The notes beneath the pieces were generated by a model that was not told the origin of the DNA, searched no databases, and saw nothing but the letters and a program-made list of their open reading frames with translations. Both the position numbers and the translations under genes were made by a program. DNA of 54,780 nucleotides from a virus (lineage: Duplodnaviria; Caudoviricetes), in the IMG/VR virus record IMGVR_UViG_3300027769_000037, positions 1 to 54,780 of that record, one strand, 5' to 3'. This document shows, in pieces, positions 1 to 54,780 of the stretch. Every line of letters starts with the position of its first letter. Position 1 is the stretch's first letter.

Positions 1-105
1 TTTTCAGCAATAGTGATGCAACCAGAAGGAATTGATATAATTCATGAAGCATACATGTATATTAAAGGTCACTCACCAGAATTCACAGATGCGCAAGATG
101 TATAA
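1..105 (+). CDS. 3' end of a truncated phage protein (...IIHEAYMYIKGHSPEFTDAQDV*)
   Basis: Frame 1 is open from base 1 to TAA at 103-105; the start lies outside the window. Confidence 0.5.
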   Translation, partial: FSAIVMQPEGIDIIHEAYMYIKGHSPEFTDAQDV

Positions 106-378
106 TAAATAATATGATATGCCACTTGATTTTCCATCAAACCTCGACATCTCCCAAGTATATAACAGTAAAAGCAATACTTACCCAGGCATAATATGGT
201 AGACGATATAATTTTTTACGGAACTGAATTTTATATAAATCTTCCAACATATAGTTCTGGAACTATTTCCAGAATAGAGGCACAAAGCGAATACTTTGTT
301 CTTAGATTAGCATTACCAGAAAGAATCAGTATATCTTAAATATAAAAAACAAGAGAATATGATATAGTGCTCTAGAAT

Positions 379-406
379 TTGACATTCTAAATAGTAATGG
401 TATAAT
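379..406 (+). promoter_or_regulatory. sigma70-like promoter, leaderless, for dUTPase
   Basis: TTGACA(379-384)-N16-TATAAT(401-406) with TGG extended -10; ATG at 413 is 6 nt after the -10 box; no SD. Confidence 0.8.
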
Positions 407-412
407 TACATT

Positions 413-940
413 ATGAATCTACAAGTATATAAATTACAACCAAATGCGGCGGATATTAATTATTCCACCAAAAATTCAGCTTGTTTTGATATTTCTGCAT
501 ATTTTCATTATCAAAATTCATTTAAAACATATTCTAAAGACAATAAAGAAATTGAAATTTTAGGTATTCAAGATGATAATGGAAATGCATATGTTGAACT
601 TCCCCCAGAATGGAGAATGCTAGTTCCTACTGGACTAATTCTTGATATACCAGAACAACATTGCGTCAAGATTTATCCACGGTCTGGTATTTCTACAAAA
701 AAAGGATTGAATCTAATTAATTGTGTTGGTATAATTGACTCTGATTATGTGCAGCAATTAATGATCCCAGTTTATAATAATTCACAAGAGCGTTTACGAA
801 TATATGCTGGTGATCGTATAGCGCAGGGTGAGATGGTTTATCAACCACAAGTAAAAATTTCTTATATAAACGCAAGACCAGAACAAAAAACTGATCGAAA
901 TGGTGGATTTGGTTCAACTGGTATATCATGGACTCAGTAA
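413..940 (+). CDS. dut: dUTPase (trimeric)
   Basis: Motifs SACFD, PRSG, GIIDSDY, GDRIAQ, R-x-GGFGSTG. Confidence 0.95.
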   Translation: MNLQVYKLQPNAADINYSTKNSACFDISAYFHYQNSFKTYSKDNKEIEILGIQDDNGNAYVELPPEWRMLVPTGLILDIPEQHCVKIYPRSGISTKKGLNLINCVGIIDSDYVQQLMIPVYNNSQERLRIYAGDRIAQGEMVYQPQVKISYINARPEQKTDRNGGFGSTGISWTQ

Positions 941-2217
941 AAGATTTTATACACAATCATGCAGAATTTCATACTCTTATTCCAAATCTTTCTGAAGATG
1001 CTTGGAAAATATTAAATTCTAATTATTCCAAAGAAGAAATAAAAAAAGGATTGGCCGAATACATTATAGATGCATGTCCTTTATTTCCATTTAGAATAAT
1101 ATCAGAAGAAACTGTAAGGGAGAAATTTGTTTCTCTTCGCAGGGAAAATATATATTCATTTATTTCATATCCAAATAAACAAGATGTTGTTGAAAAATAT
1201 AACGACTACAAATATCCATATAAACAATATGGATTAGGATTGATAGAATTTGGACATTACTATAATGATATAAGTAACTATTTTCAACAAGAAAATAGGA
1301 TGGCTTGCCCATCCTATGGGTTTCCTTCTCCAATCGAAATATGGAAAGACAAAAATCTCTTGGAAAAGATGAATTGGATTTTTTGGAGAATGGGAACAAC
1401 AACTATAAATGCAACAAGTATTCGCGGATCGTTTAGACTTGGAGCATATGTTGCAACTCAATTTAAACCCCATGTTGCCAAAGTAATATATGATTATAAT
1501 AATAGCGAAATTATTTTAGATTTTAGCATGGGATGGGGAGATAGATTGGCTGGATTTTATACTTCCAGATCTTCTAAATATTATGGATGTGATCCCAATC
1601 CAAATACATTTAAAGTTTATAAGGACCAGTGTATTGCCTATGAAAAATATTTAGGATGTAATAATCCTATTATTATTCAAACAAAAGATAGATTTGAAAT
1701 AAAGGGAGTAAAACATTGCGTGATAATGAATCTTCCGGCCGAAGATATTGATTGGAAATCTGAAACAGGCGAAAGGGGAGTTGATTGTATATTTACATCT
1801 CCTCCTTATTTTTCCACTGAAATATACAACAAGGGCGGAGAAAAACAAGAAAATCAGTCATGGAGCAGGTATCCAGAATATGAAAACTGGAGAGATAAGT
1901 TTTTATTTCCGGTGTTATCTAAAACTTTTGAAGTTTTATCTGATACCGGATTTATGGCTATTAATATTATGGACCCAACAGTAAATCGTATTCGTCACAG
2001 AACTTGTGATGAAATGGTTGACTATGTTACAAAAGATTTAAATGGTATTTTTTATGGTCAATTGGGAATGAGAATAAAACAACGACCAAAGATTTTAAGT
2101 AAAAATGAATTAAAGAAACATTTATCATCTGATTTTATTGAAAATATTTGGTGTTTTGGGAAATGTGATTTAAATTTTAAGACAGAGCCTAATACTCTAG
2201 AAAGCGTTTTATTATGA
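928..2217 (+). CDS. DNA amino-methyltransferase (N4-C/N6-A type)
   Basis: SAM-binding LDFSMGWG..GCDPN and catalytic FTSPPY motifs. Confidence 0.85.
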   Translation: MDSVKDFIHNHAEFHTLIPNLSEDAWKILNSNYSKEEIKKGLAEYIIDACPLFPFRIISEETVREKFVSLRRENIYSFISYPNKQDVVEKYNDYKYPYKQYGLGLIEFGHYYNDISNYFQQENRMACPSYGFPSPIEIWKDKNLLEKMNWIFWRMGTTTINATSIRGSFRLGAYVATQFKPHVAKVIYDYNNSEIILDFSMGWGDRLAGFYTSRSSKYYGCDPNPNTFKVYKDQCIAYEKYLGCNNPIIIQTKDRFEIKGVKHCVIMNLPAEDIDWKSETGERGVDCIFTSPPYFSTEIYNKGGEKQENQSWSRYPEYENWRDKFLFPVLSKTFEVLSDTGFMAINIMDPTVNRIRHRTCDEMVDYVTKDLNGIFYGQLGMRIKQRPKILSKNELKKHLSSDFIENIWCFGKCDLNFKTEPNTLESVLL

Positions 2218-2528
2218 CAAAAGAAGAATTATTTGAAATGCATATAAAAATGTGTAATGATGCTTTGACTTTGATGAAAAAGAAAAATGCAGATTATGCC
2301 GGAAGTGGAGATGGCAATCCTTTTGCTAATTTTAAAAGAGCAGAATCAATGGGAATTTGCACCACCGAGCAGGCATTTTTAGTCAGAATTATTGATAAAA
2401 TATCTAGACTATCTTCTTATTCGTCAAATGGTAAACTTATTGTGGAAGATGAAACAGTTCACGACACATTAATTGATATGATTAATTATTGTGTTTTATT
2501 GTCTGCTTATTTGGAGGATAAACAATGA
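2214..2528 (+). CDS. nucleotide-modification-associated domain protein (DUF1599/Nmad-like, all-alpha)
   Basis: KKNADYA...NPFANF...DKISRL...ETVHDTLIDMINY pattern. Confidence 0.7.
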   Translation: MTKEELFEMHIKMCNDALTLMKKKNADYAGSGDGNPFANFKRAESMGICTTEQAFLVRIIDKISRLSSYSSNGKLIVEDETVHDTLIDMINYCVLLSAYLEDKQ

Positions 2529-3343
2529 ACATCATTGCTTATACTATAAATAGTCCAATGCAAATTAATTTGCCAAGTAAGAAAAGAGATTGGATGGATA
2601 AGACTCCAAATTCTTTTGCCTATAGATGTTTACCATTAACCATAGCAAATGGATATGGGTGGAATATATTAAATCCTTTTAAGTTTAGTGCAAAGTGGAA
2701 TGGTGGTATGAGTATAAATGATGTTGAGATAAATGAACCAACAAAATATAATTTTGTACAAAGTCACTTTGGTTCTGGTATAATAACCTTTAATATCGGT
2801 TTTTTATTAAAAACAGATGAAGGTGTTAATATTTACGCAAAAGGTCCTGCTAATAATCCAAAAAGAGGAATAAGTGCATTAGAGGGTATAATAGAAACTG
2901 ATTGGTTGCCTTATACTTTTACTATGAATTGGAAAATAACAGAACCAAACTATGAAATAGTATTTGAGCAAGATGAACCTATTTGTACATTTTTCCCAAT
3001 AGAACGAGGTTTCTTAGAACAACATAATCCAGAAATAAGAAGTATTTCTGAAAATGAAAAATTAAATAAAGATCTTTCTGAATGGGGAAGGCATAGAGAG
3101 CAACACTCAAGACGATGTTTTTTGGATAATGTCGAAGATCGTGGAATAAAGCATTATTTGAGGGGAGAATATCCAGATGGGCAAAAAGCAAAAGAGCATC
3201 AGGTAAATGTTACGGCAAAGCCATTTAATATAATTACTAAGTATGATAAACCATATTCTGCCTGGCCTGTGTTTTCTACAAAGATAAAAGAATCTAAAGA
3301 TAGTCCGTGTTACGATAATTGTTGTCTTGAAAGTTACAAATGA
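2525..3343 (+). CDS. DUF6065-like conserved protein
   Basis: RDWMD.T...FAYRCLPLTIAN.YGW and GIIETDWLPYTFTMNW patterns. Confidence 0.7.
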   Translation: MNIIAYTINSPMQINLPSKKRDWMDKTPNSFAYRCLPLTIANGYGWNILNPFKFSAKWNGGMSINDVEINEPTKYNFVQSHFGSGIITFNIGFLLKTDEGVNIYAKGPANNPKRGISALEGIIETDWLPYTFTMNWKITEPNYEIVFEQDEPICTFFPIERGFLEQHNPEIRSISENEKLNKDLSEWGRHREQHSRRCFLDNVEDRGIKHYLRGEYPDGQKAKEHQVNVTAKPFNIITKYDKPYSAWPVFSTKIKESKDSPCYDNCCLESYK

Positions 3344-4809
3344 AATTTTATACAAATGTATATGCTTACGGCAATAAAATACTTGTTAGATATTATGATA
3401 ATGGAGATAAGAGACAGGACGAAAAATATTTCGAACCGTCTTTATTTGTTTCTTCTACTAAACCTGCAAAATTTAAAAGCATTTATAATAAACATCTAAC
3501 TGAAATGAAATTTTCAAATAGAGAAGAATACAATGAATTTATTGAACAATATTCAAATATAAATGGATTTGAAATACACGGTGAAATTGGAGTAGAATAT
3601 CAATATATTAGAAAATATTATGAAAAGTGTGAATCTGATATTTCAAAACTTGATATTCTCTATTTGGATATTGAGACTACTTGTGAAGATGGGTTTCCAA
3701 ACATTGAAGACCCAGAAGAACAAGTTATTGCCATAACAGTTAAAAGAAAAAATAAAACTCCAGTAGTTTTTTGTCTTGGTGAATATTCTGGCAATGAAGA
3801 TATCCGAAAATATTCAGATGAAACTAAACTTTTATCTGATTTTGTTTCTTATATTTCTGATGATTATCCTGATATAATTACTGGTTGGAGTGTTAGATTT
3901 TTTGATATCCCATATCTGTATAATCGTATTGTTAGGTTGTTTGGAGTTAAATACGCAAAGAGACTTTCACCTTGGAATATCATTAGAGATAAAACAATAA
4001 ACAGAAATGGTTATGATGTAAAGGTTTATGATCTTATTGGTATTTCTACACTAGATTATTATGAATTGTATAAAACATTTACATATACTAATCAGGAATC
4101 TTATAAATTAGATCATATTGCTTCCATAGAGCTAGGTGAGCGAAAACTTTCCTATGATGAATATGAAACTATTCAAGATTTTTATAAGGGGAATTTTCAA
4201 AAGTTTATTGAGTATAATATACAAGATGTTTTACTAGTTGAGAAACTAGAGAATAAACTAAAGTTAATGGAACTTGCAATTTCTTTAGCTTATTCTGCTG
4301 GTGTTAATTACAATGATGTTTTTTCTCAAGTAAAAACATGGGATGTTATTATTTACAACTTTTTAATGGATAAAGGTATAATTATCCCACCAAAGAAAAA
4401 ATCATCAAAGGACGAGAAATATGCAGGAGCATATGTAAAAGAACCTTTAGTCGGTTTGCATAATTGGGTTCTTAGTTTTGATTTAAATTCTCTTTATCCT
4501 CATTTAATCATGCAATATAATATTTCACCAGAAACTGCCGTAATCCAAGGCCTTCGTGGAACCGTAACGCCAGATGGTGTTCTAACAAATGGTTCGGTAA
4601 CTATGAAAAGTTTAATTGAAAATAAGGAAAAGAATCTTTCTACGGCGGCAAATGGCACAACATATCAAAAAGATATTCGAGGATTTTTGCCTGAATTGAT
4701 GGATAAGATGTATCAAGATCGTAAACTTTTTAAAAATAAAATGATTGAGGCAAAAAAACAATTAGAGAAAGTAAATCTTGAAATTAAAAACAGAGGACTT
4801 GACTCTTAA
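3340..4809 (+). CDS. 43A: family B DNA polymerase, N-terminal subunit (gp43A: exonuclease, palm motif A, first fingers helix)
   Basis: ExoI DIET, ExoII GWSVRFFD, ExoIII YNIQD, GAYVKEP, motif A DLNSLYP. Ends after MYQDRKLFKNKM; motifs B and C are absent. Confidence 0.93.
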   Translation: MKFYTNVYAYGNKILVRYYDNGDKRQDEKYFEPSLFVSSTKPAKFKSIYNKHLTEMKFSNREEYNEFIEQYSNINGFEIHGEIGVEYQYIRKYYEKCESDISKLDILYLDIETTCEDGFPNIEDPEEQVIAITVKRKNKTPVVFCLGEYSGNEDIRKYSDETKLLSDFVSYISDDYPDIITGWSVRFFDIPYLYNRIVRLFGVKYAKRLSPWNIIRDKTINRNGYDVKVYDLIGISTLDYYELYKTFTYTNQESYKLDHIASIELGERKLSYDEYETIQDFYKGNFQKFIEYNIQDVLLVEKLENKLKLMELAISLAYSAGVNYNDVFSQVKTWDVIIYNFLMDKGIIIPPKKKSSKDEKYAGAYVKEPLVGLHNWVLSFDLNSLYPHLIMQYNISPETAVIQGLRGTVTPDGVLTNGSVTMKSLIENKEKNLSTAANGTTYQKDIRGFLPELMDKMYQDRKLFKNKMIEAKKQLEKVNLEIKNRGLDS

Positions 4810-4826
4810 TTGTTGAATGATATAAT
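4799..4826 (+). promoter_or_regulatory. sigma70-like leaderless promoter overlapping the end of 43A
   Basis: TTGACT-N16-TATAAT, TGA extended -10; ATG at 4833 is 6 nt downstream. Confidence 0.8.
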
Positions 4827-4832
4827 ACTTAA

Positions 4833-5387
4833 ATGGAGACAAGAAATGTCATCGACCACTACCACTACTGGAAGCACGAAGATATCCTCGCGGACCTCGA
4901 CTCTAAAAGGAACAATTTTACGATACTGTGCAGTAATTTATATAACGATTTCAATATCGCTACAGTCATTCGTAATGCGAATGCGTTCTTGGCTTCAAAG
5001 GTAATTGTTTATGGTTCTAAACAATATGATCGTAGAGGCACCGTAGGTACTCATCGTTATACCCATTTTACCTATTGCAAAACAACAATAGACCTAATTG
5101 ATGAAATGAAGAATATTTTTAATTCTCATACGAGTGCAAAGCTCATTGGAATTGATAATATTTCTACTGCTCAACCAATTGAAACTTACCAATGGGATGC
5201 CAATACACATTATATTATTGCTCTTGGTCAAGAGCAAGTAGGTCTTCCAAAGGAAATTATTCAAATGTGTGCTGAGTTGCTTTATATTAAGCAATATGGT
5301 TCTGTTCGCAGCCTAAATGTAGGAACGGCATCTGGAATCGTAATGTATGATTATTGCTCAAAGGTTTTAAACAATGTCACTGCCTGA
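4833..5387 (+). CDS. SpoU/TrmH-TrmL family (SPOUT) RNA 2'-O-methyltransferase
   Basis: SPOUT motifs N-IATVIRNANAF, LGQEQVGL, YGSVRSLNVGTASGIVMY. Confidence 0.88.
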   Translation: METRNVIDHYHYWKHEDILADLDSKRNNFTILCSNLYNDFNIATVIRNANAFLASKVIVYGSKQYDRRGTVGTHRYTHFTYCKTTIDLIDEMKNIFNSHTSAKLIGIDNISTAQPIETYQWDANTHYIIALGQEQVGLPKEIIQMCAELLYIKQYGSVRSLNVGTASGIVMYDYCSKVLNNVTA

Positions 5388-5565
5388 AGAAGAAAAACAC
5401 GCTCTGGAACAAACTAAAAACTTTCTGTTTGATTTGCTCGATCCAAAGAAAACTCCCAGAGTGCCGCGTGATGTAAGGAAACGAGCAAGCAGATGTTTAA
5501 AACATTATCCAATAGTCATTGACTTTTTTATAGAACGATGTATAATGGATAAACAAGACAACTGA
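5374..5565 (+). CDS. small conserved phage protein
   Basis: 63-aa ORF with PKKTPRVPRDVRKRASRCLKHYP, a motif recurrent in phage hypotheticals. Confidence 0.6.
   Translation: MSLPEEEKHALEQTKNFLFDLLDPKKTPRVPRDVRKRASRCLKHYPIVIDFFIERCIMDKQDN
5519..5546 (+). promoter_or_regulatory. sigma70-like promoter for tRNA cluster
   Basis: TTGACT-N16-TATAAT, 24 nt upstream of tRNA-Leu(TAA). Confidence 0.7.
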
Positions 5566-5570
5566 ACAAC

Positions 5571-5654
5571 GGGATTGTGGTGTAATTGGCAGCCACCTTA
5601 GACTTAAAATCTAATGCCTACAAAGGCGTGCGGGTTCGAGTCCCGCCAATCCCA
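5571..5654 (+). tRNA. tRNA-Leu(TAA)
   Basis: Acceptor GGGATTG/CAATCCC, anticodon arm TTAGA-CTTAAAA-TCTAA, long variable arm, T-loop TTCGAGT. Confidence 0.93.
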
Positions 5655-5659
5655 TTAAA

Positions 5660-5701
5660 AAGGCAATTCGTATATATAGTAATAGGAGTACGAATTGCCT
5701 T
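5660..5701 (+). promoter_or_regulatory. 13-bp hairpin over the HNH translation start region, with late-promoter-like TATATATA in its loop
   Basis: AAGGCAATTCGTA(5660-5672)/TACGAATTGCCTT(5689-5701); GGAG at 5685-5688; ATG at 5702. Confidence 0.75.
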
Positions 5702-6232
5702 ATGAAGACTTATGGTAGGTTAAATAAAATCGGTAAAGACAAATTACAAGAGTTAGCAAACAATTGTAAAAGTTTAGCAGGGTTAATAGAACAATTGGGT
5801 TATAGTAAAACTGCTGGTGGAACATTTTCTGTTGTTAAAAAGTATCTACAACTATATCAAATAGATACATCTCATTGGACAGGTAGAGCATGGAATAAAG
5901 GTCAGCAATTAAAAGATTGGTCGAAATATGCCAATCATCAATATTGTAAAAAACATTTAATATCAGAAAGAACTCATAGATGTGAGTTGTGTGGATTGAC
6001 AGAATGGCATGAATCTCGTATTCCTTTGGAGATTCACCACAAAGACGGTAACAGAACAAATAATGAATACGATAACTTACAATTACTTTGTCCAAACTGT
6101 CATTCATTAACAGATACTTGGAAAGGTAGAAATAAAAAACACCAAAGTGGTGAAATGGCATACACGATTGATTCAAAATCAATTGCCGAGAGGCGTGTGG
6201 GTTCAAGTCCCACCTTTGGTATTCCTTTGTAG
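5702..6232 (+). CDS. HNH (free-standing homing) endonuclease
   Basis: CELC...LEIHHKDGNRTNNEYDNLQLLCPNCH. Confidence 0.9.
   Translation: MKTYGRLNKIGKDKLQELANNCKSLAGLIEQLGYSKTAGGTFSVVKKYLQLYQIDTSHWTGRAWNKGQQLKDWSKYANHQYCKKHLISERTHRCELCGLTEWHESRIPLEIHHKDGNRTNNEYDNLQLLCPNCHSLTDTWKGRNKKHQSGEMAYTIDSKSIAERRVGSSPTFGIPL
6141..6221 (+). tRNA. tRNA-Leu(CAA)
   Basis: Acceptor ACCAAAG/CTTTGGT, anticodon arm ATTGA-TTCAAAA-TCAAT, long variable arm, GTGGG-TTCAAGT-CCCAC. Confidence 0.92.
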
Positions 6233-6293
6233 TGAAATGGTATCACAGAAGATTTTGGTTCTTTTTTTCTTGGTTCGAATCCAAGCAAAGGAA
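6223..6293 (+). tRNA. tRNA-Gln(TTG)
   Basis: Acceptor TCCTTTG/CAAAGGA, anticodon arm GAAGA-TTTTGGT-TCTTT, CTTGG-TTCGAAT-CCAAG. Confidence 0.88.
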
Positions 6294-6336
6294 TTATCAA
6301 TTCATAAATTAAAAAACTGTTGACATTAAGTTAATT

Positions 6337-6407
6337 GTGGGTATGATGTAGTGGTAACATAAGAGTTTTCCAAACTTTTCTCACGGGTTCGAATCCCGTT
6401 ACCCGCT
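6337..6407 (+). tRNA. tRNA-Gly(TCC)
   Basis: Acceptor GTGGGTA/TACCCGC, anticodon arm AGAGT-TTTCCAA-ACTTT, ACGGG-TTCGAAT-CCCGT. Confidence 0.9.
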
Positions 6408-6424
6408 TTATTAGGATTTTTACT

Positions 6425-6982
6425 ATGGCCTTCAACGCAAAAACTATCAAAAATTTTATTCAAAACGATCAATGTCAACTTCTTGTTAATTATGCAAAAC
6501 AAACTGATAAGTGGGAAAAAACAAGCGATCCGTTCTGGGATGGTCGGGTTCTTCGACCATATCTTGTACCAGATCCTATTAAAAATACTCTAAGAACAAT
6601 TCTATTTTCAATTAAAAAAACAATAGAATTGGAATATAATCTTGATCAAGAAATATTTCCTGACACCTATGATATGATTAGATGGTTTCCGGGTATGAGT
6701 CAAGAACCACATTGTGATGATATGTCTGGAACATCTGCTCATAATCATTTTGGTCATAGATATTTTGGATGTGTTCTTTATCTAAATGAAGATTATGAAG
6801 GTGGTCATACTTTTTATCCAAAACAAAATTTTGATATCACTCCTGAGATTGGTAAACTAGCTATTCATTTGGGCGATTGTGAACATATGCATGGTGTGAC
6901 CGAAATTAAAAACAATACAAGATATACGATAGCTAGTTTTTGGACTTTTGATAAAACTAGGTCAAGTTTATATAATTTTTAA
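6425..6982 (+). CDS. 2OG-Fe(II) oxygenase (prolyl-hydroxylase-like)
   Basis: HxD (PHCDD), YLNEDYEGG, HGVTEI...RYT. Confidence 0.88.
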   Translation: MAFNAKTIKNFIQNDQCQLLVNYAKQTDKWEKTSDPFWDGRVLRPYLVPDPIKNTLRTILFSIKKTIELEYNLDQEIFPDTYDMIRWFPGMSQEPHCDDMSGTSAHNHFGHRYFGCVLYLNEDYEGGHTFYPKQNFDITPEIGKLAIHLGDCEHMHGVTEIKNNTRYTIASFWTFDKTRSSLYNF

Positions 6983-6988
6983 TAATAT

Positions 6989-7061
6989 TCTCTGATAGCT
7001 CAGCAGGTAGAGCGGCGAGCTGTTAACTCGCATGTCACTGGTTCGAATCCAGTTCGGAGAG
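6989..7061 (+). tRNA. tRNA-Asn(GTT)
   Basis: Acceptor TCTCTGA/TCGGAGA, GCGAG-CTGTTAA-CTCGC, ACTGG-TTCGAAT-CCAGT. Confidence 0.93.
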
Positions 7062-7064
7062 TTT

Positions 7065-7136
7065 GCCATCTTAGCTCAGCGGTAGAGCCATGCTTTTGTA
7101 AAGCATAGGTCGTGAGTTCGAATCTCACAGGTGGCT
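7065..7136 (+). tRNA. tRNA-Thr(TGT)
   Basis: Acceptor GCCATCT/AGGTGGC, ATGCT-TTTGTAA-AGCAT, GTGAG-TTCGAAT-CTCAC. Confidence 0.93.
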
Positions 7137-7138
7137 TT

Positions 7139-7420
7139 ATGAAATCCAAAATTAAATTAAAAATTAACAATAAAGATTGGATAATTAAATTAGTCCATCC
7201 TAAATATTTACCAGAGTCGTATGGAGAGTGTGATGATGCTTATGATGTGGATAATAAAAAACCACAGATTTGGATAAGGAATGATCTATCTAAAAAAGAT
7301 ACTGTTACTACTCTTATACATGAAATCTTACATGCATCGCGCCCTGAGTTATGTGAGGAAGCTGTTGACTACACTTCAACTGTGATTGGTAATGCTTTGG
7401 AAAAAATGGAGTATATATGA
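7139..7420 (+). CDS. small HExxH metallopeptidase-like protein
   Basis: TLIHEILHA. Start moved to ATG 7139 because the listed GTG start lies inside tRNA-Thr. Confidence 0.65.
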   Translation: MKSKIKLKINNKDWIIKLVHPKYLPESYGECDDAYDVDNKKPQIWIRNDLSKKDTVTTLIHEILHASRPELCEEAVDYTSTVIGNALEKMEYI

Positions 7421-7614
7421 ACAATTATATTGCTGGTCTAGGTTATAAAGAAGGATATCAAGATAGAATGTTGGGTAAACCAAATCGTTATGTAATTCGT
7501 ATAGAAGACACACCGTTTTGGGAAGAATATAATGTAGGATACTCAGAAGCTTCTCGCCGTATTCTTGAAGATGCCCGTAGCAAAATAGATACTCGTGATT
7601 TTCTTGTAGAATGA
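7417..7614 (+). CDS. hypothetical protein
   Basis: ATGA-coupled to both neighbours; GGAG SD upstream. Confidence 0.6.
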   Translation: MNNYIAGLGYKEGYQDRMLGKPNRYVIRIEDTPFWEEYNVGYSEASRRILEDARSKIDTRDFLVE

Positions 7615-8162
7615 TTTACTTTATAAGCGACACACATTTTAATCATAATAATATTCTCAAATATACTAATAGGCATCTTCTCTATGAGAATGTTGCTGAG
7701 ATGAATAAATCTCTAATTGAGAATATAAATTCTGTTGTGACCAAGAAAGATACCTTGTATCATCTTGGAGATTTTTGTATGGATAAAAATATTCATTGGC
7801 TAAAGAAAACAAATGAAATTCTCGATCATCTTAAATGTAAGAATATTCATTTGATTCTCGGAAACCATGATCCAAAACCAACTTCAGAATATCTCAAGAA
7901 AGCAAAGTTCAAGAGTGTAAATACATATTTTGAACTTAATTATAAGAAACATGGTATTTGTCTTTCTCATTATCCACTCCATACTTGGAACAAATCATGT
8001 CCAATAAACCTACATGGTCATTGTCATGGAAAGCTAGGATTTATAACTTCACCTCGAAAAGATGATTTCATGCGATTTGATATAGGGGTTGACTCAGATT
8101 CTTTGAACTATAAACCTATCGCAATAGAAAGACTTCTTGAACTTTACAATCTACACAAGTAA
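7611..8162 (+). CDS. calcineurin-like metallophosphoesterase
   Basis: DTH, HLGD, GNHD, SHYP, HGHCH motifs. Confidence 0.9.
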   Translation: MIYFISDTHFNHNNILKYTNRHLLYENVAEMNKSLIENINSVVTKKDTLYHLGDFCMDKNIHWLKKTNEILDHLKCKNIHLILGNHDPKPTSEYLKKAKFKSVNTYFELNYKKHGICLSHYPLHTWNKSCPINLHGHCHGKLGFITSPRKDDFMRFDIGVDSDSLNYKPIAIERLLELYNLHK

Positions 8163-8184
8163 TGCTTGTGTAGATTTTTTTATT
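8148..8184 (+). terminator. intrinsic terminator closing the polymerase insert
   Basis: AATCTACACAAG-TAATG-CTTGTGTAGATT followed by a T tract. Confidence 0.75.
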
Positions 8185-8193
8185 TGATAAAAT
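8166..8193 (+). promoter_or_regulatory. leaderless promoter for 43B, overlapping the terminator
   Basis: TTGTGT-N16-TAAAAT with TGA extension; ATG at 8200 is 6 nt downstream, the same geometry as at 413 and 4833. Confidence 0.6.
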
Positions 8194-8199
8194 ATGAAA

Positions 8200-9315
8200 A
8201 TGAACATTGATAATCTGTCTAATGAAGAGCTGCTTCATCTGAAAAAAACACTTGAATATGATATTTCAAAATATCATAACTTTCAACTTGTTAGAAAAAT
8301 TCAATTAAACTCTGCTTACGGTGCAATCGGTAATGAATGGTTTAGATATTATTCTACCGAACTTGCTGAAGCTATCACCTTATCTGGGCAATTATCCATA
8401 CAATGGATTGGCCAGGAGTTGAATAAATATCTCAACAAAGTTATCAAATCAGATGGCGTTGATTATGTGATTGCATCTGACACTGATTCTGTATATCTTT
8501 GTCTTGATGAACTTGTTAAAAAAATATTTCCATCCAATACGGATAAGAAAACTATTGTTGATTTTCTAGACAAATCATCAAACGATTTAATACTACCATT
8601 TATTAAGAAAAAGTTTGAAGAACTTGCAGCAACCATGAATGCTTATGAAAATAAAATGCAGATGGGTAGAGAAATAATTGCAGATAAGGGTATATGGACT
8701 GCTAAAAAAAGATATATGCTGAATGTTTGGGATTCAGAAGGAGTGCGATACACTGAACCTAAATTAAAAATAATGGGTATAGAAACAACTAGAAGTTCTA
8801 CACCAAAGGTTGTAAGAGAAGAATTAGAGAATGTTATTGATATCATATTGAATCGTGACGAGGACTCTTTGATTTCATATGTTGAGGATTTTAAAAGTAG
8901 ATTTATGAAAATGCCAGCAGAATCTATAGCATTTCCTAGATCTGTGAATGGCATGGATAAATATTCAGATCCTTATCAAATATATAAAAAATCAACACCC
9001 ATTGCGGTTAAAGGAGCTTTGATATATAATCATCAAATCTCTAAACTTGGATTAGAGAAAAAATATAGATTGGTGGGTGAGGGTGAAAAAATTAAATATT
9101 TGCATTTAAAGAAACCAAATCCACTTGGTGGAATGAAGGGTGAAGATCAAGTTGTAGCTTTTCCTTCAACTCTTCCAAAAGAATTTAAGTTGGATGGATA
9201 TATTGATTTTAATATGCATTTTGAGAAATCATTTATAGATCCATTATCAACTATCGTGAATGCTATCGGTTGGCAATTAGAAAGAAAAACAACACTTGAG
9301 AGTTTATTTGAATGA
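8200..9315 (+). CDS. 43B: family B DNA polymerase, C-terminal subunit (gp43B: second fingers helix, motifs B/C, thumb, clamp-binding tail)
   Basis: KIQLNSAYGAIGN, ASDTDSVY, KKRY, KIMGIETTRSSTP, C-terminal TLESLF clamp motif. Start at 8194 or 8200. Confidence 0.93.
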   Translation: MNIDNLSNEELLHLKKTLEYDISKYHNFQLVRKIQLNSAYGAIGNEWFRYYSTELAEAITLSGQLSIQWIGQELNKYLNKVIKSDGVDYVIASDTDSVYLCLDELVKKIFPSNTDKKTIVDFLDKSSNDLILPFIKKKFEELAATMNAYENKMQMGREIIADKGIWTAKKRYMLNVWDSEGVRYTEPKLKIMGIETTRSSTPKVVREELENVIDIILNRDEDSLISYVEDFKSRFMKMPAESIAFPRSVNGMDKYSDPYQIYKKSTPIAVKGALIYNHQISKLGLEKKYRLVGEGEKIKYLHLKKPNPLGGMKGEDQVVAFPSTLPKEFKLDGYIDFNMHFEKSFIDPLSTIVNAIGWQLERKTTLESLFE

Positions 9316-9323
9316 GGTAAATT

Positions 9324-10367
9324 ATGTCTGATATTTTAAATTCATTGATTAAAGAATCTGGTAATAAGTATGCGTCTTTGGTTTCGAATGGTCTACCCGG
9401 TAGTGATGTAGAAAAATACATGGATACTGGATGCTATATCTTGAACGGTCTTCTATGTGGGGATATTTATGGAGGCATTCCTGATAATAAAATTATTGCA
9501 TTGGCGGGTGAACAGGCTACTGGAAAAACCTACATCACTATGGGGATTATTGCTAAGTTTTTGAATGATAATCCAGAAGCATTTGTTCTTTATTTTGATT
9601 CTGAACAAGCAGTAACTTCTGAAATGTTTAAGCGTCGAGGAATAGCCCCAGATCGCGTTGCAGTGTTTCCTGTTGGTACTGTGGAAGAGTTTCGCAAACA
9701 AGCAATAACGATTGTCGATAAGTATCTTGAACTTCCAAAAGAAAAACAAAAGAAAATGATGATTGTTCTAGATTCCCTTGGTATGTTATCAACATCAAAG
9801 GAGATGAATGACACTGCCGAAGGGAAGGAAGTTCGTGATATGACACGAGCTCAGGTCATTAAGGCTACTTTCCGTGTTCTCACAGTTAAACTTGGATTTG
9901 CAAAGATTCCAATGCTCCTTACGAATCACACATATGATGTTGTGGGTTCATATGTACCTACAAAAGAAATGGGCGGGGGGACGGGGTTGAAGTATGCCGC
10001 CTCCATCATTGTTTATCTTTCAAAGAAGAAAGACAAAGACTCATCTGGTGAGGTTGTTGGTAATATTATTCATTGCAAACTTTATAAAGGCAGATTTGCA
10101 AAAGAAAATCAGATGGTTGATGTTCGACTTAATTATGAAACTGGACTTGATCCATATTATGGTCTGATTGACTTAGCACTAAAACATGGTATACTTAGTA
10201 AGTCTGGAACTAGAATTGAATTTCCAAATGGAGTAAAGGTATTCGAAAAGAATGTCTATGAGGAACCTGAAAAATATTTTACTAATGATCTCATGGATAA
10301 GATTAATGAAGCTGCCTCAAAGGAATTTAAATATGGTTCTATAGAGGAAACTAATGACGAGCATTGA
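9324..10367 (+). CDS. uvsX: UvsX RecA-like recombinase
   Basis: Walker A AGEQATGKT, LDSLG, GGGTGLKYAAS. Confidence 0.93.
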   Translation: MSDILNSLIKESGNKYASLVSNGLPGSDVEKYMDTGCYILNGLLCGDIYGGIPDNKIIALAGEQATGKTYITMGIIAKFLNDNPEAFVLYFDSEQAVTSEMFKRRGIAPDRVAVFPVGTVEEFRKQAITIVDKYLELPKEKQKKMMIVLDSLGMLSTSKEMNDTAEGKEVRDMTRAQVIKATFRVLTVKLGFAKIPMLLTNHTYDVVGSYVPTKEMGGGTGLKYAASIIVYLSKKKDKDSSGEVVGNIIHCKLYKGRFAKENQMVDVRLNYETGLDPYYGLIDLALKHGILSKSGTRIEFPNGVKVFEKNVYEEPEKYFTNDLMDKINEAASKEFKYGSIEETNDEH

Positions 10368-11772
10368 AGAAATAATTTTACATAATCTAATTAAGAATGA
10401 TTCTTATTCCAGAAAGGTACTCCCGTTTATTCAACGGGAATACTTTATTAATAAGGCAGAGCGTTTAATTTTTGAAACGGCTCAAGAATATATTACCAAG
10501 TATGGAAATTTACCAACAAAAGAAGCATTAATTATCATATTGGATAAAAATAAAGGATTATCTGAAAAAGAAAATCAACAACTTTTATCCACACTAGATG
10601 ATGTGTGTAAAAATACAGATGCTTCTGATTTAGATTGGCTTGTTTCTGAAACAGAAAATTTTTGCAAAGAAAAAGCAGTATATAATGCTATAATGGAATC
10701 CATTAATATTATTGATGGAAAGTCTCAAAATACAAAAGGAGCTATTCCTGATATATTGAGCAAAGCATTAGCAATATCTTTTGATCCTAATATTGGACAT
10801 GATTATATTGAAGATTATTCAAAGCGATATGATTTTTATCATATCATTGAAAAGAAAATTCCATTTGATTTAGAATATTTTAATTCGATTACAAAAGATG
10901 GAATTACACCCAAAACTTTGAATGTGGTTATGGCAGGAACAGGTGTTGGTAAATCATTGTTTCTTTGTCATCATGCTGCATATTGTTTAAAGAATAATAT
11001 GAATGTTCTTTATATTACTTGTGAAATGGCAGAAGAGAAGATTGCAGAAAGAATAGACGCAAACTTATTAGATGTTAATCTTGATGATCTGCGTGACATG
11101 AGTAAGACAATTTACGAGAAAAAGATTCAATCTATTTCTTCAACTTCTACTGGTAAATTAATCATCAAAGAATATCCAACCGGAACACCAAATGCGAATC
11201 ATTTTAGATTTCTTTTGGATGAACTAAAACTTAAAAAGAAATTTAAACCTGATATTATTTTTGTAGATTATTTAAACATTTGTGCATCTTCTAGAATAAA
11301 AAAGGGAAAAGAAAATTCCTATGAATATGTTAAAGCAATTGCAGAAGAGATTAGAGGATTGGCTATTGAATATAATTTGCCAATTTTTACCGCTACACAG
11401 ACAAATCGTTCCGGTTATGGAAATACAGATGTTGACTTGGAGAATACTTCCGAATCATTTGGATTGCCTGCCACTTGTGATTTTATGTTTGCGTTGATTT
11501 CTACTGATGAATTAGATGAATTAAATCAAATACTTGTAAAACAACTCAAGAATCGGTATAATGATAAAGCAAAAAACAAAAAATTCATTGTAGGAATTGA
11601 TCGAGGAAGAATGAAATTATTTGATGTAAAGAAGGAAGATCAAGCTATTATTAATTCTGGTGAAAAGAAAATTCAACAATTTTTTGATCAAAAGACCGAA
11701 AAGACAGATAAAAAGCAAGTTGATGGGTGGAACAATCTTAAAAAGAAAAATTTTGATGATTGGAATATTTGA
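10354..11772 (+). CDS. 41: gp41 replicative DnaB-like helicase
   Basis: AGTGVGKS, CEMAEE, IKEYP, VDYL, TATQTNR, SESFGLPAT, KQLKNRY. Confidence 0.93.
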   Translation: MTSIEEIILHNLIKNDSYSRKVLPFIQREYFINKAERLIFETAQEYITKYGNLPTKEALIIILDKNKGLSEKENQQLLSTLDDVCKNTDASDLDWLVSETENFCKEKAVYNAIMESINIIDGKSQNTKGAIPDILSKALAISFDPNIGHDYIEDYSKRYDFYHIIEKKIPFDLEYFNSITKDGITPKTLNVVMAGTGVGKSLFLCHHAAYCLKNNMNVLYITCEMAEEKIAERIDANLLDVNLDDLRDMSKTIYEKKIQSISSTSTGKLIIKEYPTGTPNANHFRFLLDELKLKKKFKPDIIFVDYLNICASSRIKKGKENSYEYVKAIAEEIRGLAIEYNLPIFTATQTNRSGYGNTDVDLENTSESFGLPATCDFMFALISTDELDELNQILVKQLKNRYNDKAKNKKFIVGIDRGRMKLFDVKKEDQAIINSGEKKIQQFFDQKTEKTDKKQVDGWNNLKKKNFDDWNI

Positions 11773-12785
11773 TGTCATCTTACATTGATAAAAAATATAT
11801 AAACCTTATGTCTACATCATTGCAGAGATTTAAATGGACTAGAGATAATTTAGCTAATTGTCGTTGTCCTTTGTGTGGTGATTCTGACAAAAGTAAAATA
11901 AAAGCCAGAGGTTATTTTTACAAAAAAGGTAATGATTTTTTTTATAGATGTCATAACTGCGGTATAGGTCATAACATTTATAATATGTTGGATCGTGTTC
12001 TTCCAAATTTATGCAAGCAGTATGCACTAGAAAGATATACTGTTGGTGAAGATGGAAATTCTAATTATAAAAAACTGACTGAAGATGAATTATATCCATT
12101 TAAAACAAAAATTGAATTTGATGTCATAAAACATTATACTAAGATAGAAGATCTACACGATAGTCATAAGTGCATTCGATATTTAAACAAAAGAAATATT
12201 GCTAAAAATCGTTGGATAGATTTTGGTTATACAACTGATTTTTGTGAATTTGCTAAACAATTTGATGAAGAATATAATCTCGCAAAAGAAGAACGATTAA
12301 TCATCTTTATTCGGGATGAAACTGGTAATATTGTTGGCGCTCAAGGTAGATCTTTTATTGATAACAAAAATATTCCAAAGTATATAACAGTAAGAAAAAA
12401 GGACAACTCAAAACTCTTATTTGGTATTGATAAAATTAAAAAAGATTTACCGATGACTGTGGTTGAAGGTCCAATTGATAGCTTGTTTATACCAAATTGT
12501 GTTGCATGTTTAGGATTGAGTAAATTTAATGATATTGCCGATGAATATCCAGATGCAATATTTATTGTGGATAATGAACCAAGAAATAAAGAAGTTGTAT
12601 TAACTATTGAACAACTTATTGATAAAAATGTAAAAGTCTGTGTATATCCACATAACATTCAAGGTAAAGATATTAATGATATGTGTAAAATATACGGTAA
12701 AAAAAATGTGTTAAAAGTTATATCTGAAAATATTTTTAGCGGAGTTAAAGCAAAACTAATTTTAAATCATTGGAAAAAGATATGA
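11772..12785 (+). CDS. 61: gp61 DNA primase
   Basis: Zn ribbon CRCPLCGDS...CHNC, TOPRIM VEGPIDSLF, DNEPRN, KDIND. ATG at 11772 preferred. Confidence 0.92.
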   Translation: MSSYIDKKYINLMSTSLQRFKWTRDNLANCRCPLCGDSDKSKIKARGYFYKKGNDFFYRCHNCGIGHNIYNMLDRVLPNLCKQYALERYTVGEDGNSNYKKLTEDELYPFKTKIEFDVIKHYTKIEDLHDSHKCIRYLNKRNIAKNRWIDFGYTTDFCEFAKQFDEEYNLAKEERLIIFIRDETGNIVGAQGRSFIDNKNIPKYITVRKKDNSKLLFGIDKIKKDLPMTVVEGPIDSLFIPNCVACLGLSKFNDIADEYPDAIFIVDNEPRNKEVVLTIEQLIDKNVKVCVYPHNIQGKDINDMCKIYGKKNVLKVISENIFSGVKAKLILNHWKKI

Positions 12786-13519
12786 ATAAAGTAGAAGTTC
12801 TTGATAAGGGATTTGTTTCATATATTTCTCATATGGGAAATGATCTTACTGTTGTTAATGCAGCTAGAGTTTCTTTTAATAAAGAAAGTCAATATGAAAA
12901 AAGTTATAATGATAATTTTGGAGAAGATGATGAGCATATTTCATATGAAGAAGTTTTATCATCGCGTGATAAAAAATTAATAAAATATCTTGCCGAGCAT
13001 AAACATTGGACGCCATTTGCCCATCCGCAAATTACCTTAAGAATTAAGGCTCCGATATTTATTCGAACGCAATTATTTAAACATAAAGTTGGATTCACTG
13101 AAAATGAGATATCACGACGCTATGTAACTTTTGATGCAGAAGTCTATAAACCCGTCTGGAGGGATGCCCCGACTGATGGTGCGAAGCAAGGTTCCAGTGG
13201 TTTCAGCATCTATAATAAAACTGCGGATGATGTATTTGATTCAAGTATAGAAAAATGCTTAAAGGCATATAAAAATTTATTAACTTTGGGAATTGCCCCT
13301 GAGCAAGCTAGATCAGTATTGCCACAGGGAACATATACTGAGTGGTGGTGGACTGGATCTCTTTCTGCCTATGCCAGAGTTTATCAACAAAGAATAGAAT
13401 CTCATGCACAATGGGAAATCCAAGAATACGCAAAAGCAATTTCAAAAATAATAGAACCACTATACCCAGAATCTTGGAGTGTTCTGACAAATAGCATAAA
13501 TAAAAGACAGCCGGAATAA
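12782..13519 (+). CDS. thyX: flavin-dependent thymidylate synthase
   Basis: VNAARVSF, HWTPF, (K)H(K)-x7-SRRY, EQARSVLP, HAQWEI. Confidence 0.93.
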   Translation: MNKVEVLDKGFVSYISHMGNDLTVVNAARVSFNKESQYEKSYNDNFGEDDEHISYEEVLSSRDKKLIKYLAEHKHWTPFAHPQITLRIKAPIFIRTQLFKHKVGFTENEISRRYVTFDAEVYKPVWRDAPTDGAKQGSSGFSIYNKTADDVFDSSIEKCLKAYKNLLTLGIAPEQARSVLPQGTYTEWWWTGSLSAYARVYQQRIESHAQWEIQEYAKAISKIIEPLYPESWSVLTNSINKRQPE

Positions 13520-13529
13520 AGGAGATATT

Positions 13530-15473
13530 ATGAGTGATGATGTAAACCTTCCAACTCCATATCAACAATTTATTCATCTTTCTCGTTATAGTAGATGGAT
13601 GGAAAGTGATAAAAGAAGAGAAACATGGGAAGAAACCGTAAATCGTTATTTTGATTTTTTTGAAAAGCATTTAAATAGTAATAAAAATTACAAACTGCAA
13701 CCAGAAATTAGAAAAGAGTTACAAAATGCAGTTTTAAATCTAGAAATTATGCCTTCTATGCGTGCATTGATGACCGCAGGTGAAGCATTAGAACGAGATA
13801 ATATTGCTGGATATAATTGTTCATATGTTGCAATAAATAATATTCGTTCATTCGATGAGATACTTTATATATTAATGTGTGGAACTGGTGTGGGATTTAG
13901 TGTTGAGCGTCAATATGTTGAAAAACTTCCTACAATCTCTGAACAATTCACTAATTCTGAAACCGTTATTGCTGTACAGGACAGCAAGATTGGTTGGGCT
14001 AAAGCATATAGAGAACTCGTATCCCTTCTTGTTGGAGGTCAGATTCCAAAATGGGATATGTCTAAAGTTCGTCCTGCTGGAGCTAGACTTAAAACCTTTG
14101 GAGGTCGCGCTTCGGGGCCAAGACCTCTCAACGATCTCTTTCAGTTCACCGTGGAAACTTTTACAAGAGCGGCAGGAAGAAAACTTACTTCCATCGAATG
14201 TCATGATATTGTTTGTAAGGTCGCGGAGATTGTCGTTGTCGGAGGCGTTAGACGCTCTGCACTTATTAGCCTATCCAACCTCACGGATGAAAGAATGCGA
14301 GAATCTAAAACAGGAGCTTGGTGGGAGTCTAACCCTCAACGAGCCTTGGCAAATAATTCAGTTGCTTATAAGGAAAAGCCAGAAATTGGAACTTTTATGG
14401 AAGAATGGATCTCTCTCTACAAAAGTAAAAGTGGAGAACGAGGCATTTTTAACCGTGAAGCGTGCAAAAAAACTGTCGCAAAATTAGGAGATAGAAGAAA
14501 TCCAAATCATGAATGGGGAACGAATCCGTGTTCAGAAATTATTCTACGCGATAAAGAATTTTGCAACCTTACTGAAGTTGTAGTAAGACCAGAAGATACA
14601 GTTGAAACACTTAAAAGAAAAATAAAATTAGCAACTATTCTTGGAACTTGGCAAGCATCTCTAACTTATTTTCCATATCTTTCATCAACATGGAAGAAGA
14701 ACTGTGAAGAAGAAGCACTCCTTGGTGTTTCTCTGACAGGTATTATGGATAATAAAATGATGCAAAATTCTTTACCAAATCTAGAAACTACATTACCGGA
14801 AATTTTAACTGCTCTCAAACAAGAAGCAATTAATACAAATAAAGAATGGGCAAATAAGATTGGTATCAATCCATCTGCTTCAATCACATGTATAAAACCA
14901 TCAGGCACAGTTTCACAACTAACTGATGCAGCATCTGGTATTCATCCAAGACACAATGAGTATTATATTCGTACAGTTCGTGCGGATCGAAAAGATCCAT
15001 TATGTCAAATGATGGTTGATATGGGATTTCCACATGAACCGTGTGTAATGAAACCAGACCATACTATGGTATTTTCATTTCCAATGAAAGCTGAAGGGTC
15101 TGTTACCCGAAACGATATGACCGCAATTCAGCATCTTGAACTTTGGCTCACCTATCAGAGATATTGGTGTGAACATAAACCATCAATTACGATTACTGTA
15201 AAAGAGCACGAATGGATGGAAGTTGGTGCATGGGTTTATAAACATTTTGATGAGATATCTGGTATCTCATTTTTACCACACTCAGATCACAGTTATAGAC
15301 AAGCGCCTTATCAAGACTGCTCCAAAGATCAATATCTAGAAGAATTAAATAAAATGCCAAAAAATATTGATTGGTCTAATTTATCTAATTACGAAAAGGA
15401 AGATAAAACATCAGGAACCCAAACATTTGCATGTACTGGTGACAAGTGCGAATTGGTAGATCTAACAACTTAA
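13530..15473 (+). CDS. nrdJ: ribonucleotide reductase, class II (AdoCbl-dependent) type
   Basis: GYNCSY, GTGVGFS, GGVRRSA, TNPCSEI, FCNL, TCIKPSGT, C-terminal CxxxxC; no nrdB nearby. Confidence 0.85.
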   Translation: MSDDVNLPTPYQQFIHLSRYSRWMESDKRRETWEETVNRYFDFFEKHLNSNKNYKLQPEIRKELQNAVLNLEIMPSMRALMTAGEALERDNIAGYNCSYVAINNIRSFDEILYILMCGTGVGFSVERQYVEKLPTISEQFTNSETVIAVQDSKIGWAKAYRELVSLLVGGQIPKWDMSKVRPAGARLKTFGGRASGPRPLNDLFQFTVETFTRAAGRKLTSIECHDIVCKVAEIVVVGGVRRSALISLSNLTDERMRESKTGAWWESNPQRALANNSVAYKEKPEIGTFMEEWISLYKSKSGERGIFNREACKKTVAKLGDRRNPNHEWGTNPCSEIILRDKEFCNLTEVVVRPEDTVETLKRKIKLATILGTWQASLTYFPYLSSTWKKNCEEEALLGVSLTGIMDNKMMQNSLPNLETTLPEILTALKQEAINTNKEWANKIGINPSASITCIKPSGTVSQLTDAASGIHPRHNEYYIRTVRADRKDPLCQMMVDMGFPHEPCVMKPDHTMVFSFPMKAEGSVTRNDMTAIQHLELWLTYQRYWCEHKPSITITVKEHEWMEVGAWVYKHFDEISGISFLPHSDHSYRQAPYQDCSKDQYLEELNKMPKNIDWSNLSNYEKEDKTSGTQTFACTGDKCELVDLTT

Positions 15474-15505
15474 ATATATCTTAATAATTAAAGTAGTAAT
15501 TATAC

Positions 15506-15533
15506 AATAATCTCCTTTTTTGAGGAGATTATT
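15506..15533. terminator. hairpin terminator after nrdJ
   Basis: AATAATCTCCT-TTTTTG-AGGAGATTATT; TATAAATA late-type motif follows at about 15538. Confidence 0.65.
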
Positions 15534-15560
15534 TGTTTATAAATACAACGGAGATTGTCT

Positions 15561-16610
15561 ATGTCTAGTCACAAAAGAAAAGTCCTTTTCATTATCAAAC
15601 AAAGATTTTGTTATGGACAAAAAACCAAAGCATATGGTTTATACAATTCATGTGATTTTGTTTCTAGAAAATTAAAAGAATTCGGGATTGAATCTAAAGT
15701 TGTTCAAGTTATTGACAATAATTGTATAGATCGTGAAGTTTCTCTATTTAAGCCAACAGATGTATTCATTGAAGCATTGTGGGTTGTACCTGATAAATTT
15801 AAAATCTTATCGGGACTACACAAAGATGTAAGATGGCATATAAGATTACACTCTAAAACTCCATTTATGGCTACAGAAGGAATAGCTTTTGAGTGGATTA
15901 GTGAATACATGAAACTGAGAAACTATGGAATTGATATTAATATAAGTGCTAATAGTGAAGATTTATATGACGATTTAAAAACTGTTTTTGACTATGGAGT
16001 AAATTTCACTCCAAATATTTACTATCCAACTAAGCAACAGTTTTTGCAAACATTTAATGAATATAGAGATTGTGAAAATGAAATACATATTGGTCTATTT
16101 GGAGCACTAAGACCATTAAAAAATCATTTAAAACAAGCCATATGGGCTATAGAATATGGTAAAAAACTAAATAAACCAGTAGTTGTTCATATAAACGCAT
16201 CTGAACATGAGACAAAAAATCCATCTACTGCCTCTGTATTAAAAAACATAAAAAGTTTATTTAAAACCACACACGATAGGTTAATAGAACATCCTTGGTT
16301 ACCTCATGAGGATTTTCTTAAATTGGTTAAGAAAATGGATATTGGAATGCAAGTTTCATTTTCTGAAACTTTTAACATAACCGCAGCTGATTTTGTTTAT
16401 ATGGGTGTACCGATTGTAGTTTCAGATGAAGTGAGATTTGTAAATCCATTGTCTAGAATAAATAATTTTAGTAATAATGATGAAGTTATTGAGACTATGG
16501 AATTATCAACATCATTCGTTTCCGGTGGATTAAATATGATGAATAAGTATCTATTGAATCGTAATAATCAAAAATCAATAGAAAAATGGAAAGATCTTTT
16601 GATAGCATAA
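15561..16610 (+). CDS. GT-B (GT4-like) glycosyltransferase
   Basis: GLFGALRPLKNH and SFSETFNITAAD..GVPIVVS resemble the GT4 C-terminal signature. Confidence 0.65.
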   Translation: MSSHKRKVLFIIKQRFCYGQKTKAYGLYNSCDFVSRKLKEFGIESKVVQVIDNNCIDREVSLFKPTDVFIEALWVVPDKFKILSGLHKDVRWHIRLHSKTPFMATEGIAFEWISEYMKLRNYGIDINISANSEDLYDDLKTVFDYGVNFTPNIYYPTKQQFLQTFNEYRDCENEIHIGLFGALRPLKNHLKQAIWAIEYGKKLNKPVVVHINASEHETKNPSTASVLKNIKSLFKTTHDRLIEHPWLPHEDFLKLVKKMDIGMQVSFSETFNITAADFVYMGVPIVVSDEVRFVNPLSRINNFSNNDEVIETMELSTSFVSGGLNMMNKYLLNRNNQKSIEKWKDLLIA

Positions 16611-16620
16611 GGAGAATAAT

Positions 16621-17958
16621 ATGAGAACAATTCTATTTTTTGTATTAAATTTACTTTTTAGCATGTCAGTTTTTGCTCAAGCAAACAACAATCCAGATAC
16701 CAAAATCCGAGTAAAGGTTGGTGATATTTATTCTAGCACCGTTGGTCAAAACAATTTAGTTGCTTTAAATGAACCATTTAGTTTTAATCTTGTAATTGGC
16801 GGCGAAGGAGCCGAGCAACGATTAGAATATGCAGATGTAATTGTATCTTGGGATCCAACCAAGTTTGAGTATGTTTCTAGTTTTCCTGCACTGGATGCAA
16901 GAATCAGCCAGACAACTCCAACCTTATCGCCATCTTCAGTTGCCAATGGAGTAAATGATTCACTTACTGATGGAAATGCCATGTTCCGTATTCAGAAAAG
17001 TGCAACATGGAATGGTACATATCCAGCATATCAATGCATTGCATTAGCTGCATCTGAATATACAAACGGCTGGGGAAACAGTATGCACAAGATCAATATG
17101 AAGTGCATTTCCAATTTCATTCAACAAACCACCCAGATTCAGATTCTACCATCTATTCAGATTCCAGGATATCCCACAGCTTTCACCAAGGTCTATGGAT
17201 ATCTTAATCCAGCAACAGATGTAACTGGGGGATTGGTTAATAGAACTGTAACTGGGTCTACAGCCAATACATGGAAGCTTGATCTATCCTGCATTGCTCC
17301 AGAAACACAAGTAGGACTTGGAGATTCTATTTCCATTCCTTTGCAAGTTTCTCCCCAAACCTTTGCTCAAAGGTATGTGGTCGCAGATATTGCTTTTACA
17401 TGGAATCCAAACCACCTACGACTTACTGGAATTGATCTTGTAAACAATAATCCAAATGTATGGGATGGAGCTTCTGGATTTCCAGGAGCCAATAACGAAC
17501 CAGATAGTGTTTGTTGTGATCTCTCTGGAACTAATGAGGTTATTCCACCACAAGATGGAACAGGATTGCTGTTTATCTATGGATTTTTAGGTGGTAATTT
17601 TATGGTTACTCAGCCAGAAACACTTGTTAATCTAAACTTTGATGTAGTTGGATTATTCAATACTACACAAGTAACTACTGTTTCTCAATTGCAGGGTTTA
17701 ATTGGTACGCAGAAAACTGAAATCTATGGATCAAATACTCCAGGAATGAAAGTTACGGGAAATCATTATGCTGCTGTAATTACTGGATCTACACGATTGG
17801 GTGATTTTAATAATAATGGGTCAGTCGGATCAGAGGATCTTTCTGTTCTACTGAGCAGTTGGGGTCAAGTCTCATTTGGAAACAATCCAGTAGATTTAAA
17901 TGGCAATGGTGTAGTAGATGCACCAGATCTTTCAATACTTGTATCAAATTGGGGTTAA
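16621..17958 (+). CDS. secreted protein with two cohesin-like domains and a C-terminal dockerin
   Basis: Signal peptide ending VFA-QA; paired DVIVSWDPTKF / DIAFTWNPNHL repeats; GDFNNNGSVGSEDLSVLLSSWG / DLNGNGVVDAPDLSILVSNWG. Confidence 0.75.
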   Translation: MRTILFFVLNLLFSMSVFAQANNNPDTKIRVKVGDIYSSTVGQNNLVALNEPFSFNLVIGGEGAEQRLEYADVIVSWDPTKFEYVSSFPALDARISQTTPTLSPSSVANGVNDSLTDGNAMFRIQKSATWNGTYPAYQCIALAASEYTNGWGNSMHKINMKCISNFIQQTTQIQILPSIQIPGYPTAFTKVYGYLNPATDVTGGLVNRTVTGSTANTWKLDLSCIAPETQVGLGDSISIPLQVSPQTFAQRYVVADIAFTWNPNHLRLTGIDLVNNNPNVWDGASGFPGANNEPDSVCCDLSGTNEVIPPQDGTGLLFIYGFLGGNFMVTQPETLVNLNFDVVGLFNTTQVTTVSQLQGLIGTQKTEIYGSNTPGMKVTGNHYAAVITGSTRLGDFNNNGSVGSEDLSVLLSSWGQVSFGNNPVDLNGNGVVDAPDLSILVSNWG

Positions 17959-17961
17959 TTT

Positions 17962-18348
17962 ATGTATGAATATAATGTGAAGGAGTTTATTAAATTCATA
18001 GACGGAGATACAGTTGACATTGTATTAGATCTTGGATTTGGCGTTTATAGAAGAGAGAGAATTAGATTAAATAGAATCAATACACCAGAGTTAAATAGTA
18101 AAAATGAATTGGAAAAAAAGTTAGCACTAGAAGCAAAAGAATATGTTTCTATATGGTTAGTGAATCAAAAACAAGTAAAAATAAAGACATTTAAAGACGA
18201 CAAGTATGGAAGATTACTTGGTGAATTTTATGGAGATAATGATATCTGTTTGAATGATCATTTAATTGATAAGGGTTATGCTTGGGAATATTTTGGAGAT
18301 GTAAAAAATACAGATTTAAATATTCTTATTGAGAGAAGGAAAATTTGA
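17962..18348 (+). CDS. thermonuclease (SNase) family
   Basis: IDGDTV, RIRL..INTPE, DKYGRLLG, GYAWEY. Confidence 0.9.
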   Translation: MYEYNVKEFIKFIDGDTVDIVLDLGFGVYRRERIRLNRINTPELNSKNELEKKLALEAKEYVSIWLVNQKQVKIKTFKDDKYGRLLGEFYGDNDICLNDHLIDKGYAWEYFGDVKNTDLNILIERRKI

Positions 18349-21300
18349 TAACATATCTTTTTTCATATTTTAAAAAGATATTTGAATTTATTTTAAATTT
18401 ATTTAAGAAAGAAAATATGCCAACACATCCGTCTTTAAATTATGAAGTATGGGCAACATCTTGGACTTTGCCAGTAGAAGGAAATTTAAACAATTATCCG
18501 GCTTTCGTTCAATTAATAAGACCTCCTGATAATTTAGCAAATATTTATAGATCTGGTGCCGATTTAGGAGGTCTACCAGATTCAATGTGGTTATTCTATT
18601 CGAATATAGTACCCACGATACCAGTTGGTCGACGGGTATATTATAATCATTATTGGCAACTTGACGGTATGCCATCTCATCTCGATCAAACAAATTATTA
18701 CAAAAATACAGCAGACGGCGTCACATACACTGGAAGCATATCGGGATTTGGTGATGCTACTCCGTTGAAATTTACTTCCATATGGGGATTATCAGGAGCC
18801 AGTGATGGTAAAGTGTCATTTAAGCAGTTTTTGCAAAAGTGTTCATTATTTGGATTAACCTTTGATTACTTTTGGGATGATACTGAATCTTATGCATCAT
18901 ATGGTTTAAACTCTACTTATAATGCTTATGAAGGAAATTTTAATCAAAATGGTATACCAACTGACTTTCCTTCATATCTTTCTACACCAGATCCTAGAAG
19001 AACAAACGCAATATCAAATGATGCGAGATTTAATACTAACACTAGACTTAATATAAATGGTAAAAATTTTTCTACAGAATTCTTAGATAAATTTAAAGAC
19101 ATAACAAATAATCCAGCTGAAACTAGAACATCTCGACAGTTATTAAGTTACTATACAAATATTTCAACGAGGCAAGATTTTAGAGCACCATGGTCGCTTG
19201 TAGCTCCTGTTCCTACAGCAATAAATTCAATGTATGCTTTCAATTCTGCTCTCTATACTTACAATTTTGGCACTTTAAGAAAAACAACCATTGTTGATGC
19301 TATATCTGAATCTCAGACACCCAATGTAAAAATATATCAAACTGATTTATTTGCAACAAATAAAAATGAAGCAAAGTATGTCACAGATTTAAATACTCAT
19401 TATTTTATTCGTGATCCTATTCCGGGATATAATAGCTGTATGCATAACTATGGAGATTTTTCAGATTCGTTATATGATGTAGTTGGTTATATACCAAATG
19501 CTCAAACTGAAGAACAACAATATAGGCTACAAATAGGTGGAACTCAATTGGGTTCTCCTGCATACAATGCATTCGTAAAAGAAATTGCTAAATTAAGAGG
19601 AATGTTAAGATCTAATCCTCAAGCATATCAGGGATTTTTCTCAATTGTTAGCTCTCCTAGTTATTCTGGGGAAGGAAGACAGCTTTGGAAAGATACAAGA
19701 TACTGGTATGAATTGATGTATCATATTTGTTTGCATGGTGTTAATCATTTCAATGGTTTTTGGAAAACGGCATCAGAGGCAAATGAAGGATTAAATGCCT
19801 TGCAACAAGTTTTAGATAATTGGAAATTACAAAGTCAAAATAATAAAGCAATTCCAGCATCAAATTTAAATGGTGATATTAATACCTTAGTTGATAGAGT
19901 AAATCTAGAACAGGCTGCTACGCGAGGAGTAATTAGTGGTGGATATATACCTTCTATTAATAAATGGGTATGGAGATTAACTGCTACGCCTGGTATTTCA
20001 AATTATACACTGGAAAATTTAAATGCAGCAAATCAAAGTGATTTATCTATAAACATAACGATACCGGAAAATTCAAGAGGTGTTTGGATAGTCAGAAATA
20101 TTCCAGGTCAACCAAAATACATACAAGGAACAACGAATACCAACTTTATCGTAGAAACACCACAAGTAACTTTAACAACAAAACCAGCAGTTGTTTCAAA
20201 ATCTCCACTTTCTTCTTCTCCATACAATTCAAGAATTTTAATAACAGAAACTGAATTAAAACCAAATGCATTGTTGATTGGTGGAGTAAATCTACCAATA
20301 CCAGTTCCACCACAAGAACCAAATTTTGAGCAAAAATTTAATAAAGTATTTGATTACTTAATTAATCGCTATGAACCCTATTGGTCGAATGTAGATTTAG
20401 AAGTTGGAAAAGCACAGGCACAATCTGCGCTTGGGGTATCTGAAACAAGAAATCCATTCACAAATGTACCTTCATCAGAAGATGATTTATATAGATCTAG
20501 TGCTTATTTTTCTGAATGGTCTAGAGATGGGTGGTTTGATGTACTATCTCATCCTAAACTATTTGCAAATGCTGTAAAAAGTGCATATACTATATTTGAA
20601 AGATCTGCAAATCCAACAAATGCTAATAATAGATTTGTTGATTATAATTTAACATCAATAAATGCTCCAGATGTTTATTATAATTATGGTGGGGGTAGTA
20701 ATACATTTTTTGGTCTTTCTCCTAAATTTTTCTGGTATCCCGATCAAGTTGATGTATCTAATTCTTTTAGAGAAATAATGTCCAGAAGACTTTTTTCTAA
20801 TCATTCTGTTAATTATGCAAATAAGATAACAAGAACGGTTCTTCATAGTCCATATGGTAAATTTGGCGGTCCTATGAATTTAAATTCATATGGTGCCTGG
20901 AGAACTCTTCCTTGGATGAATGAATCATATATCGGTGAATCATTTAGATTTGAAGCTTATTTACTAGCTAGAGAAGAAACCACAACAAGAGATTTACTAA
21001 CAGATCCTAATAGAATAAGAAATGAAAATTCTGGTGTCGTAATAGATGGAGTTGGTGATACAGATCTTAACACTATTTACAGAAATAAGGTATTTTTACC
21101 AAGAACCGTTTCTCTTATCACTGAGGGTGGATATGGTAGAAATCAGATGGTTGGATATCAAGAAGATGTAACAGTTGGTTCACCTTGGATATCTTATCCT
21201 AATGGATTAACCTTTGCTGGATGGTATGGTCCTCAATCATCTTTTGCATTAAATTTTGATGTACGAACAAAAATAATGGATGATGGTTCTTCATTCCCAA

Positions 21301-22568
21301 TCACACCCCCAACGCTGAATAATCCTATAACATCTCCAGCCGGTATACCAGATGGGTCGCTAATTGGATTGTCATATGGTTATTCTAATAAATTAATAAA
21401 TTCATTGGACATGCTTTCCGCTGCATGGGGAGATAAAATAGAGTTTATAGCATATCTTGGTAATGTTCCATATGGCCCCACTATTGAGAACTATGTACCA
21501 TTAATGTTTTTTAAAGATCCAAAAATTCCAGAAAATATAAGATATATGAAATGGAGAATGGATGCCTCTGTTTCACACTGGAAATCAAAATTTAAATCCC
21601 CACATGATGGATTTGCTAAAGTTTTTGCTGATGCATCGGCAATTATTGATAGAACATATCACGAGTATGTTCCACCAACCTTGACTCAATGGAGAAGCGT
21701 AGATTTTACTGAAAATATTCCGGTGTCATGGGCTAGAGATCAGTATAATTATACATTTGGTAGATCTGGTCCAAATCCTGAAAAGGGAGTGGTGTTTGGA
21801 GTAGAAACTTTTGCTCATTATATGTTTAAGCATGATGCTTTTTATTTGGATTCTCAGAATACAGAACAAAGTAGATTCCAAGGTGATCCTGCGCCAAGAC
21901 ACTGGGCATTAGATGATGATATAGCAACAAATTTGTTTTCTTCTGGTTACGATTTACTAATAGGTCAAAGAAGACATGGAAAACAATACACTGATAGCAT
22001 ATGGAAAAGTAGTCCGTCTAGAAAAAAACTTGGAGAAGTATTTTCAAATGAGTTTGATTCTGGTAATCCAATCGGATATCCATTTTTTCATAACATCTTT
22101 ATTGAATTAAATCCACTTAGTAATACTTTACAGTGGAAAGATGTTCCAAACACAATATACGGTGATGGTTCGCGTGGTGTTCCTTGGATAAAAGATAGAC
22201 GATTTAGATTATTCTTTTTATATCCAACTTTATTAGCTTTAAATCTAACTGTCTTAGACAGCATGCATAATGGATTGTCTTATATACCAGCATGGTATAC
22301 TGGTCCAGATAGTGGATGGTTTGATATACGATTGGGTTCAAGATTTACTAGAGATATTGAATTAAATGCAAATTTACAACCATCTTCCTTTCCAATTTTA
22401 TCAGATTACCCATATATAAGAAAATTACCAGCAACACCTCCAGAAAACTATTTAACAGGAAACAAGGATACCTCTGAATTTGAACTGTTGTATGCCTGCA
22501 TGAAAGCTGGAATTACTCTTGGGTTAGATTCATTAGGATTTTCAGAACTATATCAACAATTACCATAA
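18345..22568 (+). CDS. large (about 1400 aa) aromatic-rich protein of unknown function, possibly virion/carbohydrate-active
   Basis: Long ORF; alternative ATG start at 18417; no recognised motif. Confidence 0.6.
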   Translation: MITYLFSYFKKIFEFILNLFKKENMPTHPSLNYEVWATSWTLPVEGNLNNYPAFVQLIRPPDNLANIYRSGADLGGLPDSMWLFYSNIVPTIPVGRRVYYNHYWQLDGMPSHLDQTNYYKNTADGVTYTGSISGFGDATPLKFTSIWGLSGASDGKVSFKQFLQKCSLFGLTFDYFWDDTESYASYGLNSTYNAYEGNFNQNGIPTDFPSYLSTPDPRRTNAISNDARFNTNTRLNINGKNFSTEFLDKFKDITNNPAETRTSRQLLSYYTNISTRQDFRAPWSLVAPVPTAINSMYAFNSALYTYNFGTLRKTTIVDAISESQTPNVKIYQTDLFATNKNEAKYVTDLNTHYFIRDPIPGYNSCMHNYGDFSDSLYDVVGYIPNAQTEEQQYRLQIGGTQLGSPAYNAFVKEIAKLRGMLRSNPQAYQGFFSIVSSPSYSGEGRQLWKDTRYWYELMYHICLHGVNHFNGFWKTASEANEGLNALQQVLDNWKLQSQNNKAIPASNLNGDINTLVDRVNLEQAATRGVISGGYIPSINKWVWRLTATPGISNYTLENLNAANQSDLSINITIPENSRGVWIVRNIPGQPKYIQGTTNTNFIVETPQVTLTTKPAVVSKSPLSSSPYNSRILITETELKPNALLIGGVNLPIPVPPQEPNFEQKFNKVFDYLINRYEPYWSNVDLEVGKAQAQSALGVSETRNPFTNVPSSEDDLYRSSAYFSEWSRDGWFDVLSHPKLFANAVKSAYTIFERSANPTNANNRFVDYNLTSINAPDVYYNYGGGSNTFFGLSPKFFWYPDQVDVSNSFREIMSRRLFSNHSVNYANKITRTVLHSPYGKFGGPMNLNSYGAWRTLPWMNESYIGESFRFEAYLLAREETTTRDLLTDPNRIRNENSGVVIDGVGDTDLNTIYRNKVFLPRTVSLITEGGYGRNQMVGYQEDVTVGSPWISYPNGLTFAGWYGPQSSFALNFDVRTKIMDDGSSFPITPPTLNNPITSPAGIPDGSLIGLSYGYSNKLINSLDMLSAAWGDKIEFIAYLGNVPYGPTIENYVPLMFFKDPKIPENIRYMKWRMDASVSHWKSKFKSPHDGFAKVFADASAIIDRTYHEYVPPTLTQWRSVDFTENIPVSWARDQYNYTFGRSGPNPEKGVVFGVETFAHYMFKHDAFYLDSQNTEQSRFQGDPAPRHWALDDDIATNLFSSGYDLLIGQRRHGKQYTDSIWKSSPSRKKLGEVFSNEFDSGNPIGYPFFHNIFIELNPLSNTLQWKDVPNTIYGDGSRGVPWIKDRRFRLFFLYPTLLALNLTVLDSMHNGLSYIPAWYTGPDSGWFDIRLGSRFTRDIELNANLQPSSFPILSDYPYIRKLPATPPENYLTGNKDTSEFELLYACMKAGITLGLDSLGFSELYQQLP

Positions 22569-22576
22569 ATAGTAGT

Positions 22577-23128
22577 ATGATAATAGCCGGTATAGATTAT
22601 TCGTTAAATGGTCCTGCTATATGTGTTTTTAATGGTAATGATTTCTCATTCAATAAATGTAATTTTTATTATTTGACAGACACACAAAAATATTCTAAAA
22701 CATTTTTAACAAATATTCATGGTGAATCGTTCAAAGATTATGATGGAGATTGCGAACGATATGATACAATCTCTGACTGGGTTTTAAGAATTTGCTCGGG
22801 TGTCGATCAAGTTGCTCTTGAAGGATACGCCTATAACGCCACCGGAAGAGTATTTAATATAGCAGAGAACACAGGTGTATTGAAATATAAATTATATCAG
22901 CAAAGAATTCCTGTTGAAATAGTAGAACCAACTCATGTTAAAAAATATGCAACGGGCAAAGGAAATGCTGATAAAGAGTTGATGGTTAATACTTTTTACC
23001 TTGATACAGGATTTGATCTTCCTGATATTATTACACCATCAAAGGGGAAATTATCTAGCCCAGTTACAGATATTGTGGACTCATATTATATTTGTAAATA
23101 TCTTTTTAAGACTATATCTGACACATAA
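22577..23128 (+). CDS. RuvC-like Holliday junction resolvase
   Basis: IAGIDYS, LEGYAY, VKKYATGKGNADK, DIVDSY; preceded by CATAAATA late-type motif. Confidence 0.85.
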   Translation: MIIAGIDYSLNGPAICVFNGNDFSFNKCNFYYLTDTQKYSKTFLTNIHGESFKDYDGDCERYDTISDWVLRICSGVDQVALEGYAYNATGRVFNIAENTGVLKYKLYQQRIPVEIVEPTHVKKYATGKGNADKELMVNTFYLDTGFDLPDIITPSKGKLSSPVTDIVDSYYICKYLFKTISDT

Positions 23129-23179
23129 AAGAAACAACTCCCTCACGGGAGTTGTCGGACCTAAGATTCTATCTTAGGT
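23127..23179. terminator. twin hairpins between convergent modules
   Basis: ACAACTCCC-TCAC-GGGAGTTGT (23134-23155; T-tract on minus strand) and ACCTAAGAT-TCT-ATCTTAGGT (23159-23179). Confidence 0.7.
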
Positions 23180-23183
23180 GGGG

Positions 23184-23426
23184 CTATTTTTTTGTGATTG
23201 CCTTATCTTGAGTAACGAATGATGGTGGAACCACATACCACCCTTCATTCAAATTCACGCTGTTATCACTCAACATCCATTCGCCATTTTGTAGAGTATA
23301 GACTCTAGTTTTTGTGTTAGGGCCCAGTCGGACCGGACTGCCCTCCTGAACTAACACTGTTTTGCTGCAACCAGGAATCAATCCTAGAACCAGCGAGGCG
23401 AAGACGATCAACATCCAAGTCCGCAT
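23184..23426 (-). CDS. putative o-spanin (lipoprotein)
   Basis: MRTWMLIVFASLVLGLIPG-C lipoprotein signal; starts inside the preceding TM gene in another frame. Confidence 0.65.
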   Translation of the reverse strand: MRTWMLIVFASLVLGLIPGCSKTVLVQEGSPVRLGPNTKTRVYTLQNGEWMLSDNSVNLNEGWYVVPPSFVTQDKAITKK

Positions 23427-23511
23427 CAACCGCAATTTTACCATTTTCAATGCGTTTCTCCAACCATGATATTAAAAATATTATTAAATTTGCTACTATT
23501 TTTTCTAACAT
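23317..23511 (-). CDS. putative i-spanin (short)
   Basis: N-terminal hydrophobic segment IVANLIIFLISWL; overlaps the lipoprotein gene; TAATG-coupled to the holin. Confidence 0.55.
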   Translation of the reverse strand: MLEKIVANLIIFLISWLEKRIENGKIAVDADLDVDRLRLAGSRIDSWLQQNSVSSGGQSGPTGP

Positions 23512-23690
23512 TAAGCGTTATTCTTGGCATCTTTAGCCATGATTAAACCTACGCCTGCAATTACAGCAGCAACTGTTGTGGCGATATCAACGGAAGTTGC
23601 AGCATCACCATCAAAATAAGCTTTTAGAGCTGCACCTACTGCTACGAGAATTGCACCGATACCTGCGATTGTTGTATTTCTGTTTTCCAT
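23511..23690 (-). CDS. putative 2-TM holin (59 aa, not in ORF track)
   Basis: MENRNTTIAGIGAILVAVGAALKAYFDGDAATSVDIATTVAAVIAGVGLIMAKDAKNNA; AGGAG SD; TATATATA upstream. Confidence 0.65.
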   Translation of the reverse strand: MENRNTTIAGIGAILVAVGAALKAYFDGDAATSVDIATTVAAVIAGVGLIMAKDAKNNA

Positions 23691-23720
23691 ATAATACTCC
23701 TTTACTAATATATATATGCT

Positions 23721-25973
23721 TTATGGTTTCTTATGATTCTTATAACCTCTAAATCCTATGTCTTTAGATGGGATAAATTCGTCTTTTTTTGGTTCTTTTT
23801 TGGGTTCTTGTGGTTTACCAGATGGTTTTCTTTCGTCTTTACGGGGGGTAGGATTGTCTCCAACGGGTTGCCCACGACCGACAGGGGGTACGGAACCTTC
23901 TTTTAGTCCTTGTAGTCTTTTAATTGCTTTTTGTATTCTTGCTTTTCTAGCATTCCCCAAAGCACCACCTCTAGAAGATAAGATCCCAGTTAGTCGGTTT
24001 AATCTCTCTTGTCTTTGTTTTTTAATATTTTCTTCGGTTTCTGTTCTTTTTTCTCTTGCCTGGACAATATTATGCATAGTTCTCAATAAAAATGGAATTG
24101 CAGATCCACTGCTATTAGGTGATTGCGATAGTCCACCTATTCTTTTATTGCCATGATAAATTAAAATATGTTTACTTCCACGATCAACTGTGAACCCATG
24201 TTTTTTAGCTGCTGCAATTACATCTTTTTGTTTTGCATTTACTGCTGATAATCCGAGATATGTTTTTGTACCAGAACCTTTTCTTTCTTCCGCTTCATTT
24301 AATTTCAACCATAGTTTTTTTAAATATCCAATTCTTTTCTTTCTCTTACGAACTATGGTATCCTCTGGTTTGCCAGGAGTCACACCAGTAACTGCACCCG
24401 ATGATGCCGTCATTGCTCCCCCTGACATTTCTTCTTGAACGGGACCAAATCTTATTAATGAATTTGCTCTATTCTTTGCCGAGAATCCACCCAATCCTTC
24501 ACGGGTAAGTTTAGCTAATGTTTCTCCGTGGAAATTAGAAACCACTCCTTCATGCTCGTGACCCTCATGTGGAACAAGTGAGTGACTTCCGTGATGCTCT
24601 GCTATTTGATCTAACATATGATGTTTTGCGGTTGCCAAGTGATCGTGATGTTTTAATAATCCAGAAATTAAATGTTTATTATTTTTAATATGCTCTTCAA
24701 TGTGATTAATTAATTTAACTCTAGATTTTTCAGATAATTTAGATTGAGTTGGTTTTGACATATAACCTTTTGAAGTTTTTAAACTAGATAATGGTTTATG
24801 CAAGTAGCGAAGCATAGATCTTACATTTCTTTTAGCACCAGTTGCAACAGTTTCATTTGAGAACTCTTGTAAGAATTTAGAAAAATGTTTATCACCCGAT
24901 ATAGAGGAGGCGTATGATGCCACTTCTGGAGTTAATTCTTTTTTTGCCTTACTTATTGCATGTGAAATAGCTTTTGCACGATGAGCATTTAATTTAATAC
25001 TGCCAGATTTTAATGTGAGATTTGGTGTATAGACATTTGGATGTGCTAGTTGCTTGTGATCGACACTTTGTTGTTTTTCCCATTTATTGGTATCTGAATT
25101 GTGAATCAGATGCCCATGTACTGCAATACCAACATCATGTTTTGTTGCCTTATATGGAATTGTATTAGGCTGTGCGGTTTTATCTTTTAACTGATCTCTA
25201 TGAGCCCAAAGTAAATCGCCTTGGAATATATGACCGGATTTTATATTCATTCCCTTTGCATGATGTAATAGTCTTTTTACATCGGAAACCCACGGCGCAT
25301 CGTGTTTGTCTAATTCATCTTCGGTGAATAATTTTCCATTTTTATAACCAGCAACAAGACGACCATGTTTATCTTTACCCCAAGTAGCACTCACTCCACC
25401 ATCTGCTTTTATATCCACACTATGTCCATGTGTTTCTTTTCCATGAAACCAATCATTCATAGCCTGCATGTGTTTTATGCCAAGATATGGATCTACTTTC
25501 TTTTGTTTTGTTTTTTTATCTTCGTATGCATTGTATGACCAATCAGCAGCATGAGTCATATGACCAGTTAATTTACTTTTTAAATCATCTACCTCTTCTG
25601 GTGTTTGACTCTCATTTAATAACATCGTTTCTCCTATATATTCTTCTAATTCTTTTTTAACATTATCTGGATCTTCGCCATACTGTTCAGCTAGCAAAGA
25701 AATTCCGGTAGTCAGATAATTTAATCTTGCTTTAATTGATGGATCTGGAATTTTGTTAAGCAATACTTTTAAATTTATAATAAGTCTATCAAATACACTT
25801 ATTTTTCCTTCAGGATTCATAATATAGTTACCACGCATATCAATTACACCAGATCTAAATGCTTGCATATCTTTAAAATCTGTAGTTATAGCTTTGATAA
25901 ATTTATAAACAGTAAATGAATTTACTACTCTATTTAATTCTCTTGAAGTTGCTTTTCTTCTATAATTCTTCAT
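23721..25973 (-). CDS. multi-domain probable head/internal protein (conserved T4-like N-domain, DUF6267-like middle, HicA-like module)
   Basis: Domains separated by LLNE/VQEE/LNEAEE/LKE; AKKHGFTVDRGSKHILIYH resembles HicA. Confidence 0.55.
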   Translation of the reverse strand: MKNYRRKATSRELNRVVNSFTVYKFIKAITTDFKDMQAFRSGVIDMRGNYIMNPEGKISVFDRLIINLKVLLNKIPDPSIKARLNYLTTGISLLAEQYGEDPDNVKKELEEYIGETMLLNESQTPEEVDDLKSKLTGHMTHAADWSYNAYEDKKTKQKKVDPYLGIKHMQAMNDWFHGKETHGHSVDIKADGGVSATWGKDKHGRLVAGYKNGKLFTEDELDKHDAPWVSDVKRLLHHAKGMNIKSGHIFQGDLLWAHRDQLKDKTAQPNTIPYKATKHDVGIAVHGHLIHNSDTNKWEKQQSVDHKQLAHPNVYTPNLTLKSGSIKLNAHRAKAISHAISKAKKELTPEVASYASSISGDKHFSKFLQEFSNETVATGAKRNVRSMLRYLHKPLSSLKTSKGYMSKPTQSKLSEKSRVKLINHIEEHIKNNKHLISGLLKHHDHLATAKHHMLDQIAEHHGSHSLVPHEGHEHEGVVSNFHGETLAKLTREGLGGFSAKNRANSLIRFGPVQEEMSGGAMTASSGAVTGVTPGKPEDTIVRKRKKRIGYLKKLWLKLNEAEERKGSGTKTYLGLSAVNAKQKDVIAAAKKHGFTVDRGSKHILIYHGNKRIGGLSQSPNSSGSAIPFLLRTMHNIVQAREKRTETEENIKKQRQERLNRLTGILSSRGGALGNARKARIQKAIKRLQGLKEGSVPPVGRGQPVGDNPTPRKDERKPSGKPQEPKKEPKKDEFIPSKDIGFRGYKNHKKP

Positions 25974-26347
25974 TTTAATTCTCTTAAAATTTTATCAATT
26001 CTATGATCTTGTTGTATACTTTCAATGTCAATTTCTGGACAATATACTGGTAAATATTTTAAATAATCTAAAAATGATTTTAAAATAGGATGTAAATCAG
26101 AATTTAATTTAAATGCCAGTATTCTAACTGTTGCCTCTACACCAAAAATATTTTGAAGTATTATTATGTGGTTTAACACTAATCTTTCTTTTAACTCTCC
26201 ACCTTTTTTAAATCTTAGTAACAATCTTTTGATATATTTAATTCTACTTAGATCTTCATAAAATTCAGTTATACTAATACAACTTGGATTGTTATACATC
26301 TTTGTTGCATATAAAATGAAGTTTTCATTATTTAATTTATTTTTCAT
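25970..26347 (-). CDS. conserved T4-like hypothetical protein (DUF7207-like)
   Basis: LNNENFILYATKMYNNPSC..EFYEDLSRIKYIKRLL...ERLVLNHII. Confidence 0.75.
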   Translation of the reverse strand: MKNKLNNENFILYATKMYNNPSCISITEFYEDLSRIKYIKRLLLRFKKGGELKERLVLNHIIILQNIFGVEATVRILAFKLNSDLHPILKSFLDYLKYLPVYCPEIDIESIQQDHRIDKILRELK

Positions 26348-27587
26348 TTAAAGGATTTTTCAAAATTACGAAGAAGATCATTTACCACTCTTGCTTTTTC
26401 AATTTGAGATAAAGTTACTTTTTTATCCCCAGAATTCATTTCTCTCAATGCATAATTGACAACATAATACAAATGTTTCGCACCTACATCTTTATTATAT
26501 TTATTCTTTTCTTTTAGCTTTTTTAGAGTGTTATAAATGGGCATTAATACTTTATTTTTTATATTTTTATTTCTCATTATAAAATGCTCCACCACTCTTG
26601 GTTCATCCGTAGATTCATTTATTCTCTTTTTTACAGAAGATTTAAATTTACTAAATTTGTCTTTAAACTTAGCCAAAGAAGAAACAGGACTCAATGAATA
26701 TGGTTGAGTCTCTGGTTCTTTTTTAATTTCTTCTGGAGAGGATTGTGCTGGTTTTTCTTTTGAAGCAAAAATTCTTTTTGCAGCTTCACCCGCTATTATT
26801 GGTAATACTGTTCTACCAACTCCTATCAAGATTGGAGCAAGCGCGGCAAATTCATTCAGTTTTTTTTTTCTTCGTAAACTGGCGAATCTTCTCCCATTTT
26901 ACCTGATCGAAGTTTTTTAATATATTTAATTCTTTTTTGTCTTGGTGAGAGTTTACCGTCTTCACCAACCGAACCTTGTTCTGAATTGGGTGATACTGCA
27001 TTTTTTACTGCACCCGCAGCAGATGCTACTGCACCCACTGCTCTAGCTCCTTGAATTATTGTAGGTAAAGCGGCCGAGAGTGCTGGTAAAAACTCATTTA
27101 ATTGTTCTTCATTTAAGCTATCAAGAATAAGTTTACCATTCATATAACACATTTCTGTGTTCTTGTCATGGGTATAATTTATTATCATAGTCATTGAAGG
27201 TAGATCTTCCCCACGATCAAATCCTTTCATTAGATCTGTAGTGGGAGTAGTTCCAAAGGTATCTCCGTGAAGTTTTACCTTGATTCGATTTTCTCCCTCT
27301 ACTAACTCTTTTTCCGAATCAAAATCTAAACCAATGTGGTTCAACCGGACACGAAGTTCTCGTAGAGCAAACTTATAGTCACCAGCTAAATATGAACCAG
27401 CGAGGAATTTATTTAAAAAGGCATTTATTCTGCTAACAGTATTACCTTCACCTACACGAAATCCACCAAATGAATCGCCATCCACTCTACGCTTTTCTCC
27501 AGCTCCTGTACCAAAGCCTGGGGGATATCCTTCGATTCCTTCGGCAGCTTCTTCTAGATTCTTATAAAGGTCTTTAAATTTCTTCAT
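26344..27587 (-). CDS. probable single gene interrupted by a -1 frameshift at an A10 tract (ORFs 26856-27587 and 26344-26859)
   Basis: A AAA AAC TGA ends ORF1. The -1 frame reads KLNEFAALAPIL, paralogous to QLNEFLPALSAAL in ORF1. ORF2 has no good start. Confidence 0.7.
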
Positions 27588-27603
27588 TTTATTCTCCGTT
27601 ATA

Positions 27604-28200
27604 TTATTTATTCTTTTTCCATTCTATGTATGTGCAATATCTGTGTTTGGCATTCTCCTCCGTGTCTTTACCCTTGATTGCCTTGATTCCCTTGACATTT
27701 TTAGCACATTTATCCCTAGAGCTGCGCATTTTCTTTGACATTTTACCTTTGTGTTCTTTGTTTACCACTTCTTCGCTGACAGGAACACAATTTGGGACTT
27801 TTCTTCCACCTTTTTTCTTCATTCCTATTGCTTCATATCCCTTCCAACAGGCTTTTTTCAGGGATTCTATCAAAGATTTTTTGAATGGTGAATATCCCTC
27901 ACAGTTCCATTTGCGAAGAGATTTATTAATTCTTGAATTTGGATCGCGTGCTGTTTTAGCACTGGTTAGTTTTCTCTTCATTCCTTTCATTCTTCGGCAG
28001 AAAGATAGACGCCTTTTTGCTTTCTTGGAGCCCTTCTTTAATTTACTAGGTTTTTCGGTAACAGCAGTTTGAAGTTTAGAGCCTGGATTTTCTCTTCTAT
28101 AAGAGGCAACACCCTTTTTATTCAAACCGCCTTTTGGGTCTTTACCTTCTTTTCTTTGCCATGCCGCTGATTTTTCTAGTAGTAATTTAATTATGCTCAT
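27604..28200 (-). CDS. DUF6321-like basic protein (probable internal head protein)
   Basis: AAWQRKEGKDPKGGLN...RRLSFCRRM...SLRKWNC plus CWKGY...VPNCVP module. Confidence 0.75.
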   Translation of the reverse strand: MSIIKLLLEKSAAWQRKEGKDPKGGLNKKGVASYRRENPGSKLQTAVTEKPSKLKKGSKKAKRRLSFCRRMKGMKRKLTSAKTARDPNSRINKSLRKWNCEGYSPFKKSLIESLKKACWKGYEAIGMKKKGGRKVPNCVPVSEEVVNKEHKGKMSKKMRSSRDKCAKNVKGIKAIKGKDTEENAKHRYCTYIEWKKNK

Positions 28201-31200
28201 TTGATTGACCTATTGTATGATTTTGAAACAATTCTTACATTTGAACTGGAATTATTGTGTGGATTACCGTCCTCATGGTGAACATCTTTGCCTTTTAGTG
28301 CTGTTTTACCATGTTTTCGTATCTTTGCTCTTCGTATCTTATTTCTCATCGCTCTTCGGCGTTTTTGTTCTTTTGTTCCTTGCCATTTATATTCTTTTTT
28401 ATAATCACGACCAGTTGCTTTATTATATTTAGTTCGTTCAGTCAGAAAGGTTAATGCCAAATTGATATAGTTTTCTTTTTGTTGCTGTTGTTGCATCATG
28501 GCATTTGTTTCTTCTGCATCACTTTGCATTTCATCAAACTCTGAAGTATCGTTGTAATCTATATCTTGTTCTACAGGAATGTCAATTTCTTTGCCATTTA
28601 CTATTATGGTATTGTATAATCCAGATGGATTTTTGGATATATCAGTTAAATCTATATTTGGCAATCCTACTTCTGCTGGAACTATTTGTAAAAATTCCAT
28701 TAATCTCATGGGATCTCCATCAATATAATCTTTTAATTGTTCAATTAATTGACTAATCTCAAATGCAGTAGATGTATCTTCTGGCGTTTGTGGTGACATT
28801 AATTCATTTAAAACTTTACTATATTTAAAAACATTTTCATGAACACTCAACCCTTGTGAACCAACACCTAGCGCCATTACAGACCAATAATTATAAACTT
28901 TATTTTTACCCAATTTTTGATTTTCTTTTGATGCAACACTGGTTGATTTAAATCTAATTTGTAATTGCTTAACATCATCTGCAATTTTATCAATAAAGTC
29001 TTCATTAATTTCATTTAAATTCAATCCTGTTCCATCTTTATTTACTGAAATTAAATATTGAGCAACTGCTGTGCTGGTTTCACCCTTTTTGCCTGTGTCA
29101 AATTTAACTCTACCAGTAGCCGCTTCAAGTAATAGTGCTTTCTTGAAATCTCTACTTTCTCCTAATAAATCTTGAAGCATTTGTTTCGATTCATTGTGTA
29201 GTTTTTCATATCTAAGAAGTTTTTTATCTTGTCCTTCCTTTTCACCGCCTGCTAAATATGGTTCTACTGAACCAGATTGTGTTCTATCAGAAACAACAAG
29301 ATCTTTTAATTTATCAAGAAGAGCGTTTACTTTCTTTTTCAATTGTGGTGTTAATTTTTTCTGATCCATTGTTTGTAGAGCAGTCATTACAGTTGCAGTC
29401 GCTTCTCCTGCTGCTTTACCAGACATGAATTGTGATGGGCCGCACTTGACAGAAACACCGATAGTCATTCCACTTCTTCTGTCTTGGAATACTATATCTG
29501 ATTTTGGGGTATTATCACTTCCACCTTGACTCTCCCAAAATTTACTAAGTGCTTGATCTTTCTTTCTACCATAATGCATGGCAATAAAATCAGATTTTGG
29601 GAATAACTTCTTCAGTTGCTGATGTAATTGAATTGCTGCTCTTTGTCCCGCAGGAGCAAGAGTTTGACTTCCTGTATATAAACCATGTTCTTTTGGACCA
29701 AGTAAATCTGCTTTTAATTGCCCATCAGCATCCATTCCCTTTATCTCATTAAAAGCACCAACTATACCACCTTCTATATCGGTAGCACTGTGGTCAGAAT
29801 CTGGAAATGATGATTTTTTGCTGGTAACTTTAACGGGATCTGGAATTTCAACCGGCTCAATAGGCATCTGTGGCTGTGCCTCTTGTGGTTTTTTTCCACC
29901 TTTTTCTTTCACTGTTGGTGCATTTTCCACCGCACCGAATAATTCAATTGAGGTTGGTGTATTTACGAAATCTACATCTTTCATCGTGTTTTGAGCAGCA
30001 CCCATGTTCATTTTATCAGGAGGAGTAATTATAGTATGACGATTCATATCATATGATTCTTTTTTAATAATCATCAAATCATCATTAGTGTTATCACGAA
30101 CAATTAATATTTGACCCGAAAATGGATTACTTTGCGTTGCAGCTTGGTCACGAGCTCTTTGAGTTCTTTTTCGATCATTTTGATCTCGTCTAACTTCTTG
30201 TTTTGTTTTGTGTGCTGGTTTTGGTCGTTTTGGTTTTGATGAAGCTTCCATGATATTTGATGCAATGGTGCTAATAACATTCACATCTTCTCGCAATCTA
30301 CTTCGATTTGCTCTTTGGACTCTTTTTGTTTCTCCAGATATGACTTTTGGTAATATTGATTTCACCATTCTATTCAAAACTGGTTTTCTCTTTGAAATCA
30401 TTTTATCAATCATATATCTTTGAGAGATTGATAATTTTCCTGCTTTTTTCCCAAATAATCTTTTACGGAGAATACTTTTAACTTGTGAGTATGCTCTTCT
30501 TTTCAATACAGTTATATTTCTTCTTGATCGAGAACGAATGCGACGAGTCAGCGCTCTTCTTTTTGCAGTTCTCTTTGCAGCTCTAGATTCTTTCATTCTT
30601 GTAGCAATTGAAGCAACCGCTTCTGTTATAAATTGTTCTTTCAATTTTTTATTACTCGCTTTCTTTGCTGCTGTTGCTGCTTTCTTTTTGTTTCTTCTTG
30701 CGATGATATCTAATTTTCTTTTGGTTTTAATATCAGCAATTTTTATATCTTGATTTGTTAAATCTTTCATTAGTTTATCATGATTTACGCCTCGTGGTAA
30801 CATAGCTCGGACATACTCTTCATCTCCAGCTCGATGTCTTTTTCTGATTTTTCCAGCTTTGACGACAGATAGATCGCCGGATTTAACTCTGCTTAATTCC
30901 TCATCTCTACCTAAATCTTGTTCTGCTCTTGGTTCTCCTAATTGATGAAAATTTACTGAAACAGGATGAACTGTTTTAGAATCAGAACCTAGTAAACCAC
31001 CATATTTTTTAATGTGTTTTTCTATACTGGAACGCAATCCACCTTTTGCTAACTGATCAGAACCAAGTCCAATTGTTATATGATTGATTCCATGTTTTTC
31101 AACTATATGTGTCAAGTGATGAAATGGTGTGTTGTGCTTTGATGGTATAATTTGTAGATTAATATCTTTTATTGATTTATCTTTGAGAAGGTATTTGTGT

Positions 31201-31391
31201 ATATCTTTAATATATCCTTCTTTTTGTTTATGTGAGAGTGGAGCATTTTCTGTTTCTTCTGAACCACCAAATCCCTGAAAAAAATGTGTGTGGCCGGAGG
31301 AAATGGCGTGTTTAGCTCCCTGTCTTGTCATTTCTTCATGTGCTAAAGTTGGGGGATTATATGCACCAGTTACCAAAAATGCTTTATTCAT
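28197..31391 (-). CDS. 1064-aa multidomain protein: cytidyltransferase-like, basic helical, PD-(D/E)XK-like nuclease, C-terminal HNH-like
   Basis: GAYNPPTLAH..ENAPLS..GSDQ; DNTPKSDI..VSVKCGPSQFMSG; KDVHHEDGNPHNNSSSNVR..NRS. Confidence 0.7.
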   Translation of the reverse strand: MNKAFLVTGAYNPPTLAHEEMTRQGAKHAISSGHTHFFQGFGGSEETENAPLSHKQKEGYIKDIHKYLLKDKSIKDINLQIIPSKHNTPFHHLTHIVEKHGINHITIGLGSDQLAKGGLRSSIEKHIKKYGGLLGSDSKTVHPVSVNFHQLGEPRAEQDLGRDEELSRVKSGDLSVVKAGKIRKRHRAGDEEYVRAMLPRGVNHDKLMKDLTNQDIKIADIKTKRKLDIIARRNKKKAATAAKKASNKKLKEQFITEAVASIATRMKESRAAKRTAKRRALTRRIRSRSRRNITVLKRRAYSQVKSILRKRLFGKKAGKLSISQRYMIDKMISKRKPVLNRMVKSILPKVISGETKRVQRANRSRLREDVNVISTIASNIMEASSKPKRPKPAHKTKQEVRRDQNDRKRTQRARDQAATQSNPFSGQILIVRDNTNDDLMIIKKESYDMNRHTIITPPDKMNMGAAQNTMKDVDFVNTPTSIELFGAVENAPTVKEKGGKKPQEAQPQMPIEPVEIPDPVKVTSKKSSFPDSDHSATDIEGGIVGAFNEIKGMDADGQLKADLLGPKEHGLYTGSQTLAPAGQRAAIQLHQQLKKLFPKSDFIAMHYGRKKDQALSKFWESQGGSDNTPKSDIVFQDRRSGMTIGVSVKCGPSQFMSGKAAGEATATVMTALQTMDQKKLTPQLKKKVNALLDKLKDLVVSDRTQSGSVEPYLAGGEKEGQDKKLLRYEKLHNESKQMLQDLLGESRDFKKALLLEAATGRVKFDTGKKGETSTAVAQYLISVNKDGTGLNLNEINEDFIDKIADDVKQLQIRFKSTSVASKENQKLGKNKVYNYWSVMALGVGSQGLSVHENVFKYSKVLNELMSPQTPEDTSTAFEISQLIEQLKDYIDGDPMRLMEFLQIVPAEVGLPNIDLTDISKNPSGLYNTIIVNGKEIDIPVEQDIDYNDTSEFDEMQSDAEETNAMMQQQQQKENYINLALTFLTERTKYNKATGRDYKKEYKWQGTKEQKRRRAMRNKIRRAKIRKHGKTALKGKDVHHEDGNPHNNSSSNVRIVSKSYNRSIK

Positions 31392-31423
31392 TAAATACCT
31401 CTAGTTTAAAATATGTATGTTTC

Positions 31424-31455
31424 AAAAAAAAACCAGAGGAGTTTCCTCCTCTGGT
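31424..31455 (-). terminator. intrinsic terminator (minus strand)
   Basis: ACCAGAGGAG-TTTC-CTCCTCTGGT preceded by an A run (T tract on minus strand). Confidence 0.8.
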
Positions 31456-31472
31456 CTTCTCTGATTTTTTCA

Positions 31473-32678
31473 TTAAAGTCCTGTATAACCTTCTATTACT
31501 TTTTGATTTATAAAAAGAGTCTTTAATGGTTTAGAATCAAATACTATATCAGGAACGCTAGCTCCAGAGTCTAGTATTGAAAAATATCTAAATGAGCAAT
31601 TTGGAGCCAGTTGTACTCTTGGGTTTGTTGAAAAGTTTGGAGTACAATAATACCAGACCCTTGAAGATGCACCAACAGTTCGTGTTGCTTCTTGACATGG
31701 ATTTACAGTGAATGTTCCAGAATTAATTTGTAACAATCCGGTAATATCTACTCCATGATCTATAGTTACTACTGGATTAAATTTATCCAATTCACCGAGC
31801 ATTTTCAAATTGGCGACGGTTGTTCTTGTTCCAGAGTCATAACCAGTCGCTCCACTGTATTCTTCCCGTTCAAATAGTAATGTATTTGGAGAAGATATAG
31901 AACCTGATGATCTTATTGTTAGTCCACCGCAATTTGCACCAAAATCAGCACCTCTATACACTTTGGCAGTAACACCATTTCCTTGTATAAAGATTGCCTC
32001 TTTCTCACCAGAAACGGCATTATCATCTCTTGTAAAAATATTAGTTTCTCTGCCAAAGATTAAAGTAGTTTGGGCAGTTGGTGCCACCTCAAGAGTCGGT
32101 TTATTATCAACTCCACCCAAGTTTGTTTCTACAGTGTCTCCTAAAATTATAGTCTCACTTCTTACTAAAGAAGGAGTCACTGCATCATATGCGTATCCAC
32201 ATTGAATTGTACGCACATCGCCACGGATATCAATTACACATTGAGGAGCTGTGCTAGATCCGAATGGGATAGGAACTGGAGCATTTCCTAGTAGATGTGT
32301 TTTAATAGTAGTATCAGTTCCTGTAGATTTTATGTAAACTGATGGAATAGTGCTTCCTTTTTCTGGTCTTGATTGATATTTTTTATTAATAAAAATATTT
32401 TGTGCAGATACACCGAGTGGTGTGCTTTGTGAACCAATATCTAACTCAAAATTTGGTGCAATGAAAACTAAATCTAATCCACCAGTTAATGAACCTTCTG
32501 GTCCATAAAGAGGATTAGATAAAGTGTTTCCAGACCAATCAAAATAAATACTATCTCCGCCAGTAGGAACACCAGTTCCTTGTGGTGGTAAAGTTGCTCC
32601 TGCTAATGGATACACGGACCAGTTTGCAGATAGTCCAACATTAGTATTATTGTTTCCGATCCAGTAATATGTTGACAT
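31473..32678 (-). CDS. beta-rich adhesin/fibre-like protein, paralog 1
   Basis: YYWIG...ANWS...PTGGDSIYF N-terminus; Gly/Thr/Ser/Asn-rich. Confidence 0.6.
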   Translation of the reverse strand: MSTYYWIGNNNTNVGLSANWSVYPLAGATLPPQGTGVPTGGDSIYFDWSGNTLSNPLYGPEGSLTGGLDLVFIAPNFELDIGSQSTPLGVSAQNIFINKKYQSRPEKGSTIPSVYIKSTGTDTTIKTHLLGNAPVPIPFGSSTAPQCVIDIRGDVRTIQCGYAYDAVTPSLVRSETIILGDTVETNLGGVDNKPTLEVAPTAQTTLIFGRETNIFTRDDNAVSGEKEAIFIQGNGVTAKVYRGADFGANCGGLTIRSSGSISSPNTLLFEREEYSGATGYDSGTRTTVANLKMLGELDKFNPVVTIDHGVDITGLLQINSGTFTVNPCQEATRTVGASSRVWYYCTPNFSTNPRVQLAPNCSFRYFSILDSGASVPDIVFDSKPLKTLFINQKVIEGYTGL

Positions 32679-32692
32679 GATTTCTCCTTAGA

Positions 32693-33859
32693 TTAGACTA
32701 TATCTATTTCGTATGAACCGCTGAGTAGTATACTAGGTGCTTTATCCGATGTTATACCAAATGGAGTTATGATACTTGCGCCACCTACTTCATTTGCTGC
32801 ACCAACTATGAAACCATCTCCAATAGTTGAGTAAATTATAGGAAAATATCTATTCGCACTATCCGTATACAGTAATGGATGGAATTCATAATTAAGATTT
32901 TTAAAGAAAACCTTCTCAGAATCAACGTATGCAGTAACTATACTTTTTCCAGAAACTGTTACATTTTCGCAACTAATTCCAGAGAAAAGATCAACTTCTA
33001 TGCCAGCTGAGTTAATAAACGCCCCTCCGACAGATGATATATTTAAGTTGGTAATTGCGGAGATTGGACCCTGTGGACCGGTTGTTCCATAGGTTGTACC
33101 ATTCATAGTGAACTGTGCTCTTATGGATCCTGATGGTATAGCATAGGTGTTGTGTTCTAGTGAGAGATTGCTAAAACTTATTCCTCTACTAAAGTTTAGA
33201 TAATGACTAGATTCACTGCCATTAATTATGAATCTATTTAATCCACCTAAAGTACAAAATCTACCAAAATAGATGCTGGAATTAAATTTGTTGGCAGAAT
33301 CAGTATTTATTCCACCACTTAGGGTGATTGCTTGATCTGATTCTACACCTAGATAGATGTTACATCTTGCAGGATTAGATGTTGCGGTTAGATTTAAACC
33401 ACTAGCAGATCCGGTTAAAGTATAATTAACTCTATCTGACGCAGTAGCACGCGGTGATAAATTTATAGGACAAGATGAATTCAAAGATTTAACATTAACT
33501 ATAGCTGAGAATGGTGTTGGTGAATCTATATTTTTGATACCCTTGCGTAGAAACATAGAACCTGCGTATGCTTGTAAAAAATTAGCTTCAGTTCCGCCAC
33601 CGATATCTCTACCAAAAGTCTCCTCAACTATTAATTGATTTAATACTGTATGGGTAATTCCAGCACCAATTAACCCAGCTGGTCCATATACCGGATTCCA
33701 TCCAGAACCAAAATTTGCAAAAATTACAGTATCTCCAGCTGTTGGACCACTGTTAGCAGCCGGCGGTACACTTGCTGTTAATCCTGGTCTAGTTAATGTC
33801 CAATTTGATGTAGTTTGAACATTATTATTTACTGCGCCTCTCCAATATAATGTTGCCAT
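32693..33859 (-). CDS. beta-rich adhesin/fibre-like protein, paralog 2
   Basis: LYWRG...SNWT...PTAGDTVIF...NPVYGP N-terminus shared with paralog 1. Confidence 0.6.
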   Translation of the reverse strand: MATLYWRGAVNNNVQTTSNWTLTRPGLTASVPPAANSGPTAGDTVIFANFGSGWNPVYGPAGLIGAGITHTVLNQLIVEETFGRDIGGGTEANFLQAYAGSMFLRKGIKNIDSPTPFSAIVNVKSLNSSCPINLSPRATASDRVNYTLTGSASGLNLTATSNPARCNIYLGVESDQAITLSGGINTDSANKFNSSIYFGRFCTLGGLNRFIINGSESSHYLNFSRGISFSNLSLEHNTYAIPSGSIRAQFTMNGTTYGTTGPQGPISAITNLNISSVGGAFINSAGIEVDLFSGISCENVTVSGKSIVTAYVDSEKVFFKNLNYEFHPLLYTDSANRYFPIIYSTIGDGFIVGAANEVGGASIITPFGITSDKAPSILLSGSYEIDIV

Positions 33860-34193
33860 TTAGTTCTTCTCCTTGATATCTATAACCTTTATATTGCTTT
33901 CTCTTACCCGACATTACTTCATACAATGCAGCTCTACTAAGATTATTTTTCTTGCAATATTCAAGCATATTATCAATTTTAACAACATTATTATTAATAT
34001 CTGTAAACAAATAGAAGTGTCCAACTGGATTTTCTATTTTTTGCCATTTCCAGTAACGACCATCTTTCACAAATTCACCACCATTTTGCTCTAAAAACAA
34101 AGATCTCCAATAATTGCTGCGCGAATCATCATTACAAGCAGTCCAAGTATTAGAATTTTTTTTATTCACTTCTTCAATTTTTAAAATTTTCAT
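33825..34193 (-). CDS. small protein with NUMOD1-like HTH C-terminus
   Basis: YCKKNNLSRAALYEVMSGKRKQYKGY. Confidence 0.5.
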   Translation of the reverse strand: MKILKIEEVNKKNSNTWTACNDDSRSNYWRSLFLEQNGGEFVKDGRYWKWQKIENPVGHFYLFTDINNNVVKIDNMLEYCKKNNLSRAALYEVMSGKRKQYKGYRYQGEELNGNIILERRSK

Positions 34194-34852
34194 AGTAGAA
34201 TTTCACTTATATATTTATCTTTTATATTTTTTAGGCTCAAAATGTGATCTATCGTTTTTTCTTCAAAAACCTGACATGTCCCATCTTCGCATGAAATTAA
34301 TATTTTTATTTTTTTAATTTTTTCGTTCGTCATCTCTTGCCACATCAAGGCATATGCTGTGGCTTGAGTGAAATAGTTTTCAATGTCTTTTTTAAACTTC
34401 GGCTTTGTGCTTCCTTTGAAGTCTATGATTGATAAATCACCGTTATATTCTGCTATGCAATCAACTCTTCCAGCTAATTCTAAAGTTTTGCTCCATAATG
34501 GAAATTCTAAACAACGAATATTGTTTATCTTATCAATTTCAGACTTTAAAGTAAAAAACAGATCTCTCTCATTTTCTGTATATTGAGAGAGATCTATTTT
34601 TTCATTATTGAGGTATTTCTCAATAATAGAATGCAGTGTATTGCCTCTGGAGCAGACTCTTTCAGACTCAGCAGGATTATTTTTTCTCCATTCGGCAAAA
34701 AACTGTTTCTTTCCGTGTCCGGTTACAGTTGTAACCGATGGGAATATTCCACCGGGGGTCACATAAAATCGTTGGCCACCTATTTCTTTTCTTTCTAGAT
34801 TAACAGGTTCAATCTTTGGTGGTAAATGATGAAAATTCCCAATCACAATCAT
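34190..34852 (-). CDS. PD-(D/E)XK exonuclease (T4-like phage family)
   Basis: PSVTTV, RGNTLH, LE.PLWS, AGRVDCIAEY, IIDFK, QATAYA. Confidence 0.88.
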   Translation of the reverse strand: MIVIGNFHHLPPKIEPVNLERKEIGGQRFYVTPGGIFPSVTTVTGHGKKQFFAEWRKNNPAESERVCSRGNTLHSIIEKYLNNEKIDLSQYTENERDLFFTLKSEIDKINNIRCLEFPLWSKTLELAGRVDCIAEYNGDLSIIDFKGSTKPKFKKDIENYFTQATAYALMWQEMTNEKIKKIKILISCEDGTCQVFEEKTIDHILSLKNIKDKYISEILL

Positions 34853-34859
34853 AATATAA

Positions 34860-35831
34860 TTAATTTTCTTTTCTTGTCAATACTTCACTTGCTTCTTTTT
34901 TTAATCTAACACCTTCTCTTGTTTTTAAAAATTTATTGACATGAGTATTTATCAGAGCTTTCATGCTTTCTGAAACTACACCACCGTATTCATTTCCAGA
35001 GCCTGGTTCTAGACCAAATGCGCTTATATTTTGTCTTGGTTGAACAGATCTGGTGTATTTTGATTTATCTCTTTCTGATTTATTCGGAGTAGTCAATGTG
35101 TTGCTAGATCCAGTTGGTTTGATAATATCTTCTTCCGGTTTAGATTCTTCCGGTTTAACTGAAACTCTTCGTGCTGCTGGGGGAGTTTGCTGTACAGGTA
35201 AATTAGGTGATGTTGGTCTTGTTGCTAATGGACCACCAGGTCTTGTTGCTAATTGTGTATTAGGTCTTGTTGCTAATTGTGTATTAGGTCTTGTTGCTAA
35301 TTGTGTATTAGGTCTTGTTGCTAATTGTGTATTAGGTCTTGTTGCTAATTGTGTATTAGATGTTGTAGCAGCTCTATTTAAATTTCTTTTAACTCCCGAT
35401 AGGGCTCTATCTTTCAACATAGGAGATTGTGTTTTAATAGCTGCTTTTGCGATTCTTAATGTTCGTGCTGTTCCCAGTGATCCTTCTTTTATCTCTTCGT
35501 TCTCGTATACCGAGTTGGAACCCAAACCAAGAGCATTTCTTGCCCTATATGACCAAACTGGCTCGACGCTTGGTGTTTTAATGCTTTGTCTCGACTCGGC
35601 TGGCTTAAAATCAATTAATCCACTTTTTGGCTCTAATGAATATGGATCAATTTGTGTTTTTTTATCACCTGTTGTATCTGGACTTATTATTGCTGCCGCC
35701 GCTAATGCTTTATGATATTCCAATTCACGCCTTAATTGTTTTATGAGTTTTTTAGACTCGTGAATTGGTCCATCTGGATTATTTTGTTCTACTTTTTTAT
35801 TTAACCAACCTAGAAATAATTTTTTATTCAT
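34860..35831 (-). CDS. low-complexity protein with octapeptide repeat
   Basis: ATG at 35831; (NTQLATRP)x5. Confidence 0.65.
   Translation of the reverse strand: MNKKLFLGWLNKKVEQNNPDGPIHESKKLIKQLRRELEYHKALAAAAIISPDTTGDKKTQIDPYSLEPKSGLIDFKPAESRQSIKTPSVEPVWSYRARNALGLGSNSVYENEEIKEGSLGTARTLRIAKAAIKTQSPMLKDRALSGVKRNLNRAATTSNTQLATRPNTQLATRPNTQLATRPNTQLATRPNTQLATRPGGPLATRPTSPNLPVQQTPPAARRVSVKPEESKPEEDIIKPTGSSNTLTTPNKSERDKSKYTRSVQPRQNISAFGLEPGSGNEYGGVVSESMKALINTHVNKFLKTREGVRLKKEASEVLTRKEN
35215..35358. repeat. 24-bp tandem repeat GGTCTTGTTGCTAATTGTGTATTA x5 plus 1 variant
   Basis: Five identical units at 35239-35358; variant unit at 35215-35238. Confidence 0.95.
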
Positions 35832-35832
35832 A

Positions 35833-36675
35833 TTATTTTTCTCCGTACTTGACATGTCTAGTTTTAATTTTTATATGTGGATATTCGTCTTTTAGAGAAG
35901 ATACCGCAGTTACATTTTCGTGATTATCATCAAAAAATTCCAAGTGAGAATATTTCCCTGTGTTTAAATGTTTTTTAATAATATTTGATTTTGCAGATGG
36001 AGTTGAGCTTCCTACCGTTGTTATTCTAACTCGCTCTGGATGATACAGTCCTTCTCGCTCTAAATATTTTTGAATTGGTTTTTTGGCCCTATTACCCCTC
36101 GCAGTGAGAATCATGAAAGTTCTTTTTTTCTTTGAGAGATTTTTTAGTATCGTGTGTATCTCTTTTATTCTTTGTGGTTTGATTACACGATCAAATTCAG
36201 AAAAATCTGTTTGTTCGTGTGATTTTGCTCTATATCTAGAAAATTGAGATGGGGATAATTTTCGTGTTCTTCCTGTTTTATTGTTACGAATACCGACTCT
36301 TGATTTAGATGTTGCGACAGTATCATCAAAATCAAAGACCCTTAATTTTTCTTCTGTTATTCTTGTATTTCTCTTTAATAGGTCTTTATCATCTCTTCTT
36401 GGTTTAATTTTTCCACTCTTTACCAATGAAGAAACTATTGAAGCTATATTTGTAATAGCTGATCTGTTTGTTACATCATTTGATCTTCTACTATTTTTAC
36501 CTTCTGCTCCAACACCATAAGATATATTTGTTATATATCTATCAATTGCATCATTAGTTGGTTTAACTATACCTTTTGAATTATAAAAAGCAACTTTGGC
36601 ATCTTTTTCTCCGTAGGGAGAATACAATGTTTTTGCCTCTGTTATTTTTGTTATTAATTCGTTTAACCTAACCAT
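35833..36675 (-). CDS. HAD-superfamily domain protein with N-terminal extension
   Basis: RVFDFDDT, ILTARG, K, FFDDN motifs after RITEE. Confidence 0.8.
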   Translation of the reverse strand: MVRLNELITKITEAKTLYSPYGEKDAKVAFYNSKGIVKPTNDAIDRYITNISYGVGAEGKNSRRSNDVTNRSAITNIASIVSSLVKSGKIKPRRDDKDLLKRNTRITEEKLRVFDFDDTVATSKSRVGIRNNKTGRTRKLSPSQFSRYRAKSHEQTDFSEFDRVIKPQRIKEIHTILKNLSKKKRTFMILTARGNRAKKPIQKYLEREGLYHPERVRITTVGSSTPSAKSNIIKKHLNTGKYSHLEFFDDNHENVTAVSSLKDEYPHIKIKTRHVKYGEK

Positions 36676-36965
36676 CTTCTTCCAGATTTATTCGATGCTG
36701 AGTCTAAATTTCCGTGATATCTTTTTGGTAATTTACTTTTCATCTTTGTCATTAACTCATTCCACTGACCACCTGTTGCTTTATTTGGTGTCAGGGTTGC
36801 ATCTGAATTCAACGCTGGAGATAGAGATGAGTAGTCTTTAACTATTTTTCCCTTTGTTTTGCAGTGAGGGCATTCTTCTTTGAGTGGTACTTCTCTCTCA
36901 TCTATCTTCAGAAAGCGTTCGAATTCTTTATTGCAACCTTCACATAAAAATCCATAATTAGGCAT
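36663..36965 (-). CDS. FmdB-type zinc-ribbon protein
   Basis: MPNYGFLCEGC...FE...CPHC. Confidence 0.85.
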   Translation of the reverse strand: MPNYGFLCEGCNKEFERFLKIDEREVPLKEECPHCKTKGKIVKDYSSLSPALNSDATLTPNKATGGQWNELMTKMKSKLPKRYHGNLDSASNKSGRRWLG

Positions 36966-36971
36966 AATAAA

Positions 36972-37256
36972 TTATTGTCCTCGGTTTTGTCTTGCTGCTT
37001 TCATTTCAGCCATTCTTTGTAGAGTACGATCAGCAGCATTTTTTTCTGCTGGTACTGGTCCAGCGCCTGCGCCACCTTGAGCTCTTGCTTGCTTTCCTTG
37101 AGCGAGTGCATTTCTGGAACGCATTCCTGCGTTATTTCCTTCTGGAGCTTGAGGTAGTGTTGGATTTTGTCTTCTGTTCGCTAATCTCTCTCTGCTATTG
37201 CCAGAAGCTGTTTGTCCTTTTCCCCCACCTGGTGCCATTCTTGGATTTGATGCCAT
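36972..37256 (-). CDS. basic low-complexity hypothetical protein
   Basis: AGGAG SD; G/A/R/N/Q-rich. Confidence 0.55.
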   Translation of the reverse strand: MASNPRMAPGGGKGQTASGNSRERLANRRQNPTLPQAPEGNNAGMRSRNALAQGKQARAQGGAGAGPVPAEKNAADRTLQRMAEMKAARQNRGQ

Positions 37257-37257
37257 A

Positions 37258-38034
37258 TTAATTCTCCTTGTTATTTGTATTTATTCTTCTTGGTTTTTTC
37301 TTTTTACGCTGTAATATAAATTGTGTAACTCTACTAAATCCTTCTTCATCATTATATGTTTTTTGCTTTATTGAAGTTGTATGAGTTCTTGATAGTTTTT
37401 TTACCATATATGAATATAACTTAGATCTATCTCGATAATCACCCAATTCACTAAAATCATCTCTTGCGTTAAATCTGATTATGTCTGGATTATGAGCTTT
37501 AATATGGTGTTTAACTGCTGAAGAAAGACCTCTAAAAACCTGAGCTGCGGTTGATGTTCTGCTACGATCTTCTGGTGAATCTCGTGAGAGCATACCATCA
37601 ACATCAAACATTATATCAGATCTACTTTTTCTATCTTTTCTTGTTTTTGATTTATGATTTATTTTTATCTCTACATCATTACCGCCATTAGTTTTAAACG
37701 CATAGTAATGATTACCCGATTCAGTTCCATCTTTATGAACTATTTTTTTGTTTACACGATCAAATTTAACTCGCGGAGAAAATCTATAGGATATATTTTT
37801 TGCATTTCCTATTCGTCCTCTATCTATTCCTCTGCTAATGAGGGGATATATTTTTGGATGGTAATGTGGATAATAATCGCCCCGATAATCTCCTGTAGAC
37901 CCAATAACTTCATCATGAATTTGTTTTGAAACAAATTTCCCAATTGGTGATTTTTTATGATAAATGGGAATAGAACCGCTACTTGTTCTTCGTTTAACTC
38001 CCTCTAACAATGATTGAAAATAACCTTTGTTCAT
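37258..38034 (-). CDS. hypothetical probable internal head protein
   Basis: MNKGYFQSLLE N-terminus; C-terminal HIKAHNPDIIRFNA...RSKLY. Confidence 0.6.
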   Translation of the reverse strand: MNKGYFQSLLEGVKRRTSSGSIPIYHKKSPIGKFVSKQIHDEVIGSTGDYRGDYYPHYHPKIYPLISRGIDRGRIGNAKNISYRFSPRVKFDRVNKKIVHKDGTESGNHYYAFKTNGGNDVEIKINHKSKTRKDRKSRSDIMFDVDGMLSRDSPEDRSRTSTAAQVFRGLSSAVKHHIKAHNPDIIRFNARDDFSELGDYRDRSKLYSYMVKKLSRTHTTSIKQKTYNDEEGFSRVTQFILQRKKKKPRRINTNNKEN

Positions 38035-38720
38035 TTTTTAATACTCTTGGCATAATTACTCAACACCGCATGATCTCTTTCTAGTCGGGTTATTACGCCT
38101 GGTGCTACTAGTTTACCAGATTTTGTCTTTGCCGGATTTGTATATTCTTTTCTATTTAAAAATTCTTTAAGAGCTGCTTCGTGATTTCCTGCATTAAAAT
38201 GTTTTCTGAATGTAGGAGAATCGGTTACATGACCTCTATAAACACCACTGACTAATACAGATTGTACATCTGCCGGATAGGCGTGTAGATTTGGTATCAT
38301 CTTGACTGTTCTATTTAAATGTTCATCATAGTCTGCATCAAATAACTTTGTCGCTTGTTCCTTTGTTAATGAACCACCCTTCATAACAGATGAGCGGATA
38401 CTTGATCCAGATTTACCAAACGCTCTTGCAAATGATGATTGTGAGTTTTTTGCTTGAAGATTATGACCAACGCCGACAGTCATGAGTCCTTTTGTATCTT
38501 TATAAACTTTTAGTCGTATTCCCTCGTCTTTCATCACCATTTTCTTTATTACATCATGATGATATGTTTTTTGTTGAGGTGCTGCTTGCGTAGTTTGTTG
38601 TGTTGGCACTGGTGCTTTTGTTCCAGCCATCATGGAAGATGCTGCTGCGAAGGCCAAACCAACTCCAGCAAGCTTTCCTAACATACTTTTTTCTTGTAGA
38701 TGTTGTTTAAATGATTTCAT
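38031..38720 (-). CDS. GH24 phage lysozyme with N-terminal extension
   Basis: E-x8-D-x5-T catalytic triad (DEGIRLKVYKDTKGLMTVGVGH). Confidence 0.85.
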   Translation of the reverse strand: MKSFKQHLQEKSMLGKLAGVGLAFAAASSMMAGTKAPVPTQQTTQAAPQQKTYHHDVIKKMVMKDEGIRLKVYKDTKGLMTVGVGHNLQAKNSQSSFARAFGKSGSSIRSSVMKGGSLTKEQATKLFDADYDEHLNRTVKMIPNLHAYPADVQSVLVSGVYRGHVTDSPTFRKHFNAGNHEAALKEFLNRKEYTNPAKTKSGKLVAPGVITRLERDHAVLSNYAKSIKK

Positions 38721-39097
38721 TCGTCGTAAAATTCTGGATTTTCTTTTCCGTATATTCTGATTAACTGTCCGGCCACAGCATTTGCTTCATTTTCATGTGG
38801 AGATCCCGTGCTACCATCTAATTTGGCAGGATCATCTATTTCTTGGTGTTGCTTTTGATGAACCATTTCATGTGCAATACTTCTGCAAATATCGAATACG
38901 GCTCTATTTCCACAGAGAACCTTCATATCGCCAGAATTTAAATCATAACTGGCAGTAGTCATTTCCGGTTCTCTTTTAGATAGCATTATTATATTAGGTT
39001 TCTTTTCCAAACCAAGATGAGATGAAGCAAAATCAACAAAATGAGTGATTCTTGCTTTTTGTTTTTCTTCTTGAAGATAGGTTTTAAATGTTTTCAT
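38717..39097 (-). CDS. HExxH metallopeptidase-like protein
   Basis: RSIAHEMVHQKQ...ENEANAVAG; MKTFKTYLQEE N-terminus. Confidence 0.75.
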   Translation of the reverse strand: MKTFKTYLQEEKQKARITHFVDFASSHLGLEKKPNIIMLSKREPEMTTASYDLNSGDMKVLCGNRAVFDICRSIAHEMVHQKQHQEIDDPAKLDGSTGSPHENEANAVAGQLIRIYGKENPEFYDE

Positions 39098-39443
39098 CTA
39101 GACTCTTAAAATATTCTATTTGTTTTAATCTTTTTAAAGCGGCATCGTGTGAATCATATGTTCCTAGCACTTTACCCTTTTTACTCATTATAACATATTT
39201 ATCATCTCTCTTAACTATAGTTTCCATGAGAATATATTCATCTTCTTCTATTATGTTTCTATTCATTCTACATTGACGACCTTTAATACATCTATCGCAA
39301 TTGCATCTATGTTTTTTTGGTTGTCCATCTCTAGTTTTCTTTTTAGAATCTATTTCTTTATATTTTCTTTTCAATTTTCTATTTTCTCTTCGATTGATTT
39401 TATTTTCAAATAAACTGCTAAACAGATTCTTGAATTTTTTCAT
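39084..39443 (-). CDS. basic hypothetical protein
   Basis: MKKFKNLFSSLFE; C-terminal GKVLGTY..A.KRLKQIEYFK module. Confidence 0.65.
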   Translation of the reverse strand: MKKFKNLFSSLFENKINRRENRKLKRKYKEIDSKKKTRDGQPKKHRCNCDRCIKGRQCRMNRNIIEEDEYILMETIVKRDDKYVIMSKKGKVLGTYDSHDAALKRLKQIEYFKSLDENI

Positions 39444-39480
39444 AATATTTCTCCAAACACATTTATTTATAAATAGCTAC

Positions 39481-39702
39481 ATGAATATAAAACCATTTAG
39501 ATCATATATCGAAGAAATGACCGCCAGACAGGGATATGGTAGCGATAAACCACTAGAGGACGCTATAGCTCGTTTAAAAGCTCGTTTAGAAAAATCAAGT
39601 AGTAATAAACCTACTAAGGAATCCCCTAGGGTCATGAGGGCGGGTAGTCCAGTACCCCCGCCTGAAAAACCAAAGGGTAAGCGACCTGGAAGAAATTCTT
39701 AA
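39481..39702 (+). CDS. small basic protein
   Basis: TATAAATA at about 39468, then ATG at 39481; MNIKPFRSYIEE. Confidence 0.6.
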   Translation: MNIKPFRSYIEEMTARQGYGSDKPLEDAIARLKARLEKSSSNKPTKESPRVMRAGSPVPPPEKPKGKRPGRNS

Positions 39703-40082
39703 AGTTTAGCTCTGGTTAAACTTATTATTTTATTTAATTGTAAATCACATTGTGCGGTTCTTTGCTTGCCCGGCCAAAATATATAATCTTTATCACCATT
39801 TTTCTTGATATTTAATAGCAATGGTATAATTGCCTTTTCAATTTCAAGCATTCTGGCTTTTACTAGTTCATCATATTGATTTTTGACCGCGATAGCACCC
39901 TCGCAGGTTGAATTTATTTCTAATATTAGATCTAATTTTTCTTTAATGGCATCAATTTCTGCTGAATTTTTATTTACTATGCCATTTAATTCAGATTCAT
40001 TTACGGCACTGAATCCAAAATCTGATCCAGCGGACATATATTGTTGAAGAATATCGTCTGGTATATTAGAAAACATTGACAT
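39699..40082 (-). CDS. conserved T4-like hypothetical protein
   Basis: DFGFSAV...IIPLLLN.KKN.DKDYIFWP. Confidence 0.7.
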   Translation of the reverse strand: MSMFSNIPDDILQQYMSAGSDFGFSAVNESELNGIVNKNSAEIDAIKEKLDLILEINSTCEGAIAVKNQYDELVKARMLEIEKAIIPLLLNIKKNGDKDYIFWPGKQRTAQCDLQLNKIISLTRAKL

Positions 40083-40123
40083 AAATAATTTCTTTCTAAA
40101 GTATATATATTAGGGAGATTAGT

Positions 40124-41410
40124 ATGGCATCAAATATTAAATTTAAGAGAGGCGTTGGTACACCAAGTGGTTTAACTTTAGGTGAACCAGCATACGATTT
40201 AAGTAATAATAAGTTATTTATTGGATTGACCTCATCTTCCATGTGGGTAGGCGCCGAAGTAGACAATGGTGATCTAACCACAAATAGTCAAATTAAAATA
40301 CCAACTCAATATGCCGTCAAACAATATGTTGATGGATTTGTCGGTGGCGGTGCGGTAACTACAGTCAACGGTGCCACCGGAGCTGTAAATATTGTTGGTG
40401 GATCTTCTATAAATGTAACAACTGTTGGTAAAACTTTTACGATAGATAATCAAGGTGTTCGTAGTATTTCAGGAACCAGCAATCAAATATCAGTATCTGG
40501 TGCAACTGGTGATATAACGATAAGTATTCCAAGCTCACTTACAGTGCCTGGTAGTTTAAATGTCAGCACCGATCTTACGGTTTCTGGCAATTTAACCATT
40601 AACGGAACAACAACTACGGTAAACAGTAATGTTTCTACGATTGATGATCCTATATTACTGATAGGAACATCAGGTGGTGTTCCTATCTCTGCAAGCGATG
40701 GTGGAAAAGATAGAGGAATTGCGTTTACATATTATGATGGAGCGGCAGGAAGAACAGGATTCTTTGGATTTGATTCTAGCACCTCTAAATTTACATATAT
40801 TCCAATTGCTACTGTAGATTCTGAAATCATAACATCTGGAACGCCTGGAGATGTTCAATTTAAGTCATTGTATCTGACTACAGATGGTACAAATTTGGGT
40901 GGATTGACTCTTGCAAATTTAGCTTCTAGTAGAACATATACCCTACCCGATCATACAGGTACAATCGTTGCGCCATCTGATCTAGGAACGAATAATTATA
41001 TTTTGAAAGCAAGTGGTGTTACTTTACAACCGACATGGGCGGATCAATCTACATTGTCAGTTGGATCAGCAGCAACTTTAACAACAGCAAGAACAATTGG
41101 AATTACTGGTGACATCGACGGTGTTGCAACTTCTTTTGATGGTTCGACAAATATTACAATAAGTGCAACAATTGCCGCAAATTCTGTCGCATTAGGCACA
41201 GATACGACAGGTAACTATGTATCAACGATATCATCATCCAGCACCGGTCTTTCTGTTCAAAACTCTGGCACAGAAACCGCAGCAGTTACTATAGATTTTA
41301 CCACTATAACCAGTGGTTTAAATATGGGAACATTTACATTTGCTACTTCCGAGTTTATAAATACATCAGGAACAATATCACTAGGAGTGATTGATGGCGG
41401 ATTCTATTGA
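40124..41410 (+). CDS. tail fibre / structural fibre-like protein
   Basis: IKFKRG...LTLGEPAYD N-terminus, VTTVNGATGAV, GNLTINGTTTTVNS, C-terminal IDGGFY. Confidence 0.75.
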   Translation: MASNIKFKRGVGTPSGLTLGEPAYDLSNNKLFIGLTSSSMWVGAEVDNGDLTTNSQIKIPTQYAVKQYVDGFVGGGAVTTVNGATGAVNIVGGSSINVTTVGKTFTIDNQGVRSISGTSNQISVSGATGDITISIPSSLTVPGSLNVSTDLTVSGNLTINGTTTTVNSNVSTIDDPILLIGTSGGVPISASDGGKDRGIAFTYYDGAAGRTGFFGFDSSTSKFTYIPIATVDSEIITSGTPGDVQFKSLYLTTDGTNLGGLTLANLASSRTYTLPDHTGTIVAPSDLGTNNYILKASGVTLQPTWADQSTLSVGSAATLTTARTIGITGDIDGVATSFDGSTNITISATIAANSVALGTDTTGNYVSTISSSSTGLSVQNSGTETAAVTIDFTTITSGLNMGTFTFATSEFINTSGTISLGVIDGGFY

Positions 41411-41429
41411 AAATTATTAAGGATTAGTT

Positions 41430-41873
41430 ATGCAACAAGCGAATTATCAAGAAAAAATAGTTATACCAACACTTCAAAAGAAAATTCTAGATTTACAATC
41501 TTCAAATTTATTTCTTGAAGTTTCTCTGTTGGTTGAACAAAATAAACTAAAAGACATTCAAACTTTTTATCAAACAGAGCTAGAAACATACGAATCTAAA
41601 ATTAAAGGTAATTCAGAAACCAAAAACAGATTGAACTCTTTAAGTGATGAAAACACCAAAAATATTCAGACCATTGAAAAGATGCAAAACGAATTGAATC
41701 TACTCGCTGAAAAGATAGCAAGAGAAATTAGCATTAAAGACAATATCGCAAAAGAATATATTTCTTTAAAGAACAACTACGATCTTCTAAAAATAGAAAA
41801 TGAAGATTTAAAGAAAAAAACAAATAATAGAAAAAAGAAAGAAGAGGTAGTTTATGATGGCGAAACTTACTGA
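41430..41873 (+). CDS. coiled-coil protein
   Basis: Heptad-rich E/K/L composition. Confidence 0.65.
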   Translation: MQQANYQEKIVIPTLQKKILDLQSSNLFLEVSLLVEQNKLKDIQTFYQTELETYESKIKGNSETKNRLNSLSDENTKNIQTIEKMQNELNLLAEKIAREISIKDNIAKEYISLKNNYDLLKIENEDLKKKTNNRKKKEEVVYDGETY

Positions 41874-42063
41874 AAGTAAAATAAAAAACCTAGCACATGA
41901 TGCTGGATATACATTTGATGGTAAGCATTGGGTTCACGATAAAACAGGTGATAAAAAAACCACAGATGAGTTATTATCTAAACTCGCGCCAAAAAAGAAA
42001 TCAGTCAATTCTCTGATAACAGATAAATTAAAAGCAACTCGATCCCAAAAACCAAAAAAGTAA
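41854..42063 (+). CDS. hypothetical protein
   Basis: GAGG SD; overlaps upstream gene. Confidence 0.55.
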   Translation: MMAKLTESKIKNLAHDAGYTFDGKHWVHDKTGDKKTTDELLSKLAPKKKSVNSLITDKLKATRSQKPKK

Positions 42064-42068
42064 TTTCT

Positions 42069-42506
42069 TTAATCTGGCGTTCTAATAGATTTATAAGATT
42101 GAGTATAATTATTTGCGCTATTTGGCTTGCTTTGTAAAGCCTTCGATAATCCATATCCACCAGCTGCTCCTATAGCAGCAGCAAGACCAATTGAGGTCAA
42201 TGGTCTTTTTCTTATAATTGGTCTAATACCACGAGCCGCGTGCTTGGTCATCATGCTAACACCTGTTGCGGCATGCATAGTCCCAGCAGTTGCCTGTTTG
42301 ATGCCTGGAATTGATCCACGAACGGCAGATACGCTTCCAGAAATAATATTACGAATTCCCTCTAATCCGACTTTTGCTCCGCGAATTATGCCTTGTTTGG
42401 CATTATGTTTTACTTTCGCTTCATACAATTTTCTGGTGCTATCACGATTTGAAAGTTTCTCGTAGAGATCAAGTCTTAAGTTTTGTTTTAGTTCTATATT
42501 AGTCAT
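42069..42506 (-). CDS. basic protein with C-terminal Gly/Ala hydrophobic helix
   Basis: LYE motifs; IGLAAAIGAAGGYGL. Confidence 0.55.
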   Translation of the reverse strand: MTNIELKQNLRLDLYEKLSNRDSTRKLYEAKVKHNAKQGIIRGAKVGLEGIRNIISGSVSAVRGSIPGIKQATAGTMHAATGVSMMTKHAARGIRPIIRKRPLTSIGLAAAIGAAGGYGLSKALQSKPNSANNYTQSYKSIRTPD

Positions 42507-42509
42507 GAT

Positions 42510-43229
42510 TCAATTTTCACCTATCTGTGATTTTGCTCTTTCGATACCCACTCGTCTTCTGCCTATTTTAGATATTTTTTTCAAATATTCAGCAACATTT
42601 GAGTTTATCCATTCAGAACTACCGCCCGTGTTGGCTCGTGTAATAGCGAGTTTTGATGTTGTCTGAAGCCTGGGTATTTCTCTTTCAGACTTTTTTATAT
42701 AATTCGTCAGTGTTCGTTTACTCAACTCGGTCAACAAGTGCTCTTTTAGCTTTTGTTTTGATTCCAAAACATCTTTTCCAACTAATTGTCCCTTCGCTCT
42801 CTCTATTCCTTTTTCCTGACGACCTCTTCGGATGAATCCAGATGTTATCATGTTTGCTAAAAGGCTCGCTCGTTTTCTATATTCAGACGATTTCCATTTG
42901 TCACCTTCGATATTTGCTCTATCTGATCTATATTGGTGTTGTCGTGCGGCATATAATTTTTGTTCGTCTGCTTTTCTTGTTGGAACATATCCTTGTTTTA
43001 TCATTTCACCGCGTTTTGCGACATATGAACGAAGAGTCGCATCACTCAATTCGTTTATTTGCTCTTTGGGTTTTTCTATGTCCACAATCGCCTCCAACAA
43101 TGACTTTTGTGCCTTTGGTTTTACGATTGGTTCGGCGGGAGCCAGTTTCGCAACCTTCTGAAGATTCTTTAATACCGATGCCTTTGAAATAGGCATATTT
43201 CCATTCGTTAGGGACTCTCTTATGTTCAT
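42510..43229 (-). CDS. repeat-module probable internal head protein
   Basis: Two modules: INELSDATLRSY..EKGIERAK and LTELSKRTLTNY..VGIERAK. Confidence 0.65.
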   Translation of the reverse strand: MNIRESLTNGNMPISKASVLKNLQKVAKLAPAEPIVKPKAQKSLLEAIVDIEKPKEQINELSDATLRSYVAKRGEMIKQGYVPTRKADEQKLYAARQHQYRSDRANIEGDKWKSSEYRKRASLLANMITSGFIRRGRQEKGIERAKGQLVGKDVLESKQKLKEHLLTELSKRTLTNYIKKSEREIPRLQTTSKLAITRANTGGSSEWINSNVAEYLKKISKIGRRRVGIERAKSQIGEN

Positions 43230-43230
43230 A

Positions 43231-44025
43231 TTATTTACCTCTTGATTTTGGTTCTAGTTTTAATGTAAATTTATTACCGAGTGTTGGATGATATACTAAT
43301 TTTTCATGTTGAGAAGGAACATAGATTTTACCATTCAAGTTAGCTCTTGATGCTTTTGATACACTTGGCATTTTTTTGCCAGGTTCTATACCATATTTGT
43401 TTCGGTGAATATTCACTAATCTAGTATAATGATTAACATCAGAATTAAAATCTCTCATTGCCGCTCGATCATTTTGTTTCGTTACCTTCTTCAACATCTT
43501 CGATGCGCGGTTCAGTCTGGTTAAATAGAAGTTATGATCTCTTCGATGTTCATTGTAATCGGCTGCATCAATTATTCCGGCGACAGGATGATTTATGAGA
43601 CTCAATCCTCGTCTGTGTGCAATCTTTAATTTTCTCATTTTGGCTAGTCTTGCCCACACGCTCGCACTTCCTTTTGTCTGTATATTATCACTCTCAATCG
43701 TTTTTCCTAATTTATCCGCAATCATTGCATATACTTTAGGCATCAGATTCTTCACTTTTGCCTTTCCGCCTCGGTGTGCAGGGTGTATGGAAGGCCCTTC
43801 CGGCACCACCTTTTTTCCATAATGACCGAGAGGAACATTACCAATCGTCTTGCCATTATGAGTGATGAATGCCGTGCTAGAATCGCGTTCATCCTGATGA
43901 TGATGAATCTCGTAACGACCTATTTTACCCAATAATCGCGGACCTTGAGTGTGTATATATCTCTTCGATGTCGTTTGATTATTAATAGTCGGTTCTTCGG
44001 TAATGTATTGAATAAAGGTTTTCAT
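43231..44025 (-). CDS. GNAT-like fold probable internal protein
   Basis: IHPAHRGG...PKVY...IESDNIQTKGSASVW; MKTFIQYITEE N-terminus. Confidence 0.55.
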   Translation of the reverse strand: MKTFIQYITEEPTINNQTTSKRYIHTQGPRLLGKIGRYEIHHHQDERDSSTAFITHNGKTIGNVPLGHYGKKVVPEGPSIHPAHRGGKAKVKNLMPKVYAMIADKLGKTIESDNIQTKGSASVWARLAKMRKLKIAHRRGLSLINHPVAGIIDAADYNEHRRDHNFYLTRLNRASKMLKKVTKQNDRAAMRDFNSDVNHYTRLVNIHRNKYGIEPGKKMPSVSKASRANLNGKIYVPSQHEKLVYHPTLGNKFTLKLEPKSRGK

Positions 44026-44786
44026 GATCGTTTCGTTAGAATCCCAATCGCTCTCTTGATTCCCTTCTCGTATCTCTTTTGCTTGCCAATGAGTTTTCCT
44101 AATTTCGACACTGAACCTTTTGTTTTCTCTGCAACACGAGTCGCCTCGTTAGGTCGTCTAACCGCTTCTCGGGATATATTACTCAATTGATTTTGAATAT
44201 TATCACCCACATCACGAATTGCCTGTAATCGTGAAGGTGTCTGCTTATTTCTCTTTGAGACATAGCTCATGAGTGCTCTTCTACCCGCCAGTGTGTCACC
44301 GAGCTCATTTAGTAAATCTTTGTTCTCTGGGTCTACAATCGTCAATGCTCTTCTCATACCGGTGCTCATTCGACCAACTCTATTTTTGACTCTGCTACCA
44401 TATTTTAAAAGAGAACTCGATTGTTTCATAGCCGTGTCCATCCGTGCAGGATCACCCGAAAGTCGTGCCGAGATCAAACGACTAGTCATTGCGTCGGTTT
44501 TAGAAGTCAATCCCTGAATAACTTGAACACCTTTTTCCAAATGTGGTTCTCTCTTCATCAGATAACGAGTCAATGCCGCTTTACCAGCCGGAGTGTCACC
44601 GAGTTCATTTAGGACCATTTCATTATTTTCTTTCATGTTCCATGAATGACCATACATGACTTGCTTCCAGCGATTGCCATATTGTTTCTTGAATGATGCC
44701 TTTACTTTTGGATTGGATGCCCATTTCTCTTTACCGGGAGCAGCCATTTCATTTAGACGATTTTTATAATATTCGATCATTGACAT
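44022..44786 (-). CDS. repeat-module probable internal head protein
   Basis: RLNE, then LNELGDTPAG / LNELGDTLAG repeats; KASFKKQYG..WKQVMY module. Confidence 0.65.
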   Translation of the reverse strand: MSMIEYYKNRLNEMAAPGKEKWASNPKVKASFKKQYGNRWKQVMYGHSWNMKENNEMVLNELGDTPAGKAALTRYLMKREPHLEKGVQVIQGLTSKTDAMTSRLISARLSGDPARMDTAMKQSSSLLKYGSRVKNRVGRMSTGMRRALTIVDPENKDLLNELGDTLAGRRALMSYVSKRNKQTPSRLQAIRDVGDNIQNQLSNISREAVRRPNEATRVAEKTKGSVSKLGKLIGKQKRYEKGIKRAIGILTKRS

Positions 44787-45068
44787 ATTATTTCTCCATA
44801 TATTCTATGTATATGTTGATTAAAGATGCAATAAAATGGGAAGTAGTTTCATTGCTGAACACAGATGGCATATATCGTGTTCAAAATGAAAGAAATAAAG
44901 GAAAATATAGGTAAATGCCATATTTCCTTATTGAGAGGGCATATATCGGTATAGAGTAGAGAAAAGAGTGGATAGATGGGTCAGCGTGTGCAAAATGGTG
45001 GAAAATGGGTGTGGCTTTCGGGGTGGTTGGAAAGGCTGGGGGCAATGTGGCATTTAGGCATTTATAGA

Positions 45069-45662
45069 TCACCCCTCAAACAATCTCTCCAGCTTTCTCT
45101 CTACCCTCGCAGGAACCGCATACCACGAGCGAGATCGAAATGTATCAGGCATTTCAGCCAATATACGCCATGATGGCTGACGAGCATTGAATGTTCTATG
45201 TTTTCTATACATGTGATACAAATACACATATAGATGAGCTTCACGAATATACTTCTCTGTATTGATGGGAAGATTCCATTCCTGAATCAGTTTTACAGCC
45301 CTCTTATCACATTTCCATTCCATATGGGCGGCGATGCGAAAGGCATTGATGATTCTGGGGGAAAGGCAAATATCTCCCATCACATATCTTTCGCAAATAG
45401 CTAATGCCTTTGTCTCTCGATTCAGTTGTTTCGAGGTGCTCTCGAGCCAGTCGAGAAAATGACAATATTCGTGTAGCAGGGTTTCAAACCAATTTGCAGC
45501 TCGTTTAGCTACGCGAATCACTCGCCTAGAATCATCAAAGAATCCAGTGCACCTATATCCAGAACCCGTATTTACCTGATAGGCATTGGCAAATATCAGT
45601 TTGAAATTATATTCTTTGAGATGAGTACGAACATGTTGAATAAAATCTTTCGATATCTTCAT
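45069..45662 (-). CDS. HExxH metallopeptidase-like protein
   Basis: TLLHEYCH...EWKCD; GGAG 8 nt before ATG at 45662. Confidence 0.65.
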   Translation of the reverse strand: MKISKDFIQHVRTHLKEYNFKLIFANAYQVNTGSGYRCTGFFDDSRRVIRVAKRAANWFETLLHEYCHFLDWLESTSKQLNRETKALAICERYVMGDICLSPRIINAFRIAAHMEWKCDKRAVKLIQEWNLPINTEKYIREAHLYVYLYHMYRKHRTFNARQPSWRILAEMPDTFRSRSWYAVPARVERKLERLFEG

Positions 45663-45788
45663 GACACATTCTCCATTCATATGTAGATTCGCTGAAGTAG
45701 CATGACATATGATTTGTGAATAATGAAACACAATATTGACAAATCACTATCATCGAACGCTCTTGCGAGCGTTGATGGGGGGCTGGGT

Positions 45789-48059
45789 TTAGCGGGCGAT
45801 GATGTCAATGAACCGATTGAGCATGACGCGAGACTTGTTCTTATTCTTCGCGTCCTTCAGCAGCGCCTTGGTGACCTGATTGACCGTGGCACCGACAGAG
45901 ATGTTGTTGAGTGCCTTGTTATCGGCAGAGACATTCATATCGGTGGCGCTGATGAGGAACCGATGAGAGTATCCACCATTGCCGGGAAGCGCCTCGGCGA
46001 ATCCGAGCGAATCCCAAGTGCGAATAGCTTCCTGCATCGCCTTCTCGTTGGTCACCGAGTGCTCCTGCCACGACGCCTTCTGACCATCGAGCCTCTTGTT
46101 GCAGAGAAGGTAGAACCCGATGGCATTGGTCTTGGTGCGATCACGGAAGATGCGAAGCAGAGTCTCGGTCGAGTTGTACGATCCGATCGAGGCCTCGTAG
46201 GTCTTACGAGTGACCGGATCAATGATGTAACCCTTGGTCTTGTAGAACGAATCAGAGTAGGGAAGATTGTTGCCACTCGACTGACCATCCGTGAGGAAGA
46301 TCGTATTGACGATCTGAAGCTTGTTCGCAGCGCGGAACTGCGGCACCATGTCCATCGCAGCGACGATGCACTCATCGAGCGGAGTAGAACCGAGGTAATA
46401 CTGCGACGGGATCAGATAGGAGCTGTAGAAAGAAGCAGCGTATGCGAGACGGAACATATTGTCGATGCCGGTCTTCCACTCGTTACCGGTCATACGCGAA
46501 GACAGGAAGTTCAGGAGCATGAACGCGCTGAACGAAGCCGGGGTGGCCTTACCGAGTTTGTTCTCGGTCCAGAAATCCTTGCGATTGAAGCTCGGACCGG
46601 AAGTGTTGGCGCCCGACGATGCGATGGAATGGTTGACGGGGCAGGAGGTGAAGGCGTAGACCTCGAAAGGAATGTTGACCTTGCGGCAGAAGAGAGTGAG
46701 AATCACGAGCTGCTTCACGGTATCCATGAGAATCGGAGACATCGAAGAAGACCAGTCGATATACATGACGAGTCCGTGGCTCTTGCCATCAGCAACAACG
46801 GCATTGCGACGGAAGATGTCTTCGCTGAACTTGTAAGACATCATGCGAACCGTGTCAATGACACCGCTGCGAGCAATCGAGGTGCGCTTCGCACGATCTG
46901 CCGCCTTGCGCATCTCAAACTGCTTCACCATGTCGCTGACGATGGGAGCAGATTCTGCCATGAACGAGATCATGACGGAACGATACGCCTGCTCGCTACT
47001 CTTCAGATCATGAAGCCTGCTGGTCTTCACCGGACTGTCTGCACCACTGAGGACCTCGTTTCGATAAGATTCCATGTCACGGGCAACATTCTTGTAGTCC
47101 CACACGATGTTGTCGAGATTAGGCGTATCGAGAACACCATAGGAAACACTGCGAGTGTTGCCACGGTGCTGATTCATGCTCTGATCGAAGGCCTTCTGCG
47201 TGAGAGAACGCGCCGGAACCTGCGTCATGGTCTGACAGGGATCGAAACCGATCGAGGACTGATCTTCACCGGGATCGGAGTCATCTCCATTATCCTCGCC
47301 GCTGTTGCCGTTGCCTGAGGAATCGGACTTGGCCTGATCGTTGGACGGCTGAGACGAGACGGATTCCGAATCGTCACCATCTTCTCCCGGCTTACCGGGA
47401 ACCATAGCCGCAGCGAGATGCTGCTTGCGCTCCGTGTCGTTACGAGTATTGCCACAGTAGGAGAACAGCTCGGACGCGATGACAGTGACCTCATCGAACG
47501 ACTTGGCCGCAGCGATGCGGTCAACGAACACTTGCTCCGCAGGAGTGAAGATGATCTGCTGCGGGCACTGCGAACCGAGCTTGAAGTGAATGTTGATGCG
47601 GTCGAGAAGCGGAAGATCGTTGATGTTCGTACCCTTGAGTCCGAAGAAGTCCCGATCAATCATCTCCTTATACGCATTGAAGAAGTCACGGCGAAGACCG
47701 GGGAGCTTGTCCTGAACAAGGCGCTCGATACGAGCATCCTCAACGACATTCAGGTAATCCATGGCGACCTCGACATTGCCCTTGCCGCCGATGTCGAATG
47801 CGGCCGCGATACCTTCCGCAGCTTCGTCGCGTTCAGTCCACGGAGTGTAGAGAGCGTGACCGATCTCATGCCCGATGAGCATATCGTAGAGACTGTCGCT
47901 CATGTTGTCCCAAGTGGGAAGAGTGAGAACGCGATCCCGCGTATCGAACATCGCAGTACGCGCCTGCGGATTGTGCTCGACCGTGAGGTTTTCGCCAGCG
48001 AGAAGACGAGCGAGAAGGTCCTTGGAAGTGGTGGAAACGGTAGTAGTGGTCTGTGCCAT
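45789..48059 (-). CDS. metallopeptidase + VWA (CobT-like) domain protein
   Basis: HEIGHALYT, NVVEDARIE, MIDAS DWSSSM, STPL, LTDG; start at 48059 (MAQTT). Confidence 0.88.
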   Translation of the reverse strand: MAQTTTTVSTTSKDLLARLLAGENLTVEHNPQARTAMFDTRDRVLTLPTWDNMSDSLYDMLIGHEIGHALYTPWTERDEAAEGIAAAFDIGGKGNVEVAMDYLNVVEDARIERLVQDKLPGLRRDFFNAYKEMIDRDFFGLKGTNINDLPLLDRINIHFKLGSQCPQQIIFTPAEQVFVDRIAAAKSFDEVTVIASELFSYCGNTRNDTERKQHLAAAMVPGKPGEDGDDSESVSSQPSNDQAKSDSSGNGNSGEDNGDDSDPGEDQSSIGFDPCQTMTQVPARSLTQKAFDQSMNQHRGNTRSVSYGVLDTPNLDNIVWDYKNVARDMESYRNEVLSGADSPVKTSRLHDLKSSEQAYRSVMISFMAESAPIVSDMVKQFEMRKAADRAKRTSIARSGVIDTVRMMSYKFSEDIFRRNAVVADGKSHGLVMYIDWSSSMSPILMDTVKQLVILTLFCRKVNIPFEVYAFTSCPVNHSIASSGANTSGPSFNRKDFWTENKLGKATPASFSAFMLLNFLSSRMTGNEWKTGIDNMFRLAYAASFYSSYLIPSQYYLGSTPLDECIVAAMDMVPQFRAANKLQIVNTIFLTDGQSSGNNLPYSDSFYKTKGYIIDPVTRKTYEASIGSYNSTETLLRIFRDRTKTNAIGFYLLCNKRLDGQKASWQEHSVTNEKAMQEAIRTWDSLGFAEALPGNGGYSHRFLISATDMNVSADNKALNNISVGATVNQVTKALLKDAKNKNKSRVMLNRFIDIIAR

Positions 48060-48068
48060 AGTGGGTAC

Positions 48069-48097
48069 ATTGTACCAAATATGCGACAGGCACGCAA
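48069..48097 (-). promoter_or_regulatory. early promoter for VWA gene
   Basis: TTGCGT-N17-TACAAT (TGG ext.); ATG 9 nt downstream. Confidence 0.75.
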
Positions 48098-48116
48098 GAA
48101 CTAGGTATTCTATACT

Positions 48117-48141
48117 TAAGTCCTTATGGCACAAGCACTTA
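48117..48141. promoter_or_regulatory. palindrome TAAGTCCTT-N7-AAGCACTTA
   Basis: Copy 1 of 3. Confidence 0.8.
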
Positions 48142-48212
48142 CGCCCATAAGTCCGATAATCAAATGAATGTGGATAACTTGGGGAAAACCGGGATGCCTA
48201 ACACTATCATCA

Positions 48213-48237
48213 TAAGTCCTTGTGGGATAAGGACTTA
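48213..48237. promoter_or_regulatory. perfect palindrome TAAGTCCTT-N7-AAGGACTTA
   Basis: Copy 2 of 3. Confidence 0.85.
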
Positions 48238-48257
48238 AGATTCGTTTGGCGTAGGGC

Positions 48258-48285
48258 TTGCACAAAGCTGGGGATTTGGTACAAT
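48258..48285 (+). promoter_or_regulatory. early promoter for AAA gene
   Basis: TTGCAC-N16-TACAAT (TGG ext.). Confidence 0.75.
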
Positions 48286-48359
48286 GTGCATCTGGCGGGA
48301 GTTCCGCCACGGCGAGTCGTATGCCGCAATCGTTCGCAAGTGTTCGGAGTTTCAATCGT

Positions 48360-49592
48360 ATGTCTTCCATGTCTAACAAGCAGGCTTCTTTCATCAACGC
48401 TCTCGCTACCATCACCACTGTTTCGCCCGTGTCGCGTCAGGAGCTGCTCGCGGCGGCCAACAGCATCGGGCAGAAGTTCCCTCCGGCTTGGATTGTGAAG
48501 GATGCTTCGCGTCACGCTGGTCGTGGCAAGTTCCATGTCCCCGAGATTCAGGGCAAGACTGTTGCTGCTCCTGTTGCTGCACCCGCGCCGGTGGCAACTG
48601 TCATCGCATCTCCTGTTGTTTCGGCCAGCACGGTCACGCTGACCGGCACCAAGGGTGTCGCTGCTACGATTCTCGGCATGACGGGTGGTGATCGCGCAAC
48701 TCTCGTTCCGACCGTTGCGCCCACCTATGTCGCATGGGGTCACTACGGCGACATCGAGAAGATCATCAAGACGAAGCTCTTCGCGCCTATCTTCATCACG
48801 GGCATGTCGGGCAACGGCAAGACCACGATGGTCGAGCAGATTTGTGCGAAGCTCAACCGTGAGTGCTACCGCGTCAACATCACCGAGATGACTGACGAGG
48901 ACGATCTCCTCGGCGGTTTCCGTCTCATCGACGGCAACACCGTGTGGCAGGATGGTCCTGTTGTCAACTCCATGCTCAACGGCGGTGTGCTTCTTCTTGA
49001 TGAGGTCGACCTCGGCACCGAGAAGATCATGTGCCTTCAGTCTGTCCTTGAGGGCAAGGGCGTGTATCTCAAGAAGGTCAATCGCTGGATCACTCCGGCT
49101 GTTGGCTTCACGGTCGTTGCGACTGCCAACACCAAGGGCAAGGGTTCCGATGATGGTCGATTCGTCGGTACTCGCGTGATGAACGAGGCGTTCCTCGACC
49201 GTTTTGATTACACCTTTGAGCAGGAGTATGCTCCTCGCACGACCGAGAAGAAGATCATCACCAAGGCGATGCACAAGTTCGGTGCGGTCGATGACATCTT
49301 TGCCGATGCTCTGACGAAGTGGGCAGAGTCGGGTCGTGCAACTTTCCGCGAGGGTGGCATTGACGAGATCATTTCCACTCGTCGTCTCATCAACATCTGC
49401 AAGGCTTTTGCCGTGTTCGGTGACAAGACCAAGGCGGTCAAGATGTGCCTCACCAGGTTCGATGAGACGACGCAGAAGGCGTTCCTCGACTCCTTCGGCA
49501 AGTTCATGGCAGAGCCCGTTGCGACTCCCACCACCTCGGACACCGCTCCGAGCTCGGCCGACGGTGCCGACACGGAACCGTGCCCTTGGTGA
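48360..49592 (+). CDS. MoxR/CobS-like AAA+ ATPase
   Basis: GMSGNGKT, EDDLLGG, LLLDE, ATANTKG, NEAFLDRF, ISTRRL; GGAG SD before ATG 48360. Confidence 0.92.
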   Translation: MSSMSNKQASFINALATITTVSPVSRQELLAAANSIGQKFPPAWIVKDASRHAGRGKFHVPEIQGKTVAAPVAAPAPVATVIASPVVSASTVTLTGTKGVAATILGMTGGDRATLVPTVAPTYVAWGHYGDIEKIIKTKLFAPIFITGMSGNGKTTMVEQICAKLNRECYRVNITEMTDEDDLLGGFRLIDGNTVWQDGPVVNSMLNGGVLLLDEVDLGTEKIMCLQSVLEGKGVYLKKVNRWITPAVGFTVVATANTKGKGSDDGRFVGTRVMNEAFLDRFDYTFEQEYAPRTTEKKIITKAMHKFGAVDDIFADALTKWAESGRATFREGGIDEIISTRRLINICKAFAVFGDKTKAVKMCLTRFDETTQKAFLDSFGKFMAEPVATPTTSDTAPSSADGADTEPCPW

Positions 49593-49621
49593 TGCCTTTA
49601 GGCACACTGACGCCTTTCTCG

Positions 49622-49657
49622 ACCCGCCTGAATGAAAATTCATGCGGGTTTTTTCTT
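49622..49657 (+). terminator. intrinsic terminator
   Basis: ACCCGC(C)TGAAT-GAAA-ATTCA(T)GCGGGT followed by a T tract. Confidence 0.8.
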
Positions 49658-49665
49658 ATACACTA

Positions 49666-49693
49666 TTGACTATCATCATTTGTTTGATATAAT
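49666..49693 (+). promoter_or_regulatory. early promoter
   Basis: TTGACT-N16-TATAAT (TGA ext.). Confidence 0.75.
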
Positions 49694-49715
49694 GTTGACA
49701 TCGAAAGGAAAACAA

Positions 49716-49940
49716 ATGACTAGCACACTCACCCCTACTCCCGTTTCCCCGACCATCTCGCCTTCTATTATGCAACTCATCGAATCAGACCTGAGTTCAG
49801 GCAATCGCGTCACCGTGAAGGATCTTGCATCCAAGCACGGATACAAGGTCGCCGCGATGAGGCAGGCACTCGTGGCCATCTACGGCAATCGAATTCAATT
49901 CAAGCGTGGTCGGACTGGCGGCATTATGCTGGTGGCATGA
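49716..49940 (+). CDS. small winged-helix DNA-binding protein
   Basis: TVKDLASKHG...MRQAL...FKRGRTGG wing (Rrf2/CtsR-like RGxxGG); AAGGA SD. Confidence 0.6.
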   Translation: MTSTLTPTPVSPTISPSIMQLIESDLSSGNRVTVKDLASKHGYKVAAMRQALVAIYGNRIQFKRGRTGGIMLVA

Positions 49941-50054
49941 TGGTGGCATGATCTTTCGCATTGCCAAAGCGGACCTTTAACCCGCCAATTGGCATCAAGT
50001 TGGCATTGCCTAACGGCAGTGCCAAACTTTTCCAAAAATATTTCTGGATTGTCC

Positions 50055-50083
50055 TTGCGTCATTTTGACTCTTCTGGTACATT
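50055..50083 (+). promoter_or_regulatory. early leaderless promoter
   Basis: TTGCGT-N17-TACATT (TGG ext.); ATG at 50090 is 6 nt downstream. Confidence 0.7.
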
Positions 50084-50089
50084 GGTAAC

Positions 50090-51016
50090 ATGATGAGCAC
50101 TCTGCCTAATCCCATCAACATCATCGGTGGTCTTTCTAGTATCATGGCGATTTCAAAGGTCAGGACTCCTTTCCCGGATATCTCAAAGGAGGTCCGTGAC
50201 CTGGTGTATGAGATTCCGATGAATCTCTACATCAACTGCCCGTACAAAGCTTCATCCTCGTATTACTGGCGGCAGGCGCTCGCGCAGCTCGGTGCGAAGT
50301 TCAACGAAGCGACTGCGACTTGGGATCTCATCCTTGATCCGAACACCAATGATCCGGTTCTACTTGCTGATGTCATGCGTACCCTGTCGGAAAAGGGAGT
50401 GGTGAAGCAAGTCCTTCCTTGCACCACCAAGACGAGGTTTTCTGATTTTCACTACGATCCATCGGCGTGGTTCGGAATGGGTAAGGTTCTTCTCCGCACT
50501 TCCTATGCAGAGAAGGATGAACTCAAGGCGGCCATTCCGAGTGTAGTGTGGAACGATCTCACCAAGAGCTGGTCCGTCAACATTGATGTTGCAACAGCGA
50601 CTCGCGGCACCAATCGAGACATCATCGACCAGCGTGGGTGGTTCGATGGAGCGACTACTGTGATAAACGATCCCTCGGCTCTTCCGTGTCATGTGATGCC
50701 GCATTCGCAGGTCCAGAAGGCAGTTTCGTTTCATGGACTCTTTCACGCAGGTTACGGTTCTAGCGTGGTCATGTCTGTGCATCCGACCATGATCAGCAGT
50801 ACGCAGAAGGTGATCTACATCTCTTACCTTCGTAACGCGAACAACGGTCAAGCCGAACTCATTCAGTTCACGGGGGATCGCGGCCGCAAGATTTGGAATG
50901 GTCTTATCCGGTGCGGATTCGTGTCGGACCCCGATAGGACTTTCGTTCATGTGTCGGCACATAAGGGGGCACTTTCTAAGTATCACCACGAACCCAACAA
51001 CACCAAGGCATCATGA
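50090..51016 (+). CDS. protein with two DUF5710-like repeats
   Basis: YINCPY...LGAKFNEATATW and LRTSYAEKDELKA...WNDLTKSW. Confidence 0.55.
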   Translation: MMSTLPNPINIIGGLSSIMAISKVRTPFPDISKEVRDLVYEIPMNLYINCPYKASSSYYWRQALAQLGAKFNEATATWDLILDPNTNDPVLLADVMRTLSEKGVVKQVLPCTTKTRFSDFHYDPSAWFGMGKVLLRTSYAEKDELKAAIPSVVWNDLTKSWSVNIDVATATRGTNRDIIDQRGWFDGATTVINDPSALPCHVMPHSQVQKAVSFHGLFHAGYGSSVVMSVHPTMISSTQKVIYISYLRNANNGQAELIQFTGDRGRKIWNGLIRCGFVSDPDRTFVHVSAHKGALSKYHHEPNNTKAS

Positions 51017-51315
51017 GCAGAATCTCTTTCACAACATCTCATCTTCCGAAAGTCATGGATGGCAGTCTTTGGAGAGCTCAGGGGTCATTCACCTTTGAGA
51101 ATGGTTGGACGATTTCGATGGTGTATGGCAGTGCTCTCTACTGTTCCTGCACTAACTCTAAACACCCACTTGACTCATGTGAGGATGTAGAGGTTGCCAT
51201 CATAGACCCCAAAGGCAACTTCCACCCATTCCTCGCTGACGAGGTACGGGGTTATACGAACGCAAACGATCTGGCAAAGATCATCACCTGGGTTTCAGAA
51301 CAAAAGGCGGACTGA
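51013..51315 (+). CDS. conserved phage hypothetical protein
   Basis: FENGWTISMV.G..LYC...EVAII...VRGY pattern. Confidence 0.65.
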   Translation: MSRISFTTSHLPKVMDGSLWRAQGSFTFENGWTISMVYGSALYCSCTNSKHPLDSCEDVEVAIIDPKGNFHPFLADEVRGYTNANDLAKIITWVSEQKAD

Positions 51316-51316
51316 T

Positions 51317-51613
51317 ATGGACAGTTACATGAACAACGACGAAGACCCGATCAACAAGTTCCTCAACAACATCGAAGAGGATATGGCGAACTATCTCTCC
51401 ATGCGCCTCTCTCTTCTTATCGCAGAGGAGAAGCTCGAGAAGCTCATTCATGATGATCTCGCAGAGGTCCTCACGGATACCAACGGCAACTTCACCTATC
51501 GCATCACTCAGAAGGGACGCGATATGTTCGTGAATGTCTACGGGTACGCTCCCTGCGCAGACGACATCACTTTCCTTCAGTTCGCTCAGCTCAATTCCAA
51601 TCCCAACGCCTAA
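51317..51613 (+). CDS. hypothetical protein
   Basis: Tightly packed ORF with C-ending codon bias. Confidence 0.6.
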   Translation: MDSYMNNDEDPINKFLNNIEEDMANYLSMRLSLLIAEEKLEKLIHDDLAEVLTDTNGNFTYRITQKGRDMFVNVYGYAPCADDITFLQFAQLNSNPNA

Positions 51614-51626
51614 CCATAGGACGCAT

Positions 51627-51833
51627 ATGCCTCGTGATTTTGACAACGACGACGATTTCTACCCGCACACTCATCGGGAGATCGACATTGATGACGACGA
51701 GTTCAATGATGATGACCTCGACATCTTCGATGACGATGACAACACCGATGAGCTCTTCGATGAAGACGGCGATGTGAGTGACCGCGGATATGCGGTGCTC
51801 GCCGAGATGGATCGCAATGGCCTTTTCCTGTGA
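51627..51833 (+). CDS. highly acidic 68-aa protein
   Basis: AGGA SD, ATG at 51627; about 28 of 68 residues are D/E. Confidence 0.7.
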   Translation: MPRDFDNDDDFYPHTHREIDIDDDEFNDDDLDIFDDDDNTDELFDEDGDVSDRGYAVLAEMDRNGLFL

Positions 51834-52132
51834 GTTACACCATGACCACTACCATTCTTCGCATCAATCAGCAGCAGTTCTGCCATTGGATTGACTCCGA
51901 ACTCACGCCAACTCAGAAGGAGATGTACATTCTCCAGCCCCACTTCAGTCGAGCATTCCTGCGCAGTGTTGCCATCAAGAATGGCATGGCGTGGGCGCCT
52001 GCCTGGATCGTCAAGGACAAGTCTCGCGTTACAACTCGTGGCATCTATTCCGTTCCCGAATACTCGGCGTATGCTTCTCAATTCGTTGCATGCACCGCGA
52101 CCGCTACCCTGAACGGCAATAGCACCACTTAA
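51830..52132 (+). CDS. stand-alone homolog of the AAA ATPase N-terminal domain
   Basis: APAWIVKDKSR.TRGIYSVPE versus PPAWIVKDASR.GRGKFHVPE in the AAA protein. Confidence 0.7.
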   Translation: MSYTMTTTILRINQQQFCHWIDSELTPTQKEMYILQPHFSRAFLRSVAIKNGMAWAPAWIVKDKSRVTTRGIYSVPEYSAYASQFVACTATATLNGNSTT

Positions 52133-52182
52133 TCAGACCGGGGGCGGGGAATTGGCCCCGCCCCCTCACACAAAGGAACAAC

Positions 52183-52587
52183 ATGAAAGACAACAGCATC
52201 GAAGTGTTCATCAACGAAGAGTACGGATACCGCTATTGGAAGTGGATTCCGAACATGACCGAGCAAGAGTTTGTTGGGTGGTTCAAGGACCTCACCGACT
52301 CGGACATCATCAAGTTCTACTTCAACATCGAGTCCCTTCCGGGCAAGATCGTGCCGTGGAATGGAAAGAACCTCCATGAAGGCACTGCCACTCAGCGCGT
52401 TTACAATGATCCAAGGTCGTTTCGTCCCTACTACTACATGCATATGCATGATGTGACGGACACCATGATCAGCATTGGCGATGAGGTCTATCGTCGGCGG
52501 CCGTCGATGAAGTACGACTGGAAGGCACACTGGATCGACTACCAGATCGAACAGAACCGCGAATTCGGCGGAACCAGTTCCTATTGA
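52183..52587 (+). CDS. hypothetical protein
   Basis: AAGGA SD; aromatic-rich ORF. Confidence 0.65.
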   Translation: MKDNSIEVFINEEYGYRYWKWIPNMTEQEFVGWFKDLTDSDIIKFYFNIESLPGKIVPWNGKNLHEGTATQRVYNDPRSFRPYYYMHMHDVTDTMISIGDEVYRRRPSMKYDWKAHWIDYQIEQNREFGGTSSY

Positions 52588-52602
52588 CAATCTCCTCGGT
52601 GC

Positions 52603-52636
52603 AAAACGCTCTAGTGTAAAAACTAGAGCGTTTTTA
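52603..52636. terminator. bidirectional-type terminator
   Basis: AAAACGCTCTAGT-GTAAAA-ACTAGAGCGTTTT. Confidence 0.8.
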
Positions 52637-52680
52637 TAAAAAGGCATCACTATCATCGGGGATTCCCGAGAGATTTACCG

Positions 52681-52705
52681 TAAGTCCTTATGCCACAACG
52701 ACTTA
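52681..52705. promoter_or_regulatory. palindrome TAAGTCCTT-N7-AACGACTTA
   Basis: Copy 3 of 3, 6 nt upstream of a -35 box. Confidence 0.8.
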
Positions 52706-52711
52706 CAAAGC

Positions 52712-52739
52712 TTGACACGAATACCCCGGCTGGTACAAT
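52712..52739 (+). promoter_or_regulatory. early promoter for kinase-like gene
   Basis: TTGACA-N16-TACAAT (TGG ext.); ATG at 52749 is 9 nt downstream. Confidence 0.8.
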
Positions 52740-52748
52740 GTTCTCACT

Positions 52749-53663
52749 ATGGCAGCAAATGCTTACCCTCGTTTCCACGCTTCCCGCACCTACACGCACC
52801 CGGTGCTCGGTCGAGTCAAGGTCCTTGACTTTACCAACAAGAATCGGCAGAATCTGCCGGACGGGTCGGGAGCGCAGACTGACTTCTACCGCAACAATGC
52901 GCAGATCAACAATCCGAAGCAGTTCGGTATCAAGCTCTTCTCGACCAGCATCGAGGCGCTTGCCGCGTATCAGCGTCAGCGCCTCGCAGCGCGCAAGCGC
53001 CTTGCTCCCCCGGTTGGTAGCATCATTCAATGGAAGATCGGCCGCTGGTCGCGGTGGGGATACGAGACTTGCATCGCTGATACGAGCGGCAACGCTTCGA
53101 CCGTCGCTCTCATCAAGGCGAACAAGCGCGTCAAGGCGATCTACAACGCATGGGCAAATTGGGCTGCGGTTGATCCGAAGGATTACGCGGGTAACATCTC
53201 GCGCTTTCAGAAGGATACCGACCCTGATCTGATCTATGTCCGCGACGAGCTGGGCAACTGCGCGATCAAGGACTACAATCCCGTTCTGCGTGATGGTCGT
53301 GATCTTCTCACGGACGGTCGGGTTCGTTTCGACCCACGCAACAACCGCTATGTCATCAAGTGGGACATCTCTTGGTACTCGCTCGATGATCGGCACTCTA
53401 CTCTGCTGCATCGTCTCAAGGATGTCGACCTCACCGGGACGCAGTACGACAATCTGTGGGATCTGCACGACGACGGCTGCAACTCGTTTGCTCCCGATCC
53501 TCGACTCTTCCTCGGAAGCAAGTGGGATTCGACTGATGAGGCATCACTCGGAGGTGATCTTCACGGTGGTAACATCGCACTCTGGCGCGGACGGCCGGTG
53601 TGCATCGACTTCGGGTTTCATTGCGTCCGTAGCACCGCGACCGATTGGGACAACCTTGCATGA
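52749..53663 (+). CDS. protein-kinase-like fold enzyme
   Basis: GSG, IKLF, LAPPV, catalytic DLHGGN and CIDFG. Confidence 0.7.
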   Translation: MAANAYPRFHASRTYTHPVLGRVKVLDFTNKNRQNLPDGSGAQTDFYRNNAQINNPKQFGIKLFSTSIEALAAYQRQRLAARKRLAPPVGSIIQWKIGRWSRWGYETCIADTSGNASTVALIKANKRVKAIYNAWANWAAVDPKDYAGNISRFQKDTDPDLIYVRDELGNCAIKDYNPVLRDGRDLLTDGRVRFDPRNNRYVIKWDISWYSLDDRHSTLLHRLKDVDLTGTQYDNLWDLHDDGCNSFAPDPRLFLGSKWDSTDEASLGGDLHGGNIALWRGRPVCIDFGFHCVRSTATDWDNLA

Positions 53664-53824
53664 GTAACTTTCACGGCAACATCGACCTGGAACGCATGGC
53701 AAACGATGCCATGCAGAACGACTTTCCCGACCACTTCTCATCACGCGAGGAGTGGGAGGCATACAACGAAGAGCAAGACCGGCGTGATCGCAACAAGGAT
53801 GCCTACGGCATCAAGGACATCTGA
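53660..53824 (+). CDS. small hypothetical protein (54 aa, not in ORF track)
   Basis: MSNFHGNIDLERMANDAMQNDFPDHFSSREEWEAYNEEQDRRDRNKDAYGIKDI; ATGA-coupled to the kinase. Confidence 0.65.
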   Translation: MSNFHGNIDLERMANDAMQNDFPDHFSSREEWEAYNEEQDRRDRNKDAYGIKDI

Positions 53825-54086
53825 ACATGAGCAACAGCAAGAACAACGGCAAGAACTTCGTCACGGTCGTCGTCCTCAATGACGGCGAAACCTTCACCGA
53901 CATCAGCGGATGCAGCATCTGCATCGTGCCGCTTGAGCAGTACGAAGAGGCTATTCGCAACGGCGGCGATGCCCGTGACTTCAAGCCGGTCGTGGAGATC
54001 TCCCTCGACAACATGACTCCGCCGATGGATTACGAAGACCACATCGCTTTCGAGAACAACAACGAGGACATCTGAACATGAGCAAC
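53814..54086. repeat. 22-bp direct repeat AGGACATCTGAACATGAGCAAC at two gene junctions
   Basis: Identical at 53814-53835 and 54065-54086. Confidence 0.9.
53827..54075 (+). CDS. small acidic hypothetical protein
   Basis: AGGA SD; VVLNDGETF motif. Confidence 0.65.
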   Translation: MSNSKNNGKNFVTVVVLNDGETFTDISGCSICIVPLEQYEEAIRNGGDARDFKPVVEISLDNMTPPMDYEDHIAFENNNEDI

Positions 54087-54554
54087 GACATGAACAACAT
54101 CAACGACAACAACTCTCCGTGCGTGACGACCGAAGACAAGGCATCTCTTGATGCGGCACTCGATGCCGTCATCATCGAACGCGATGAGCTGCTCAAGGAG
54201 GTCAAAGACTTGACCGAGCGCCATGCCCACATGAGCAACATCGCCCTCGGCGCACGCGCCGATGTTCACCAAACCCGCCGCGATCTAGACAAGGCGTTCA
54301 AGGAGGCCGATCAATTCAAGGCGAAGGCCGAAGAGTGGCGTGAGATTGCAAAGGCGCAGTCTCGCCGTGCCACCTGCGAGATCGACCAGCTTCGTGCGCG
54401 TAATCGGGCGCTTGAGATCGCTGTTGTGCAGCTGACGCTCAAGCTCTCTGCGCATGAGCACATTCGGGATCAGGAAGAGAAGATTCGGGACATCGAAGCG
54501 GCTGGTGCGGATGTCGGCAACGACGATTGGCATGAGGACGCCACGCCCTTCTAA
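54078..54554 (+). CDS. coiled-coil hypothetical protein
   Basis: Heptad-rich; AGGA SD. Confidence 0.65.
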   Translation: MSNDMNNINDNNSPCVTTEDKASLDAALDAVIIERDELLKEVKDLTERHAHMSNIALGARADVHQTRRDLDKAFKEADQFKAKAEEWREIAKAQSRRATCEIDQLRARNRALEIAVVQLTLKLSAHEHIRDQEEKIRDIEAAGADVGNDDWHEDATPF

Positions 54555-54582
54555 ATACAACAGCACAACCCAGTCAGACGCG

Positions 54583-54613
54583 AGAACCCCTGTGGAAACA
54601 CGGGGGTTTCTTT
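54583..54613 (+). terminator. intrinsic terminator
   Basis: AACCCCTGTG-GAAA-CACGGGGGTT followed by TCTTTGTTT. Confidence 0.8.
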
Positions 54614-54780
54614 GTTTCTATGGCTCATTGGCAGTCACACGAATGAACCCGTCACAGCACACTCATTTGTGTGACATGGGGCCCCCGGTGTGGGTGTCGC
54701 TAGCGCAAAATATTCCCAGCTCGGCAAAGCCCTCAGAAGTCGGCAAAGAAATCTCAAGGATACCCCCCCCCGCCCCAAGG

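Follow-up and report, generated by a model that had tools for sequence, protein, structure and literature searches.

A T4-like freshwater phage DNA polymerase encoded in two genes divided at the fingers tip, with a variable tRNA-bearing island between the halves

The T4-like freshwater phage IMGVR_UViG_3300027769_000037, analysed here over a window of 54,780 nucleotides, encodes its replicative DNA polymerase gp43 in two genes called as separate ORFs, 43A (3340-4809) and 43B (8194/8200-9315), both on the plus strand as are all the other features given below. The gap between them spans 3.4 kb and holds six tRNAs, a SpoU/TrmH-like methylase, an HNH endonuclease, a 2OG oxygenase and a phosphoesterase. 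The explanation that accounts most fully for the data, and which we hold to be quite probable, is that the polymerase consists of two separately translated subunits, that the split is old and that the gap is a variable island. Nor is our phage alone in having the split, which occurs throughout a clade of uncultured freshwater T4-like phages.

Gene 43A encodes 489 residues that comprise the N-terminal domain, the 3'-5' exonuclease, palm motif A (here DLNSLYPH) and the first fingers helix of a T4-type family B DNA polymerase, while 43B, of 373 residues when counted from 8194, encodes the second fingers helix with motif B (KIQLNSAYG), palm motif C, the KKRY motif and the thumb. Pfam profiles are divided between the two products, with exo1 and positions 23-153 of DNA_pol_B matched in 43A and positions 148-345 of DNA_pol_B in 43B. 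Against the gp43 chains of RB69 and T4 (E values of 1e-72 for 43A and 1e-67 for 43B), 43A can be aligned as far as RB69 residue 505 and 43B from RB69 residue 555 (T4 546), limits that put the break at the fingers tip, after motif A and before motif B. ORFs, profiles and alignments thus agree on the two-gene gp43 proposed by the first-pass annotation, with two cistrons cut between the two fingers helices. The motifs by which T4-type gp43 is recognized (Exo I-III, motif A with the general pattern DxxSLYPS, motif B with KxxxNSxYG, DTDS of motif C, and KKRY) are all present, and in alignments of 29 sequences of 43A and 30 of 43B the elements DIE, DLNSLYP, KxxxNSAYG, DTDS and KKRY are invariant. 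At the break, the 43A ORF ends in EIKNRGLDS followed by the stop, and the 43B ORF begins with MKMNIDNLSNEELL if started at 8194, or with MNIDNLS from the second ATG at 8200; the latter start is the likelier, because the 43B product begins at this position in 13 of 20 split relatives.

Both halves are under strong purifying selection, with dN/dS values, in four pairs, of 0.08-0.13 for 43A and 0.04-0.14 for 43B. This bears on the possibility that the split gene is decaying into a pseudogene and that replication proceeds via another polymerase, which might be entertained given that the genome record is only 27% complete. Such decay is highly improbable in the light of these ratios and of catalytic residues that remain unchanged across the split clade while 43A diverges down to about 57% identity; moreover, the gene is followed downstream by the usual T4-type module (uvsX, gp41 helicase and primase), and no other PolB match was found within the record, at its 27% completeness.

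The source record being metagenome-derived, the arrangement could also be an assembly chimera. The chance of this is negligible, since each junction is crossed, at 0 differences, by contigs from the DNA runs of two separate studies (3340-5600 and 7108-8291 for X6, 4693-5250 and 7794-8467 for X7), and a further 31 contigs carry the two halves separated by an insert at this site; we regard mis-assembly as excluded by this check. A single active chain could be restored if the halves were rejoined, whether through a split intein or through RNA splicing of a very large or trans-spliced intron. Family B polymerase genes are known to harbour both introns and inteins, 43B of Aeromonas phage 25 carries a group I intron, and metagenomes have yielded intein-fractured genes with endonucleases lying between the parts (Dassa et al. 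2009). Nevertheless, we give rejoining very little credence: a cmscan search of Rfam over 3000-9600 at E <= 1 matched no intron, its sole hits being the six tRNAs and a chance match below threshold, and no split-intein N or C blocks were found at the 43A tail or the 43B head, where the combined fingers segment of only 79-86 residues leaves no room for intein halves. The lack of an intron or intein reported initially therefore stands. In addition, the 43A stop and the 43B ATG are conserved in all members, the gap contains promoters, a terminator and genes for tRNAs and proteins, and no contig joins 4809 to 8194 in four runs, two of them from RNA libraries, although contigs could miss rare forms, and those from the RNA libraries possibly represent DNA carry-over and hold no information on transcript ends.

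Complex prediction for 43A with 43B gave an ipSAE of 0.81 in three runs, with 0.00 for the best control. Of the solved complexes used for calibration, 58 of 80 attained such a mark, as did 2 of 110 mismatched pairs; these counts are approximate, own alignments having been used. The runs agree in at least 90% of the contacts, partner pLDDT being at least 84. The predicted contact set of about 390-400 residue pairs joins residues 361-397 of 43A with 92-105 and 147-172 of 43B in the palm, and residues 450-487 of 43A with 5-45 of 43B in the fingers, whose helices form one part of it. This evidence has to be qualified: such a pass is to be expected from the resemblance of the halves to solved structures of contiguous RB69 and T4 gp43, and it shows likeness to these structures, not binding of this particular pair. 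The earlier suggestion that the halves reassemble via a coiled coil needs to be amended in this model, in which the paired fingers helices contribute to the predicted contacts but the shared palm would be the main surface. A similar amendment applies to the extra helices claimed at both chain ends. The segment from GFLP to NSAYG measures 79-86 residues in the split clade and 57-71 in the contiguous sister clade, so that the extension holds with respect to the nearest contiguous relatives, which are exceeded by only 12-27 residues, but not with respect to T4, 44RR and 133, with 95-100 residues; cyanophages have 59. In the alignment of relatives, the hydrophobic a/d stripe is kept right to both chain ends of the fingers halves. 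The two halves would probably associate without RNA or protein splicing.

Division of gp43 at this point has precedents, as the first-pass annotation had noted. Split gp43A/gp43B polymerases are reported for Aeromonas phages 44RR2.8t, 25, 31 and 65 and Acinetobacter phage 133 (Petrov et al. 2006, 2010; PMC3061061, PMC2988022, PMC2839356, PMC2677866), and both GenBank annotations and this literature place the cut at the fingers tip. In phage 25, the naturally split subunits purify together and have activity (PMC2988022). An engineered fingers-tip split of Pfu DNA polymerase likewise reassembles with wild-type kinetics and full activity; as described (PMC3061061), it differs from the present case in being an archaeal, laboratory-made enzyme expressed bicistronically with overlapping stop and start. 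In 44RR, 25 and 133 the break coincides with the one found here (alignment positions of about q487 and q5), and the tail of 43A in known split phages, of the RRG type, resembles ours. Likeness extends to the gaps of the Aeromonas and Acinetobacter phages, whose lengths lie between tens of bases and 3 kb and which may contain a homing endonuclease. However, these splits have independent origins on the tree, and the gaps of 44RR, 25 and 133 lack the tRNAs that, with the SpoU methylase, form a conserved cluster across a large environmental clade. The gap of phage 133 contains eight ORFs, among them a phosphatase, tk.4, to which the metallophosphoesterase of our phage is not homologous. Synechococcus phage ACG-2014f is split at the same site (two CDS annotated as 'DNA polymerase' in GenBank, 43A ending in EMKRRGVL before the stop), but its gap of about 0.5 kb, unlike ours, has two small ORFs and no tRNA; this split arose separately, since it is nested among contiguous cyanophage polymerases.

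Among 80 environmental loci, 49 are split at the same site as in our phage, 29 are contiguous and 2 undetermined. The split loci form one clade, with a FastTree support of 1.0 (19 tips), or 0.865 when locus L083 is included, and with SH-aLRT values of 98.8 and 100 in IQ-TREE after dropping 15 near-duplicate taxa. Across this monophyletic clade the gap varies in length from 178 to 6339 nt, and comparison of its contents among relatives bears out the description of the split site as a landing pad, in the sense of a hypervariable gap of 0.18 to 6.3 kb. A tRNA is present in 31 of 33 gaps, one with anticodon UAA in 29 and SpoU in 24; as the UAA tRNAs fall into two structural types, their almost general presence is not due to a single inherited gene.

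The six tRNAs, found by both ARAGORN and Rfam (56-68 bits), all lie inside the gap. Its first gene, at 4833..5387, encodes a SpoU/TrmH-like SPOUT RNA 2'-O-methyltransferase of 184 residues (Pfam PF00588, 8.6e-21, 75 bits against a cut-off of 29.7), without a PHROG match and with a dN/dS of 0.03. Assignment to the TrmH, RlmB, TrmL or TrmJ subfamilies was rejected, the scores falling below the NCBIfam equivalog cut-offs (RlmB 52.7 bits against 160, TrmH 39.2 against 227, TrmL 31 against 190.6). As a lead only, the Atlas clusters of this methylase are mostly viral. Next come a small ORF of 63 residues with a BPSL0761-family match (5374..5565; NCBIfam, 3.3e-10, above cut-off), tRNA-Leu(UAA) with its long variable arm (5571..5654) and the gene for a free-standing HNH endonuclease (5702..6232; Pfam HNH/HNH_3, PHROG 10822 at 3e-33), the 3' end of which overlaps tRNA-Leu(CAA) at 6141..6221. 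They are followed by tRNA-Gln(UUG) at 6222..6294, tRNA-Gly(UCC) at 6337..6407, a 2OG-Fe(II) oxygenase of 185 residues identified by Pfam (6425..6982), tRNA-Asn(GUU) at 6988..7062 and tRNA-Thr(UGU) at 7065..7136. The last three genes are an ORF of 102 residues without functional assignment (7112..7420), also present in the closest relative (L005), another such ORF of 65 residues (7417..7614) and a metallophosphoesterase of 183 residues recognized by Pfam (7611..8162); the latter two each occur in 11 of 33 gaps, the phosphoesterase usually as the last or next-to-last gene ahead of 43B.

In that closest relative, the tRNA blocks share 94-98% identity with ours, and the intervening protein cassettes have been inserted, deleted or replaced. 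The HNH gene is missing there, the two tRNA-Leu genes abutting, and the slot of the oxygenase, a variable cargo gene, is occupied by tRNA-Ser and tRNA-Tyr. The name of translation-related island given initially is apt only for the tRNAs and the SpoU/TrmH-like methylase and needs correction; the remainder is ordinary variable phage cargo, which differs even from the closest relative. The HNH motif and the presence/absence polymorphism among close relatives fit a free-standing homing endonuclease, its cleavage and homing being putative. The tRNA cluster of T4 with the SegB homing endonuclease is a similar case of a free-standing endonuclease gene lodged among tRNA genes; that cluster lies outside the polymerase locus, and its endonuclease is of the GIY-YIG family instead of HNH.

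The signals for expression of these genes are found at both edges of the gap. A near-consensus sigma70-type promoter, TTGACT-N16-(TG)TATAAT (4799..4826), has its -35 box within the final codons of 43A, and the -10 box ends 6 nt ahead of the SpoU ATG; promoter pairs with at least 9/12 matches overlap the 43A end in 15 of 20 loci. The island is closed by a terminator-like hairpin of 13 bp with a T-run (8148..8186), which is not conserved in relatives, and this hairpin overlaps a weak candidate promoter for 43B, TTGTGT-N16-TAAAAT (8166..8193; 8/12), located 6 nt ahead of the second ATG at 8200. Separate expression signals, as first proposed with a candidate 43B promoter after a terminator, are supported. 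In the related loci, promoters of at least 9/12 lie 6-7 nt ahead of the 43B ATG in 11 of 20, as compared with 1.4% for ATGs taken at random from the window, although many of the 20 are close relatives and such counts overstate independence. The interval 3000-9600 has no excess of promoter-like sites overall (39, against 36.9 +/- 6.1 in shuffles).

These signals must be weighed against the idea that the position of the island is adaptive: as sites of RNase P/Z processing, the tRNAs would divide up a single early transcript, coupling tRNA supply with polymerase subunit stoichiometry, and would be held in place by linkage to an essential gene, as the first-pass annotation had it. The 184-nt gaps of L030 and L031 speak for it, with a tRNA 5 nt after the 43A stop and no promoter there or ahead of 43B, so that 43A, tRNA and 43B must share a transcript; in L047 and L054 a tRNA also follows the 43A stop directly without a promoter, yet one is present ahead of 43B. 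The tRNA set moreover fits the preference of the phage for A-ending codons (TTA 28% of Leu, CAA 69% of Gln; AAT 76% of Asn). We nonetheless consider the idea unlikely, because in most members both the island and 43B are provided with promoters of their own, and the gap is not the sole tRNA locus of the phage: it holds 6 of 11, 3 of 5 and 2 of 9 tRNAs in three long related contigs, a contiguous sister phage keeps 5 tRNAs more than 100 kb from gp43, and some gaps lack tRNAs altogether (those of L083, ACG-2014f and phages 44RR, 25 and 133). As for essential-gene linkage as the selective reason, traffic of homing endonucleases and promoter cassettes into a permissive intercistronic site explains the data at least as well.

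Promoter-early stem-loop (PeSL) cassettes are known from the hyperplastic regions of T4-type genomes, where small variable genes are bordered by stem-loops and strong sigma70-like promoters that have been proposed to mediate the shuffling of cassettes; PeSL-like sequences have also been noted between 43A and 43B of 44RR and 25 (PMC2839356). The terminator hairpin with a promoter ahead of 43B and the consensus promoter after 43A could be likened to them, the likeness resting on arrangement and not on sequence homology to the PeSLs of RB49 and phi1; the -10 box here is 6-7 nt from the ATG, without a Shine-Dalgarno sequence, and the -35 box lies within coding sequence, and the strong promoter at 4799-4826 has no stem-loop.

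Endonucleases occupy this gap in distant lineages too. The same family of GIY-YIG endonucleases sits between 43A and 43B in phage 25 and two freshwater relatives, L083 and L052, with identities of 41-47% against only about 30-40% for the polymerases, and in all three carriers its presumed target in 43B, just after motif B, is interrupted: by the intron in phage 25 and by insertions of 9 nt in L083 and 5 nt in L052. Both mini-insertions are stop-initiated, with matching Gly take-off and landing codons, and could be readable only via a short ribosomal hop between these codons. They recall the bypass element of T4 gene 60 with MobA, where a free-standing endonuclease accompanies a split essential gene with a stop-initiated insertion (bioRxiv 10.1101/2022.08.31.505936); there, however, the insertion has 50 nt and the gene encodes a topoisomerase instead of a polymerase, and in L083 and L052 bypass and cleavage are putative. 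It is conceivable, if somewhat doubtful, that the gap is an exchange site serviced by homing endonucleases across distant T4-like lineages, whose traffic may have created the split and may be spreading it, with the conserved tRNA genes as recombination anchors and the polymerase halves as exchangeable modules.

Returning to the polymerase of two separately translated subunits, the probable scenario is as follows. Subunit 43A, with the N-terminal domain, exonuclease, motif A and first fingers helix, would associate with 43B through the shared palm and along antiparallel fingers helices that are longer than in contiguous relatives. The break, common to the whole clade of uncultured freshwater T4-like phages, would be old, and once there were two cistrons, the space between them would behave as a hyperplastic intergenic region: a strong early-type promoter at the end of 43A would drive the tRNA cluster and the RNA methylase, other cassettes and free-standing homing endonucleases would come and go between conserved tRNA genes, and 43B would be restarted from its own promoter or via coupling to the last gene of the island. 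Recombination in the gap would also permit exchange of polymerase halves among phages; in L033, 43A groups with L009, L012 and L019 (support 1.0), and 43B with L039 (support 1.0). The fingers-tip split itself is known; what is new here is its tRNA cargo, its spread throughout a clade and the exchange of halves.

The gp43 polymerase of this phage is encoded by two genes, of which the first, 43A (3340-4809, an ORF of 489 aa), covers the exonuclease domain of family B enzymes plus the initial third of the polymerase profile, and the second, 43B (8194-9315, 373 aa, with the second ATG at 8200 as the likelier start), covers the remainder of that profile. Against solved structures, the last position aligned by 43A is residue 505 of RB69 gp43 and the alignment of 43B begins at RB69 555 (T4 546), limits that place the break between motif A (DLNSLYPH) and motif B (KIQLNSAYG), in the loop joining two fingers helices. 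The first-pass annotation had proposed a cut at the fingers tip that involves no intron and encloses a tRNA island, and each element of this description is borne out: No intron family of Rfam matches the locus, a contig fusing 43A to 43B is absent from all four sequencing runs with matching contigs (two of them from RNA libraries), and six tRNA genes are confirmed in the gap. Mis-assembly at the junctions is excluded, as contigs from the DNA runs of two other studies cross both with zero differences; the RNA-library contigs of run X9 have no coverage at 4540-4739 and 8140-8739 and carry no evidential weight. The main reading holds at the level of sequence: The window would encode a two-subunit polymerase divided at the tip of the fingers, and an island that includes tRNAs separates its two genes. 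Downstream of 43B follow uvsX, a gp41-type helicase and a primase, forming a T4-type replication module, and the closest cultured relatives are cyanomyoviruses (46-57% identity); the record of 54,780 bases has an estimated completeness of 27%. Just upstream of the polymerase module, at 928-2528, lie genes for an N6/N4 DNA methylase-domain protein (429 aa) and a DUF1599 'nucleotide modification associated' protein, which hint at DNA modification.

Fingers-tip splitting of gp43 is of a kind already known, as are split gaps carrying kilobases of DNA and endonucleases, and the precedent invoked earlier is correct, since the same kind of split is already known in Aeromonas and Acinetobacter T4-like phages (44RR, 25, 133). 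As far as the literature reached extends, what is new about the clade described here is how large and how old it is. Scanning contigs with 43B, we retained the best 80 of 250 viral relatives: in 31 the contig includes the two halves and an insert separates them, in 18 non-polymerase DNA precedes 43B, which forms an ORF of its own, 29 have a contiguous polymerase, and in 2 the split status is not decidable. In the tree of concatenated 43A and 43B the split loci form a single clade, the FastTree SH-like support for which is 1.0 with 19 tips and 0.865 once the early-branching environmental locus L083 is added, while IQ-TREE (fast search, 38/53 taxa) gives SH-aLRT values of 98.8 and 100; its sister group is a contiguous clade. 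The fingers-tip site must have been broken several times, because cyanophage ACG-2014f, which has two polymerase CDS in GenBank, is nested inside contiguous cyanophages, and 44RR/25 and 133 lie on other branches of the tree. The polymerases of HTVC008M and T4 are contiguous; the split label that our gap rule gave to T4 is an artefact, its polymerase being one ORF of 901 aa, and so is that given to the environmental locus L056, which is contiguous and whose fingers segment is duplicated internally, with Ns (L056:1660-2110); this duplication is itself probably an artefact of assembly. Another environmental locus, L043, has its polymerase in three pieces (6205-8577): 43A itself is interrupted after motif A by a Mom-family gene (7514-8266, Pfam 1.2e-27), after which a piece of 103 aa (8266-8577) provides the first fingers helix. 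This interruption has no Rfam match, introns included, and the tRNA that ARAGORN calls in L043 is doubtful because Rfam did not detect it.

The extra helices claimed for both ends of the break are real only in relation to the nearest contiguous kin: From GFLP to NSAYG, both pieces summed, the split clade has 79-86 residues, more than the 57-71 of the contiguous sister clade and the 59 of cyanophages, but not beyond the 95-100 of T4, 44RR, and 133. Hydrophobic residues spaced by 3-4 positions run right up to both chain ends, forming in 43A a stripe of F464, M468, A471, L475, V478, and L482, then R485-G486-L487 (conserved in 19 split-clade rows), and in 43B one of L13, L16, L20, I24, and Y27 (conserved in 20 split-clade rows). 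No catalytic motif varies in the alignments of either half, and dN/dS is 0.04-0.14 for both (four pairs). The prediction of a complex of the two halves reaches an ipSAE of 0.81 in all three runs against 0.00 for the best control, with at least 90% of contacts agreeing between runs and partner pLDDT of at least 84. Of 80 solved complexes 58 attained this ipSAE, as did 2 of 110 mismatched pairs, counts that hold only roughly because our own alignments were used. Confident contacts are predicted in the palm, between 43A 361-397 and 43B 92-105 and 147-172, and in the fingers, between 43A 450-487 and 43B 5-45. Since the structures of contiguous RB69 and T4 gp43 are solved, this result expresses likeness rather than proof that this particular pair binds. 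Biochemical precedents exist: The 43A and 43B products of phage 25 are reported to co-purify and polymerise (PMC2988022), and a Pfu polymerase cut close to the tip of the fingers is reported to be wild-type-like (PMC3061061).

The gap of the window contains the six tRNAs Leu-UAA, Leu-CAA, Gln-UUG, Gly-UCC, Asn-GUU, and Thr-UGU, together with three small ORFs and with genes whose products are a methylase of the SpoU family, an HNH endonuclease, a 2OG-Fe(II) oxygenase, and a metallophosphoesterase. A 63-aa ORF between SpoU and tRNA-Leu (5374-5565) matches the BPSL0761 family above the NCBIfam cut-off. In a set of 33 gaps (the window, ACG-2014f, and 31 environmental loci, near-duplicates among them), insert content is variable and length ranges from 178 to 6339 nt; tRNA is present in 31, an anticodon-UAA tRNA in 29, and SpoU in 24, with the phosphoesterase in 11, HNH in 4, and the oxygenase in 3. 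Further gap genes encode DUF6065 and DUF5856 proteins, a GlcNAc transferase, a second kind of metallophosphatase, and many products of unknown function. The DUF6065 gene is situated immediately upstream of 43A in the window (2525-3343, its stop overlapping the 43A start) and inside the gap in three relatives (L039:6601-7398, L054, L064). The smallest gaps, in L030 and L031, consist of a tRNA from 5 nt past the 43A stop and then about 100 nt. The prevalence of UAA tRNAs is not simple inheritance, given that two structural types exist, with long or short variable region. The short ones (73-76 nt), found in the gaps of L009, L012, L017, L019, L022, L023, L028, L029, L030, and L039, have no long variable arm, unlike canonical tRNA-Leu. 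Nor does the gap house every tRNA of these phages: Its share is 6 of 11, 3 of 5, and 2 of 9 in three long contigs with a split polymerase, and the 5 tRNAs of a contiguous sister contig are all located over 100 kb from gp43. The earlier proposal that the split site keeps the island linked to an essential gene would be one possible selective account of its position.

The methylase of the window scores far below the NCBIfam cut-offs for TrmH, RlmB, TrmL, and TrmJ and has no PHROG match; in the Atlas its clusters are predominantly viral, an observation that serves only as a lead. Its identification as TrmL, the wobble 2'-O-methylase of tRNA-Leu(CAA/UAA), was rejected, for the TrmL score is lower than those for RlmB and TrmH, all far under the cut-offs. 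Equally rejected was homology between the phosphoesterase and the gap phosphatase of phage 133 (E 1.2). The gaps of published split gp43 genes are all devoid of tRNA, and a search of the literature, incomplete for subscription journals, yielded no account of tRNA genes in such a position; the core of tRNA and methylase is new as far as these searches reach.

Comparison with L005, the closest relative (85-87% protein identity), shows tRNA blocks that are 94-98% identical in DNA and cassettes between them that differ. Two tRNA-Leu genes abut in L005 where the window has its HNH gene, tRNA-Ser and tRNA-Tyr occupy the place of the oxygenase, and two ORFs of L005 are missing from the window. Between the same two genomes dS is 1.16 for 43A, 0.56 for SpoU, and 2.03 for 43B. 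Recombination across the gap is documented at least once, because the environmental locus L033 switches partners between the 43A and 43B trees with support of 1.0 in each; the change of sister group of the window and L005 is weakly supported. Such exchange of polymerase halves is new within the reach of our searches.

Over the whole region, promoter and terminator counts show no excess over shuffles; only the position-specific conservation of signals carries weight. At the 43A end, a sigma70-type pair scoring at least 9/12 is present at 15 of 20 loci, close relatives among them, and scores 11-12/12 in 14 of those 15, mostly with an extended -10 TG. Its -35 hexamer lies in the final 43A codons (TTGACA, translated as Leu-Thr or Leu-Asp) or takes in the TGA stop, and in 13 loci its -10 stops 6-8 nt ahead of the next ATG, the start of SpoU; to the extent of our searches, a promoter written into the coding end of 43A is new. 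Before the 43B ATG, a pair ending 6-7 nt upstream occurs at 11 of the 20 loci, as opposed to 1.4% of the ATGs across the window. The candidate 43B promoter after a terminator, noted earlier, is recovered as a pair of 8/12 that follows a hairpin (8148-8186) of good terminator form, which is not conserved in relatives. Neither the SpoU nor the 43B start has a Shine-Dalgarno sequence, from which we infer that their messages would be nearly leaderless; in other members 43B is instead coupled to an upstream ORF, or has a Shine-Dalgarno with a GTG start. Near-consensus pairs 6-9 nt before an ATG that lacks a Shine-Dalgarno are seen in 3 of 46 long plus-strand ORFs (413, 4833, 52749), and the signals suggest that the phage has nearly leaderless early messages. 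The island layout resembles the promoter/stem-loop cassettes of T4-type genomes, which are proposed to shuffle genes and are reported between 43A and 43B of 44RR and 25 (PMC2839356).

Two loci of different sub-lineages carry a GIY-YIG gene directly before 43B. In L083 (4930-5634) it fills the gap and shares 41% identity (E 2e-40) with the homing endonuclease that separates the two polymerase genes in Aeromonas phage 25, and in L052 (823-1527) it is a 47%-identical copy. Among 84 motif-B sites, only these two have an insertion just past ...AYGAIG, of 9 nt in L083 (5745-5756, reading GGT TAA CTA GGT AAT) and of 5 nt in L052 (1647-1655, reading GGT TAG GC AAC). Both begin with a stop codon, have matching Gly codons on their two sides, and are followed by a Gly codon so placed that re-pairing would restore ...G-NQYF. 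Phage 25 has a group I intron at the same site, so that this site is interrupted in 3/3 endonuclease carriers (phage 25, L083, L052) versus 0/82 non-carrier sites; the site of the window is uninterrupted. The insertions are candidates for endonuclease-immunity inserts that would be read by ribosomal hopping. This pairing resembles that of the T4 MobA endonuclease with the bypass insert of gene 60, which is reported to guard against self-cleavage (bioRxiv 10.1101/2022.08.31.505936).

In evolutionary terms, split T4-type polymerases are now known beyond the small number of cultured Aeromonas and Acinetobacter phages, in a large and diverse freshwater clade, indicating that a break between the cistrons of an essential enzyme can become a long-lived site for gene cargo with promoters of its own. 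The partner switch constitutes evidence, at the sequence level, that the halves of a replicative polymerase may differ in history, while the mini-insertions, if decoded by hopping, would represent a second natural pairing of an endonuclease with translational bypass. The core of tRNA plus methylase provides a specific case in which to study the reasons for tRNA carriage by phages and whether phages modify their tRNAs.

Follow-up and report, generated by a model that had tools for sequence, protein, structure and literature searches.

Two roles have been put forward for phage tRNA genes: codon supply and, lately, escape from tRNA-cutting defences. TrmL is a tRNA-Leu wobble methylase, with tRNA-Leu(CAA) and tRNA-Leu(UAA) as its substrates. 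This Leu assignment agrees with how PDB entries 4jak and 9j5p are titled. For E. coli TrmH, the available text of PMC11640301 names Leu, Ser, Tyr, and Gln tRNAs as substrates and describes a C-terminal extension used for initial tRNA binding. In the accessible part of a review from 2026 on how tRNA modifications figure in viral replication, virus-encoded tRNA-modifying enzymes are named for giant viruses only (PMC13191261). T4-like phages with a split gp43 polymerase gene have the break at the fingertip of the fingers domain, which leaves two ORFs separated by 2 bp to 3 kb, according to the excerpted text of PMC3061061 (describing Petrov et al. 2006, 2010). The T4 tRNA cluster carries the homing endonuclease gene SegB (PMC2330249, available portion).

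Here, we describe a locus from an uncultured freshwater T4-like phage (GC 37.2%). The window, meaning the whole 54,780-nt stretch of DNA under analysis, was inspected up to about 12.8 kb. A split gp43 gene encloses a cassette of a SpoU-family methyltransferase gene (SpoU) and tRNA genes, with one half on either side. The break falls in the same region as in the described split genes, and here the halves are separated by a 3.4-kb island; cargo consisting of a SpoU methylase with tRNA genes, and a minimal island with a single tRNA-Leu(UAA), are both absent from the description as far as PMC3061061 was available. As in T4, a free-standing homing endonuclease gene appears to have invaded the tRNA cluster, although SegB is a GIY-YIG enzyme and that of the window is HNH; an RNA methylase gene in the T4 cluster goes unmentioned in the accessible text of PMC2330249. 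The enzyme resembles the D-loop methylase TrmH, of the SPOUT class, and its gene heads a tRNA operon, a pairing preserved across many related phages. No published description of a phage SpoU–tRNA operon was found in the partly accessible literature, in which the matches for "split polymerase" concern other polymerases.

Alongside the observed fold and family, tRNA-gene wiring, and promoter conservation, we infer tRNA as the substrate and position 18 as the site. Our preferred explanation, to which we give slightly better than even chances, is that SpoU is a TrmH-like SPOUT ribose 2′-O-methyltransferase for phage tRNAs, most likely acting on G18 and serving the tRNA set in general.

Architecture of the island in the split polymerase gene

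The island and its flanks contain the following features.

3340..4809, + strand: split family-B DNA polymerase, N-terminal half (gp43A-like; exonuclease domain and start of the polymerase domain; PF03104, PF00136)
4799..4826, + strand: sigma-70-type promoter with TTGACT, a 16-nt spacer, and an extended −10 (TG-n-TATAAT); it agrees with the consensus at 11 of 12 positions and has the TG
4833..5387, + strand: SpoU, a SpoU/SPOUT-class RNA 2′-O-methyltransferase, TrmH-like, 184 aa (PF00588)
5374..5565, + strand: 63-aa ORF, BPSL0761 family, function unknown (NF041728, 39.8 bits; model cut-off 35)
5571..5654, + strand: tRNA-Leu(UAA), anticodon loop CUUAAAA (ARAGORN; Rfam 55.7 bits)
5660..5699, + strand: strong hairpin directly 5′ of the HNH start codon, enclosing the HNH AGGAG (folding and shuffles)
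5702..6232, + strand: free-standing HNH homing-type endonuclease between the two Leu tRNAs (PF13392, PF01844)
6141..6221, + strand: tRNA-Leu(CAA), anticodon loop UUCAAAA (ARAGORN; Rfam 58.3 bits)
6222..6294, + strand: tRNA-Gln(UUG) (ARAGORN; Rfam 63.3 bits at 6223–6293)
6337..6407, + strand: tRNA-Gly(UCC) (ARAGORN; Rfam 59.4 bits)
6425..6982, + strand: 2OG-Fe(II) oxygenase (PF13640, E 7.7e-9)
6988..7062, + strand: tRNA-Asn(GUU) (ARAGORN; Rfam 67.2 bits)
7065..7136, + strand: tRNA-Thr(UGU) (ARAGORN; Rfam 68 bits)
7139..7614, + strand: two small ORFs, function unknown, of about 93 aa (from ATG 7139) and 65 aa (7417–7614); only a weak phrog_1233 match
7611..8162, + strand: calcineurin-like metallophosphoesterase (PF00149; phrog_547, E 2e-47)
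8148..8176, + strand: terminator-like hairpin at the island end, a 13-pair stem followed by a T-run
8194..9315, + strand: split family-B DNA polymerase, C-terminal half (gp43B-like; PF00136)

The two polymerase ORFs jointly cover an unsplit gp43. The N-terminal half aligns with residues 1–477 of P-TIM68 gp43 (46% identity) and the C-terminal half with residues 480–830 (50% identity), placing the break at residues 477/480, at the fingers tip. In 28 related loci, the polymerase gene is uninterrupted as one ORF. The SpoU promoter has its −35 element contained in the last codons of the gp43A-like ORF and ends 6 nt 5′ of the SpoU ATG. This spacing places the transcript start on the ATG itself, so the mRNA is predicted to be leaderless, as the initial annotation had proposed; the layout is conserved in 45 of 54 related split-polymerase loci with enough upstream sequence, or 25 of 31 distinct upstream sequences. 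Contigs of three RNA libraries match the methylase region with no mismatch, but they were discounted as expression evidence because contigs show neither a transcript nor its start and DNA carry-over is possible.

All six tRNA genes were confirmed by Rfam, at 55.7–68 bits against a gathering score of 29. The spacing of about 180 nt previously noted between SpoU and tRNA-Leu(UAA), which tRNA-Leu(CAA) follows, was measured at 183 nt from the SpoU stop, and the anticodon loops of the two Leu tRNAs bear out the reported A36-A37-A38. The 63-aa ORF fills this gap, overlapping the 3′ end of SpoU by 14 nt, and has homologues in the tRNA islands of L001, L089, L067, L068, L173, L176, and L183. tRNA-Gln(UUG) abuts tRNA-Leu(CAA); its D-loop is 7 nt long, and two nucleotides separate A14 from G18. 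G18-G19 is present in all six tRNAs, so substrates for Gm18 formation exist in the window.

The HNH ORF, which also matches phrog_10822 (E 3.2e-33) and PADLOC HEase (E 1.7e-21), overlaps the tRNA-Leu(CAA) gene with its last ~30 codons. The hairpin ahead of it has a free energy of −19.4 kcal/mol (z −5.78), which none of 200 shuffles equals. In L001, whose SpoU is 97% identical, the HNH gene is missing and the Leu tRNAs lie 4 nt apart. The nuclease motif and this presence/absence polymorphism among close relatives predict a gene of the free-standing homing endonuclease type.

The 2OG oxygenase and the phosphoesterase had been suggested as further tRNA modification or repair parts, a suggestion that the relatives do not support. 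The oxygenase gene occurs in only 2 of 80 SpoU loci (L074 and L075) and is variable island cargo. The phosphoesterase often closes the island, with the 65-aa ORF recurring 5′ of it in relatives, and is independent of SpoU, being found also in the SpoU-less islands L173, L176, and L183. The 546-kb contig L090 was considered as a further phosphoesterase–SpoU pairing; its metallophosphoesterase is unrelated to that of the window (BLASTP E 0.054) and hence provides no independent link.

Family placement of the methyltransferase

The Pfam model PF00588 (SpoU_methylase) matches residues 29–172 of SpoU at 75 bits (E 8.6e-21; cut-off 29.7). All residues invariant in the family are present, N41 and R47 of motif 1 among them; R47, like G132, is the same in all of 147 sequences. 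A conserved N-terminal extension of 28 residues, in which R4, N5, Y12, W13, and H15 are invariant, marks the family, as does a DRRGTVGTH loop of its own. Judged by its sequence, SpoU is a member of an orphan SPOUT subfamily of phages and bacteria that comprises 157 clusters at E ≤ 1e-30; the methylase family is absent from PHROGs, and PADLOC likewise gave no match. For structural comparison, an AF2 model was built from the alignment (pLDDT 95), and a single-sequence model (37.9) was discarded.

SpoU had been read initially as TrmL-like, a wobble methylase forming Cm34 or (c)mnm5Um34 on the phage tRNA-Leu(CAA) and tRNA-Leu(UAA) and thereby a kit for UUA/UUG decoding. Both proteins are small stand-alone SPOUT enzymes (TrmL being also YibK or CspR), both known TrmL substrates adjoin SpoU, and TTA and TTG account for 34% and 15% of Leu codons in the window ORFs. 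We nevertheless consider a TrmL-like enzyme quite improbable. The NCBIfam TrmL model TIGR00185 reached 31 bits against a cut-off of 190.6 and covered residues 86–176 only, in the C-terminal half (30.8 bits in a six-frame search). Against the E. coli paralogues, a 120-homologue profile scored TrmH at 49.7 bits, RlmB at 29.3, TrmJ at 20.9, YfiF at 18.2, and TrmL last at 15.1. The conserved N-terminal extension is missing in TrmL, whose structures align only from model residue 25–28 onward in VIA-align (E. coli TrmL, Z 15.3–15.8, from residue 27–28). Moreover, bacterial members of the SpoU clade coexist with a TrmL-like protein in four of five genomes.

Phylogeny, which the initial annotation had named as a check, gave a divided answer. 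The TrmL clade is separate (SH-aLRT 100) from the window SpoU family, which forms its own clade (SH-aLRT 88), but E. coli TrmH, the TrmL clade, and the SpoU family meet in a polytomy. TrmH is therefore not established as the sister group, TrmL being possible in that place as well, and the profile scores were used instead to rank the two. None of the five bacterial genomes with clade members has a TrmH above the model cut-off; this is a weak point, because the same model passes in just 3 of 14 control genomes.

TrmH ranks above TrmL by NCBIfam, the family profile, hhalign, and the fold. With hhalign, the profile aligned to E. coli TrmH over 155 columns (residues 16–178 against TrmH 7–165, N-terminal helix included) at 99.4% probability and E 2.4e-21, compared with 130 columns and E 9.9e-10 for TrmL. 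In the PDB, the top sequence match, Aquifex TrmH (1zjr; E 2.2e-7), extends over the full length, as do others that include TARBP1 and E. coli TrmH (7edc). By VIA-align, Thermus TrmH (1v2x) superposes at Z 20.4 over model residues 10–182, and 1v2x, 1zjr, and 7edc all align from model residue 9–10. SpoU thus shares with TrmH the SPOUT trefoil-knot class, the Asn and Arg of motif 1, and an alignment that takes in the helix preceding the knot domain. The full-length alignment to the NCBIfam TrmH equivalog NF008295 stays below the cut-off (39.2 bits against 227), and identity to solved TrmH-class proteins is 15–23% (15–20% against TrmH 7EDC, 1V2X, and 1ZJR). SpoU further differs from TrmH in its own N-terminal motif and DRRGTVGTH loop, and in being phage-encoded and, by prediction, co-transcribed with tRNA genes. 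In the model, the last knot helix is followed at once by the C-terminus at residue 184, leaving no counterpart of the TrmH C-terminal extension; the E. coli TrmH alignment stops at 165–169 of 229, with about 60 more TrmH residues beyond.

The same searches bear on a different substrate. SpoU might be an RlmB/AviRb-type rRNA 2′-O-methyltransferase that acts on host ribosomes, with the adjacent tRNA genes reflecting mere shared early expression. RlmB gave the top NCBIfam score by raw bits (52.7, full length, against a cut-off of 160.15), and AviRb is the top structural neighbour at Z 20.8, level with TrmH, followed by RlmR (19.8) and RlmB (18.9). However, only 28 residues precede the SPOUT domain of SpoU, which lacks the N-terminal RNA-binding domain of the 240–270-aa enzymes, and the matched rRNA enzymes (249–267 resolved residues) align from about residue 33–51 onward. 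The family profile favours TrmH over RlmB, and SpoU in a tRNA-less island was encountered in 0 of 30 cases. We regard an rRNA target as very doubtful.

Linkage between methyltransferase and tRNA genes

The pairing of an RNA methylase with phage tRNA genes, the general idea of the initial annotation, is borne out across relatives. tRNA genes adjoin SpoU in 78 of 80 related viral loci, and the remaining two extend just 2 nt downstream; after de-replication, a tRNA lies within 1 kb in 28 of 28 lineages. Among the polymerase-anchored loci, counted where both gene ends are visible (58 of 80), 22 islands hold SpoU with tRNAs, 7 hold tRNAs without SpoU, and 0 hold SpoU without a tRNA. Two unrelated genomic contexts preserve the pairing: in one, SpoU separates the halves of the polymerase gene; in the other, it is flanked by tRNA-Ile(UAU) and tRNA-Glu(UUC) within large tRNA arrays, and tRNA-Glu(UUC) overlaps the 3′ end of SpoU. 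Part of the linkage could stem from inheritance of one ancestral arrangement.

This linkage appears to be to tRNA genes generally and not to Leu tRNAs in particular. Of the 28 lineages, 16 have at least one Leu tRNA and 10 have both within 1 kb, which suits a TrmL-like enzyme, but in 5 lineages Leu is found nowhere in the available locus. Two of these are complete islands with SpoU, L004 (Asp, Asn, Thr, Gly, and Tyr) and L034 (Gln only). Conversely, six islands carry tRNA-Leu(UAA) and no methylase. The Leu-specific enzyme-plus-substrate kit is thus not upheld. The GC-rich host that the initial annotation supposed likewise finds no support. The commonest neighbours among the 28 lineages are Gln(UUG) (17), Leu(UAA) (15), and Leu(CAA) (11), with which the published E. 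coli TrmH substrate set overlaps (PMC11640301, in the text available).

If SpoU is the TrmH-like enzyme that we favour, it would be the first, leaderless cistron of an early transcription unit, driven by the host polymerase, that also carries the phage tRNA genes, and enzyme and tRNAs would be produced jointly from a single precursor. The first tRNA directly adjoins the stop codon in close relatives, so its processing would trim the mRNA as well. The enzyme would then methylate the phage's own tRNAs and possibly those of the host, addressing the whole tRNA set rather than the two Leu tRNAs specifically. The D-loop G18 is the most likely site, as for TrmH, and SpoU probably forms Gm18, as far as homology can indicate.

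The identity of the neighbouring tRNAs also admits a target elsewhere in the molecule. The enzyme might methylate a ribose within the anticodon loop, or close to it, in several U34 tRNAs (Gln, Glu, Leu, and similar), and so tune the decoding of A-ending codons or remove the 2′-OH required by tRNA-cutting defence nucleases, yielding armoured tRNAs. In 25 of 28 lineages, SpoU has Gln(UUG) or Glu(UUC) within 1 kb; one of these is also the closest tRNA in 25 of the 33 clusters with tRNAs, and phage tRNAs have been proposed to counter tRNA-targeting defences (PMC10264068, accessible part). In addition, fusions to conflict-type domains occur among distant family members, namely Panacea/SocA (P0143, P0173), DUF559 (P0164, P0174, P0182), and GNAT (P0226), although these fusion proteins come from clusters with one or two members only. 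The neighbour pattern is not specific, since U34 is found in most island tRNAs (19 of 25 anticodon types, Rfam-checked or ARAGORN-called, in these AT-rich phage islands), and the arrangements go back to few ancestral gene orders. In the L002–L004 lineage, Asp(GUC) and Asn(GUU) adjoin the gene instead. The lack of a PADLOC match and a homology that favours TrmH over position-32 and position-34 enzymes also weigh against such a target, which we hold to be rather unlikely. A broader version of it, for which we see a slender prospect, would make SpoU a counter-defence or decoding device that methylates a ribose of newly produced phage tRNAs at a non-G18 site, e.g., at the anticodon loop or close by in the U34 tRNAs Gln, Glu, and Leu, removing the 2′-OH needed by tRNA-cutting host nucleases or retuning the reading of A-ending codons. 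SpoU would then also stand as founding member of a SPOUT subfamily, so far uncharacterised, that Coriobacteriia, Bifidobacteriaceae, and Weissella use for a modification that has no named enzyme.

Distribution and significance of the cassette

The arrangement of SpoU within a tRNA unit was found in at least 149 viral contigs. A tRNA-type methylase built into a tRNA transcription unit on this scale suggests that these phages finish their own tRNAs without relying on the host. The methylated position, once mapped, would give the orphan SPOUT subfamily a function, test modification as part of the value of phage tRNAs, and offer a handle on tRNA-based phage–host conflict. The nesting of the cassette in a split polymerase shows how such cargo travels.

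The fusion partners seen in distant relatives (Panacea, DUF559, HAD, GNAT, and HTH) were treated as a lead only. The linkage is phage-specific, as SpoU lies away from tRNA genes in 27 of the 28 loci on genome contigs (26 of them bacterial, the other being L090, probably a huge phage). Relatives of SpoU also occur in three distant records, phage or phage-like, that are rich in tRNAs (29, 27, and about 50 hits).

The methylase gene within a split DNA polymerase

The family-B DNA polymerase of the window has its closest DNA match in gp43 of cyanomyoviruses, which identifies the window as a T4-like phage; near-identical DNA occurs in freshwater metagenomes. The polymerase is encoded by two ORFs (3340-4809 and 8194-9315), 3.4 kb apart, whose alignments cover residues 1-477 and 480-830 of an unsplit gp43, placing the break at the tip of the fingers. 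A gp43 split at this point, with halves 2 bp to 3 kb apart, is attributed to Petrov et al. (2006, 2010) in a passage of PMC3061061. The block between the halves (4810-8193), here called the island, carries the methylase and six tRNA genes 3' of it.

Features of the island. All six tRNA genes were called concordantly by ARAGORN and Rfam.
4833-5387, plus strand: SpoU methylase, 184 aa (PF00588 SpoU_methylase, E = 8.6e-21)
5374-5565: BPSL0761-family ORF, 63 aa, filling the gap between methylase and tRNA-Leu(UAA) and overlapping the methylase stop codon
5571-5654: tRNA-Leu(UAA)
5660-5699: hairpin, 14 pairs, -19.4 kcal/mol, z = -5.8
5702-6232: HNH endonuclease gene, separating the two Leu tRNAs
6141-6221: tRNA-Leu(CAA)
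6222-6294: tRNA-Gln(UUG), abutting tRNA-Leu(CAA)
6337-6407: tRNA-Gly(UCC)
6988-7062: tRNA-Asn(GUU)
7065-7136: tRNA-Thr(UGU)

The initial annotation correctly placed the methylase beside two Leu tRNAs: 183 nt separate its stop codon from tRNA-Leu(UAA), and both anticodon loops carry A36-A37-A38. The 63-aa ORF, the HNH gene, the abutment of tRNA-Gln and tRNA-Leu(CAA), and the split-polymerase setting were missing from that account. Codon usage is in line with the phage tRNAs (TTA, 34% of Leu codons; CAA, 74% of Gln codons). The GC content of the window (54,780 bases) is 37.2%, and nothing supports the GC-rich host that had been proposed. Homologs of the 63-aa ORF occur in other tRNA islands, either 3' of the SpoU gene (L001, L089), 5' of it (L067, L068), or directly 5' of a phosphoesterase gene in SpoU-less loci (L173, L176, L183).

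The HNH ORF traverses the entire tRNA-Leu(CAA) gene, its last ~30 codons being tRNA sequence. It is missing from a 97%-identical relative (L001), and homologous genes lie directly 5' of tRNA-Leu(CAA) in five other loci (L007, L020, L023, L025, L044), the placement that site-specific homing would predict for an endonuclease gene. SegB, as described in part of PMC2330249, provides a precedent within the T4 tRNA cluster. The hairpin ends 2 nt 5' of the HNH start codon and contains the AGGAG of that gene; it looks like a means of masking endonuclease translation on read-through transcripts.

A SpoU-class subfamily related to TrmH

NCBIfam returned no equivalog for the methylase, as the RlmB, TrmH, and TrmL models all scored far under their cut-offs. 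RlmB (52.7 bits) and TrmH (39.2 bits) aligned over the full length, and TrmL over residues 86-176 only (31 bits). When a profile of 120 homologs was used to score the five E. coli SpoU-class paralogs, TrmH ranked first (49.7 bits), followed by RlmB (29.3), TrmJ (20.9), YfiF (18.2), and TrmL (15.1). Profile-profile comparison likewise returned E. coli TrmH (99.4% probability, E = 2.4e-21, 155 columns) ahead of TrmL (96.5%, E = 9.9e-10, 130 columns). In the PDB, Aquifex TrmH was the best sequence match, with TARBP1 and E. coli TrmH among the others matching at full length and TrmL entries matching the C-terminal half only.

An AlphaFold model of the methylase (pLDDT 95, pTM 0.89; input alignment of 147 sequences) placed TARBP1, AviRb, Aquifex TrmH, RlmB, and Thermus TrmH above TrmL in Foldseek, where TrmL first appeared at rank 21. 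VIA-align Z scores were 20.8 for AviRb, 20.5 for TARBP1, 20.4 for Thermus TrmH, 18.9 for RlmB, 18.5 for Aquifex TrmH, 18.2 for E. coli TrmH, and 15.3-15.8 for E. coli TrmL; TrmH structures aligned from model residue 9-10, TrmL and TrmJ only from ~25-28. In a tree of 63 rows, the phage proteins grouped with a number of bacterial ones in one clade (SH-aLRT 88) and TrmL stood apart in another (SH-aLRT 100); both clades meet E. coli TrmH at an unresolved three-way node. Collectively, these analyses define a distinct SpoU-class subfamily, of which TrmH is the nearest characterized relative. Unlike TrmH, the methylase has no C-terminal extension, and its family possesses its own conserved N-terminal motif and an invariant D-R-R-G-x-V-G-T loop; the window copy retains all family invariants. 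The earlier assignment as TrmL, a wobble enzyme for the neighboring Leu tRNAs, is quite improbable given the partial C-terminal match, the last place among five paralogs, and the separate clade.

A genome scan with one genome per species located the family signature in 28 loci, from Weissella, Bifidobacteriaceae, Coriobacteriia, Dormibacteria, and others. No tRNA gene lay within 4 kb of the family gene in 27 of these; the remaining one, L089, is a phage-like contig assigned to a metagenome-assembled genome (MAG). We then listed every SpoU-class gene in five family-bearing genomes. RlmB was present in all five, and a TrmL-like protein (138-183 bits) accompanied the family member in four, a coexistence that argues against the same function as TrmL. 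None of the five encodes a TrmH over the model cut-off, which fits a TrmH-like role, although this model is narrow and reached its cut-off in just 3 of the 14 control genomes. The SpoU-class set of Lancefieldella consists of RlmB and the methylase family alone.

A 53%-identical relative (L090) resides on a 546-kb contig labeled as a Bacteriovoracaceae MAG. The contig, which holds ~50 clustered tRNA genes together with genes for Hsp20 and a LAGLIDADG endonuclease, probably represents a huge phage placed in a bacterial bin. Two other phage relatives, both distant, are Rhodococcus phage NiceHouse (29 tRNA hits) and a 484-kb uncultured phage (27), and GenBank annotates the Rhodococcus phage proteins as 'tRNA-methyltransferase'. 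Eight distant family proteins (P0143, P0173, P0164, P0174, P0182, P0195, P0206, P0226) bear N-terminal fusions to Panacea/SocA antitoxin, DUF559 nuclease-like, HAD hydrolase, or GNAT domains, in clusters of only 1-2 members each (five of the eight looked up); involvement in conflict systems is a possible reading.

Linkage of the methylase to tRNA genes

Viral contigs encoded a relative in 149 of 154 candidate stretches, from which 80 loci were kept. tRNA genes adjoin the methylase in 78, and the other two have only 2 nt of downstream sequence. Two settings were observed. In 55 loci, the methylase and tRNAs lie, in that order, between the N- and C-terminal polymerase halves; in 25, the methylase sits in a tRNA array or cluster, most commonly between tRNA-Ile(UAU) and tRNA-Glu(UUC), with no polymerase half in the flanks covered. 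An rRNA target, as for the structural neighbors AviRb and RlmB, is the least probable of the alternatives considered.

Clustering at ~95% identity gave 35 clusters, of which 28 extend 1 kb or more to each side; the counts in this section are of lineages rather than independent events, the arrangements being inherited from a few ancestral gene orders. All 28 have a tRNA within 1 kb: Gln(UUG) in 17, Leu(UAA) in 15, Leu(CAA) in 11, and Glu(UUC) in 8. At least one Leu tRNA is that close in 16 and both in 10, and five lineages have none anywhere in the locus sequence covered. Complete islands may hold only Asp, Asn, Thr, Gly, and Tyr tRNAs (L004, with an 87%-identical methylase) or only tRNA-Gln (L034). 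For 25 of the 28, the tRNAs within 1 kb include Gln or Glu, as might suit an enzyme that acts in the anticodon loop or armours its tRNAs; fusions to Panacea, DUF559, or GNAT domains in a few distant relatives point the same way. We nevertheless regard such a role as unlikely, since U34 is present in the majority of these phage tRNAs and each fusion is a singleton.

In the reverse direction, 80 loci were retrieved by the polymerase C-half, with both gene ends visible in 58. The polymerase was uninterrupted in 28 and contained an island at exactly the same point in 30: methylase with tRNAs in 22, tRNAs without methylase in 7 (6 including Leu(UAA)), neither in 1, and methylase without tRNAs in none. 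The seven tRNA-only islands, against no methylase-only island, indicate that the methylase is dependent on tRNA genes being present, but not vice versa. As the most persistent resident, Leu(UAA) by its persistence alone accounts for its frequent proximity to the methylase. In three loci (L162, L163, L197), it is the sole tRNA between polymerase halves separated by 185, 179, and 447 nt, which suggests that tRNA-Leu(UAA) founded the island and that the methylase and other tRNAs came later. The earlier proposal finds partial support as regards the coupling of a methylase to tRNAs; its specific form, a TrmL-type kit for Leu, is unsupported. No support emerged for the suggestion that the 2OG oxygenase, seen in just 2 of the 80 methylase loci, and the phosphoesterase, also present in islands without the methylase, are tRNA-related parts.

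No phage SpoU-tRNA operon turned up in the literature searched, and passages of a 2026 review name virus-encoded tRNA-modifying enzymes for giant viruses only (PMC13191261). The methylase belongs to a known kind of enzyme but is unusual in its genomic wiring.

Predicted leaderless expression and a proposed mechanism

The leaderless promoter noted initially holds up. It consists of TTGACT, a 16-nt spacing, and TG-n-TATAAT, ending 6 nt short of the ATG, with no Shine-Dalgarno sequence 5' of the window methylase. Among 54 related loci with a polymerase half 5' of the methylase, 45 share the layout (25 of 31 distinct upstream sequences): TTGAC(A/T), 16-17 nt, and an extended -10, with the start codon 6-7 nt further on in 43 and 9 nt further on in two whose start is assigned one codon late. 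Several of the remaining nine still keep the -10 element. Spacer sequences vary while hexamers and distances stay constant, which shows selection on the promoter. From its position, transcription is predicted to start at or adjacent to the A of the ATG, yielding a leaderless mRNA. In a second phage set, 2-3 nt separate the 3' end of tRNA-Ile(UAU) from the start codon, and the message would again be almost leaderless once the tRNA is processed. A small subgroup (L067-L070) is exceptional in having an ordinary AAGGAGG ahead of a GTG start.

We propose that host RNA polymerase would initiate at the methylase ATG and continue into the tRNAs, whose processing would split them from the message. The methylase stop codon abuts tRNA-Gln in many relatives (e.g., L010) and falls inside tRNA-Glu in the array-type locus L050 (ORF 4992-5555; tRNA from 5546). 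The methylase, presumably a dimer as SPOUT proteins are, would then methylate the tRNAs. We favor G18 as the inferred position because TrmH is the closest characterized relative, because all six window tRNAs have G18-G19, and because the E. coli TrmH substrate set includes the three commonest neighbor tRNAs here. Kohno et al. (2023, PMC11640301) describe Leu, Ser, Tyr, and Gln tRNAs as substrates of this enzyme and a short A14-G18 distance as important; this distance is short in phage tRNA-Gln, but also in the window Gly and Thr tRNAs. There is room for another site, given the absence of the C-terminal extension, the novelty of the N-terminal motif, and the three-way node.

In L045-L065-type loci, the methylase ORF begins 2-3 nt beyond tRNA-Ile(UAU) and has its stop codon ~10 nt inside tRNA-Glu(UUC); in such array-type loci, the message would lose this stop codon once RNase P cleaves the 5' end of the tRNA. 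Contigs of three metatranscriptome libraries from three studies match 4857-5579 without mismatch; as contigs with possible DNA carry-over, they do not demonstrate transcription. The window -35 hexamer (within 4790-4809) lies in the last codons of the polymerase N-half, which encode a conserved ...RGL... C-terminus, so that one stretch serves as coding sequence and promoter across relatives. Lastly, 5' of the polymerase (413-3343), genes for a dUTPase, an N6/N4 DNA methylase-like protein (429 aa), DUF1599 ('nucleotide modification associated domain 1'), and DUF6065 keep their order in relatives and may constitute a DNA-modification module.
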